NCBI RefSeq assembly: GCF_000143415.4
Contig: NW_003314263.1
Span: forward strand, 2,420,041 to 2,484,040
Length of the DNA stretch: 64,000 nucleotides
Reading direction: 5' to 3'
Source: Selaginella moellendorffii
Taxonomy: Eukaryota; Plantae; Lycopodiophyta
The translations under genes were made by a program, and so were the position numbers. The notes below the pieces were generated by a model. That model was given only the letters and a program-made list of their open reading frames with translations. It was not told the DNA's origin and made no database searches. This document shows, piece by piece, positions 1 to 64,000 of this stretch. How positions within the stretch are numbered: position 1 is the first letter of the stretch; each line of letters starts with the position of its first letter.

Positions 1-44
1 GTTTATAATATCAATCTTAAAGGTTAAAACTATTTAGCGCCTAA

Positions 45-117
45 GTCTGGGTGGTGTAGTTGGTCATCACGCTAGTCTCACACACTAGAGGCCCCCGGTT
101 CGAACCCGGCTCGGACA
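45..117 (+). tRNA. tRNA-Val (anticodon CAC); the 3' strand of the T-stem is 1 nt short
   Basis: Acceptor stem GTCTGGG/CTCGGAC, A-box TGGTGTAGTTGG, anticodon arm CTAGT-CT-CAC-AC-ACTAG, B-box GGTTCGAACCC, T-run about 17 nt downstream. Confidence 0.9.
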
Positions 118-139
118 AATTTCTGACTTTCTCTTTTTG

Positions 140-460
140 TTAGCCTTTGAAGAGCAAGAATGCCATTCTCTCCAAGTAAAAGTGAATGAAGGTACCGCAC
201 GAATGCGTGATGAAAGACCCGAAGCTCGTTCCCACGATGCACTGCCATCCGGGTCCATAGAGCCCGTCAAACCCCTGCCAAGAAAAACTTTGAGCGATTT
301 CATCAGAAACACTCGCTGCTACCTTTTTGATGTGCCGCGCAATCTCCTTGCAATCGTCCACCTCGTACAAATCAAGGGCCTCGGACGCCCACTCCATCGC
401 CCGCGCTTGCATCTTCTCGGGCATATCGGTGCTTCCAATCACAGCCTTGCCTTCCAGCAT
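140..460 (-). CDS. Dynein light chain type 1 (LC8 family); exons 460-323 and 274-140, with a 48-nt intron at 275-322
   Basis: TDMPEKMQ...IARHIKK|GFDGLYGPGWQCIVGTSFGSFITH...FIHFY...FLLFK matches the LC8 signature; removing the GT..AG intron restores family length (about 90 aa). Confidence 0.93.
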   Translation of the reverse strand: MLEGKAVIGSTDMPEKMQARAMEWASEALDLYEVDDCKEIARHIKKVAASVSDEIAQSFSWQGFDGLYGPGWQCIVGTSFGSFITHSCGTFIHFYLERMAFLLFKG

Positions 461-859
461 AGTTTCTCGCTACAAATCCCTCTATGGCTCGACTCCCCAA
501 CGAAAAGCTATCCAAAAAGCCCCCGAAAGCTCTTGATTCTCTTCTCCTCTGCAAGTTAACGCTACTCCCCTGTCTCGAAAAACCTTTAGTTTCCGGATTC
601 CCGAAACACTGCTGTAGTTTTCTCCAGACTGGAGCGTTTCTACATATGGTGAGCTTTCACTCCTCCTTTCACCCCTTTCCTCTCTTCATGAATGGCCACG
701 GTAATTTCTTTTGAGCCTTAAAGAACTTTCCTTTTTCTCCACCACTACGTGGAAAGCTCCCAGCATTTAGATAGTTGCTGAAAGATACTATTCACTTGGT
801 GGCTCTTTTGTTGCCTTCTGCTGCTGTCTTTCTGATAAAGAGAAGCTTTGCGTTCACTT

Positions 860-1280
860 AATTGGAGGGACCGGAATGTTGTCGCCATGCACAAGAACCA
901 TTTCATCAGCCAGGAAAGGAACTGCGCAGAAAAGAGCATCTCCTGTTCCAGCGCGTGTTTAATGTTGAGGCGGCTTAGAAACTATTCCAAGTGTTTTAGA
1001 ATTCGTCACTCCAAATCTTTGCTGCTCGCCCTCGAATGCCACCAACGCGACCGCCTTTGGACTTGAGGGCTTCATAAATCATGCGAGCTTGTTTCGCCGG
1101 TACCACCTACACAGCACCAAAACTCCGCGCAGTCTGCTTTAAGATCGTGTGTACCTTGTCACGGAACAGGATAAGAGAGATGGTTTATCGGCGAACGATC
1201 GTATCCTTGCTCATCACCTCTGAGGGAAAGAAGTTTAGAGTGAGTGAGATGACGCCAAGGCAAACGAACCAACAAGAGCG
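860..1280 (-). pseudogene. 3' fragment of an S9 peptidase (copy 1)
   Basis: Translates to [18 protein letters not shown]...FEGEQ...LEQEMLF, homologous to the last exons of 7909-10906; the rest of the gene is absent. Confidence 0.8.
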
Positions 1281-1409
1281 ATTCGAGGACCCGAAACGAA
1301 GATTATCATCGGCTTTTGCTTTTAAGAAATGTTTTCGGGAATTTTATTTAGAAATATCTTAATTCTGAAATAAAAAAGGTAATGTTTAACGCTTAGGGTT
1401 TGAGTGGCA

Positions 1410-2792
1410 ATGGAAAATCTCCAAGAGGATGTGTTGACGCTTATTCTGAGTAAGCTTGAGGATCTGAGTGACCTTTGCAGATGTGCCGGTGTGGCCAAAT
1501 TCTTTCACAGGCTACACTGGCCTGTACTGGTGCTGAGAAGAACCCACCATGACGAAGAAAGAATGGCCAGATTGGTAATTGGTGCTCTAAGCAGTAGGCA
1601 CATGAATGGATTGCAAAAGCTAGTCATCAAGTCTGAGCAGGAAAACATAGGGGTAGAAAAGAAGGACTGGTTGATGCTGAAAAAATCTCAAGGCTCGCTC
1701 CGCACTCTAGAGCTCAATGGTTGCTTTAATGTCCCCGATTTGTGGGGAGTCATACACGGGTTTCCGAAGCTTTCAATCCTAAAACTCAAGAACAACGCCT
1801 TTAGAACTCCTCGAAGCACTCTTCCCATATCACTCCCAGGGCTCACCACAGTTTCCATAATCAAGAGTTACTACATCAATGACATCCAAGCTTTGGTGAG
1901 GGCATGTCGTGCATCTCTCGAGACACTACGAGTGGAGTGCGAATCCCACATCGAGACCATGGATCTGAGCATCACCGACTGCCCCAAGCTAGAAGAGTTG
2001 GTGATCGAGGATTGCCTGAGAACAAGGTGATAGTGGAGGGTTGCAGCAAGCTCGAGGGGTTGAGCTTCACTTGGGTAAGTAGCATCCGCGTCTCAAACTC
2101 ATGCTTGGCTCTCATCCAGGAGCTGGAGCTCTGGGAGATCGACAAGCTCCGCAACAATCACCTCTATAGTATCTTATCTGCTTGTCCGATGCTCCAGACT
2201 CTCCAGCTTTCTGGAGGCGAAGCTTTGAAATCTCCGGTTGTGATCAGTTGCCCCACAATAACGAGCTTGAATTACGCTCGGAAAGATAGCAGGTGTCCAG
2301 ATTTCCACGATCAACTGCTGTTGGAGCCTCACGTTTTGCGGATTGAGTGTCCGAGTCTGCAGAAGTTAAAAATCAGTGGGGACTGTTGTGTTGTGGCAGA
2401 TTTTGATGTGAATATACCTGAAGTTACTATTGCGGAAAGGTGGGGGTACCAGAATGTGAAGAAAGTTTTGTGTTTGAGCAAGAGTGTTTTACACTTGGAT
2501 ATAAGCAGAAGATTACGCTCGTCAGAGCCCGGGGAAAAGTGAGATACGATTGAGTGTATTCTATCAGCTGCTGCAGGAGAGCTTGGAATTGAGAAGTATT
2601 AGAATGGATCTAGGTGATCCGCATGAAACGGCACCTATTCAAAAGTTTTTGAGCTCGTTTTTTATTGCCCATCCATGTCTAGAGAGCGTGACAACATCTA
2701 CAAATTATTGGGAAGCCTTGCAAGAGATTAAAAGACCAGATTTTTATTGCGAAAAGAAATCTGAAGACCACGTTGTAATTCATCGAGCATAA
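1410..2792 (+). pseudogene. F-box/LRR (RNI-like) gene with two frameshifts (near 2024 and 2540)
   Basis: N-terminal F-box MENLQEDVLTLILSKLEDLSDLCRCAGVAKFF, then LRR-like repeats (CPKLEELVI, CPMLQTLQL, CPSLQKLKI) spread over three ORFs in different frames. Confidence 0.75.
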
Positions 2793-2879
2793 TAGTAATG
2801 TTTATTCTTATTTTTTTTAAATTAGAAATAAAAAGAAATGTGTAGAAAGAATGGCCAAGCAAAGAAGCACTGAAGAAAT

Positions 2880-3420
2880 CTGAAGGCACTTTAGCTCAAT
2901 GGTTGTTGTTATGTTCCCAATTTATGGGGAAAGTTTTCAAGCCTAAAAATCAAGAACATTAGGAATCCTCCATTATTATTACCAGCATTTCTATAGTATT
3001 TGAACATCCAATCTTTGGCAATGGCGTGTTGTGGAGGCAGGGTGATAGTGGAGGCCTGAGGTTCTCGAAAGCACTCAAACTCATGCTTGCCTCTCATCCA
3101 GGAGTTCCGCAAGCTAAGTAACAATCATCTCTATAGTATCTTATCTGAAAGGAAAAGATTTGAAATCTCGGGTTATATTTCGTTGCCCCACACTTGCTAG
3201 CTTGAATTACGGACTTTGAAGTTCACGGCGATTTAGTGCTGAAGAAGCCGCTTCACGTTTTGCAGATTGATGCCGGAGCCGGGATTGCTATGTTGTGGTA
3301 AACTTCGATGTGGATATAGCTGAACCTACCATTGAGGAAAAGTTGCGGACGAGCATGTGAAATTGTGCAAGAGCGTTTTGCCGATATAAGAGATTATGGT
3401 GCTGGAAGGGCACGTTGATC
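2880..3420 (+). pseudogene. Degenerate partial duplicate of the F-box/LRR gene
   Basis: Nucleotide blocks match 1705-2520 (gctcaatggttg, gtgatagtggagg, ctcaaactcatgcttg, acaatca.ctctatagtatcttatctg, tcacgttttgc.gattga) with many deletions. Confidence 0.75.
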
Positions 3421-3899
3421 TCCTTCACATTCTTTTTAAACTACTAAACGCTGTATTACTATTTAGGATTTTAGTTAAGTTTTACTAAAGGCACCTTGTA
3501 CAAATCAAGCACTCCCATCTTTTTTGGTATGTCGGTGCTAATCACAACCCCTTCTAGCATATCTTTTCTTCCTTTCACTTAAACATTGAGATCTTGAGAG
3601 TTAAAGTTACTTACTGCACACTGTTATACATGTTTTGAGGCCGAGAAAGAAAAGCCTCCAAACTGCTTCCATCATTAAGAACTGATTGAGCCACTGCTGC
3701 TTACTGAGTAGTTTCTCCGGCACTTGAGAGCGTTTAACTCTAGCACTTCCTATCCCTTTCATTTATCTCTCTTCTTGATTACTTTCGAGCACTTCACTTT
3801 TTTCTTCCACCAGCATTGACGTAGATAGTTTGCTGATAGATACTACTCACTTGACTTGCCTTGAGCTTCTTCTCAAAAAGAAAAACTTTGCACTTTTCT

Positions 3900-6870
3900 T
3901 AAATGGAGGGACCGGACGAGGGACCGGAATGTTGACATACGCAGGGACTATTTTATCAGCCGGGAAATACCCGCCAACCGTGCACGCAAAGAACATCTCA
4001 TGCTCCAGAGAATGCTTAATGGTCTCGGCCTGAAACACGAGAGCTTAGAATATTATTCGAGTTTTATAGCACTTGTGACTCCAAACCTTTCGGAACCCGT
4101 GCTGCTCGCCTTCGTATTCCACCATCGCGACTGTTACGCCTTTCGACTTGAGTGCTTCATAAATCATGGGAGATTGTTTCGCCGGTACCACCTACACAGC
4201 GTTAAGACCTGTAAAGTCTACGTCTGATCGTGCTCACCACCTTTGAGGGAAAAAAGCACGAGATTTTAGAGTCTTTAGATATGAGTGAGAGGAAGCCGAG
4301 ACAAACGAACCAACAAGCTTGCCTATGTAGTGCTTCTCGTATTTGTGGGACACGCGAGGCCTTTCAAATCATTTATGGCACCATTCCAGCAGCAGCATGG
4401 CGAGCGATACTAAGTGACAATGGCGGACGCTGGAATGAGCGCGATCGCAACCAGGTAAGCTCCAAGAGAACGAGCTAGCCTTTCTTTTCTTGCCTGTTCT
4501 GAGGCGATCTAGCCGACGATGACGACGCAATGATCCTCACAGATCCTAAAATGCGAAGGTCGGAGATACCGTGGCAAGTTTAAAGCCGGGGCTTCTTTGG
4601 CGCACGTGAATTTTGTTTTTTCAAGTTCTCTAACGATGGGAAGGCCAGTGCGGCTTGAGGAGTGTAACCTCCTGCAGAACCCCCGTCTATACACGTTCGA
4701 TGTCCATCTGCTTCACCAAAAGTTGCCTGAAACAACCCATAAGTTGCGAGATCGAAAAGGAAAATTAGAAACAAGCCACTGCTCACCAGGCTGGATGCAC
4801 AGCGGACGCAATCAGCTACATCCACAATTCCATTAGCCTTTCCCTGCATCTCCTCCCGTAACCTTCCAATGCACAAAAGCAGCATGCGTACTACGTATGA
4901 AGAAAAATAATAGTGCGAAGGAACATATCAAACGTGTACTTCCGCCATAGTTTACGTCGGAAAAAGCCCAGCCTCCAAAACTGGATATTCAACTGCAAGG
5001 TCGTGTCCGACTCTACCGTAGGCTCGCCTGTGGAAACAACACAAACGTTGCTGAGAATTCCCTGGAAATGCGGGATGTTTCGGACCGTGAGCACGCACTA
5101 GAAGTGGAGGCTTCTCTTCCGGCAGTCGGGATTGAATGGTGGATAGAAGTTGGCCTCCTGAGTACTTCAGTAAGAAACTCGACGATCCGTGAATGTAATC
5201 TCGGTATTTATCTAGATCAGTGCTTCTGACGACCAGCTGATTGAACCAGAACCTGTATCAAGTTAGACATCAGTTTGCAATCTCATCACACTGAAAGAAG
5301 AAGAAAAAGAAGGAAACACTTGTACCTTGACAATGGACATTGGATGCCTTGGAGACCCAGCACTCATGAACAAGGTGTCACCAATCACTAGCAACAAAAT
5401 AGCCAGCTCTAACAGATTAAAAGAAAGGAATGGTTCTTCGTATTAGCACACCAGATCATAGATGGAAGTGAACGGGGTTTCCACTGGATGGACGGCCGTG
5501 GAAGGAAAATTGTCCTCCATCGCCAACCTTGAATATCCTCGTTGCCTGCAACGCGAAGTTACTATTAATTTCAACAATGTATCGAAACGGCACCTGTATG
5601 TGTTCCACGAGAAGATTCATAGAATTCATAGGAACTGTTGCCAAAATTCCATGCCGGTCTTGTAAATTCCGCGTCTAGAGAGTACAATGGCTCGCTTTTG
5701 TTCTTGCGTTCACACTGACAAAAGAGAAGCAAAACATTGACAAATACTGAGATATTTACGCTTCACAGTCATAAAGCAGTGTGTTTACCCAAGGATATAT
5801 GTTCCAAAATCCATTCTCTCTGTCACATACAAAGAAAAGCTCCCCTGAAAACCAAGGTTTCTCTTCCACACTTACAATGTTACGAATGAATGAATACCTT
5901 GGGATGACCATTTAGGCTCTCACACCGCCTTCTCCAGCAATATATGCCTTGTCGCTGCAACAAATAGTCGACAATCACTTTAAGAAAAAAAAAGAACGAA
6001 GGCTTACCCGTGTTTGACCAACGTAGAGAGAAGTAGCATCCCAAGGCATGATTGGATGAGACCACTCAATCCACCCTATATTAGAACCATCGGGACTCAG
6101 TCTAGGAAAAGTATAAAAGTAATTCCCGGTGATAAGAACTTCCGGCTCTGTATCTTCGAAAAACCGAGACTACACGACGAACTTACCAGCCGGATCGCTA
6201 CTCTTAAGATCCACGCTGACTATTTCATGCACCGGTTCCTTTCAATGCCTATGATCTACAAACATGGAAGATCAGAGTTATCTGTTCATCACAAGCAAAG
6301 GAAAGAAAAAAACTTATCACAACTTGATAAATCGACCTCGATCCATCAGCATAGCAGACGAGAGGACCTCCATAGTCTGGAGTGATAGGAACCGGCAAAC
6401 GTTTCGTGGATCACAGCTCTAGCATCACTGCATGGGAAGATCACACAGGAAAAAAGAAATCTGGTCGGAAAGATTGGCACTGCAAACGCTAGATGTCCAA
6501 ACTCATTGGCGATGGTCTGGACATCAAATCTAGGAGGAGTGATTTCTTCCACTCCACCACTTTCATTCTTTTTCACAAGACAGAAAGAAAGAGAAGCAAA
6601 GAACTCAAACGAGAAAATGCGCTCGCAAGAAGATATCTGAAACACTTACCCTCCTTCCACTGGCCTCCCTTCGTGAGGAGATTCTCAAGGTGGCAGTCGA
6701 GATAGCAATGGCAGTCGAAGAGCATGGCTTCTGAAGGTGGCAGTCGAAGAACATGCTTTCTTTTCCAACATTGCGCACTGAGATCTTCTCTTCTCGAGTG
6801 CAGCGATGGCGGAGGGCAAGAAGAAGGACAAGGCGCAAGCTCCATTCGCACCTGAAAATCCCCTCTCACC
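3900..6870 (-). pseudogene. Near-full-length degenerate S9 peptidase (copy 2)
   Basis: Exon-by-exon similarity to 7909-10906, including [28 protein letters not shown] and EGEQHGFRK; frameshifts, deletions and a disrupted 5' end. Confidence 0.82.
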
Positions 6871-7389
6871 GCTGAGCACGCCGCGAGGGCTGCGCCTTTG
6901 CGGATTCGGGATCGAGAGATCTTCTGTAAGTGAGCATAATCTAAATATCAAATATACCCGATTTGGGCATATGCATGACAAAAAGAGGATCTGGAATCAG
7001 ATAAAAAAAAATATTTGCTTTACATGATCGTGTTGTGAGTACACTCCAAGCTTTGTCTTCCATGCAACAGGATCTCGATCAAGATAAGCTCGTTCCGGGC
7101 ATATGCTGTCATCATAACTGACCACTAGAAAACATATTCTTGGCGTGGATGAAAACGTTTTTCTGCAGCCCTTTCGATCTGAAACCCTCTCCCAAGTCCT
7201 TGGATTTTATTGCAAGTGGTTGGTGAGCATTCCCCATTTTGTTGATTTGAGCAAAGATCTAAACCTTTTTCCTCTAATCTTGCTACAAAACATTGATTTT
7301 ATCCCAATACTTTGTATAGATAAAAAATGACAGTATAATTGCATGGTGGTAGATCACACTTGGCACAGTCTGCAATGCATGCTGAACCA

Positions 7390-7397
7390 TATAAATA
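7390..7397 (+). promoter_or_regulatory. Putative TATA box of the secreted-protein gene
   Basis: TATAAATA about 55 nt upstream of ATG 7452; TGCATG (RY-like) elements near 7340 and 7376. Confidence 0.5.
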
Positions 7398-7451
7398 TGA
7401 ATCAAACCTAGGCTCAAAGCAAGCATACAATTTGAAAGTTCTCATCTCACC

Positions 7452-7838
7452 ATGAAGGCTGCTCTAGTGTTTCTTGTGCTTGTATTCAAGGTTACTTTGT
7501 CTTCTTCAAGGAGGGAGCTCTTGTCCGTCCGTGGAGTTCATGAACAGCAGGATCCACTAGCTTCTGATTCTCTTTTGCCTTCTTTTGGAGAAGATGGTGA
7601 TGATCTTCAGCAAGGCAAGCACATGAAGCAGAACGACAATGGCAACAACATCAACATCAACATCAACTTCAAGTGTAATGGTGATGATCATGTAGATTCA
7701 AAGAATGAGAACAAGGAGAAGGATGGCAAGAGCAAGGAGGAACACAAGGAAGACAAGGATGACAAGAGGGAGGAGAAGAAAGGAAAGGACATGGATGACA
7801 AGAGCAAGGAGAAGGACGAAACGAGAGTGTTTCCCTAG
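7452..7838 (+). CDS. Predicted secreted, highly charged 128-aa protein of unknown function
   Basis: Hydrophobic signal-like N-terminus MKAALVFLVLVFKVTLSSS, RRELL, K/D/E-rich tail; ACCATG start context and upstream TATA. Confidence 0.7.
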   Translation: MKAALVFLVLVFKVTLSSSRRELLSVRGVHEQQDPLASDSLLPSFGEDGDDLQQGKHMKQNDNGNNINININFKCNGDDHVDSKNENKEKDGKSKEEHKEDKDDKREEKKGKDMDDKSKEKDETRVFP

Positions 7839-7908
7839 AAAATGTAATCCAAAGGAGAAGGAATAAAAGCTCCAGACTCTAAGCACGAGTCGCTTTTGCA
7901 TCCTTCAC

Positions 7909-10906
7909 TTACTTGGAGGGAAAATTATCGACATGAACGGGATCTATCTTATCAGCCGGAAGAAACCCTCCAATTAAACGTGCAAAGAAGAGCATCTCTT
8001 GTTCCAGTGTGTACTTGATATTTTCAGCCTGCAATGGACACGGGAAATACAATTCAAAACGGAAGAATTTGATTCTAGCGTACCTTTCGGAAGCCATGCT
8101 GCTCGCCTTCGTATTCCACCAGTGCAACCGGGATGCCTTTGGACTTCACGGCTTCGTAAATCATACGAGCTTGGTTCGGCGGCACCACCTGCATTGTCGC
8201 AGTTTAGAAACGCAAAGCTTTTGCTGTTTACTCGTACCTTGTCATCGAGCCCTTGAAACAGAATAAGCGGGCACGAGAAACGCTCGGGATAGTGAATTGG
8301 AGAGCGGTCGTGGAAGGCTTTGGAATCTCCTGTAACGACACACGACTTTAGAGAGACAACTGGGAAAGAAATACGCAACGAACCGATAAGGGAAGTCAGG
8401 TAGCGTGACTCAAATTTGTGAGTATCCGTCATAAGGGACTCCAGATCACTCACCTGAAGCATTCACAGGATTAAAGATCACCCAGGAGAAAATAAAATGT
8501 ACCCCATAGAGAGAAGCACCGGCTTTAAACGTATCGCGAAAGGCCAGTGCGGCTAGTGTGGTATAACCCCCCGCTGAACGACCATCTATACAGAGCCGAC
8601 TTTCATCAACCTCACCAGAGGCTACCTGAAGGTTGAAAGATCAAACAACAGAGCAGAAAAAGGGAGAATAGTTACCAGATGTGATGCACAGCTGCAGCAA
8701 TCACCAACGTCCACGATTCCCCACTTTCCATTCAGCCTTTCCCTGTATTGTCTCCCGTAACCTTCACAGACGAATATCAGTCCCATGGAATAAAATCAAA
8801 TCAATGATACCTGTACTTCCGCCATAGTTTACGTCCGCAAAAGCCCAGCCGCGACTTGTCCAAAATTGAATGCCTAACTGCAAGGTTGTGTCCGACTCCG
8901 CCGTAGGTCCACCTGTGCAAGACAAAAACATTAGAACGCTCCTTATGAATCAAAAATGAATTAGACCGTGAGATCGCACTAGAAGCGGAGGCTTCTCTTC
9001 CGGCGGGGCTTCGTAGTCGCCATTAGATGGCGGATAGAAGTTGACGAATGCAGTCTCCCCAGGAACTTCGGTAGGGAACTCGATAATCCTTGGAACACTG
9101 ATGTACTCTTGATATTTATCTAAGTCCATTGCTTCTGATGACCAGATGATTGAACCAGGATCTGCGTCCGAGTTTTTCAGATCCACCTGTTCATTAAGCA
9201 TGAATTTCAAATGGTGAAGACCAAAAACAATCTAATACCTTTACGATAGAAACTGGATGCTTTGGAGACCCAGCACTCATTAGTAAGGTGTCACCACATA
9301 CTGCCTGCAGAAATTGTAAGTGACAAAGTAGTGGCTCTTGAAAAGATCATACCAGATTATAAATTGCATCGAACGGGGTTTCTACTGGATAGATGGACCT
9401 AGAAGGAGATATATCCACTATCGCTAACCGTGAATTTCCACGTTCCCTGGAAAAGAAAAAACAAAAAAACAAAAAATCGCAGGGTCACTCTCGGTTAAGA
9501 AAAATCCAAGCACCACCTATATGTGCAGATAATACGTGTTCCTAAAGAAGAATTAAAGAATCCGTAGGAACTGTTGCCAAAGATCCATGCCGGTCTTGTA
9601 AATTCCGCGTCTAGAGGGTACATCGGCTCGCATTTGTTCTCGCTTTCAACCTGGTCAAGGCGATATATAGTGCTCCACAGATAGAAAAGAATGTGCCTAC
9701 CCAATGATACAGGTTCCAAAAACCTCTTCCTCTGTCAGATACAAAGAAGAGTTCCCCTGAAACCAAAAATTAATGTTTCAGAGACAATGCACAAAGTTCT
9801 GATACCTTCGGGAGACCATTTAGGTTCTGTAACAGCTTCTTTTGCGCCATCGTTTCCAGCTACACAAACTCTTTTTGTTATTTTCCTGCAGGCAACGCCT
9901 TTAGAAAGGAAAAACGAGCAAAAACACTAACCCGTCTTTGCCGATGTCGCCAACGTAGAGATAAGTAGAGTCCCAAGGCATGTTTGGATGGGACCATTCA
10001 ATCCAGGCTAGCTTACGGCCGTCGGGGCTCAGTCTGGGAAAAGAATAAAAATCATTCCCAGAGAGGAGAACTTCCGGCTCTGCAGACAACCACCGATATC
10101 CACAGATGAACAAATGCCTGCTGAAAATCCAAGGAACTTACCAGCAAGAGCGGTACTTTTCAGATCAACGCTAACTATATCATTCACCGGTTCCTTTCCT
10201 TGTCTATGATCTACAAAACATTAGAAAAAGCAATGCACTGCATAGAAACTTGAAAATCCATTGTGAGTACCTTCACGAACAGTGATATATCGACCTCGAC
10301 TAATATCGAACCTCCCATCAGCATAGCGTACAACAGGACCTTCATAAGCTGGGGTAAGAGGAACCGGAGAACGCTCTGTCCATCACAGCTCTAAAATCAG
10401 AAAGATACATAGGAAAAAGAAGGGAAAAAGCTTAGCTTACCTCCAGTCAAAGACTGCTTGTAAAGACGCTGATCGGAGAAGTTTGAGAACACAGCGGTCT
10501 CTCCCTCCACTGTAAATGCTCCGCCACCATACTCATGGACGGTGGAACGAACATTAAATCCAGAAGGAGTGATATCTTCCACTCGCCCATTCCCATCCTT
10601 CTTTACAAGAACGCATCGCCTGTAAACAAGGAAGAAAATCCTCATTTCTAAGCGCTAGAGATCTTTGTAGAGAAAATGAAAATGCATGCTCTCAACTGAG
10701 AAAAACTAGAGTGTTCCTTGCAATGCTGATGCTATAGACGCCTACCCGGCTTCCGCTGGCCTTCCTTCCACGCAGAGAAGATTTCCATTCGCATCGGTCG
10801 CGAATCCTCCAAGGCGCAGTGATGCTCCCGACACGAGCTCGGCGGTGAAGGGAGATTTCCAGGAGCCGAATGGAGCTTGCGTCTTTTTCTTGCTGTCGTC
10901 CGCCAT
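7909..10906 (-). CDS. Peptidase S9 (prolyl oligopeptidase / acylaminoacyl-peptidase-like alpha/beta hydrolase), multi-exon, apparently intact
   Basis: [56 protein letters not shown], nucleophile elbow [20 protein letters not shown] (Asp), EGEQHGF (His); many short GT-AG introns; not every splice site verified. Confidence 0.9.
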
Positions 10907-11594
10907 CACCGCGCTCCCTGCGAAGGACCTCGCGACCACAAACCTAAATATTGCGCTCCTCGCCGGAGGGGAAATAGTTCTAGGAAATAACGAGGAAGAA
11001 CACCGAAAATGTAGGTATTGGATTAGAAGGTCAGCTTAAGATTTGTTTGGAAACAAATTTTTTAACTATTATATATCATAAAATATATTTAAATATTCTA
11101 AAATATAGAATTAATTACTCCTTAAATGTTTTACTATCCTTAACAAAATTAAATTTTGATAAAAGTAAAATAAAAACGTTTTTAATAATGATAAGACTAA
11201 ATACTTTAAAATATAAGAATTATATGTATATGGCTAAATATTTTACTCTTAACTTTTTATTATTAATTCCCTAATATCATTAATATATCATGATGATCCA
11301 AAATTTGATTTTCTAAATAACATAAATTATATTTATGTGTAAAATTATTAATTTTATTGACAAATTAATAAATTTTATTCATCAACCTCTTCACTATGAA
11401 GACATAAATGTTTTCAGTGATAATTACTTAAATCTCATACATATATCATTCAGTCCAATTACAAAATATGTTACATGTGATTACTAAAATATTATAAACT
11501 TAACTTAAGGAGTTGTGGAAAAAAGTTATCTATTGAATTGTACTTTTACCTAGTGGGACTACTCTTATAAAAATTTCATATTTCATTCTTTGAT

Positions 11595-12300
11595 TGATGG
11601 TCTTTTGCATCTCACCAACAACACATGACCGGATATTGCTTTTCCAGTTTTGTTCTTGAGCCGGTTTAGTTTGTCACTTCAGTTCATTGACAGGCTGCTA
11701 AACGGGTTCTCCGGTATCTGGCTGATACTGTTGACTATGATCTTGTTTACAGGCACACCGGTGCTGAGACACTGATCCTTCAAGCCTATGCTGATGCTGA
11801 TTGGGCAAGTGACCAGGACTCAAGACACTCAACTACCGGGATCTGTTGTATCCTGAGCAGTGCACCAGTTTCCTGGACAAGCAGAAAACAAGCCACTATT
11901 GCTTTATCAAGTACTGAGGCAGAATATGTGGCAACATCTTTTGCTACTTGAGAAGTGGTTTGTTTACGTCGTATGCTGCATGAGCTCCACCAAGACCTAC
12001 CTTCCCCAACGATGCTCTTTTGTGACAACAAGAGCGCTACTCAACTAGCTAAGAACCTGGTTTTTTATGCTCGGTCTAAACACATCGAGCTACAACATCA
12101 TTTTATTCGGGAGAAGGTAGCTTCAGGAGAAATTCTACTTGAGTTTCTCCCGACTTCTCGACAGCTAGCAGATATCTTCACCAAAGCTTTACCGGAGGGG
12201 CAGTTTGTCAAACTTCGAGATGTTTTGAACATCTCAGTTTGAGGGGGGAGTGTTTGAATACCACGTAATGGTGCAGCTTCGAGGTAAGATCCTTGGAGAC
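11595..12300 (+). mobile_element. Ty1/Copia retrotransposon 3' fragment (end of RT, RNase H, PPT, start of LTR)
   Basis: YADADWASDQDSRHSTTG, WTSRKQATIALSSTEAEY, CDNKSA, RSKHIELQHHFIRE, QLADIFTKAL; PPT GAGGGGGGAG at 12241-12250 followed by TG; in-frame stop near 11949. Confidence 0.92.
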
Positions 12301-12619
12301 ACCTGGAGATCATGCGTGGTCTCACTGGCTGGATATTTACCTAATGTGTAAATAGAAAGCGGGTTGCTTTCTCACTATGCTTTCGATTTCTTCTAATGAG
12401 ATGCTTGAATTTTGCTCCTAGCTTTTAAAACTCCTCCACAGGCAAGTCCCTCCAATCCAGAGAACTTCCCTTTCATTGTTCTTGGCATATATAGTTACTA
12501 CTAGTAGTGCGCAAATTCTTGTGTTTGTATTATTAAATTTTCTTTGTTTCTAATGGATTGCTAGTTGACAAGAATTGGGTCACAACATGCCTAGTTTTTC
12601 TCGATTCCATAAGTCTGGG

Positions 12620-12830
12620 TGGAAAGTGAAGGCTGTGATTGCCAAGAGTTTCCAATCCTTGGCAGCGATGCAACTTCGAAGCTGTGCAACCCTTTGATTG
12701 TCTTATCCAGCTGCCAATTTCATCGTCCAAAAGTATGGGGAATGTGGCAATGTGGATGGCTTGCACAAACCAAACCAATCAGGATTGAGAGAGAGATCGC
12801 TACATTGATCTCGAAAAGAGGAGAAGAACT
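12620..12830 (+). pseudogene. PPR-gene remnant in the NLR 3' flank (second copy at 38364-38560)
   Basis: ANFIVQKYGECGNVDG resembles the PLS-class PPR motif NxLIxMYGKCG. Confidence 0.4.
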
Positions 12831-13075
12831 AAAGGTAAGCATATGCATATGCTTATTGTTATGTTTTCCATGTTTTACAATTTACTTTATACACCAGGTT
12901 TTAAAATACTCAAAACCACGAGAGTAAAGTAATATCCTGAGAATACGATTTGTAAGAAAAAAAGAAAATGTTTCTTCTCCAAACGCTGCTGACGCTGTGA
13001 AATCTTGTGAAATAGTGTAGCATTTGCGCAGATCTTCGAGAACCCAATCGATGTCCACTGAAGGAGCAAGGTTTA

Positions 13076-16000
13076 CTAGGGCCCGTATATCTTGAGGTCC
13101 GGCCGCTCCACAAGCCATGGTGGAACTTTCGTACCTTTTTGGCACCATAGGACTTTGAGCCTGGGAAATAAGCCAAGGCCGTGATTGTCTGAACTCAATT
13201 GGGGCCACACCATATCATCATAAAGCACAAGTTTCTCCAATCCTGGAAGGGATGCAACGGATGATGGAATATTTTCGATACGACTCAAGGCTACATGTCT
13301 TTCATCTGGTCTGTTGGCTCAAAGAAATCATTGGGGAGCTCCTTCCGCAAAGATAATGCGAACCGTTTCACCTTCAGCTGTGATCTCTCGGTTGGCATCA
13401 AGAGTCTCCTCATGTAACCTTCTACTCTCAGTTCATCAAGGTCTTTGGGGAGTTGTGTCACAAAGAGAGGCAAATGCTCCCATGTATTATCAGGAGCCAC
13501 ATGGAATGTTAAGGTCTTCAGGTTTGGAAGAAATGCTGCCAAATCATCCTTGAACTCTGACTGTGCAATGTGTACATTTCGAAGCTCCAGACATTCAAGG
13601 CATGGGAACGATCCATCCAGACTGAAGAACTGGATACCACTGCAGTCTAGGCGAAGTAGTTGTAGCCGTTGAAAGCCCTTTAACCAAGACAGGTCTTTCA
13701 TTGTCTCATTGTTTGTGATCCATAAAAATTTTAGCTGTGGCCATTCAAGGTTTTCGGCATTGTTTTCACCGTCTTGTACCCCGTTGATTGAAAAGTGCTG
13801 AAGCTGGTTGGAATTCTTAAACATTCGCTTCCAGTCAAGTTTGATAGTTGATTCCACCCTAATGTTACATCGTCTTAGATTGACAAGTTGCCACAGGCCG
13901 GTGAAATCACCTAAGTCCATGCTCTTTGCACGCAACACCAATGTCTCAATGTCCACTAGTGCACCAAGGCTGTGAGGTATTTTTATTGTTGCATTGTGGA
14001 GGTCTAACTTTAAATATCTTAGCTTGTGTAGGCTTAAAATTCCACTCAAATCCACAGCTAACTCCTTACAGGATTCAAGCTCCAGATGTTCAAGGCATGG
14101 GAACAATCCATCCAGACTGAAGAACTGGATACCACTGCAGTCTAGGTGAAGTTCTCGTAGCCATTGAAAGCCCTTTAGCCAAGACAGGTCTTTCATTGTC
14201 TCATTGTTTGTGATGGATAAAACTTGTAGCTGCAGCCATTCGAGGCTTTCGGCATTGTTTTCACCGTCTTGTACCCTGTCAATGGTAAAGTCCTCAAGCT
14301 GTTTGGAATTCTTAAACATTCGCTTCCAGTCAAGTTTAATAGTCGATTCCACCGTAATGTCACATCGTCTTAGATTGACGAGTTGCCACGGGCCGGTGAA
14401 ATCACCAAAGTCCATGCTCTTTGCACGCAACACCAGTGTCTCAATGCCCACTAGTGCACCAAGGCTGTGAGGTATTTTTATTGTTGCATCATGGAGGTCT
14501 AACTTTAAATGTCTTAGCTTGTGTAGGCTTGAAATTCCACTCAAATCCACAGCTAACTCCTCATAGGAATGAAGCTCCAGCTCTTCCAAGTTAAATAATT
14601 GGGGCAGTAATGCAAAGTTGAATTTTGAGATCATATTGCATTTAAAAACCTTCAGTGATGTCAAGCTGAAGAGCGCATCTGGCAATTGAGGCCAACCTAA
14701 ATATCGAAGGTCAAGCACTTGAAGGTTTCTCAGCTTGGATATGCTCTCTGGAATAAAACGGACCAAATTATAGCTTCCATTCAAGCTCAATACCTTGACA
14801 TTTTGGATGTGATCTATAATAAGACTGACATCCACACCAGAAATTCCATGGCATCCATCGAGAAGCAAGACATCTCGCACATGAATGTCAGACAAAAGGC
14901 TGCTTGTAACCTTCTTTCCAATGAATGAAACTTTAGAAAAGGTTGGAGAAATCCCAGGTGGACAATCATAGCCAAACAGGCATCCCTTCTCGTGCTCTTC
15001 CTGGGGTGGGTACTTCCCTTTCAAGATTCTTATGCACAGCTTGCGTACCATATCGTGCACAGTTACATACTTATACCATCGATCATCAGTTGTCTTCACT
15101 AGGCATCTTCGTTCCAGTTCACTAACAATCTGCAGAGGCGAGAGTTCTGACCCAACCGCTATCCAACATTTTCTCAGATCATCAAACTGGATTCGCTCAT
15201 CTTCTGGAAACGCAGCCACATAGAGAAAGCACTCTTGCAGCTTTTCATCCTTATTAAAGTGTCCCAGCTCGTCATAGCTAAACTTCAAGCGCTGGAACAT
15301 CCGCTTCTCAATGTCCCCGTCATTCAACAAATGCATCTTCTGATAGCGTTCTTCCCACACCTGCGTCCCTTCATTCCTGTGGACAGCCATGGCACTGCCA
15401 ATCACTTCAAGAAACTTCCAAAACATCTGCTCAAGAAACTTCCAAAACATCATTTTGCTCTCGTCCTCTGATAGCTCATGCACAGGAAGTGCCTTTGCAC
15501 CCAGCATGCTCAAAATGCCTTTCTTTCTGGTTGTTACCAGCACCCGGCTGTAAGAGGACGGCCCTGCTATAAAATCCAGTCCCTTGGCCTGGCTCATTTC
15601 CCACACATCATCCAGTATCAGCAAGACACGAATTCCACGAGCAACATTTTGTGCCAAGTGCTGCACATGCTCAAGGGTGCCTGCATTTTGGGCCCTCTCT
15701 TTCATGCCGCCCCATTCAAGAGCGTCGAGCAGCTGGGCCCTGAGATCCTCCTCCGATGCATCTTTCTTGACAGTGATCCATACAATGTTGTCATGGAAAT
15801 GCTGCCGGACCCTCTGGTCATTGTTCACCCAGCTTGCAAGGGTGGTCTTGCCACACCCTCCCATTCCCAGGAGTCCAAACCATTTCCCCGGGGCTTGTGG
15901 ATCCAGGAGGGCATTCACCACCTCATCCACCTGCTCCCCATGGCGGCCAAACATGTCGTTGGCCTCGGGAATACCACGCCGTACATACTTTACGAGACCT

Positions 16001-16825
16001 CTGTCTTGTGGACAACTCCGTACGGAAAAGCTGGTGCTCGGCTGTATCACCTTCAACTCTTCTCGCTGGTACCTTTCAATGTGCGGGAGGAGATCGTCCT
16101 CGCAAGTGCGTACCAGCTCCAAAATCGCGCCAGATCGCTTCTCCCTGCGCGACAGATCCATCTTTTAGCTTCATTGCTTCAAACATGAATTCGAATAAGC
16201 CTTACTGTGATCCAAGCAGCGCTTGCGCCTTTTTAGTCCATTCAGTCAGTTCAGTCAGCCACGCCTCAGCCTCACCAGAGTAGCGGAAATCTGGATTCCT
16301 GTGCTTGGGAGCATTAAACTTGTCAAGCGTGGCCTGGATTCTGGATGCCCTCTTCTTTAGCTCCTCAATGTGGACATTCAGCTCATGCTCGTGACCTTGG
16401 ATCTGCGACAGGAGATCGTCGTAGGCACTTAAGGACTTCGCGATGTCGTTACTCCGCTTGTACCTATAGGAAGTGGAGAAGTTCAACCAGCTGCCTGCCA
16501 TTTCTACACACACACACACACAAAAGATAAAATGCTACTGTACCCACCGCTTTATGGGGCTCCAGATCCTGTTGTCGCGTGATCCCAAGAGTGCTTGTGC
16601 CTTGGCGTTCCATTTCCTGACACGCTCCAAGCATTTCTCGGCCGCTTGAGAGAACGTGAAGCCAGGATTCCGCTGCTTGTGAACACTGAAAGCGTCGATC
16701 TTGTCCTGGATGTGGGGCGCCTTGTTCTCCAGCGTGTCAATGTTGGCATTGCAGTCCCATATCTTCTTAGCAGGGCCCAGAGCCAAGCCACACAAGGCGC
16801 TTGCCAAGGAGCCCACAACCTCCAT
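13076..16825 (-). pseudogene. NLR copy 1 (tandem-CC NB-ARC-LRR); exons 16825-16548, 16463-16206, 16144-13291; GLPL motif deleted; 7-nt frameshift near 13295 removes the C-terminus
   Basis: P-loop GMGGCGKTT, kinase-2 LLILDDVW, RNBS-B SRVLVTTR, RNBS-D CFLYVAAFPED, VHD (MHD-equivalent), LRRs; the C-terminus continues out of frame at 13288-13076. Confidence 0.88.
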
Positions 16826-16999
16826 GCGTGTAGACCTACAAGCAAAGGTCGTCTCCCAGAACTCTTGGCCTTGGTACCCCCTCTTAAAATGAACAGTAAT
16901 TTTCAGAGAGGTATAAGCTGTTACAAGTGACTTCAGTTTAATTGGAGTTGATTGCTTGCAGTAGAGCGAGTAGTAGAGGGCTTCGTCTCGCTCTTGCAA

Positions 17000-17034
17000 T
17001 GCCAGCTGTGGCTCTCTCTCTCTCTCTCTCTCTC
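17000..17034. repeat. (CT)n microsatellite upstream of NLR1
   Basis: About 11 CT units at 17012-17034; shorter homologue near 60500. Confidence 0.8.
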
Positions 17035-17039
17035 ATTGC

Positions 17040-17310
17040 TCCGACAAGCATGCTCCGACATTGTAAGTTTCTCCAGGAGAGGTAACTTTTGTCGCTTTGT
17101 TTTAGTTGCACACAGATAGGACGCCTTCCCGCTGACTGGGCCACGTGTTTGATTGCTTTGGGTCAAGAAAACGTACTCTGGGTCTGGGAGGTGCAAAATG
17201 GCACAAGAGGCTTGCAGAGTTTGCATTGACAAACTCGTATTGACATCGATTGAAGAGACAACGTTTCCGTCGTTGATAGAGCTTCTAAAGGTGACTCTTC
17301 CCAAAAAGTT
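17040..17310 (+). pseudogene. RAD5A: Small RAD5 HIRAN-domain fragment
   Basis: gctccgacattgtaag...cacagATAGGACGCCTTCCCGCTGACTGGGCC (IGRLPADWA), homologous to 34155-34420. Confidence 0.6.
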
Positions 17311-17637
17311 AACACACGGTTGACTTGGTTGTTCTCATAGCATCATTTTGTTTTGTAGACACCAAAAGAGTTAAATGTCTATACTCGTCGACCACCAGAG
17401 GTAGTAGCAAGCCAACGTGTGATACAATCTGTGACATTTTCTTGAAACAGGGAATGCCACCTTCAAAGTGTTCAAAATTTGAACAGAAGCTTTTGCTTAT
17501 ACTTGATTTTGAGGTTGATCACAGATCACAGTTGCAAATTACAAACTGAAGGTACACATATGCTTATTGCTATACAGCAGGAACCTAAAGGTCTACTAAA
17601 GGCAACTTAACTAAAAGATCGCATCAACTTGGGAAGA

Positions 17638-20600
17638 CACTACTATAAGTTCTTGCAGTTCACAACATTCTCCTAATTATGGTTTTTTTAAGACATAGTT
17701 TTTTTATAGCTTTCAATGTAGTGAATATGGTTTAGCAACCTGATTCTTATCATCCCATTGTTCACTATTTTTGAGACTAGAAATGTATATAGTTTATTTT
17801 GTAATGGAAAACAATATACTTTTGAACTAGGATAGTTTATATGTTTTAATATAGTTAACATGATTTATAATATTAAGGACATCAAAAATAAGTTTAAAAT
17901 TGGGTTTTCCTTATGGATGACATTGTAGTTGATGATTTCATGAACAATAGACTAATGAGAATGGGAAGTGTGTTATCTTCCTTCTAAAACCCATTTTCAA
18001 CTACATATAAAATTATGTATATTCATGTAATTTATCTGTGACAATATTCTTTTGATAAGAGCATAGGTTATGCTGTTTAACAAACGTATGATGTTTTCAG
18101 CTAAAACTTTCATGAAGAAATTCCCACACTTTAGTAAGAAAAAACAAAAAAAGTTATATTATTTTCATTTGCTGCTAAATGTCCTCTCCCAATTCTATAT
18201 GAATTGGGATTGTTGGCTACAACTTCCATCTATATGACATATAAATGTTCCATTGCAAACACTTTTACCACATATTTAATTCTTCCTTGGATCCTCATAA
18301 TATATCTAATTTCCACTTCTATAGAATTATCCTTATTGTTACTTCTATAGGACTGTCTTTATTGTGGGCACCTCTTGGAAATTTGTGATAAACTACATCC
18401 AAAACTAAATAAAAGTAGTTCCAAACATTGTTATAATATGGCACAATGCAAACTTCTCTAAGTAGAGCATTCATTAGTAAGATGCAAGTATGATTAAACT
18501 GGACATTCCTTAAAGTTAGAATATAAAAACCCATGTGGTGATATTTCATTAGAGTTCTTTTTGGTCCACCTGCATAATAATTGAGAAAAAATTATTAATT
18601 TCTACCAAAGGAATAGACAAATAAGCAATTTTTCACTAGTAGTATTTAGCATAGATAAAGACTTCAATTGCATCCCTAATCCTAACTAAGAATATCTTTT
18701 TAATTTGAGTAAAACATATATCACTTGGTAAACCATACAGTTATAAGCATGAAATATAATATGGTTATTACAAACCTAGATTGTATAGATCCATCATAGT
18801 TGTGTTTTGCTTTTGCACTATAGCCTTAACATGTATAACCACAATTCTTAACTCTTCTTCCTCCAAGACATTTTCTTCAACTAAATTATTATTAGATAAA
18901 CTATTCATTATTACCTCCAACATCACTAGTGATAAATATAATATTCTCTTGCAAATCATATCCAAACCTATTTACTGGATTATATGGTTCTAACTTCCCT
19001 CAAATCCTCTCTATCATTTTCCACTGTGCTAGCTTGTGCATTTTTAATGAGAATAAATGTTTGCCTATGCCTATAAAAAGTAGATTTGGTGAAGAAATAA
19101 CCTTTTGTTCCCTTTGTTGCAACATATGATAAACAACAATAATTTTTCTTTCTTTTTTTTGCTTTGGTTTGGTATGAATTATTGAGATGTGCCATCTTCT
19201 GGCCAATCCAATCCTCACATAAGTATTGCAACCAATATTACAATGTAGACACATTCTTGCAAAACTTGTAAAACTTGAAAATACATGATTATCATATGTT
19301 TCTTAGTGTTTTTAAAGTTGTCGGCCTTGTGGTTTTTTTGCCACTTTCTTTCAAAAACATAATATTGTTACAAATATTATTTTCTTGGTATTTTTCAAAT
19401 TTTTATTTAGCAAATTTATGATGGAGGTAGAGGAAATAGATTGCCCGATCCGTGATTCTTTTTAGGATTGAGTTCATATGTAGTGTTGGATAAATATAGA
19501 ATACAAGAAGGTTGAAACTTTTGACTTACTTTTATTGACAAAAGTCTCTTTATTTTGGTATCATGCTTATTTTAACAAAAATCTTTGGCTCTTTGAGATA
19601 AGTAAGGATTATTTGCATTTCTCTAAGACTATAAAGGTTTATTGAAGATTTGGCTCATATCTTAGTGCATCCAGTGTGCTAACCATGTTTTTAAGTGATT
19701 TTTTATTTGGTTTTGGAAATCTTTTATCTACAATTCTCATATGCACTATTGTTTTGTGTTGTTAGATTTTACTGTTGCATTCACAATAACGTTCATTTGT
19801 TTTCAATTGATCTTGACATAATGCAAGCTATATGACTGTATTCAAGGATGCCCCATGACTTGCAAAAGATTTTGGACTTGGAAAATGGTTGAGGTTGGGA
19901 TCAGTGGCATGGACAGCATGCTACTGTTTTACATTATAGCAAAGTCCACCCACCATAGTGTTATTTAGCCTGCAAAATAATTAAAACTGATAAAGTGATA
20001 TTTTTAATTATACATTTTTTAAGATAGTTATGTGATTAGGGTATAAGTTATGACTTGACGTTTGGAAGAAACTCCATACCCCAAAAGTAATTGAAAAGAA
20101 AAAATGATTCAATGATGCAACTATGGAGATAGAAAGTCTCTCTAGACCACAATATTAGATATAGCAACAAATAAATTTGATCTTAGACAAAGTGAAGAAA
20201 AATTTTCTAGTGCACATAGTTATGAGAGCATAAAATATTGAGTGAAGATTTAACTAAAATTAATATAGATTTGTTAATCAATTTGTATATATTTTTTACA
20301 TTTAAACTTCCCACATATGAACTAGGGTTTAGTGGGCAGTGAAATTGTAGAGGTGCTAAATTTTGTATCTGCTCATCATTCTGGTTGAATTGGCAAGTTG
20401 AGATATGGTAAACAATAAGTGAAAATGCATAAAATGAATCCTTTTTTTTTTTTTCTCAAATGTTAATAACCCAAGCAAAATTGAATGGACTATGTAGAAA
20501 GGGATTGTGTAAATATATTGCGAGTGTTTGTTTAGCTGGAGTGTTGCCAAACTTCCTCAGTAATGGATTTTTTGGAAAGGACCATTTCGAGCTCAATATT

Positions 20601-22396
20601 CTAACATGGATGAACATTCAAGTAAAAACATGGGATGCAATCCAATTGATGAAGATGCTCAAGAATCTCAATAATTCATCAGAGTAGGTATGTGACGAAA
20701 AGCAAACCCAAAATGAAAGCCTTCACAAAGACAATAGTGTCAGTTAACACCCACTTATGAACAAAACACACTAAGTCAAGGATTATGAAAGTGGCAACCA
20801 AGGTCTTTAACACCAATTTTCAATGTTAAGAAGTACTCTAAGCACTTATTAGATCTCCCATTAACTTTACTTAGCAAGAATCTACTTTATAAGTTATTAT
20901 AAATCTTCCTCAACTACAAAAGAGGATACTTCAAATGTGAAAGACAGGTAGAGTAGAGAATTAAGCTAATTGAGCGAATTTACGAGTGTAAATTGGACAA
21001 CCATTCCTTTTATGTTTTTGAGCTTAAGATAAAAGAAACCTTCATTAGATTGTAGCATTGACTTAAGAAAGCAGTGGTTGCTAAGATAGAGCAAATAAAG
21101 GAGTTCATAAAGTATTAGTATGACTAAAGTGTTGTGGAGCTTCTTGCATTCAAATCGAATATGAGGTTAATATTGATAGATCTTAAGTTTTTGAAGGTAT
21201 AAACCACATTATTTTTAATGCAAAAAACTTCATTGTTTTCAATATTGCTTTTGCAAGATCTTCAAATAGCAAAGATAAAAATTTTAGATAAATGGCAATG
21301 AGTTAAAACTATAATAGTTAAGAAAGTTTATAGTGGTACACCCATTCGAAAGTACAGAGTCCTACAAATGAGGATAATTTCATTCATAAATAAGGATTTA
21401 TTGGCTAATATAAGGGTTCTTTCCGCATGTGAGGTAAATCTTTTTTAAAATGGCATTCCAAAATTATACTCAACATTGAAGAAAGAGGTATGCATTCATT
21501 TTAAAATTTAAGCTAAACATTATAGAAAATGTATTAATCCAAGTGCATAAGGGCCATTGTTATTGGCAAGGATAATGAGAAAACTATTAAAGAGGTATTT
21601 AAAAAAATTAATTTTATAGTTTTTAATTTTTGTTTGTGTAGTTCCAGATAAAATCATATGGCAACGGACATGAGGAGCAACCTTTATACCTTAATAGACA
21701 GGATTGATGAAGAAATAAAGTGTGAAATTATGATCAAAGAAGAAAAAAAATAATAGCTTAATTGTATATATGGATTATTTATTTTTTGGCTCTATTTAGA
21801 AATAGAGAAACACTGAAAGTGCCTTCTTAAGCAATTGTTTATTAAAATATGAATAATATTATAAAAAAATTCTTCACTAGAAAAGAAAGATGTTGACAAA
21901 ATAGAAGATTTGGCAAACAACACATAAAAAAGAGAGGTTTATTACTTTTTGGTTTGTATATATTAATTATAACTAATTTGTATAATTTTGTAACTTCCAT
22001 CTATAATGGTAGGAGCCCAACCAATACCCACAAATACTCATGAGGAAGTGTGTTGATTATTAGGCTTGTATATATTATATAATATAACTTTATTTACTTT
22101 TCTATGTAACATTAGTAATATTGCAAAACAATGAAAGAGTTCAGCTAAATGATGAGACTACTCTTGCTGTGTATGAGGCAAAAGAAGTGAAAGACATTGT
22201 CAAGACACAAAAAGAAATTAATAACTATCAATAATAATAACAAATCAATGTAAGTAGTTTTATTTTTTTCACTCAAACTTAGTAAATACTTGCAAAAACT
22301 TTTTAAGCTTAACATAGCAACTTTAAGAAAATTGATGGGTTTGTTCCTTAAATCTAAACCTTCTTTTTTTAACATGAAGTAATTTTACAAGATTAA
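17638..22396. mobile_element. AT-rich degenerate repeat, possibly a CACTA-like DNA transposon (may continue at 31060-31580)
   Basis: 19460-21390 recurs, diverged, at 61095-62920; CACTACTATAA at 17638; ATGGTTT/ATAGTTT motifs near 17680-17860 mirrored by AAACCAT/AAACTAT near 31200-31580; no transposase recognised. Confidence 0.4.
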
Positions 22397-25300
22397 TGTA
22401 AGCGACTAATTTTTTCATTCTACTTTAGTCACTTAACCACACCTTCGACCACTTGGAGGAGTCTCATTCACATCCTCCTTAAGTCCAATTCAGGATTTGG
22501 GACTTGCTAGCCCCGAGAATAGTATCCATGCCACTCATCCTTTGCACTTGGTCCAAGTGCTCCACGTGTCCGTCCCAAGACCAACACCCCAAGGTACCAC
22601 TGACATACCAGCCCATTATGCTAAGGCCATGCCCCTTTACCTTGGTCACACCGGTGGTCCAACACCACATGCATTGCAGTCCCGTCTCTCAATGACTGGG
22701 CCATCCATTCAAGAGTGACCATCCAAGGTCCACTCCTTAGCATCCTTAAGATGCCTGCAGACGTGGGGAGTTGCCTTCCCCAATATCCTTTTTACAATCC
22801 CCACCAAGTCCCTTTTCCGTCCATGGTCGAGTTTGCCTACACTGCCATTGGGACAAGGCCCACTGGCCCGACCACTAAGTCCCACTGTCCTCTGGGACTT
22901 TCTCACCACATGACCATATCCTTGGTCACCAGGGACTTTGGGACAACATTTCGGAACACTGTGGCCTTACGCGAGCCTCGTGGGTACTCTTCCCGCTTTC
23001 CACCTTTGGGTGTTTTAGCCATGGGCTTAGAGTGAGGTTCCATTGAGCCACTCTAGGTATCCAAATAGGTAGTGCCACCCACACTTGGATTGGGAGCATC
23101 GACCATTCAATCTCCCGAGGGAATTAAAGCTGACTCTTGAACACTCCACCAAACTACCCAACTTGACAGTCCGTATTCACTCTAGCCTTGGACCTCCCAG
23201 TGGTTATCCCATCACCCAACACCTGGGTACAGCCTTCCTGGACCAAACTGGCCTTTCCTGGCCAAACTAGCTCCACTGGAGTCCTCCCCCTTACTATACT
23301 TTTGGAGCTCACCAAACCCCCTAGGGTTTGGGAGACGAACGCTTTGGGCTTCCACCTTCTTAGACTCAAACTCGACTCGGACTCGGACTCAAACTCAGAC
23401 TTGGACTCGGGCTTGGGCTCAGTCTCGGCCTTGGCCTCGGTCTCGGCCTCGGCCTCGGTCTCGGTCTTGGTCTCGGTCTCGGTCTTGGTCCCGGTCTCGG
23501 TCTCAGTCTCAACTTCAGACTCCATCTCGGGTCCATCTCGGACTCCATCTCGGACTCCATCTTGGACTCCATCTCGGGTCCATCTCAGACTCCATCTCGG
23601 ACTCCATCTCGAACTCCATCTCGGGTCCATCTCGGACTCTATCTTGGACTCCATCTCAGGTCCATCTCGGACTCCATCTCGGTCCATCTCGGACTCCATC
23701 TTGGGTCCATCTTGGACTCCATCTCGGGTCTATCTCGGACTCCATCTCGGACTCCATTTCGGGTCCATCTCAGACTCCATCTCAGACTCTTTCACATGTC
23801 ATGTGTTAGTCCTCTTGTGTCCCTTTTCTAGAGACTCACTTATTGCTCGCTTCATGCTCATTTTTTGAGCACTTCGTTGGGAGTTCCACTTTCGCTCTCG
23901 ACCTTTCAAGTCAGAGCCTTTTAGTCCAAATGTGTTATGCTCGTTTGGCTTTCGCTTCGGCCACTACCACATGGCACTCTTTTGGCTCCACTTTGGGGCT
24001 TAGGGATTTATGTTTCACAACTCCACCACCCATAGATGAAGTTCGATGTCCTTATCAAACGATAACCATTTTATAAAGTAACATGAGCATGTATTACCTT
24101 TTCCATCCTTGGCACCTAGCTAATATTCGTCAATGGTTTGACACCAAAAGCTTGCCATGCCTTGTCCAACCTCTAAAGAGCATAGTGTTTTTGACATAGA
24201 GACTCATTTGACCACCTTAGGTGGTTCTCTCCCTTTTATTGGTTTAGCTCTCGCTAAACCCATTAGAGACACCTTCTTTAGCTCAATCCCACTACTCATT
24301 CTCGAGTAGTTTCAACTTCTATTGACATAACCAATTCACCTTGGAAATTTTAATTTTGACTTCTCGAAATCAATTTCCTTGGTGTTTCCAACACCTTTCA
24401 TTGCACATATTGTGCAACTTCATTTCCCCATCCTAGGAAGTTTTCCACTTGAGAGCACCATCATCCTCCTTTCTATTTTGTGCCACCTTTGGCACCAAAT
24501 TCTAGCTATTATAAGTTGTGTTAGAGTTGTCCATAGCCCTATCATTTAGCTACTTTGCCACTCCCTCTCTTGAAGGTTTCACCTTTGCCAACTTGGAGGA
24601 ATTGAGAATCCATCCTTTGAAGCACACTTCGTTTTTCACAATCCGTTAGCATCTAACACATTAATGTCCCATGCCTAACTTTGCCATTTGGATTCCTTCC
24701 AATGAACTCCATGGCCCACACTTGGCCACTAGTTTTTTGCTTTTATCCATTGATTGTTGCACTGAGCAACATAATATCACTACCTCCATTCTCAAGGTAT
24801 CCTTTGGTTCCATGGCAAAGGCTCTACTTTGCTAAGTCCAGAAGGTGCTCACCCCTAGTAGGTCTCTTTAGCATTTTTTGCTACGGTCTCTATCCACAAC
24901 TCAATTTTGTGACCCTCCTATATATCTCTCCTAGAGACTACTTTCTTGGATTATCGTATTGGCACAACTGATTTCCCTTTAGTTGTCCTTCCCACTTGGT
25001 CACCTTGACCAAGTCACACCATTATCAATAGTTCAAATCAACACTTTGAACTAGGAATTATATTCCTTAACCTAAACAAAGATTTTGTCCTTGTTTAACA
25101 ATAAGATCACTTAGTGACCTCATCTTGACCCCTTAACAAGTCTACCAATAGGGACTAGGTTTTCCAGACCCTTTTTAAATTGTTGACTATGACCCCGGGG
25201 GCATCCCCCACACTTAGTAGTGCGCCCAAGCCAACCCTTAGCCAAGGATCCATAGCAACTAAGATTGGATGTCCCCATCTCATTCACCACGTCTTTAGTG

Positions 25301-28300
25301 CCCTTTGCACCAAAGTGTTCAAGTTAGATATGCCAAGCTTTCACTCTAAGCAATCTAATTGTATATCACGACTCTGGGGCATCCCCCACTTAGCAGTGTG
25401 CCCAAGCCAATCTCCTCATTAAGAGTTTATAACCACCAAAATATGAGTGTCCTCATATTCCAAACAATCACCACGCCCTAGTGATTTGGGACTCAAACCC
25501 AAGCACTAGAGGGTTGGGACTTGAACCCAACCTCTGTATATGCATCTATGGATAGCATCACTCAGGATGCCTGGTGTGACTCCCCACGCCAGTGCACCAA
25601 TTTATATCTAAAGCACGCTACGGATCATAGCTTAGGAACTTATTCCTGCCACATTGCCAAGTCCTCTCACTTGACAAATCTATGATCATGCATGGACTCC
25701 CCCATGCTTGGCCCCATGGGCCACCCCTTTTGAAGTTAGCACCTTCCATTAAGGGATTTGTTCCCCTGACTTGCCACTCTCGCTTAGCAAGTCATCCGAC
25801 CAATGTAATATGCTTTCATGCATAAGCATGAAAGTCATTGACCATCGACTTTCGTTCAAAGTCATCCCTTTGAACACTCGGGAATTACTTCTCCAACCTT
25901 GATAGCATTACCTTATGGCAAGCTTCAAGACCATGTTTTTGCTGCGCCATTCTGATTTTGCACATTCTATAAACCATTTACATTTGGCTTTTTAAGTACT
26001 ACACTATTTAGAATTGTCTTTGGGAACTTTGAAAGAACTCTGTCCCTTAGCTTGTTAAGGCCTCTCTTTTCGCAAGCCTTCCAATTGCCATATGGTCTAG
26101 CATGGATAATTCCATGCTTTAGACTCTTCATGGCATCACAATTGTTAATAATAATATGCTCGAACGCCCACTTGATTCTTCACTTCTAATTGACATAACC
26201 ACCCTTGGTTATGCTCTTCAATTCTTATGGTTTGGTTCTATCCTTTTACTACTTGTTTTTGGCCTTACACATTTCCTATGGTTATTTGCCTCAAAACTAA
26301 AAGGATAGCTTTGCACTTTCTACCATGCCTTAGCAAGTATTCTTGGGGATGAACTTACTTAACAGCTTAGGGAGTGGTTCCTCAATCCGGGTATGCTCAC
26401 CTTATAATCCCACACATCAGGATTAATATATGGGCCTTTATATGCCCATCACTAGCCTTGCCAAAATTCCATTTTTGGGTTTATCCAATTTAGGTAGATG
26501 GACTTCTCCTGTCTTTGCAACCTTGGACATTTGGATAGCATCTTCTATCCATCATTCGCTAGGGACTTAGTCCCTTAGGCCTTATCTATTACCCTCACTA
26601 CATCAAACACCACCTCCTAGTGTTCTAGAGTGTTTGGGTGTCCTAATAATGGCTTCTTTGACAATGAGCATTCCCTTTTACGATATTGACTTACTATATC
26701 GGCACATAAGCAATTTACCCCCCATAAGGGTATATTTAACTTCCTTATGCCATTAAGAAGTTTTGGGTAGCTACTTGCTACCAATTTAACTAATTATTTT
26801 GCACCTTTTGCTTAGTTGCCTCATAGTTGTCAAGTCCTACAACTCATCGTTGGTGCTTTCACACCTCTATTATTATCTGGGTCACCACACTCCAATTGCA
26901 TGCCTTCCAGCTTAGGCTATGCCATTTTCATTTCCATTAGGATTCCTTTGGGAAGGGGTTTTCATGAACCCGCCAACTCACCTTAAGGCATCACGCCTTG
27001 GCACCTTCAGTGTCTCCACGCGATCAATTCCACGAGCCTACCTTTATAACACTTCTTACTTGTGTTTAGGTCCTTGCCAAGACTAATACAATTCTTTCTC
27101 ATACCAACTATCCGTTAGCACTGCACTGTAGAGTTTACTCACAACTTTGTGTCAAAGTTGTTTTCTTCTGGGAACACTTTCCTTACAACTTTAGTATGGC
27201 ACATTTCGCCATCGATGAAATACTCACTATTCTCATACTTATATCCTATGATCTTCCCCAACCTTCATGGGGCACAACACACCTCAGTCTAAATGCTTTT
27301 AGCAATCCCTTAGGACCATTCCTTGACTCTACTTGAGTCATCTAGCATCTTTTTGGACTTTAAAATTCAATGACCCATAAAGTTTTATTTGAAGTGCTAA
27401 CTCATTGGAATACAACTTCTTGTATTCATATCCTACTCACAAGGACCATCTTTGAAAGTGTCACTCCAACACTTGATGTTGTTCCCTTGGGCAGCCTTTG
27501 CCCCTTAAGACTATTTGTCCATGTGATGAGAATACCAACTCATCCTCTAAGTACATCCCCAACTCCTTGGGTTGTTCTAGCATTTATCAAGGGTAGCCTC
27601 GACTACCATTTCAAAGGACTTGTGTCCTTTTCCGTATTTGACCTTCCACACTCATTAATTTTGGTCTCAAATTTATGAGCACCAACCTCAACTATATGAG
27701 GAAAATCTTGTGACTCCTTTATTGTTTTGGAGTCTTTATTTTTCCCGTGATCCCAACTATAGTTGTTTACCACAACTACATTAGCCAGTTTGCGGAGTCA
27801 AACGTTCATCTGGATCACATCCTCAACTCTTTGAGGAAAACTTTATACTGTTCCCAAGATATTGAAGTCGTTCCATTATTGGCCCTTTTCTATCCACCAT
27901 CTCACTTACAAGTTCACACATGAACTGTAGTGGAGAGCCATGTCTTCCCGACCTGCTACTCCTCACATATAGGCCCACTCCTAGGACCTTTCGATGCCAA
28001 CACCAGTGGTCATATACTTGAGCATCAATAAAAGTCAGACTAAGGAATAGCTTCAATACCAAATTGTAAGCGACTAATTTTTCCATTCTACTTTAGTCAC
28101 TTAACTACACCTCCGACCACTTGGAGGAGTCTCATTCACATCCTCCTTAAGTCTAATTCAGGACTTGGGACTTGCTAGCCCCAAGAATAATATCCATGCC
28201 ACTCATCCTTTGCACTTGGTCCAAGTGCTCCACGTGTCCGGTCCCAAGACCGACACCCCAAGTCTCTCAATGACTGGGCCATCCATTCAGGAGTGACCAT

Positions 28301-29376
28301 CCAAGGTCCACTCCTTAGCATCCTTAAGATGCCTACAGATATAAGGAGCTGCCTTCCCCAATATCCCTTTTACAGTCCCCACCAAGTCCCTTTTCCGTCC
28401 ATGGTCGAATTTGCCTACACTGCCACTGGGATAAAGCCTATTGGCCCGACCACTAAGTCCCACTGTCCTCTGGGACTTTCTTACCACATGACCATATCCT
28501 TGGTCACCACACTAGAGGATTGCTCCTCTTCCATTCTATAGTCTGGGACTTTGGGACAACATTTCGGAACACTGTGGCCTTACGTGAGCCTCGTGGGTAC
28601 TCTTCCCACTTTCTGCCTTTGGGCTTAGAGCAAGGTTCCGTTAGGCCACGCCAGGTATCCAAGTAGGTAGTGCCACCCACACTTGGACTGGGAGCATCGA
28701 CCATTCAATCTCCTAAGGGAACTAGAGCTAGCTCTTGAACACTCCACCAAGCTACCCCACTTGACAGTCCATATTCACTCTAGCCTTGGACCTCCCATTA
28801 GTTATCCTGTCACCCAACACCTGGGTACAGCCTTACTGGGCCAAACTAGCCTTTCCTGGCCAAACTGGCTCCACTGGAGTCCTTCCCCTTACTATACTTT
28901 TGGAGTTCACCAAACCCCCTAGGGTCTGGGAGACGAACACTTTGGGCTTTCACCCTCTCAGACTTAAACTCGGACTCGGACTCGGACTCGGGCTCGGGCT
29001 CGGGCTCGGGCTCGAGCTCGGTCTCAGCCTCGGCCTTGGTCTCGGTCTTGGTCCCGGTCTCGGTCTTAGTCTCGGTCCCGGTCTCAGTCCCGGTCTCGGT
29101 CTTGGTCTCGACTTCGGACTCCATCTCGGGTCCATCTCGGACTCCATCTCGGTCCATCTCGGACTCTATCTCGGACACCATCTCGAGTCCATCTCGAACT
29201 CCATCTCGGGTCTATCTCGGACTCCATCTCGGACTTCATCTCGGGTCCATCTCAAACTCCATGTCGGACTCCTCCTTTTAGTCCGAACGTGTTATGCTCA
29301 TTTGGCTTTTGCTTCAGCCACTACCACATGACACCCTTTCGGCTCCACTTTGAGGCTTAGGGATTTGTGTCTCACA
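22397..29376 (-). mobile_element. Structurally complete LTR retrotransposon (probably Gypsy-type) with decayed 4-kb internal region
   Basis: LTRs 22397-24019 and 28065-29376 (TG...CA); 5-bp TSD ATTAA on both sides; PBS TGGTATTGAAGC (tRNA-iMet-like) at 28050-28061 on the minus strand; PPT-like GGGTGGTGGAG next to 24019; no long ORF. Confidence 0.93.
23365..23790. repeat. Minisatellite inside the LTR: CTCGGN hexamers grading into CTCCATCTCGGA 12-mers (also at 28965-29270 and 30405-30830)
   Basis: Directly visible tandem array; length differs among the three LTRs. Confidence 0.92.
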
Positions 29377-29408
29377 ATTAAGAACCATATTTACCAGTTG
29401 CTAAATGC

Positions 29409-31054
29409 TATAAATGACTAAATTTTCCATTCTACTTTAGTCACTTAACCACACCTCCGACCACTTGGAGGAGTCTCACTCACAACCTCCATAAGTCCTA
29501 TTTCGGACTTGGGCTTGCTAACCCTAAGAATAGCATCCTTGCCACTCAACCTTTGCACCTAGTCCAAGTGCTCCATATGTCTGATCCCATGACCGACACC
29601 CAAGGTACCACCAACATACCAGCCCGTTACGCTAGGCCGTGCCCATTCACCTTGGTCACACCAGTGGTCTAACACCACCTGCATCATAGTCCCATTTCTC
29701 AAGGACTAGGCCATTCGTCCATGAGTGATCATTCCAGATCCACTCCTTAGCATTTTTAGGATGCCCATAGACATGGGGAATAGCTTTCCCCAATATCCCT
29801 TTTCCGGTCCCCACCAAGTCCCTTTCTGCCCATGGCCGTGTTTGCCAACACTGCCACTGGATCGAGGCCCACAGGCCCGACCACTAAGTCCCACGGTCCT
29901 CTGGGATTTCCTCACCACCCAACTGTATCCTTGGTCACTACACCAGAAGACTCCTCCTCTTCCTTTCCACAGTTTGGGCCTTTAGGAAAACATTTCGGAA
30001 CACCGTGGCCCTATGCAGGCCTCGTGGGTACTCTCCCCACCTTCCATCTTTGGGTGCTCTAGCCATGGGCTTAAAGCGAGGTTCTGTTGAGCCATGCTAG
30101 GTATCCAAGTAGGTAATGCCACCCACACTTGGATTGGGAGCATCGGCCAGTCGATCTCCTGGGGGAACTAGAGCCAGCTCTTGAACATTTCACCAAACTA
30201 CCCCGTTTGTCAGTCCGTGTTCACTCTAGCCTTGGACTTCCTAGTGGTCAGTTCATCACCCAACACTGGGTACAACCTTCCTGGGCCAAACTGGCCTTTC
30301 CTGGCCAAACTAGCTCCACTGTAGTCCTCCCCCTCACTATACTTTTGGAGCTCACTAAACCCCCCAGGGTCTGGGAGATGAACGCTTTGGGCTTTCACCT
30401 TCTCAGACTCAAACTCGGACTCGGACTCAGACTCGGACTCGGACTCAGACTCGGAATCAGGCTCGGACTCGGGCTCGGGCTTGGTCTCGGCCTCAGCCTC
30501 AGTCTCGGTCCCGATCTCGGTCTCGGTCTCAGTCCCGGTCTCGGTCTCAACCTTGGACTCCATCTCGGGTCCTTCTCGAACTCCATCTTAGATTCCATCT
30601 TGGGTCCATCTCAGACTCCATCTCGGACTCTATCTCGGTCCATCTCAGACTCTATCTCAGGTCCATCTCGGACTCCATCTCGGTCCATCTCAGACTCCAT
30701 CTTGGACTCCATCTCAGACTCCATCTCGAGTCCATCTCAGACTCCATCTCCGGGTCCATCTCGAAGTCCATCTCGGACTCCATCTCAGGTCTACCTCGGA
30801 CTCCAACTCGGGTCCATTTCGGACCTCCACGTGTCATGTGTTGGTCCTTGTATGTCCCTTTCTTAGAGACTCACTTATTACTTGTTTCGTGCTTGTTCCT
30901 TGAGCACTTCGTTGAGAGTTCCACTCCCATTCTCAATCTTTCAAGTCGGAACTTTTAGTCCAAATGTGTTACGCTCGTTTGGCTTTTGCTTTGGCCACTA
31001 CCACGTGGCACCCTTTCGGCTCCACTTTGGGGCCTAGGGATTTTGTGTCTCACA
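29409..31054 (-). mobile_element. Solo LTR of the same family
   Basis: Full-length homology to LTR 22397-24019; own 5-bp TSD AATGC (29404-29408 and 31055-31059); terminal TG mutated to TA. Confidence 0.92.
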
Positions 31055-32429
31055 AATGCCTGCAAAATTAAAACCAAATAATTTTTAAGAGACATTATTG
31101 AGCGGAATATAAAATTTGGACAGTTGATTATATTTAAAGACGCATGGTCCATAAATACTTAAACTACACGACTATAACATTAAAAAATTAAAATATAACT
31201 AAAACCATATCTATAAATATGGTTGTATATATAAAAATTTATATGGAACACTATATCTGAATTGTGCTTAAAATTATGTGAACAAAATTGGTAAATATTA
31301 GTTTCAAAACTATATAGGTATCAGTAAATTATATAGAAAGATATATGTACATTTATTCTCAAAATACAACTCAATCATACTCAAAACTATACAAGAAACC
31401 ATTCCTTATGATTGCTAAATAGGGCATAAATCATGATGAAAACTATATACAAAACCATTAGTGGTTGTGGTCCCAAAACCAATGCATTAACAATTAAAAA
31501 ACTAGTCATAAAAGTCACATATGGTTTAACCATAGGCATAACCATCTTGTTTTGGTACTAGTTATAGTAAAAAAACCATGTTGATGAGCGTGTTGTGGTT
31601 GTGGTGCTGGGTAACACTATGCGGCATGGCCTCTGGCAGCCAGATGTCTTTCCCATGGAGATGAAGGCCAAGGTGTTGGAACCTTTGGTGGATCAAAGCT
31701 GGAAAAATCAAGGTACTTGATGATGGAGAAGAAAATTTGTGCACCTTGACTTGAATCATGATTTACTCCACAAGCTGCTGTGACAGCCATCAAGGCAATT
31801 TTGACACTAAATCATCTTTGCGACTGGCAAGAGCAGCGTTCTAGGAGCAGTGGCTCATGGTGCTATCTTAAATATCCTTGCAAAATATTTCCACTGTGCA
31901 GAACACACAATACCCATTCCTCATTGAAATGACATCAGTTGCTCTCACTCACTTGTTTTCTTTTGCATCTCCGCTCAGTGAGCTGTTGAGCTTCTTTAGA
32001 TTATCATTTGGAGGAAGTAGGGAATTCACAGCATGGTGAGTTTTGGAGTTGAAGTGTTGTTGGGATGTTAAGTATGAAGCTCAAATTGCAGATGCATTGT
32101 ATTTTTCTGGTATGTTGTTCTTGTGGTATTTTTTTCCCCAATATTTCTGTGGTACAATGTGGCTTGGTTTTTAAGGAGTTTAACGCATTTCCTCATCCAT
32201 TTCTCGTCACAGGGTCTTTTAGTGGTAATAAATTCCCACTCGCAGATAATATAAGCAAGGAACCAGTGGTTTCCAGAAGCCGAGTTTATTCGTCCCCAGT
32301 TTTTAAGTTGGAAAGTTGTGGGAGGGAGACTGCACAGGTGATGGAATTCTGCTGCTGTGCTCACCAGCAAAACTTGAGCACCCGAGTTGGATTGACTGGG
32401 GATAAGAAACTGGGAGGCTGTATCAAATG

Positions 32430-32777
32430 TCATCCTAGCGTATGCCGAAAACACTTAAGCAAAGAAGTTGTTTCTTTTGATGATCTATCCAGAGAGATTG
32501 CTTCTCGTGGAACATTTTGATCAAGGGGTTTGTGGATGCCGGGAAGCAGCACTGGCCCTGGCATGGCATTTGGAAGAAGCAAAGGGTTTCGTTTGATGCA
32601 ATAAGACGTGCTCGCAAGAAACACAATGGTCACTCTATTTTATACAAACAGACAACCTTGAACACACAAAGCACAGGTTGTCTATTTTTGCAAAGTTGAA
32701 AGGTGTTCTCCCAGAAAAGAGCACAATATTAACTCTTGGCCTTGTAGATCGGAATCATACTGTTCTTCACTTTTTTC

Positions 32778-32845
<68 letters not shown>

Positions 32846-33330
32846 TACCGTTTTGAGCAGCTGTTCTTCCATCCAGGCATTTGCTGTATTGGTTCAATTT
32901 TGCTTAAACACCAGCGACCTTCACGACATAAGAGCTAGATTGATTCACAGTGAGCACCACAATGATCGCTACCTCGCCAATCTCATCGTCCAAAAGTATG
33001 GGGAGCTGTGGGGTGCTCGACGGATCTTCGCTGGCTCTTGTGGAACATCTTGCTGGGAAAAATCGGTTGAGCGGAGATCCAAGAGGGATGTGGTCGCATG
33101 GAACTTGATCCTCGCAGAGTATGCCTAAATCGCTCATTCAAAAGAGATGTTTCTTTAGATGATCGAGGAATGTTTTGATCAAGGTGGGTTTGTGAATGCC
33201 ATGCGAGGAAGCAGCAGTTGCCGGGACAAGGCATTTAGAAGATGCAAAAGTTTTAATTGACGGGATGAGCATCGTCTTGTCTCTTGTACGGCGTTGATCC
33301 AGGCGTTTGGGAATAGAGGGCTCCTCTGCC
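32430..33330 (+). pseudogene. PLS-class PPR gene remnants (shorter relics at 42680-42870, 51840-52040 and 60520-60900)
   Basis: LIHSEHHNDRYLANLIVQKYG...ARRIF, RDVVAWNLILAEYA, SCTALIQAFG. Confidence 0.72.
32781..32842. repeat. Compound (CT)n(CA)n microsatellite
   Basis: Directly visible. Confidence 0.95.
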
Positions 33331-33584
33331 GATCTTTGATGGGATCCGGGCGATCTTGTCACCGACGTCTTGAAAGATCTTAGATTCTATCCGCAATCGC
33401 CCAGTCAATGCGCTCCTGGCGATGGGTGCTGCATATCATTCTATTCCCGCCCGGACGTGATCTCCAGGATTTGCGAAGAAGAAGCTCGTCGATCAGATGC
33501 GCGATGCTGGCGCGCAATTGATTGGGGCTTTTCCCGCTACATTTTCCCGCCCGGGTTCTTTCTTGGAGAGGACGTAGGTTTTCT

Positions 33585-35726
33585 GCCAAAAACTCCTGCA
33601 AAAGCTGAGGCTTCTAGGACAGCAAAAATTGCCGAGGTGAGCAATGATAGTGGAGCAGAGGATTTATATGATTCGGGAGTAGAAAGTGGAGCAATCGATG
33701 GTGGGGAAGAAGAGGTAAACAAGATCATGACTGGAGGAGGAAACGATGCCGAGGTGGAACGAACAACAGTGGTGGAGAGCTCCATTGAGACTGTCAGGAA
33801 ACATGGCGAGGCTGTTTCTAGCGCCTTAGCTGGACTTTCAATCAGAGGTAGTGCCTTGACCCACGGTAATCCCGTTAAGATGGAAGCTGGTTGTGGTTCC
33901 GTGAAAGCTGAAGCTTCGGTTTCGATCGCAGCTGGATGTGATCCTACGAAAGTAGATGGCTTGGTGAAGATGGAAGCTGGTTGTTTTACATGCAGAGAGG
34001 TGGTGGCTTCTCCAAGAGACTGAAGTTGCCGGGTACTCGACGTCCAGGGGATGCCGGATTCGTGTTGGCGAGTTCGTGTCCTTCAATTTTCCCAAGCCTG
34101 AAGTCGAAAGTAAGAAGAAATTCTTTGAGCACAAGAAGGTTCGGCCGAAAGCGAGCTCCGACATTGTAAGGTTCTTGACAAAAGCTTCAGGAGAGGTACG
34201 TTTCACTTGACTTGTTTCTTCGTTTTAATTCTAACCATTTGCTCACAGATAGGACGGCTTCCAGCCGACTGGGCCAAGTGTTTGATACCTTTGGGAAGTG
34301 CAAAATGGCACCAGAGGCTCTTTCTCTTATGAGCAGCGTAGTTCTCCATTTGAGGTAGAGTTTTCTGTGTTTACCAGAGACGTTACGTATATGATGTGCT
34401 TGCAGAGTTTATATCAACAAGTCAGAAGCCTTACGAGGAGGGGGATGAGCGCGGATTGAAGCTTCTGCAAGCTATGTTGAAGCCGTTAATGCTTCGAAGA
34501 ACAAAAGATTCAACTTATAAAGAAGGACGGTAAGCATTTTTTTTCTTTGCACCGTGCCTTGTCTTGTATTCACTCACAAGTTGGATTCACAGACCAATTC
34601 TTGTTCTCCAACCGGCTCAATGTGAAGTTATTGAATGCAAACTATCTGAGCCTGAACGTGACTTTTATGATGCCCTTTACCACAGATCTAAGGCATGAAG
34701 AACTTCTCTTTCTTTTATTTTCTCTTTTTTCTGAACACGTTTTTGCTTTTGTGATCAGGTAAAATTCGATCAGTTTGTTGAACAAGGCAAGTTCTTCGTT
34801 GAAAAAGCTGGCTAGACGTTTCTTGGACAAGAATTCCTCCCAGGTGCCTTCGACGGCGTATGTCAAAGAGGTATTCGTAAAGGAGCAAGTGCTGAGTGCC
34901 CAATTTGTTCGGAGATGCCAGAGGACGCAGTTCTTACATCGAATGTGCCGTGAGTGCCTATTTAATAGCTGGTGTACTAGCGCCGGAGGTCCCTGTCCAA
35001 TATGCGAGGTAACATTTTTTTTTTCTCGAGCTCTTTTCCATATCCATAGCTATCATGCAGGCGTTCCTGTACGAAATAGGAACTCATAACTGTACCAAGA
35101 AGTAATCGGTTTCGAATAAATGTCGAGGAGCAGTGGAAGGAGTCGTCCAAAGTCGAGGCTCTGCTGCACCACCTCCAGACGTTAAGTGAGGCCGGGTCGA
35201 AAAGAGTTGTTTTTAGTCAGTGGACAGCGTTTCTCGACTTGTTAGAGATACCATTGAAAAGGTACGAGCGTCTTTCCTTTTGGTGCTTTCTCTTTGTTTG
35301 TGTTTCTAACAATGCACTGCCAGGAAGAACTTCTGTTTCGTCCGCTTGGACGGAACACTATCGCAGCGTCAGCGAGAACAAGTGCTCAAAAACTTCAGCA
35401 ATATTCCAGCCGTGGCCGTAAGCTTTTTGTGTTGCTTACCTCCAAGAAACCACTCTATTTTGTGGACAGGTCATGCTCATGCTTTTCTCATGGTACGCGC
35501 TATAGTTTTCTTTTTTAGCCATCTCTCCGAGTCGAGAATGTGGACGATCGAGCATCGGTCAGACGATCATCGTCAAAGTAAGCGCCACTTGAAACTCTCT
35601 TTGACGTTTCTCATGTCTCTAGAGCAGGACTCGGTATGCAACAGGTCCAAGCGAGGAAGCAGCGATTGATCGCGGGGGCTCTCACAGACAAAGTGAATCG
35701 AGGAGCTCAAAATGCTATTTAGATGA
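33585..35726 (+). pseudogene. RAD5A: RAD5A-like SNF2 helicase/E3 ligase, internally deleted copy 1 (HIRAN, part of ATPase, RING, HELICc)
   Basis: DIVRFLTKASGE|IGRLP; KPYEEGDERGLKLLQAMLKPLMLRRTKDS; RING ECPIC...HRMCRECL...CPIC; SSKVEALL, VVFSQWTAFLDLLEIPL, RLDGTLSQRQRE, ELKMLFR*; introns retained. Confidence 0.9.
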
Positions 35727-35817
35727 GAAAAACTGGAGTCCTTAGCATTTTTTTAACTTATATAGTTAAAGAGGGGAATATGCTTCTAGCATCGGCGCGT
35801 ATATTCTTCGGATAGTT

Positions 35818-37616
35818 TTTCCGCCTTGACTGCCACTACTCAGGCCGAGGATGAACTGGGCGTGGATGTGTCGTCTCCCAGCGGCGATTTGCTACTCCAT
35901 TTTCTCAAGAGCGGTGGGGGTGACGAGCAGCTGAGGAGCAGTAGCAGCTACAGGACCCAGCAGTCGCAGCTCACCGTCCCTGCCACAGCTTTGCTCCTTC
36001 TGGAGGACCTGGAGGAGGAGGAGAAGGTCCTGCACGACCACTCTACGTCCCAGCAATAAGATTTGGTGGGTGGTCACCTCACTTCCAGCAGCACCAAGAC
36101 CCACTTTTCCCTTCGGATCCATTCTTGACTCCGTCGGACCACTGATTTCTACGCTCGTTTGCTCCTCTTCCAGTCGAGAGACCGTTCCATCCGCCAGTGC
36201 CGTATCCTTTTCCAAATGCTCCGACTTTCCAGCCTGCTGATAATGTGGTTCATCCGCCGCATTCCTCTGGGGAGCTTAAAGCTCGTCCTGCCCTTCACTT
36301 CGAGTCTCCGGTGCTTGGACCCAGCGCAGCAGAGACCTCGGACTCCAAACGCGCCCCAGAGCAGCCGAGGAGATCGGTTACACCTGCGAAGGATGACAAG
36401 CAACAATTCCACGGCAATGGTTCCGAGCTCCTTCAATTGTTACAGGGTGGTCCTGGTCGTGTGAAGCCCACAGCCTCCACAAAGGTGGATGCTACACAGG
36501 ACAGTGGGGATTCTGGAGAGCCATCAAAGAAAGGAAGTCCATCTGCTGTTCACGGCCCATGTCGTTTCTCCTCCGAATGACCTCCTTGGACGTTTGTGGC
36601 CTGCTCTTCCGTCGTCAAGCCACACTTTGTTTGGCGGAGAAAGCGAACGCAAGACGTCAGCCCGGAGCTTTGGCGTTGAAGTGAACGATATGTCCCGGGA
36701 AGTCGATGGAGGTGGAGCTGCTGGTTTCGCACTTTTGAAGCGAAGGGGATCGGAGCCTGCCGCCTCGCACCACCTTTAAACGACTTCGACTATAACGACT
36801 CTAAGACAAATGATAAGCCGAGGACAAACTCAGCATCCGGAAGACTACAGGACTATCGTGGGAGATACGTAAATGGAGAGGCCGAATTTGAGCCCGGAGG
36901 CGATGACTTTAGAGGCTGACTCAAAGGCAGCATTTCCAGCGGAGAAAAAACCGGACTACAAGGTTCCAAAGGCACGGTCTTTGGCATCTCAACTTGGCAT
37001 CTCAACTTGAACGTCCAGGCTTGCCATCGGGAAGTACGCAGAACTCTTCCGTTGGTGCGGCTTTTGAGGAGTCCAAACAGAGGCTCCATAATCTAGATGC
37101 TTTGGAAGGAGAAGGCGTGACGACCTCTCTAGATCTCGAGGAGCTACAAATTGACGGTCACCGTCGTCAGGGTAAAGCTCCACAGTTTTACAAGGTTTGT
37201 GCTTGCTTTTTTTCTTTCTTTATTTCCATGTGTTTGTATCTCTGGTTGCAGCCGAAGGAGAACCGTTTCAGGGAGTCCAGACACGTCATTCCCATGCACA
37301 GACGTGATCTTCTTTACCGACTGGATCTGCAGAATTTCACTCGTGAGCTTTTCTGCCTCTACGACGAGCTTTTCTGCCTCTACGACGAACCGAAGAAGGG
37401 GAGGTCCGGAGAAGGAAGTCGAAGCTTGAGTCCCTTTTCGAGAGAGAGCTCCCGGGAACACGGCTCTTTCTTTGCGGATCGTGTGTTAATGCTTTTGGAG
37501 TTTGTAACAGTGACATCGATGTTTGCCTCTCCGTTGATCAGGAAGAACAGAACAAGATCGAGCTGCTTGTTCAAATGGCAACTATCCTCGAGTCAGATGC
37601 CATGTTAAACGTACAG
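35818..37616 (+). pseudogene. URT1: URT1-like UTP:RNA uridylyltransferase, 5' part, copy 1
   Basis: GDLLLHFLK, SILDSVGP, LASQLERPGLPSGS, frameshifted GSCVNAFGVCNSDIDVCL nucleotidyltransferase motif; truncated after NVQ. Confidence 0.82.
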
Positions 37617-37671
37617 GAGGCGTACGACTCAACGTGACTCATGGTACCCATAGTTTCTTATCCGAATTTTT

Positions 37672-38050
37672 AGCCATCCTCGGAGAAAACTTTCCTTTCA
37701 TTGTTCTTGGCAACAAGGTCGATGTCGATGGAGGGAACAGTAGAGTGGTGAGCTCTTTTGTTTCATCTCTCGCCTCACTTTAAAGCTTGTGTGTTTAGGT
37801 TTCCGAGGAGAAAGCCAAGGTCTGGTGTGCTTCCAAGGGAAACATTCCATACTTTGAGGCGTCTGCCAAGGAAGACTACAACGTGGAGGCTGCGTTTCAA
37901 TGCATTGCCAAGAATGCCTTGAGGAGCGAACCCAAGGAACACTTGTAAGTTTTGCTTGTTTCTTCTTGTGATGTTTCAATCTCACATTTAACTTCTGGCA
38001 GCTATCTTCCAGAGACGATCGACATTACAAATAACAATTGATCTACTACT
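37672..38050 (+). pseudogene. RABG3: RAB7/RABG3 GTPase, 3' fragment, copy 1
   Basis: [21 protein letters not shown]|[41 protein letters not shown]; introns retained; N-terminal exons missing. Confidence 0.88.
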
Positions 38051-38765
38051 ACTGTCCCTCTATCGATAAGTGTTTTCGCTTTCAATTTATATGGTTTTTT
38101 TCTTTCTTTTTCTTGTCACTCTCTCCTTTCGCTCGTTGGCCTTGGATTTTTTAACTTCTCAAATACGTTTTTTTTTTTTTGCTACGAAATAATTTTTCTT
38201 CTTCGATCTTGTATCTAGTTACTACTAGTAGTGCGCAAATTGTTGTGTTTGTGTATTATTAAATTTTCTTCGTTTCTAATGGATTGCTAGTTGACGAGAA
38301 TGTGTCACAACATGCCTAGTTTTTCTCGATTCCACAAGTCTGGGTTGCAAATAAGCAAAGGCTGTGATTGACACTGCATCACAAGAGTTTCCAATCCTTG
38401 GCAGCGATGCAACTTCGAAGCTGTGCAACCCTTTCATTGTCTTATTCAGCCGCCAATTTCATTATCCAAAAGTATGGGGAATGTGGCGATGTGGATGGCT
38501 TCCACAAACCAAAGCAATCAGGATCGAGAGAGATCGCTACATTGATCTCGAAAAGTGCATATTCTTAATATTCCTATGTTTTCCATATTTTACCATTTAC
38601 TCTGTACACCAAAACCACGAGAGTAAAGTAATATCCCGAGAATACGATTTGTAAGAAAAAAAGAAACTGTTTCTTCTCCAAACGCTGCTGACGCTGTGAA
38701 ATCTCTGTTTTCGTTTTTTGATGTCCTGCTTGTGATGCAAAATAGTGTAGCATTTGCGCAGATCT

Positions 38766-41700
38766 TCAAGAACCCAATCGATGTCCACTGAAGGAGCAAG
38801 GTTTGAAAGTGTCGATGTGGAGATCCGGCCGTTCCACAAGCCAAGGTGGAACTTTCGTACCTTTTGGGCACCATAGGGATTCGAGCCTTGGAAATAAGCC
38901 AAGGCCGTGATTGTCTGAACTCAATTGGGGCCACACTACATCATCATGACCAAAGAGCACAAGTTCCTCCAATCCTGGAAGGGATGCAATGGATGATGGA
39001 ATATTTTCGTTCCTATCCAAGGTTACTTTTGTTAGAGCAGTCATCTGGTCTGTTGGCTCAAAGAAATCATTGGGGGAGCTGCTTAATAATAGCCTCCCTC
39101 GCGAATAATTCGACCTGTTTCACCTTCAGCTGTGATCTTTCGGTTGGCATCAAGAGTCTCCTCATGTAACCTTCTACTCTCAGTTCATCAAGGTCTTTGG
39201 GGAGTTGTGTCACAAAGAGAGGCAAATGCTCCCATGTATTATCAGGAGCCAGATAGAATCTTAACCTCTTCAGGTTTGGAAGACTTGCTGCCAAATCGTC
39301 CTTGAACTCGGACTGTGCAATGTGTAGATTTTGAAGGCCCAGAACTTCAAGGCATGGGAACAATCCATCCAGACTGAAGAACTGGATGCCACTGCAGTCT
39401 ATGTGAAGTACTTGTAGCCGTTGAAAGCCCTTTAGCCAAGACAGGTCTTTCATTGTCCCATTGTTTTCACCGTCTTGTACCCCGTCAATCGAAAAGTGCT
39501 GAAGCTGTTTGGAATTCTTAAACATTCGCTTCAAGTCAAGTTTGATAGTCGATTGCACGCTAATGTCACATAGTCTTAGATTGACAAGTTGCCACGGGCC
39601 GGTGAAATCACCAAAGTCCATGCTCTTTGCACACAACACCAGTGTCTCAATGTCCTCTAGTGCACCAAGGCTGTGCGGTATTTTTATTGTTGCATCGTGG
39701 AGGTGTAGGTCTAAATGTCTTAGCTTGTGTAGGCTTGAAATTCCACTCAGATCCACAGCTAACTCATTGGAAAGAAGCTCCACACGTTCAAGGCATGGGA
39801 ACGATCCATCCAGACTGAAGAACTGGATACCACTGTAGTCTAGGTGAAGTTCTCGTAGCCGTTGAAAGCCCTTTAGCCAAGACAGGTCTTTCATTGTCTC
39901 ATTGTTTGTGATCCTTAAAAATTGTAGCTGTGGCCATTCGAGGCTATCGGCATTGTTTTCACCGTCTTGTACCCTGTCAATGGTAAAGTCCTCAAGCTGT
40001 TTCGAATTCTTAAACATTCGCTTCCAGTCAAGTTTAATAGTCGATTCCACCGTAATGTTACATCGTCTTAGATTGACAAGTTGCCACAGGCCGGTGAAAT
40101 CGGCAAAGTCCATGCTCTTTGCCCGCAACTCCAGTGTCTCAATGTCCTCTAGTGCACCAAGGCTTTGAGGTATTTTTATTGTTGCATTGTGGAGGTTTAC
40201 CTTTAAATGTCTTAGCTTGTGTAGGCCACTCAAATCCACAGCTAACTCCTTATAGGAATGAAGGTCCAGCTCTTCCAAGTTGAATAATTGGGGCAGTAAT
40301 GCAAAGTTGAATTTTGTGATGTCATTGTATTTCAAAACCTTCAGTGATGTCAAGCTGAAGAGCCCATCTGGCAATTGAGGCACACCTGAATCTCGAAGGT
40401 CAAGCACTTGAAGGTTTCTCAGCTTGGATATGCTCTCTGGAATAAAACGGACCCAATTTCTATACAAGCTCAATACCTTGACATTTTGGATGTGATCTAT
40501 AATAAGACTGACATCCACTCTAGAATGACATCCATCGAGAAGCAAGACATCTCGCACATGAATGTCAGACAAAAGGCTCCTTGTAACATTCTTTTGAATG
40601 AATGAAACTTTAGAAAATGTTGGAGAAATCCCAGGTGGACAATCATAGCCAAACAGACATCCCTTCTCGTGCTCTTCCTGGGGTGGGTACTTCCCTTTCA
40701 AGATTCTTATGCACAGCTTGCGTACCATATCGTGCACAGTTACATACTTTTCCCGAAGTATACTAGTTGTCTTCACTAGGCATCTTCGTTCCAGTTCACT
40801 AACAATCTGCAGAGGCGAGAGTTCTGACCCAACCGCTATCCAACATTTTCTCAGATCATCAAACTCGATTCGCCGATCTTCTGGAAACGCAGCCACATAG
40901 AGAAAGCACTCTTGCAGCTTTTCATCCTTATTAAAGCGTCCCAGCTCGTCATAGCTAAACTTCAAGCGCTGGAACATCCGCTTCTCAATGTCCCCGTCAT
41001 TCAACAAATGCATCTTCTGATAGCGTTCTTTCCACACCTGTGGCCCCTCATTCCTGTAGACAGCCATGGCACTGCCAATCACTTCAAGAGCTAAAGGGAG
41101 CCCCTCACATTTGCTAGCTATTCTCTCGGCAACTTTCACAATGTCCGGATCACTAGGTAGTGAATCATAAAAGGCAAACTTCCAAAACATCTTTTTGCTC
41201 TCGGCCTCTGATAGCTCATGCACAGGAAATGCCTTTGCACCCAGCATGCTCAAAATGCCTTCCTTTCTGGTTGTTACCAGCACCCGGCTGTAAGAGGACG
41301 GCCCTGCTATAAAATCCAGTCCCTTGGCCCAGCTCATGTCCCACACATCATCCAGTATCAGCAAGACACAAATTCCACGAGCAACATTTTGTGCCAAGTG
41401 CTGCACATGCTCAAGGGTGCCTGCATTTTGGGCCCTCTCTTTCATGCCGCCCCATTCAAGAGTGTTGAGGAGCTGGGCCCTGAGATCGTCCTCCGATGCA
41501 TCTTTCTTGACAGTGATCCACACAATGTTGTCATGGAAATGCTGCCGGACCCTCTCGTCATTGTGCACGAAGCTTGCAAGGGTGGTCTTGCCACACCCTC
41601 CCATTCCCAGGAGTCCAAACCATTTCCCCGGGGCTTGTGGATCCAGGAGGGCATTCACCACCTCATCCAGCTGCTCCCCATGGCGGCCAAACATGTCGCT

Positions 41701-42245
41701 GGGCTCGGGACCACCACGCCGTACATAGTTTACGAGACCTCTGTCTTGTGGACAACTCCGTACGGAAAAGCTGGTGCTCGGCTGTATCACTCTCAACTCT
41801 TCTCGCTCGTACCTTTCAATCTGCGGGAGGAGATCGTCCTCGCAAGTGCGTACCAGCTCCGAAATCGCGCCAGATCGCTTCTCCCTGCGCGACAGATCCA
41901 TCTTTTAGCTCCATTGCTTCAAACATGAATTCGAATAAGCCTTACTGTGATCCAAGCAGCGCTTGCGCCTTCTTAGTCCATTCAGTCAGTTCAGTCAGCC
42001 ACGCCTCAGCCTCACCAGAGTAGCGGAAGTCTGGATTCCTGTGCTTGGGAGCATTAAACTTGTCAAGCGTGGCCTGGATTCTGGATGCCCTCTTCTTTAG
42101 CTCCTCAACGTGGACATTCAGCTCATGCTCGTGACCTTGGATCTGCGACAGGAGATCGTCATAGGCACTTAAGGACTTCGCGATCTCGTCACTCCGCTTG
42201 TACCTATAGGAAGTGGAGAAGTTCAACCAGCTGCCTGCTATTTCT

Positions 42246-42282
<37 letters not shown>

Positions 42283-42581
42283 ATAAAATGCTACTGTACC
42301 GACCGCTTTATGGGGCTCCAGATCCTGTTGTCGCGTGATCCCAAGAGTGCTTGTGCCTTGGTGTTCCATTCCCTGACACGCTCCAAGCATTCCTCGGCCG
42401 CTTCAGAGAACGTGAAGCCAGAATTCTGCTGCTTGTGATCGCTGAAAGCGTTGATCTTGGCCTGGATGTGGTGCGCCTTGTTCTCCAGCGTGTCAATGTT
42501 GGCATTGCAGTCCCATATCTTCTTAGCAGGGCCCAGAGCCAAGCCACACAAGGCGCCTGCCAAGGAGCCCACAACCTCCAT
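38766..42581 (-). CDS. NLR copy 2; exons 42581-42304, 42203-41946, 41884-39067; single-base insertion in the run at 39072-39076 truncates the C-terminus
   Basis: All NB-ARC motifs present, including CEGLPLAL; G5 here versus G4 in the other copies; C-terminus continues in frame 39044-38766. Confidence 0.85.
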
Positions 42582-43209
42582 GCCTGTAAACCTACAAGTA
42601 AAGGTTCCCAGAAAGAAGCGCAATATTAACTCTTGACCTTGTAGATCGGACTTTTTTCACAGCTGTGACTCACTCACTCTAAGAGATTCACAGTGAGCAC
42701 CGCAACGATCGCTACATCGCTTGAGAAACACCTCTATTTGTACAAACAGACAAACGTGGAGCACGTAAAGTCTTTGGCCTAAAACGGGCATCTTAAAGAT
42801 GCGACACGTCGTCTTTTCTCTTGTACGGCGTTGATCCAGGCGTACGGAAATAGAGGGCTCCTCTGCCTATCTTTGATGGGATCCGGGCGATCTTGTCACC
42901 GACGTCTTGAAAGATCTTAGATTCTATCCGCAATCGCCCAGTCAATGCGATCCTGGCGATGGGTGCTCCATATCATTCTATTCCCGCCCGGACGTGATCT
43001 CCAGGATTTGCGAAGAAGAAGGTCGTCGATCAGATGCGCGATGCTGGCGCGCAATTGATTGGGGCTTCCCGCTACATTTTCCCGCGCTATCGTCTCTACT
43101 TCTCCATTCTAGGGTTCTTTCTTGGAGGCGACGTAGGTTTTCTATTGCCCGCGTGGTCGAGGAGACGGCGCTGGGGGGCGGCCTTGATCGGCGTTCTGGA
43201 GCTGCACAG

Positions 43210-45218
43210 GTAATGGGGCTCGACACTCCGGGTTTTAGAAATAGGAAGAGGCTCCAGCTTAAGGCTCCGACGAGCAGTGCCAAGGCGAGGAGCCCCAGCC
43301 AGCGTTGGTAAATCGTGGACGACAGGGAGCTCTAGATCTACGGTGACAACAAAGGCCCCTACGGCAAAATGTTCCATCGGCAGTGGATCGCCAAAAACTC
43401 CCGCAAAAGCTGAGGCTTCTAGGACAGCAAAAATTGCCGAGGTGATTGTTGATAGTGGAGCAGAGGATTTAGATGATTCGGGAGTAGAAAGTGGAGCAAT
43501 CGATGGTGGGGAAGAAGAGGTAAACAAGATTAAGACTGGAGGAGGAAACGATGCCGAGGTGGAAAGAACAACAGTGGTCGAGAGCTCCATTGAGACTGTC
43601 TGGAAACATGGCGAGGCTGTTTCTAGCGCCTTAGCTGGACTTTCAATCAGAGGTAGTGCCTTGACCCACGGTAATCCCGTTAAGATGGAAGCTGGTTGTG
43701 GTTCCGTGAAAGCTGAAGCGTCGGTTTCGATCGCAGCTGGATGTGATCCTATGAAAGTAGATGGGTTGGTGAAGATGGAAGCTGGTTTTGAGTCTGCAAG
43801 AGTCGAAGCTCCGGTTGGCTCGGTGAAGATGGAACCTGGTTATGATACTGTGAAAGTTGAAACTCCATTCAGGGGTGGTAAAGCTGCCCATTTGTCTGAA
43901 GCGAAGGTGGTTCCAATAGAAAATGACACGGCTAAAGCTGCAGAGAAGCAACCAGTTGTTTTAGATGCAGAGAGGTGGTGGCTTCTCCAAGGGACTGAAG
44001 CTGCCGGGGACTCGACGTCCAGGGGATGCCGGATTCGTGTTGGCGAGTTCGTGTCCTTCAATTTTCCCAAGCCTGAAGCCGAAAGTAAGAAGAAGTTCTT
44101 TGAGCACAAGAAGGTTCGGCCGAAAGCGAGCTCCGACATTGTAAGGTTCTTGACAAAAGCTTCAGGAGAGGTACGTTTCACTTGACTTGTTTCTTCGTTT
44201 TAATTCTAACCATTTGCTCACAGATAGGACGGCTTCCAGCCGACTGGGCCAAGTGTTTGATACCTTTGGGAAGTGCAAAATGGCACCAGAGGCTCTTTCT
44301 CTTATGAGCAGCGTAGTTCTCCATTTGAGGTTGAGTTTTCTGTGTTTACCAGAGACGTTACGTATATGATGTGCTTGCAGAGTTTATATCAACAAGTCAG
44401 AAGCCTTACGAGGAGGGGGATGAGCGCGGATTGAAGCTTCTGCAAGCTATCTTGAAGCCGTTAATGCTTCGAAGAATAAAAGATTCAACTGATAAAGAAG
44501 GAAGGTAAGCTATCATGCAGGCGTTCCTGTACGAAATAGGAACTCATAACTGTACCAACAAGTAATCGGTTTCGAATAAATGTCGAGGAGCAGTGGAAGG
44601 AGTCGTCCAAAGTCGAGGCTCTGCTGCACCACCTCCAGACGTTAAGTGAGGCCGGGTCGAAAAGCGTTGATTTTAGTCAGTGGACAGCGTTTCTCGACTT
44701 GTTAGAGATACCATTGAAAAGGTATGAGCGTCTTTCCTTTTGGTGCTTTCTCTTTGTTTGTGTTTCTAACAATGCACTGCCAGGAAGACCTTCTGTTTCG
44801 TCCGCTTGGACGGAACACTATCGCAGCGTCAGCGAGAACAAGTGCTCAAAAACTTCAGCAATATTCCAGCCGTGGCCGTAAGCTTTTTGTGTTGCTTACC
44901 TCCAAGAAACCACTCTATTTTGTGGACAGGTCATGCTCTCATGCTTTTCTCATGGTACGCGCTATAGTTTTCTTTTTTAGCCATCTTCCGAGTCGAGAAT
45001 GTGGACGATCGAGCATCGGTCAGACGAAGAACGTATCGATCAAGCGATTCATCGTCAAAGTAAGCGCCACTTGAAACTCTCTTTGACGTTTCTCATGTCT
45101 CTAGAGGAGGAGAGAGTGCAACAGGTCCAAGCGAGGAAGCAGCGATTGATCGGGGGCTCTCACAGACGAAGAGGTGCGAAGCGCTCGAATCGCGGAGCTC
45201 AAAATGCTATTTAGATGA
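43210..45218 (+). pseudogene. RAD5A: RAD5A-like internally deleted copy 2
   Basis: DTPGF, HIRAN WWLLQGTEAAGDSTSRG...DIVRF, MLRRIKDSTDKEGR, HELICc; RING exons deleted near 44505. Confidence 0.9.
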
Positions 45219-45712
45219 GAAAAACTGGAGTCCTTCGCAGTTTTTTTAACTTATTATATCAGTATACATAGTTAAAGAGGGGAATATGCTTCTAGCATCG
45301 GCGCGTATATTCTTCGGATAGTTTACTGAATGAATGTGTCATAGGCTATCGATATAGGAGCTATGGCTCATTTCTAGGTTTCTTCGACAGCGAAGGAGCA
45401 GGCGATCGCGTCGCAAGCGGCGACGAGCAAGGTATGCATGCTAAGATCGCCTCGAGAAGCAGCAGCAGCGCCGGCGCCGGCGCCGCGCCGCGATTTCGCT
45501 GGCCTAGAGCCGGAGTAGCCGAGCTAGATTCATGCAAGCATATGATCTCTAGGAAATTGAGCTGAACGCTGAGGCTTTGCAGGCGATCGCGTCGATTCCT
45601 CTCGTCTCCGCGGCCGGGGCGGCTAGAAAGCCGGGGCGCATTCTAGAGTTTCGGGGTTTCTGGGGCGATCAGTCATGTAGCGGGCAGTGATTCTCTCACA
45701 GGGAGCTCAGCC

Positions 45713-47769
45713 ATGACGTGGAATCCGCCACAAGTTCCTCCCAGCTTGTCCGCCTCGACTGCCACTACTCAGGCCGAGGATGAACTGGGCGTGGATGTGT
45801 CGTCTCCCAGCGGCGATTTGCTACTCCATATTCTCAACAGCGGTGGGGGCGACGAGCAGCTGAGGAGCAGTAGCAGCTACAGGACCCAGCAGTCGCAGCT
45901 CACGGTCCCTGCCACAGCTTTGCTCCTTCTGGAGCACCTGGAGGAGGAGGAGAAGGTCCTCCTCCACGACCACTCTACGTCCCAGCAATAAGATTTGGTG
46001 GGTGGTCACCTCACTTCCAGGAGCACCAAGACCCACTTTTCCCTTCGGATCCATTCTTGACTCCGTCGGACCACTGATTTCTACGCTCGTTTGCTCCTCT
46101 TCCAGTCGAGAGACCGTTCCATCCGCCAGTGCCGTATCCTTTTCCAAATGCTCCGACTTTCCAGCCTGCTGATAATGTGGTTCATCCGCCGCATTCCTCT
46201 GGGGAGCTTAAACCTCGTCCTGGCCTTCACTTCGGGTCTCCGGTGTTTGGACCCAGCGCAGCAGAGACCTCGGACTCCAAACGCGCCCCAGAGCAGCCGA
46301 GGAGATCGGTTACACCTGCGAAGGATGACAAGCAACAATTCCACGGCAATGGTTCCGAGCTCCTTCAGTTGTTACAGGGTGGTCCTGGTCGTGTGAAGCC
46401 CAGCCTCCACAAAGGTGGATGCTACACAGGACAGTGGGGATTCTGGAGAGCCATCACAGAAAGGAAGTCCATCTGCTGTTCACGGCCCCATAGGACCGCC
46501 GAGGCGTCATGTCGTTTCTCCTCCGCAGAGTCCAAATGACCTCCTTGGACGTTTGTGGGCTGCTCTTCCGTCGTCAAGCCACACTTTGTTTGACGGAGAA
46601 AGCGAACGCAAGACGTCAGCCCGGAGCTTTGGCGTTGAAGCGAACGAGATGTCCCGGGAAGTCGATGGAGGTGGAGCTGCTGGTTTCGCACTTTTGAAGC
46701 GAAGGGGATCGGAGCCTGCCGCCTCGCACTACCTTTAAACGGCTACGACTATAACGACTCTAAGAAAATGATAAGCCGAGGACAAACTCGGCATCCGGAC
46801 GACTACAGGACTATCGTGGGAGATACGTAAATGGAGAGGCCGAATTTGAGGCCGGAGGCGATGACTTTAGAGGTGCGGGAAGGCGTCGAGGTACCGGTCG
46901 TGCAGACGCCAGACGCGGTGGTCGGGGTGCTGTTGGCCAGTGGATTGCGGTAAATGAGAGGCATAAAGATGCTGAGCCAAGTGACATCACCTCCTGCGAT
47001 ATCTCTGATGGAAGGGACGAGTCGCTTAAATCTTCAAACGGGACTTAGTCGAATGCTAGGAGAAAACATCAACAGGAATGGAGGATAAAACAGGCCGACT
47101 CAAAGGCAGCATTTCCAGCGGAGAAAAAACCGGACTACAAGGTTGCGAAGGCACGGTCTTTGGCATCTCAACTTGAACGTCCAGGCTTGCCATCGGGAAG
47201 TACGCAGAACTCTTCCGTTGGTGCGGCTTTTGAGGAGTCCAAACAGAGGCTCCATAATCTAGATGCTTTGGAAGGAGAAGGCGTGACGACCTCTCTAGAT
47301 CTCGAGGAGCTACAAATTGACGGTCACCGTCGTCAGGGTAAAGCTCCACAGTTTTACAAGGTTTGTGCTTGCTTTTTCTCTTTCTTTATTTTCATGTGTT
47401 TGTATCTCTGGTTACAGCCGAAGGAGAACCGTTTCAGGGAGTCCAGACGCGTCATTCCCATGCACAGACGTGATCTTCTTTACCGACTGGATCTGCAGAA
47501 TTTCACTTGTGAGCTTTTCTGCCTCTACGACGAGCTTATACCAACCGGAGGTCCGGAGAAGGAAGTACTTCTCGAAGCTTGAGTCCCTTTTCGAGAGGGA
47601 GATCCCGGGAACACGGCTCTTTCTTTTCGGATCTTGTGTTAATGCGTTTGGAGTTTGTAACAGTGACATCGATGTTTGCCTCTCCGTTGATGAGGAAGAA
47701 CCAAACAAGATCGAGCTTGTTGTTCAAATGGCAACTATCCTCGAGTCAGATGCCATGTTAAACGTACAG
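45713..47769 (+). pseudogene. URT1: URT1-like 5' part, copy 2 (most complete)
   Basis: ATG 45713; LESLFEREIPGTRLFLFGSCVNAFGVCNSDIDVCLSVDEEEPNKIELVVQMATILESDAMLNVQ; internal stops and frameshifts; 3' exons absent. Confidence 0.87.
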
Positions 47770-47825
47770 GAGGCATAGGACAACGTGACTCATGGTACCC
47801 GCTATAGTTTCTTATCCGAATATTT

Positions 47826-48180
47826 AACCATCCTCCGATCCAGAGAACTTTCCTTTCATTGTTCTTGGCAACAAGGTCGATGTTGACGGAGGGAACAGTA
47901 GAGTGGTGAGCTCTTTTGTTTGATCTCTCTCGCCTTACTTTAAAGCTTGTGTGTCCAGGTTTCCCACAAGAAAGCCAAGCCTGGTGTGCTTCCAAGGGAA
48001 ACATTCCATACTTTGAGGCGTCTGCCAAGGAAGACTACAATGTGGAGGCTGCGATTCAATGCATTGCCAAGAATGCCTTAACCGAGGAAGACTTGTAAGT
48101 TTTGCTTGTTTCTTCTTGTGATGTTTCAAGCTCACATTTAACTTCTGGCAGCAGCTATCTTCCAGACACGATGGACAATA
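47826..48180 (+). pseudogene. RABG3: RAB7/RABG3 3' fragment, copy 2
   Basis: [24 protein letters not shown]...[33 protein letters not shown]. Confidence 0.87.
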
Positions 48181-48382
48181 AAATACTCAAAACCACGAGA
48201 GTAAAGTAATATCCTGAGAATACGATTTGTAAGAAAAAAAGAAAATGTTTCTTCTCCTAACGCTGCTGACGCTGTGAAATCTCTGTTTTCGTTTTTTGAT
48301 GTTCTGCTTGTGATGCAAAATGGTGTAGCATTTGCGCAGATCTTCGAAAACCAATCGATGTCCACTGAAGGAGCAAGGTTTA

Positions 48383-51300
48383 TTAGGCCTCGAAGGTTAT
48401 ATGGACATCCGGCCGCTCCTCAAGCCATGGTGGAACTTTCGTACCGTTTGGGCAGCGTAGGACTTTGAGCCTGGGAAATAAGCCAAGGCCGTGATTGTCT
48501 GAACTCAATTGGGGCCACACTACATCATCATGCCCAGAGAGCTCAAGTTCCTCCAATCCTGGAAGGGATGCAATGGATGATGGAATATTTTCGATCCTAC
48601 CCAAGGTTACACCTCTTAGAGCAGTCATCTGGTCTGTTGGCTCAAAGAAATCATTGGGGAGCTGCTTAATAATAGTCTCCCTCGCGAATAATTCGACCTG
48701 TTTCACCTTCAGCTGTGATCTCTCAGTTGGCATCAAGAGTCTCCTCATGTAACCTTCTACATCCAGTTCATCAAGGTCTTTGGGGTGTTGTGTCACAAAG
48801 AGAGGCAAATGCTCCCATGTATTATCAGGAGCCAGCTTGAATGTTAAAAGCTGCAGGTTTGGAAGACTTGCTGCCAAATCGTCCTTGAACTCCGACTGTG
48901 CAATGTGTAGATTTTCAAGGCCCAGAACTTCAAGGCATGGGAACGATCCATCTAAACTGAAGAACTGGATACCACTGCAGTCTAGGTGAAGTTGTCGTAG
49001 CCGTTGAAAGCCCTTTAGCCAAGACAGGTCTTTCATTGTCTCATTGTTTGTGATGGTTAAAAATTGTAGCTGTGGCCATTCAAGGCTTTCGGCATTGTTT
49101 TCACCGTCTTGTACCCTGTCAATCGAAAAGTGCCGAAGCTGTTTGGAATTCTTAAACATTCGCTTCCAGTCAAGTTTGATAGTCGATTCCACCCTAATAT
49201 CACATCGTTTCAGATTGACAAGTTGCCATAGGCTGGTGAAATCGCCAAAGTCCATGCTCTTTGCCCACAACTCCAGTGTCTCAATGTCCTCTAGTGCACC
49301 AAGGCCGTGAGGTATTTTTATTGTTGCCTTGTGGAGGCCTAGCTCTAAATGTCTTAGCTTGTGTAGGCTTGAAATTCCACTCAAATCCACAGCTAACTCC
49401 TCAAAGGAATAAAGCTCCAGCTCTTCCAAGTTGAATAATTGGGGCACTAATCCAAAGTTGAGATTTCTGGTAGCCTTGCATTTCAAAACCTTCAGTGATG
49501 TCAAGCTGAAGAGCGCATCTGGTACAAGGCACATCTCTCGAAGGTCAAGCACTTGAAGGTTTCTCAGCTTGGATATGCTCTCTGGAATAAAACGGACCTG
49601 ATCAGAGCAGTGAAGCAAGCTCAATACCTTGACATTTTGGATGTGATCTATAATAAGACTGACATCCACACCAGAAATTTTATGACATCCATCGAGAAGC
49701 AAGACATCTCGCACATGAATGTCAGACAAAAGGCTGCTTGTAACCTTCTTTCCAATGAATGAAACTTTAGAAAATGTTGGAGAAATCCCAGGTGGACAAT
49801 CATAGCCAAACAGGCATCCCTTCTCGTGCTCTTCCTGGGGCGGGTACTTCCCTTTCAAGATTCTTATGCACAGCTTGCGTACCATATCGTGCACAGTTAC
49901 ATACTTAACCCATCGAAAATCAGTTGTCTTCACTAGGCATCTTCGTTCCAGTTCACTAACAATCTGCAGAGGCGAGAGTTCTGACCCAACCGCTATCCAA
50001 CATTTTCTCAGATCATCAAAGTTGATGTTCCAATCTTCTTGAAACGCAGCCACATAGAGAAAGCACTCTTGCAGCTTTTCATCCTTATTAAACCGTCCCA
50101 GCTCGTCATAGCTAAACTTCAAGCGCTGGAACATCCGCTTCTCAATGTCCCCGTCATTCAACAAATGCATCTTCTGATAGCGTTCTTCCCACACCTGTGG
50201 CCCCGCATTCCTGTAGACAGCCATGGCACTGCCAATCACTTCAAGAGCTAAAGGGAGCCCCTCACATTTGCTAGCTATTCTCTTGGCAACTTTCACAATG
50301 TCCGGATCACTAGGTAGTGAATCACGAAAGGCAAACTTCCAAAACATCTTTTCGCTCTCGGCCTTTGATAGCTTACACACACGAAATGTTTTTGCACCCA
50401 GCATGCTCAAAATGTCTTCCTTTCTGGTTGTTACCAGCACCCGGCTGTAAGAGGACGGCCCTGCTATAAAATCCAGTCCCTCGGCCCAGCTCATGTCCCA
50501 CACATCATCCAGTATCAGCAAGACACAAATTCCACGAGCAACATTTTGTGCCAAGGGCTGCACATGCTCAAGGGTGCCTGCATTTTGGGCCCTCTCTTTC
50601 ATGCCGCCCCATTCAAGAGCGTTGAGGAGCTGGGCCCTGAGATCATCCTCCGATGCATCTTTCTTGACAGTGATCCATACAATGTTGTCATGGAAATGCT
50701 GCCGGACCCTCTGGTCATTGTTCACGAATCTTGCAAGGGTGGTCTTGCCACACCCTCCCATTCCCAGGAGTCCAAACCATTTCCCCGGGGCTTGTGGATC
50801 CAGGAGGGCATTCACCACCTCATCCAGCTGCTCCCCATGGCGGCCAAACATGTCGTTGGCCTCGGGAACACCACGCCGTACATAGTTTACGAGACCTCTG
50901 TCTTGTGGACAACTCCGTACGGAAAAGCTGGTGCTCGGCTGTATCACTCTCAACTCTTCTCGCTCGTACCTTTCAATGTGCGGGAGGAGATCGCCCTCGC
51001 AAGTGCGTATCAGCTCCGAAATCGCGCCAGATCGCTTCTCCCTGCGCGAAAGATCCATCTTTTAGCTTCATTGCTTCAAACATGAATTCGAATAAGCCTT
51101 ACTGTGATCCAAGCAGCGCTTGCGCCTTCTCAGTCCATTCAGTCAGTTCAGTCAGCCACGCCTCAGCCTCACCAGAGTAGCGGAAATCTGGATTCCTGTC
51201 CTTGGGAGCATTAAACTTGTCAAGCGTGGCCTGGATTCTGGATGCCCTCTTCTTTAGCTCCTCAATGTGGACATTCAGCTCATGCTCGTGACCTTGGATC

Positions 51301-51722
51301 TGCGACAGGAGATCGTCGTAGGCACTTAAGGACTTCGCGATCTCGTTACTCCGCTTGTACCTATAGGAAGTGGAGAAGTTCAACCAGCTGCCTGCCATTT
51401 GTACACACACACACACACAAAAGATAAAATGCTACTGTACCGACCGCTTTATGGGGCTCCAGATCCTGTTGTGGCGTGATCCCAAGAGTGCTTGTGCCGT
51501 GGTGTTCCATTTCCTGACACGCTCCAAGCATTCCTCGGCCGCTTGAGAGAACGTGAAGCCAGAATTCTGCTGCTTGTGATCACTGAAAGCGTTGATCTTG
51601 GCCTGGATGTTGGGCGCCTGGTTCTCCAGCGTTTCAATGTTGGCATTGCAGTCCCATATCTTCTTAGCAGGGGCCAGAGCCAAGCCACACAAGACGCTTG
51701 TCAAGGAGCCCACAACCTCCAT
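48383..51722 (-). CDS. NLR copy 3, intact tandem-CC NB-ARC-LRR protein (predicted 1064 aa); exons 51722-51445, 51360-51103, 51041-48383
   Basis: Two phase-2 GT-AG introns (84 and 61 nt) join the three ORFs in frame (3195 nt); P-loop, kinase-2, GLPL, RNBS-D, VHD and LRRs all intact. Confidence 0.92.
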
Positions 51723-52374
51723 GGCTGTAGACCTACAAGTAAAGGTTGTCTCCCTCCCAGAAAGAAGCGCAATATTAACTCTTGACCTTGTAGATCGGAA
51801 TTCTTCACTTTTTTCACAGCTGTGGCTCACTCACTCTATGAGATTCACAGTGAGCACCGCAACGATCGCTACATCGCTCGCAAAAAACACCTCTATTTGT
51901 ACAAACAGACAAACGTGGAGCACGTAAAGTACTTGTGTCTTTGGCCAAAACCCTAAACATCGACACGCCCGAGAAGAACATCGTCTTTTCTCTTGTACGG
52001 CGTTGATCCAGGCGTACGGGAATAGAGGGCTCCTCTGCCGATCTTTGATGGGATCCGGGCGATCTTGTCACCGACGTCTTGAAAGATCTTAGATTCTATC
52101 CGCAATCGCCCAGTCAATGCGATCCTGGCAATGGGTGCTCCATATCATTCTATTCCCGCCCGGACGTGATCTCCAGGATTTGCGAAGAAGAAGGTCGTCG
52201 ATCAGATGCGCGATGCTGGCGCGCAATTGATTGGGGCTTCCCGCTACATTTTCCCGCGCTATCGTCTCTACTTCTCCATTCTAGGGTTCTTTCTTGGAGG
52301 CGACGTAGGTTTTCTATTGCCCGCGTGGTCGAGGAGACGGCGCTGGGGGGCGGCCTTGATCGGCGTTCTGGAGC

Positions 52375-54116
52375 AGTGCCAAGGCGAGGAGCCCCAGCCA
52401 GCGTTGGTAAATCGTGGACGACAGGGAGCTCTAGATGTACGGTGACAACAAAGGTCCCTGCGGCAAAATGTTCCATCGGCTGTGGATCGCCAAAAACTCC
52501 CGCAAAAGCTGAGGCTTCTAGGACAGCAAAAATTGCCGAGATGAGCGATGATAGTGGAGCAGAGGATTTATATGATTCGGGAGTAGAAAGTGGAGCAATC
52601 GATGGTGGAGAAGAAGAGGTAAACAAGATCATGACTGGAGGAGGAAACGATGCCGAGGTGGAAAGAACAACAGTGGTGGAGAGCTCCATTGAGACTGTCA
52701 GGAAACATGGCGAAGCTGGTTGTGGTTCCGTGAAAGCTGAAGCTTCGGTTTCGATCGCAGCTGGATGTGATCCTACGAAAGTAGATGGCTTGGTGAAGAT
52801 GGAAGCTGGTTTTGAGTCTGCAAGAGTCGAAGCTCCGGTTGGCTCAGTGAAGATGGAACCTGGTGGTGGCTTCTCCAAGAGACTGAAGTTGCCGGGTACT
52901 CGACGTCCAGGGGATGACGGATTCGTGTTGGCGAGTTCGTGTCCTTCAATTTTCCCAAGCCTGAAGCCGAAAGTAAGAAGAAGTTCTTTGAGCACAAGAA
53001 GGTTCGGCCGAAAGCGAGCTCCGACATTGTAAGGTTCTTGACAAAAGCTTCAGGAGAGGTACGTTTCACTTGACTTGTTTCTCCGTTTTAATTCTAACCA
53101 TTTGCTCACAGATAGGACGGCTTCCAGCCGACTGGGCCAAGTGTTTGATACCTTTGGGAAGTGCAAAATGGCACCAGAGGCTCTTTCTCTTATGAGCAGC
53201 GTAGTTCTCCATTTGAGGTAGAGTTTTCTGTGTTTACCAGAGACGTTACGTATATGATGTGCTTGCAGAGTTTATATCAACAAGTCAGAAGCCTTACGAG
53301 GAGGGGGATGAGCGCGGATTGAAGCTTCTGCAAGCTATCTTGAAGCCGTTAATGCTTCGAAGAATAAAAGATTCAACTGATAAAGAAGGAAGGTAAGCTA
53401 TCATGCAGGCGTTCCTGTACGAAATAGGAACTCATAACTGTACCAACAAGTAATCGGTTTCGAATAAATGTCGAGGAGCAGTGGAAGGAGTCGTCCAAAG
53501 TCGAGGCTCTGCTGCACCACCTCCAGACGTTAAGTGAGGCCGGGTCGAAAAGCGTTGATTTTAGTCAGTGGACAGCGTTTCTCGACTTGTTAGAGATACC
53601 ATTGAAAAGGTATGAGCGTCTTTCCTTTTGGTGCTTTCTCTTTGTTTGTGTTTCTAACAATGCACTGCCAGGAAGACCTTCTGTTTCGTCCGCTTGGACG
53701 GAACACTATCGCAGCGTCAGCGAGAACAAGTGCTCAAAAACTTCAGCAATATTCCAGCCGTGGCCGTAAGCTTTTTGTGTTGCTTACCTCCAAGAAACCA
53801 CTCTATTTTGTGGACAGGTCATGCTCATGCTTTTCTCATGGTACGCGCTATAGTTTTCTTTTTTAGCCATCTTCCGAGTCGAGAATGTGGACGATCGAGC
53901 ATCGGTCAGACGAAGAACGTATCGATCAAGCGATTCATCGTCAAAGTAAGCGCCACTTGAAACTCTCTTTGACGTTTCTCATGTCTCTAGAGGAGGACTC
54001 GGTGGAGGAGAGAATGCAACAGGTCCAAGCGAGGAAGCAGCGATTTCGCGAGGGCTCTCACAGACAAAGAGGTGCGAAGCGCTCGAATCGAGGAGCTCAA
54101 AATGCTATTTAGATGA
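52375..54116 (+). pseudogene. RAD5A: RAD5A-like internally deleted copy 3
   Basis: Same motifs as copy 2 with extra deletions; ends EEDSVEERMQQVQARKQR...IEELKMLFR*. Confidence 0.9.
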
Positions 54117-54596
54117 GAAGAACTGGAGTCCTTAGCATTTTTTTAACTTATAAATAGGGGAATATGCTTCTAGCATCGGCGCGTATATTCTTCGGATAGT
54201 TCAATGAATGAATGGGCTAGGGTACAAGCATTTCTAAGTTTCTTCGCGGCTATGGCGGACAGCGAAGGAGCAGGCGATCGCAAGCGCGGTTGATTCCGGC
54301 AGCATCGGCGACGAGCAAGGTATGCATGCTAGGATCGCCTCGAGAAGCAGCAGCAGCGCCAGCGCCGGCGCCGCGCCGCGATTTGAGCCGGAGTAGCCGA
54401 TCTAGATTCATGCAAGCATCTGATCTCTAGGAAATTGAGCTGAAAGCTGAGGCTTTGTAGGCGATCGCGTTGATTCCTCTCGTCTCCGCGGCCGGGGCGG
54501 CTAGAAAGCCGGGGCACATTCTAGAGTTTCGGGGTTTCTGGGGCGATCAGTCATGTATCGGGCAGTGATTCTCTCACAGGGAGCTGGAAGTCAGCC

Positions 54597-56320
54597 ATGA
54601 CGTGGAATCCGCCACAAGTTTCCTCCCAGCTTGTCCGCCTTGACTGCCACTACTCAGGCCGAGGATGAACTGGGCGTGGATGTGTCGTCTCCCAGCGGCG
54701 ATTTGCTACTCCATTTTCTCAAGAGCGGTGGGGGCGACGAGCAGCTGAGGAGCAGTAGCAGCTACAGGACCCAGCAGTCGCAGCTCACGGTCCCTGCGAC
54801 AGCTTTGCTCCTTCTGGAGGACCTGGAGGAGGAGGAGAAGGTCCTCCTCCACGACCACTCTACGTCCCAGCAACAAGATTTGGTGGGTGGTCACCTCACT
54901 TCCAGCAGCACCAAGACCTACTTTTCCCTTCGGATCCATTCTTGACTCCGTCGGACCACTGATTTCTACGCTCGTTTGCTCCTCTTCCAGTCGAGAGACC
55001 GTTCCATCCGCCAGTGCCGTATCCTTTTCCAAATGCTCCGACTTTCCAGCCTGCTGATAATGTGGTTCATCCGCCGCATTCCTCTGGGGAGCTTAAAGCT
55101 CGTCCTGGCCTTCACTTCGAGTCTCCGGTGTTTGGACCCAGCGCAGCTGAGACCTCGGACTCCAAACGCGCCCCAGAGCAGCCGAGGAGATCGGTTACAC
55201 CTGCGAAGGATGACAAGCAACAATTCCACGGCAATGGCTCCTTCAGTTGTTACAGGGTGGTCCTGGTCGTGTGAAGCCCACAGCCTCCACAAAGGTGGAT
55301 GCTACACAGGACAGTGGGGATTCTGGAGAGCCATCACAGAAAGGAAGTCCATCTGCTGTTCCCGGCCCCATAGGACCGCCGAGGCGTCATGTCGTTTCTC
55401 CTCCGCAGAGTCCAAATGACCTCCTTGGACGTTTGTGGGCTGCTCTTCCGTCGTCAAGCCACACTTTGTTTGACGGAGAAAGCAAACGCAAGACGTCAGC
55501 CCGGAGCTTTGGCGTTGAAGTGAACGAGGTGTCCCGGGAAGTCGATGGCGGTGGAGCTGCTGGTTTCGCACTTTTGAAGCGAAGGGGATCGGAGCCTGCC
55601 GCCTCGCACTGCCTTTAAACGGCTACGCCTATAACGACTCTAAGACAAATGATAAGCCAAGGACAAACTCAGCATCCGGAAGACTACAGGACTATCGTGG
55701 GAGATACGTAAATGGAGAGGCCGAATTTGAGCCCGGAGGCGATGACTTTAGAGGTGCGGGAAGGCGTCGAGGTCCCGGTCGTGCAGACGCCAGACGCGGT
55801 GGTCGGGGTGCTGTTGGCCAGTGGATTGCGGTAAATGAGAGGCATAAAGATGCTGAGCCAAGTGACATCACCTCCTGCGATATCTCTGATGGAAGGGACG
55901 AGTCGCTTAAATCTTCAAACGGGACTTAGTCGAATGCTAGGAGAAAACATCAACAGGAATGGAGGATAAAACAGGCTGACTCAAAGGCAGCATTTCCAGC
56001 GGAGAAAAAACCGGACTACAAGGTTCCAAAGGCACGGTCTTCGGCATCTCAACTTGGCATCTCAACTTGAACGTCCAGGCTTGCCATCGGGAAGTACGCA
56101 AAACTCTTCCGTTGGTGCGGCTTTTGAGGAGTCCAAACAGAGGCTCCATAATCTAGATGCTTTGGAAGGAGAAGGCGTGACGACCTCTCTAGATCTCGAG
56201 GAGCTACAAATTGACGGTCACCGTCGTGAGGGTAAAGCTCCACGGTTTTACAAGGTTTGTGCTTGCTTTTTTTCTTTCTCTATTTTCATGTGTTACAGCC
56301 GAAGGAGAACCGTTTCAGGA
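54597..56320 (+). pseudogene. URT1: URT1-like 5' part, copy 3 (lacks the catalytic exon)
   Basis: Near-identical to 45713-47440; truncated into the NLR 3' flank. Confidence 0.82.
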
Positions 56321-56594
56321 CCTCTGAAGAACTAAAGGTATGCATATGCATATTCTTAATATTGTTATGTTTTCCATGTTTTACCATTTACTCTATACAC
56401 CAGATTTTAAAATACTCAAAACCACGAGAGTAAAGTAATATCCTGAGAATACGATTTGTAAGAAAAACAGAAACTGTGTCTTCTCCAAACGCTGCTGACG
56501 GCTTGGAAATCTCTGTTTTTGTTTTTTGAGTGATGCAAAATAGTGTAGCATTTGCGCAGATCGAGAACCCAATCGATGTCCACTGAAGGAGCAA

Positions 56595-59500
56595 CTAGGA
56601 CCCGTATATCTTGAGATCCGGCCGCTCCTCAAGCCATGGTGGAACTTTCGTACCTTTTTGGCAGCCTAGGACTTTGAGCCTGGGAAATAAGCCAAGGCCG
56701 TGATTGTCTGCATCATCATGATCAGAGAGCACAAGTTTCTCCAATCCTGGAAGGGATGCAATGGATGATGGAATATTTTCGATCCAATCCAAGGTTACAC
56801 CTCTTAGAGCAGTCATCTGGTCTGTTGGCCCAAAGAAATCATTGGGGAGCTGCCTCATACAGCCCTTCCGCAAAGATAATGTGAACCATTTCACCTTCAG
56901 CTGTGATCTCTCGGTTGGCATCAAGAGTCTCCTCATGTAACCTCCTACATGCAGCAAATCAAGGTCATTGGGGAGTTGTGTCACAAAGAGAGGCAAATGC
57001 TCCCATGTATTATCAGAAGCCAGATAGAATGTTAAACACTTCAGGTTTGGAAGACTTGCTGCCAAATCGTCCTTGAACTCGGACTGTGCAATCTGCAGAT
57101 TTCGAAGATCCAGAAGTTCGAGGCATGGGAACGATACATCCAGACTGAAGAACTGGATACCACTGCAGTCTAGGCAAAGTTCTCGTAGCCGTTGAAAGCC
57201 CTTTAGCCAAGACAGGTCTTTCATTGTCTCATTGTTTGTGATCGCTAAAACTTGTAGCTGCAGCCATTCGAGGCTTTCGGCATTGTTTTCACCGTCTTGT
57301 ACCCCGTCAATCGAAAAGTCCTGAAGCTGTTAAACATTCGCTTCCAGTCAAGTTTGATAGTCGATTCCACCCTAATGTCACATCGTCTTAGATTGACAAG
57401 TTGCCACAGGCCGGTGAAATCGGCAAAGTCCATGCTCTTTGCCCGCAACTCCAGTATCTCAATGTCCACTAGTGCACCAAGGCTGTGAGGTATTTTTATT
57501 TTTGCATTGTAGAGTTTTAGCTCTAAATGTCTTAGCTTGTGTAGGCTTGAAATTCCACTCAAATCCACAGCCACAGCTAACTCCTTATCGGAATGAAGCT
57601 CCAGATGTTCGATGCATGGGAACAATCCATCCAGACTGAAGAACTGGATACCACTGCAGTATAGGCAAAGTTTTCGTAACCGTTGAAAGCCCTTTAGCCA
57701 AGACAGGTCTTTCATTGTCTCATTGTTTGTGATCGCTAAAACTTGTAGCTGCAGCCATTCGAGGCTTTCGGCATTGTTTTCACCGTCTTGTACCCCGTCA
57801 ATAAAAAAGTCCTGAAGCTGTTTGGAGTTCTTAAACATTCGCTTCCAGTCAAGTTTGATAGTCGATTCCACCCTAATGTCACATCGTCTTAGATTGACAA
57901 GTTGCCACAGGCCGGTGAAATCGGCAAAGTCCATGCTCTTTGCCCGCAACTCCAGTATCTCAATGTCCACTAGTGCACCAAGGCTGTACGGTATTTTTAT
58001 TGTTGCAATGTAGAGTTCTAGCGGTAAATATCTTAGCTTGTGTAGGCTTGAAATTCCACTCAAATCCACAGCTAACTCCTGATTGGACTGAAGCTCCAGC
58101 TCTTCCAAGTTGAATAATTGGGGGAGTAATGCAAAGTTGAATTTTGTGATGTTATTGCATTTCAAAACCTTCAGTGATGTCAAGCTGAAGAGCGCATCTG
58201 GCAATTGAGGCACACCTGAATATCGAAGGTCAAGCACTTGAAGGTTTCTCAGCTTGGATATGCTCTCTGGAATAAAACGGACCAAATTATAGCATCCATT
58301 CAAGCTCAATACCTTGACATTTTGGATCTGATCTATACTAAGACTGACATCCACACCAGAACTTCCATCACATCCATCGAGAAGCAAGACATCTCGCACA
58401 TGAATGCCAGACAAAAGGCTGCTTGTAACCTTCTTTCCAATGAATGAAACTTTAGAAAATGTTGCAGAAATCCCAGGTGGACAATCATAGCCAAACAGGC
58501 ATCCCTTCTCGTGCTCTTCCTGGGGTGGGTACTTCCCTTTCAAGATTCTTATGCACAGCTTGCGTACCATATCGTGCACAGTTACATACTTATACCATCG
58601 ATCATCAGTTGTCTTCACTAGGCATCTTCGTTCCAGTTCACTAACAATCTGCAGAGGCGAGAGTTCTGACCCAACCGCTATCCAACATTTTCTCAGATCA
58701 TCAAACTGGATTCGCTCATCTTCTGGAAACGCAGCCACATAGAGAAAGCACTCTTGCAGCTTTTCATCCTTATTAAAGTGTCCCAGCTCGTCATAGCTAA
58801 ACTTCAAGCGCTGGAACATCCGCTTCTCAATGTCCCCGTCATTCAACAAATGCATCTTCTGATAGCGTTCTTCCCACACCTGCGTCCCTTCATTCCTGTG
58901 GACAGCCATGGCACTGCCAATCACTTCAAGAAACTTCCAAAACATCTGCTCAAGAAACTTCCAAAACATCTTTTCGCTCTCGGCCTTTGATAGCATACAC
59001 ACACGAAATGTTTTTGCACCCAGCATGCTCAAAATGTCTTCCTTTCTGGTTGTTACCAGCACCCGGCTGTAAGAGGACGACCCTGCCATAAAATCCAGTC
59101 TCTCGGCCCAGCTCATGTCCCACACATCATCCAGTATCAGCAAGACACAAATTCCACGAGCAACATTTTGTGCCAAGTGCTGCACATGCTCAAGGGTGCC
59201 TGCATTTTGGGCCCTCTCTTTCATGCCGCCCCATTCAAGAGCGTTGAACAGCTGGGCCCTGAGATCGTCCTCCGATGCATCTTTCTTGACAGTGATCCAT
59301 ACAATGTTGTCATGGAAATGCTGCCGGACCCTCTGGTCATTGTGCACGAAGCTTGCAAGGGTGGTCTTGCCACACCCTCCCATTCCCAGGAGTCCAAACC
59401 ATTTCCCCGGGGCTTGTGGATCCAGGAGGGCATTCACCACCTCATCCAGCTGCTCCCTATGGCGGCCAAACATGTCGCTGGGCTCGGTAACACCATGCCG

Positions 59501-60348
59501 TACATAGTTTACGAGACCTCTGTCTTGTGGACAACTCCGTACGGAAAAGCTGGTGCTCGGCTGTATCACTCTCAACTCTTCTCGCTCGTACCTTTCAATG
59601 TGCGGGAGGAGATCGTTCTCGCAAGTGCGTACCAGCTCCGAAATCGCGCCAGATCGCTTCTCCCTGCGCGACAGATCCATCTTTTAGCTCCATTGCTTCA
59701 AACATGAATTCGAATAAGCCTTACTGTGATCCAAGCAGCGCTTGCGCCTTCTTAGTCCATTCAGTCAGTTCAGTCAGCCACGCCTCAGCCTCACCAGAGT
59801 AGCGGAAATCTGGATTCCTGTGCTTGGGAGCATTAAACTTGTCAAGCGTGGCCTGGATTCTGGATGACCTCTTCTTTAGCTCCTCAATGTGGACATTCAG
59901 CTCATGCTCGTGACCCTGGATCTGCGACAGGAGATCGCCGTAGGCACTTAAGGACTTCGCGATCTCGTCACTCCGCTTGTACCTATAGGAAGTGGAGAAG
60001 TTCAACCAGCTGCCTGCCATTTCTACACACACACACACACACACAAAAGATAAAATGCTACTGTACCGACCGCTTTATGGGCCTCCAGATCCTGTTGTGG
60101 CGTGATCCCAAGAGTGCTTGTGCCTTGGCGTTCCATTTCCTGACACGCTCCAAGCATTCCTCGGCCGCTTGAGAGAACGTGAAGCCAGGATTCTGCTGCT
60201 TGTGATCACTGAAAGCGTTGATCTTGGCCTGGATGTTGGGCGCCTTGTTCTCCAGCTTTTCAATGTTGGCATTGCAGTCCCATATCTTCTTAGCAGGGCC
60301 CAGAGCCAAGCCACACAAGGCGCTTGCCAAGGAGCCCACAACCTCCAT
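56595..60348 (-). pseudogene. NLR copy 4; exons 60348-60071, 59982-59725, 59663 onward; GLPL deleted; 10-nt frameshift near 57330
   Basis: NB-ARC motifs as in copy 1; KRMF(KNSK)QLQ is collapsed; C-terminus lies in ORF 57224-56595. Confidence 0.88.
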
Positions 60349-60949
60349 GCCTGTAGACCTACAAGTAACGGTCGTCTCCCAGAACTCTTGGCCTTGGTAC
60401 CCCCTCTTAAAATGAACAGTAATTTTCAGTGTTACAAGTGACTTCAGTTTAATTGGAGTTGATTGCTTGCAGTAGACTCTTGCAATGCCAGCTGTGGCTC
60501 TCTCTCTCTCATACACAAAATAGCTGGGAGGCCTTGACAGATTTTCGATGGCCTGCACAAACCAAACCAGTTCTCGTGGAACATCTTGCTGCGAACGTAT
60601 GTTGCAAATCGTAGGATGCCAACGATTCCATGGGAACAGGTTTATGGATGAGGAAGAGAAGCTGTTTGATTCGATCTCTTCATGTGAAATATTATGATCA
60701 AGGGGTTCGAGGAAAGATGCGATCTCTTCTGGCAGCACCTGGCCGAAAAAGGCATTTGGAAGACGCAAAAATTTTCCTTTCAACGTGATGCCTCGGAGAA
60801 AAACGTGCTTGCAAGAAACAGAATGATTATCAACCATACACAATGATACTCAAAGAGCCTATTTGACCAGAGCCATACAGGAATCTCATGTCTTGGGCAT
60901 GCTACAAGCATATATGGGCATCTTGAGAGGATGCAATGCATCTTTGAAT

Positions 60950-61092
60950 GAAGATGGAAGTTGCCGGGTATTCAACTTCTATGATGCCGAACTAAAACTT
61001 TCCCAAGCCATAAACCCAAAGTAAGAGAAGACTTTTGAGCACATGGGCTTGTCTAAGCAAGCTCTAACATTGTAAATTTCTCTAGGAGAAGT
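60950..61092 (+). pseudogene. RAD5A: Highly diverged RAD5 HIRAN relic
   Basis: gaagttgccgggta...ttttcccaagcc...aaagtaaga...tttgagcaca...gctctaacattgtaa matches 34022-34195. Confidence 0.5.
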
Positions 61093-61094
61093 AA

Positions 61095-62920
61095 TGTTTT
61101 TTGGGATTGGGTTCATATGTAATGTTAGATAAGTATAGAATATAAGAAGGTTGAAACTTTTTACTTACTTTTATTGACAGAAGCCTCTTTCTTTTAATAT
61201 CATCCTTAGTCTAGCAAAAAGTTTTGGCTCTTTGAGCTAGGCAAAAATTATTTGTTATTCTCTAAAGTTATAAAGGTTTTAGTGAAGATCTGATTCATAT
61301 CTTTGTGCATCTAGTGTGTCAACCATGTTTTTAAGTGATTTTTTATTTGGTTTTGGAAATCTTTTGTCTACAATTCTCATATTGTTCCTAAAGCTTACTA
61401 TTGCATCCACATTAACATCCATATATTTTCAATTGATCTTGATATGATCTAAGCTAGATGACTGTATTCAAGGATGCCCTGTAATTTGCAAATAATTTTA
61501 AACCATGGTGTTATTTAGCCTACAAAGCAATTAAAATTGGTAAACTGATATTTTTAATTATATATTTTTTAATATAGTTATGTGTTTGGATTATTATGGT
61601 ATAATTTGTAGCTTTACGTTTGGAATAAACTCCATACCCCAGAAGTAATTGAAGAGGAAAAATGGTCTAATGATGCAACTATGGAGATAGAAAATCTTTT
61701 TGGAGATACCATAATATTGGATATCGTAACAAATAAATTTGATCTTGGAGAAAGTGAAAAAAAAAATTTAGTGCATATAGTTATAAGAGCATAGAATATT
61801 AAGTGAAGACTTAGCTAAAATCAATATAGGTTTATTAATCAATTTGTATATTTTTTTTACATTTGAACTTCCCACGTGTGAGCTAGGGTTTGCATAGTAG
61901 AGTTTAGTAGGTGACAAAATTGTAAAGGTGCTAGGTTTTGTATTTGCCCATCGTTTTGGTTGAATCGGTGAGTTGAGATAAGGTAAGTAATGAGTGAAAA
62001 TGCACAAAATGAATCCTTTTTTTTTTCCTTAAATATTGATGACCCTAGCGAGATTGAATGGACCATTTGGCAAGGGATTGTGTAAATATATTGAAATTGT
62101 TTATTTGGTTGAAGTGTTGCCAATTTCTTTAATAAGATTGAGAATGATGGTTTTTTGGAGAAAACCATTTCGAGCTTAACATTCTAACATGGATAAGCAT
62201 TGGAGCAAAAACAAAAGATGCAATCCAATTGGTGAAGACGCTCAAGAAATCTCAATGATTTGTTAGAGTAAGTATGCAACAAAAGGCAGGCCCAAAATGA
62301 AAGCCCTTTACGAAGATAATAGTACTAGCCAACACCCACTTAGGAACAAAACACACCAAGTCAAAGATTATGAGAGTGGCAACCAAGGTTTGTAACACCA
62401 ATTTTCAATATTAAGAAGTACTCTAAACATTTACTAAATCTCCTACTAGCTTTATTTAGCAAGAATCTACTTTATAAGTTATTGTAGATCTTCCTTAAAG
62501 ATACTTCAAATATGAAAGGCAGGTAAAGCAAAGAACTAAATTAATCAAGCGAGTCTATGAGTGCAAATTGGACAACCATTCCTTTTGTGTTTGTGAGCTC
62601 AAGATAGAATTGGATTATGGCATCGACTTAAGAAAGCAATGGTTGCTAAGATGGAGCAAATAAAGGAGTTCATAAAGTATTAATATGGCTAAAGTGTTGT
62701 GGAGCTCCTTGCATTCAAGTTGAATATAAAGTTGGCATTGATAGATCTTGAGTTTGTGAAGGTCCAAACCATATTAGTTTCAATGCTAAAAACCTAGTAA
62801 GGATAAAAAATTTAGATAAATGGCAATGAGTTAAAACTACAATAGTTGAGAAAGCTTATAGTGACACATCCATTCAAAAGTACAAAGTCGTACGAGTGAG
62901 GATAATTTCACTCATAGATG
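61095..62920. repeat. Diverged second copy of AT-rich repeat 19460-21390
   Basis: Collinear nucleotide similarity over about 1.8 kb. Confidence 0.8.
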
Positions 62921-63570
62921 AGAAACAAGTATCTAGTAAAAAAGAAAGGTCAAAACAAGAAAACCATACATATTTAGCTAGACATCAAGAAACTTTCTCT
63001 AAAACATCATCCTCAAGCAAGAACAATCTCTCTCACAAAGACCAAGCAACACTTCCCTTTGAAATGGAAACACCACACGATACACACTAAGCAAATGAAT
63101 GAGCTTCTCAAAAGACTACCAACCTCCACCAGCTCCTTGCACCAATTCCAAGTACCAAGAAACCCTAGTTGCAAAAAAACCCTAGCCAGTAAAACCCTTG
63201 CTGCCACGGAAAACCGCTGGAAAACATGAAAGAGTTCAATCCAGCTATAGCAATAAAAAATAGGTCTAGAAGAAAAGAAGAAACCAAGTAAAGTGGCTGG
63301 AAATCCACTCTCCCCATCAACATCCCAAGGTCAAGAGATTCCAGCAAGAAACCACTCAAATCCTGGATCTCTCTCTATTTCCATCAGATCCAAGCCAAAG
63401 AGAGCTAGCTAGAAGAGAGCAAAAGAGAGAAAAACTAAAGATCCAAAGCAAATATATCTCCTAATGTAGCAGAAAAGCACAAGTAATTGAACCCCTATCT
63501 AGTGTGCCAAACTATAGCATCACTACACAACTTGTATTTCACCAAAGGGGCTACATTGCCTTCTCAATCT
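62919..63570 (-). mobile_element. Possible LTR of a different family
   Basis: Abruptly interrupts the AT-rich repeat; on the minus strand purine-rich GATTGAGAAGGCAA precedes TGTAGCCCC; no second LTR or TSD visible. Confidence 0.35.
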
Positions 63571-63753
63571 TGTTAGGGTTTTCAGCCCTAACACTAATTA
63601 TATACTGATATAGCATGTGATGCGGCATCCAGGTGGCAATCCATAACATGGCAGATTAGTTGGCAACTCCACTAATCGTACACGAATATGCCTTAATAGG
63701 ATTATTGAGTAGACAATGCAGCCAAAGCCCCTGAAGGTGGATCCCAGGAGGTA

Positions 63754-63944
63754 GTGATCTACGTGATCGAGATGTTCCAGTCGGATCTCTTGTCGGTGCT
63801 GGTTCTTATGCTCATCGCCGCCACCAGCTGGCTCAAGCTCGTCTCGTACGCGCACACCAACGCCGATATCCGCACGGTGAAGGACGGTGGCAAGATAGAG
63901 CTCTCCGCCGAGTACCTAGCGATTGACTACCTGGACAACATCAC
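63754..63944 (+). pseudogene. DGAT1: Diacylglycerol O-acyltransferase 1 internal fragment
   Basis: VIYVIEMFQSDLLSVLVLMLIAATSWLKLVSYAHTNADIR contains the DGAT1 motif WLKLVSYAHT; no upstream DGAT1 sequence seen. Confidence 0.82.
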
Positions 63945-64000
63945 TGTGAGACACAAAATCCCTAGTCCCCAAAGTGGAGCCGAAAAGGTGCCACGTGGTA
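63945..64000 (+). mobile_element. Start of an LTR of the same family as 22397-31054, opposite orientation, running off the window
   Basis: TGTGAGACACAAAATCCCTAG.CCCCAAAGTGGAGCCGAAA.GGTGCCACGTGGTA is the reverse complement of 30999-31054. Confidence 0.92.

Follow-up and report, generated by a model that had tools for sequence, protein, structure and literature searches.

A Selaginella moellendorffii NLR receptor family with an internally duplicated N-terminal helical module

The DNA analyzed here is a window of 64,000 nt from Selaginella moellendorffii, and all coordinates are given as positions in this window. The focal gene lies on the minus strand, begins with an ATG at 51722 and is composed of three exons separated by two GT-AG introns of 84 and 61 nt. 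Exon 1 (51722-51445) is 278 nt long, exon 2 (51360-51103) is 258 nt long, and exon 3 (51041-48383) ends at the stop codon. When read in frame the three exons gave a product of 1064 amino acids with a single terminal stop, identical to the database protein P0002 (RefSeq XP_024545411.1). Similarity searches took the exons of the window individually, and analyses of the whole protein used P0002. Both introns are phase 2, with the codon split after its second base. Intron 1 (51361..51444, minus strand, GTCGGT..TATAG) interrupts an arginine codon (CG/G) and contains a (GT)n run as well as an in-frame ATG at 51398, while intron 2 (51042..51102, minus strand, GTAAGG..GCGCAG) interrupts a glutamine codon (CA/G). 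Exon 3 encodes an NB-ARC domain (50105..50830, minus strand; exon 3 residues 71-312) recognized by Pfam PF00931 with E = 1.1e-38 and 133 bits against a cut-off of 23.5, in which the P-loop GMGGCGKTT is present. An LRR region follows and extends to the stop codon (48383..49735, minus strand), matched by PF23598 LRR_14 over exon 3 residues 436-736 (E = 7.9e-19, 68 bits, cut-off 40). As judged by the NB-ARC domain with its P-loop and the C-terminal LRR, the predicted product is a plant NLR.

A first-pass annotation of this DNA had noted a plain ORF beginning at MDLSRR, which is present at 48383-51058, and had proposed that two further exons upstream are spliced in frame to the NB-ARC exon. The RefSeq protein follows the same exon model, and both junctions were recovered in RNA contigs assembled from four runs (X1, X2, X3 and X5) belonging to four independent studies. 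The 61-nt skip that corresponds to intron 2 (junction 51103/51041) was found in contigs of all four runs, and a 622-nt contig (X3 record 22) bridges this intron with 362 and 260 nt on either side. The 84-nt skip of intron 1 (junction 51445/51360) was found in three runs (X1, X3 and X5), where the shorter flank was only 27 nt and thus below the 31-nt threshold, and in run X2 loose contig ends at this intron read into the other exon. An alternative is that the protein truly begins at MDLSRR, the upstream exons being misannotated or part of a separate transcript. The longest plain ORF does begin there, the donor of intron 1 (GTCGGT) is weak, and contigs retaining intron 1 were present in all four runs. 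However, contigs with exon 2 spliced to exon 3 come from four studies and contigs with exon 1 spliced to exon 2 from three, the MDLSRR stretch itself sits partly inside intron 2, and all paralogues share the same exon structure with open frames. We therefore regard a start at MDLSRR as extremely improbable.

The region encoded upstream of the NB-ARC domain contains an internal repeat. Comparison of the exon 1 and exon 2 translations by BLASTP gave an ungapped match with 24 of 59 residues identical (41%, E = 2e-13), and hhalign comparison of profiles built for the two modules gave a probability of 99.6% and E = 6e-25 over 89 columns. By sequence, the two N-terminal modules are homologous, as the first-pass annotation had claimed. 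In the hhalign alignment residues 25-122 are paired with residues 121-213, with one 10-residue gap; module 2 is shorter than module 1 by these 10 residues, and the repeat covers helices a2 to a4 only. Helix a1, MEVVGSLTSVLCGLALAPAKKIWD, is encoded by exon 1 codons 1-24 (51651..51722, minus strand); it is hydrophobic, occurs once and lies outside the internal repeat. The mean Kyte-Doolittle hydropathy of residues 1-20 was 1.27 compared with -0.4 to -0.7 for the remaining helices, and as a1 precedes the start of the repeat at residue 25, the earlier observation that a hydrophobic first helix is confined to module 1 is borne out. Helices a2 and a3 of module 1, delimited by BLASTP against exon 2 and by predicted helices, occupy the rest of exon 1 (51445..51650, minus strand; codons 25-92 plus two bases of codon 93). 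Beyond intron 1, the first 28 codons of exon 2 encode helix a4, YKRSNEIAKSLSAYDDLLSQIQGHEHEL (51276..51360, minus strand; modelled helix 90-117), which aligns with the SSYKxGK helix of G10-type N-termini. Helices a2' and a3' of module 2, placed by hhalign and AlphaFold, are encoded by exon 2 codons 29-85 plus two bases of the split glutamine codon (51103..51275, minus strand). Finally, helix a4', EKRSGAISELIRTCEGDLLPHIERYEREEL, is encoded by the first 30 codons of exon 3 and is followed by a linker to the NB-ARC domain (50951..51041, minus strand; modelled helix 183-209); it aligns with a4 of module 1 and also with the a4 end of the single-module paralogue P0019. In each module the phase-2 intron stands directly before the motif xKRS in the exon model, which agrees with the first description of this locus.

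AlphaFold predicted helices at residues 3-52, 60-84 and 90-117, and then at 120-148, 156-177 and 183-209, a layout of three plus three helices with an N-terminal extension. Mean pLDDT was 71.7 for residues 1-250 and 80.4 for residues 1-122, with values of 80-92 for the module 2 helices at 120-148 and 156-177 and values below 50 for residues 1-13 of a1. The pTM of 0.49 limits how well module 2 can be positioned with respect to module 1 and the NB-ARC domain. Since the hydrophobic a1 lies outside the repeat, the architecture of the N-terminus is a1-a2-a3-a4-a2'-a3'-a4', a layout of seven helices and not of two complete four-helix bundles, and module 2, lacking the first helix, is not a complete coiled-coil (CC) domain. 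The expectation of a CC-CC arrangement with two four-helix bundles consequently did not hold. A pair of complete CC domains, with each module folding as a separate four-helix bundle capable of signalling, would accord with the weak Rx_N match obtained from each exon and with the predicted tandem CC-CC-NLRs of Marchantia, in one of which the internal CC gave cell death (PMC11218826). Against this, the repeat begins at module 1 residue 25 and a1 has no counterpart ahead of module 2, which is 10 residues shorter with three predicted helices; the module 2 profile matched G10-type N-termini over one helix at most, and a structure search with residues 119-212 alone returned only generic three-helix bundles. 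This alternative is accordingly very unlikely.

The same N-terminal structure was present in all four copies in the window, each with an exon 1 of 278 nt, an exon 2 of 258 nt and an intron 2 of 61 nt, whereas intron 1 measured 84, 84, 88 or 100 nt; these measurements match the intron lengths first reported for the four copies (84-100 nt and 61 nt). The three other copies are also on the minus strand. Paralogue A (13291..16825) has exons at 16825-16548, 16463-16206 and 16144-13291, and paralogue B (39067..42581), in which intron 1 is 100 nt, has exons at 42581-42304, 42203-41946 and 41884-39067. In paralogue D (57245..60348), with an intron 1 of 88 nt, exons 1 and 2 lie at 60348-60071 and 59982-59725 and exon 3 runs from 59663; its ORF stops early at 57245, and the LRR resumes in a separate ORF at 56595-57224. 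Both phase-2 introns are also kept in a divergent subfamily represented by P0014 (62% identical) and in further paralogues.

With respect to the origin of the repeat, the most informative relatives are P0019 (XP_024523009.1) and P0124, single-module proteins of the same genome which share the N-terminal domain type and have an NB-ARC-LRR body 44% identical to that of the double-module proteins. They carry one set of a2-a4 helices instead of two and lack a stretch of some 87 residues together with the second intron. The module 1 profile search matched P0019 in one stretch (E = 3.5e-54), and its one phase-2 intron splits the same arginine codon. A small NB-ARC tree (18 sequences, midpoint root) placed the 11 double-module proteins in one clade (support 93/95) nested inside P0019/P0124 and P0023. 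The shared intron position and the nesting of the clade point to a single tandem duplication in which the copied segment included the intron, and the proposal of an old duplication of this kind is thereby backed. The reverse explanation, in which the single module of P0019 is a secondary loss through recombination between the repeats, is less parsimonious. In the ancestor of the clade, a single tandem duplication would have doubled some 340 bp of the gene, a stretch that begins with a2, includes the phase-2 intron and closes with a4. The middle exon of 258 nt would then join the old a4 to the new a2'-a3', and the second copy would retain the original junction between a4 and the NB-ARC domain. 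No residual similarity was detected between intron 1 and intron 2 (z = 1.1). Taken jointly, the N-terminal anatomy (the exons and the a2-a4 repeat) and its origin by tandem duplication are very probably as described.

The relationship of module 1 to known NLR coiled coils was examined by profile, structural and language-model comparison. Pfam Rx_N remained below its cut-off of 27.7 bits on both modules (13.6 and 15.6 bits; E = 0.077 and 13.6 bits on exon 1), and Rx_N clusters were the nearest in a language-model search (score 0.90). Alignment of the module 1 profile by hhalign gave E = 1.6e-5 (probability 79%, 107 columns) with G10-type N-termini, E = 2.7e-5 with Cbl-N/MAEPL-type N-termini over 44 columns in which a1-a2 are aligned, and E = 0.014 with EDVID-type N-termini; known CC classes match one another at the same level as the module 1 matches (E = 2e-5 to 4e-5). 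Among 48,161 chains searched by structure, the ZAR1 resistosome (6j5t_G) ranked first (Z = 10.2 and 9.9, 105-106 residues) and the wheat G10 resistosome (9h2l_A) third (Z = 9.7 and 9.0, rmsd 2.1-2.7), although values of 9-10 are not clear of unrelated helical bundles (Z = 8-9) and those below about 13 may reflect a common bundle arrangement. A Foldseek search of the PDB with the 250-residue model gave no match with E <= 0.001, with the tomato NRC3 resistosome at rank 35, and a profile search against the sequences of solved structures found no CC domain, only chance coiled-coil matches. In these comparisons module 1 resembles the coiled-coil domains of NLRs, of which it is a candidate member.

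With resistosome-forming CC-NLRs such as Arabidopsis ZAR1 (PDB 6J5T), the Selaginella receptors share the predicted order CC, NB-ARC, LRR and a hydrophobic first helix, and the alignment of module 1 to ZAR1, its top structural match, includes the extended first helix. They differ in that Rx_N-type CC profiles give no significant sequence match, an extra three-helix module stands between the CC and the NB-ARC domain, and the EDVID motif is absent. This absence had been claimed earlier, and a scan of residues 1-220 of P0002, P0014 and P0019 for the EDVID-like pattern [DE][DE][VILM][VILM][DE] indeed returned nothing. The lack of EDVID is shared with the G10-type receptors (RPS2, RPS5 and wheat WAI3; PDB 9H2L). 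Module 1 is also colinear with the G10 profile over its 107 columns, including the W-helix and the YKxS/G helix, and RPS2/RPS5-like proteins were among many best angiosperm matches to the Selaginella NB-ARC-LRR body. In contrast, G10 NLRs have a single CC, and the Cbl-N/MAEPL-type N-termini matched module 1 equally strongly, though over a shorter length. The Selaginella clade did not fall inside G10 in the 18-sequence midpoint-rooted tree, where two G10-like angiosperm NB-ARC domains grouped with the EDVID-type (98/92). Published surveys confine G10 to seed plants or angiosperms (PMC7756659, PMC12512272), and published trees place Selaginella outside G10 (PMC7756659). The resemblance to RPS2/RPS5 that the first-pass annotation had drawn is thus weak; it stands for the N-terminal profile and structural matches but not for the NB-ARC domain, which lies outside the G10 sequences sampled.

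That annotation had also presented the architecture as an undescribed class and as a candidate novel system. Chia et al. (2024) predicted tandem CC-CC-NLRs in Marchantia polymorpha (Mp3g09180 and Mp3g09210) and assayed each CC (PMC11218826), and NLRtracker surveys include a CCNL class (10.1101/2025.01.13.632774). The architecture class has therefore already been catalogued, and the Selaginella genes are a natural variant of a known receptor type. The likeness to these proteins is by architecture, in that more than one CC-type region precedes the NB-ARC domain. The Selaginella proteins differ in that their second region can be shown to be a copy of the first that lacks a1 and arose together with its intron, and in that the double module has become fixed in a clade comprising at least 11 expressed paralogues. 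No description of this Selaginella double-module case was found in the literature. Word searches with residues 1-215 and 1-250 matched S. moellendorffii only, as did an exhaustive HMMER search with the module 1 profile of 1.84 billion cluster representatives; in these libraries relatives more than 50% identical sit inside clusters, and other lycophyte genomes may be lacking. The sole other HMMER match was to a bacterial T9SS protein and was taken as spurious. Overall, the best explanation is that the clade represents lineage-specific S. moellendorffii CC-NB-ARC-LRR receptors with a duplicated module, to which we assign a probability of roughly 70%. Catalogues based on Pfam or NLRtracker score these genes as NB-ARC only or NB-ARC-LRR (PMC11126693). 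NLRtracker applied to the S. moellendorffii v1.0 annotation reports zero (CC)(NBARC)(LRR) proteins. As the CC of these genes is missed, lycophyte CC-NLRs are under-annotated.

Sequence variation was compared among seven recent paralogues. Nonsynonymous variable sites numbered 7 of 132 in a2'-a3' and 27 of 163 in a2-a3 (Fisher p = 0.003), so that the nonsynonymous variability of module 2 was about a third of that of module 1; this comparison involves few sites and could be distorted by gene conversion between tandem copies. Module 2 is less variable than module 1 among recent paralogues. Positive selection on module 1 was considered on the basis of a pairwise pN/pS of 4.7 among the four window copies, but the site-wise ratio in the seven paralogues was 1.37 and not significant. 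This claim was therefore dropped, and only the difference in nonsynonymous density is retained.

These data bear on what module 2 may do. The protein would work as a coiled-coil NLR, with the single hydrophobic a1 of module 1 as the membrane-acting element after oligomerization. We tentatively propose that module 2 is a conserved three-helix spacer or adaptor on the NB-ARC side, which would hold module 1 at a greater distance from the nucleotide-binding ring. For NLRs that lack EDVID this arrangement is sterically plausible by analogy with wheat WAI3, in the structure of which the CC points away from the LRR and is not folded back (10.1101/2025.08.26.672026). Module 2 might instead be a functionless passenger, tolerated and fixed by drift in a fast-evolving NLR cluster. 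Evolution of the whole gene is nearly neutral between recent copies (in the NB-ARC part the per-site ratio of nonsynonymous to synonymous changes is about 0.9), NLR clusters tolerate many rearrangements, and single-module relatives persist beside the double-module genes. Yet the reading frame is intact in every copy examined, frame and helix pattern persist across two subfamilies (at least 11 paralogues) with only 62% overall identity, neither module has decayed in the course of their divergence to 41% identity, and the reduced nonsynonymous variability of module 2 also speaks against a passenger, which we consider quite unlikely.

The same low variability, together with the high-confidence helices predicted for module 2, would suit an intramolecular regulator whose a1-less groove accommodates a1, either that of module 1 or that of an adjacent protomer, keeping the receptor off until activation or setting the geometry of the oligomer. 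The homology of module 2 covers precisely those helices, a2-a4, against which a1 is packed in four-helix CC bundles. In both AlphaFold models, however, a1 is undocked and runs on continuously from a2, with low confidence in that region, and regulation of this kind appears unlikely, if somewhat less so than a passenger. There is similarly only a small chance that module 2 acts as a regulatory pseudo-CC, which either captures the pore-forming a1 and thereby keeps the receptor off, or assembles into an additional ring, making the resistosome stalk longer and altering its stoichiometry. Exon 2 is phase-symmetric, so that a transcript lacking it would again encode a canonical single CC, and splicing could switch between the two forms. 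No exon-2-skipping joint was found among the RNA contigs of the four runs; because rare forms drop out of contigs, this result does not show that such a transcript is absent. If true, the pseudo-CC would represent a mode of CC-NLR control or shaping that is not known in flowering plants.

Work on resistosomes has so far been based on receptors with a single four-helix coiled coil. The Selaginella family offers a natural, expressed and conserved case in which an inserted a1-less CC copy separates the putative executioner helix from the nucleotide-binding ring. The family provides a natural test of how much spacing the connection between CC and NB-ARC tolerates, of whether a2-a4 can act without a1, and of how CC domains without EDVID are arranged. 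The host plant has very few NLRs, and the double-module family makes up a large share of this repertoire.

The studied gene lies on the minus strand and comprises three exons. Exon 1 (51722-51445, 278 nt) starts with an ATG at 51722, exon 2 covers 51103-51360 (258 nt), and the large exon 3 runs from 51041 to a stop at 48383. Both introns are GT..AG and phase 2: intron 1 (51361-51444, 84 nt) splits the Arg93 codon (CG/G) and intron 2 (61 nt, between exon 2 and the large exon) splits that of Gln179 (CA/G). Read in frame, the exons gave 1064 residues with a single terminal stop, identical letter for letter to P0002 (XP_024545411.1, 1064 aa). Top matches in a database search with the large exon were all Selaginella moellendorffii proteins, with P0002 at 100% identity over 100% of the query. 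The window's other three copies, paralogues A, B and D, show an identical exon/intron layout; intron 2 is 61 nt in every copy, and intron 1 is 84, 88 or 100 nt as the result of a (GT)n microsatellite (approximately 51400-51419 and the equivalent place in the other three). The first-pass annotation, which had proposed two upstream exons joined in frame through GT-AG introns in all four copies, was borne out by the exact match to P0002 for the studied gene and by the shared layout of the other copies. The start at MDLSRR indicated by its ORF track lies inside intron 2 and is therefore not the true start. In copy D (57245-60348) the large exon closes after 805 codons and the rest of the LRR is found in a separate 209-aa ORF (56595-57224), owing to an additional intron or to a frameshift; for this copy, RefSeq has a model (P0013) with a long, doubtful N-terminal extension.

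Comparison of the exon 1 and exon 2 translations by BLASTP produced a gapless alignment (24/59 identical, E = 2e-13), and hhalign of paralogue-built profiles aligned residues 25-122 with 121-213 (E = 6e-25, one 10-residue gap), in agreement with the two homologous modules noted earlier. Also as noted, only module 1 has a hydrophobic first helix: the first 24 residues are the sole strongly hydrophobic stretch and have no counterpart in the repeat. AlphaFold placed helices at 3-52, 60-84 and 90-117, then at 120-148, 156-177 and 183-209, with good confidence for module 2 and low confidence for residues 1-13; module 1 modelled alone gave the same helices (mean pLDDT 80.4). Two helical modules were thus predicted as expected, but the second has three helices rather than four, and the repeat lacks the first 24 residues, so these are not two complete four-helix bundles. 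The N-terminus consists of one CC-like domain (helices a1-a4) and, after it, a duplicate of the final three of these helices (a2'-a4').

The single-module paralogue P0019 is 44% identical, lacks a block of approximately 87 residues, and its single intron (63 nt, phase 2) interrupts the same arginine codon, while the divergent double-module P0014 subfamily (62% identical) has both phase-2 introns in the same places. These shared positions support the old exon-pair duplication suggested previously. In the NB-ARC tree, eleven double-module proteins formed one clade (93/95), nested inside single-module P0019/P0124 and the more distant single-module P0023. Most simply, this is explained by a single tandem duplication of the a2-a3-intron-a4 segment, an event that by itself produces a symmetric middle exon in which a4 is fused to a2'. 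The two copies are old: they share 41% of amino acids and 53% of third codon positions, and introns 1 and 2 retain no similarity to each other. The P0023 gene has a 53-nt phase-2 intron (gene positions 150-202) which, by a rough, weak alignment, lies some 9-10 codons upstream of the P0002/P0019 position, before RRIWLAIKR and not after it. This offset is reminiscent of the 10 residues by which modules 1 and 2 differ, and intron sliding or an indel could explain it.

Among seven recent paralogues, variable nonsynonymous sites numbered 27/163 in a2-a3 versus 7/132 in a2'-a3' (Fisher p = 0.003), with no significant excess over synonymous change in either part and a ratio near 0.9 for the NB-ARC part. 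Module 2 is thus more tightly conserved than module 1, with the counts small and gene conversion possible, and this speaks against a decaying remnant.

Pfam Rx_N matches were sub-threshold only, and a sequence search of solved structures returned nothing. The module 1 profile matched G10-type (RPS2/RPS5) angiosperm N-termini from end to end (E = 1.6e-5, probability 79%) and, over a1-a2, the Cbl-N/MAEPL-type N-termini of bryophytes (E = 2.7e-5), with no match to EDVID-type N-termini; known CC classes match one another at this same level. A structural search of 48,161 chains, independent of Foldseek, placed the ZAR1 resistosome at rank 1 and the wheat G10 octamer at rank 3 with both models, at Z scores of 9-10, near those of unrelated bundles, and in a language-model search Rx_N clusters were nearest. 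From these matches, together with its position ahead of the NB-ARC, the domain is best interpreted as a CC-type executioner. The G10 resemblance proposed from the sequence is weakly supported by the profile and structural matches, and in the NB-ARC tree the family is separate from the G10 sequences sampled; published trees also place Selaginella outside the G10 clade (PMC7756659, PMC12512272). Most likely the receptor functions as a CC-NLR whose membrane-acting helix is the a1 of module 1. Module 2 would most economically be read as a conserved spacer or adaptor adjoining the NB-ARC, in keeping with the extended placement of the CC that has been reported for EDVID-less NLRs (10.1101/2025.08.26.672026); it is also possible that module 2 is a regulatory pseudo-CC which takes up a1.

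Word-based and exhaustive profile searches found the module in S. moellendorffii only. Earlier surveys reported 2, 3 or 16 NBS genes in this species and no CC class (PMC11126693, PMC7756659), and in the v1.0 annotation NLRtracker classed ten genes as NB-ARC-only, three as NB-ARC-LRR and none as CC-NB-ARC-LRR. The architecture had not been recognised as a described one, but the class is already known, as predicted tandem CC-CC-NLRs of Marchantia were mentioned, and both CCs tested, by Chia et al. 2024 (PMC11218826), and the sweetpotato NLRome has a CCNL class for two-CC-domain NLRs (10.1101/2025.01.13.632774). No description of this particular duplication, which lacks a1, bears an intron and occurs in a lycophyte clade, was found in the literature searched. 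On a 2,034,879-bp S. moellendorffii contig, the 181-aa gene model P0125 shares 62% identity with the double-module N-terminus and lacks an NB-ARC; it could be a gene for a CC alone, or a 5' portion split off from an adjacent NLR model, for instance P0016. Within the window, short ORFs resembling exons of a Ras/Rab-type small GTPase (Pfam Ras, E = 3.5e-4) lie on the plus strand just downstream of the NLR (47500-48100), and the window start contains a fragment of an F-box/LRR gene (1404-2542).

Contigs from four runs, each belonging to a different study, were aligned to 48200-52000 (3,801 letters); labelling these runs as RNA is a guess, for which the presence of spliced forms argues. Junction 51103/51041, without the 61-nt intron 2, was joined in contigs of all four runs, one 622-nt contig bridging it with 362 and 260 letters on its two sides. 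Junction 51445/51360, without the 84-nt intron 1, was joined in three of the four, but with a shorter side of just 27 letters, below the 31-letter rule, and contigs retaining intron 1 (51332-51472, zero mismatches) occurred in all four; the fourth run had loose ends at both exon edges, reading into the partner exon. Some contigs carry mismatches and may derive from paralogues, so splicing is shown for the family and not strictly for this copy. The intron 1 donor is weak (GTCGGT), and the intron carries an ATG (51398-51396, minus strand) in frame with exon 2 (MAGSWLNFSTSYR-YKRS...), which is ATA in copy B and is exactly where RefSeq isoforms of paralogues P0001 and P0010 begin. Exon 2 is phase-symmetric (2-2), and no exon-2-skipping joint was seen in contigs of the four runs. 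Initiation at the intron 1 ATG would yield proteins without a1-a3 of module 1, and skipping of exon 2 would link the module 1 helices a2-a3 directly to a4', restoring a canonical single CC as in P0019.
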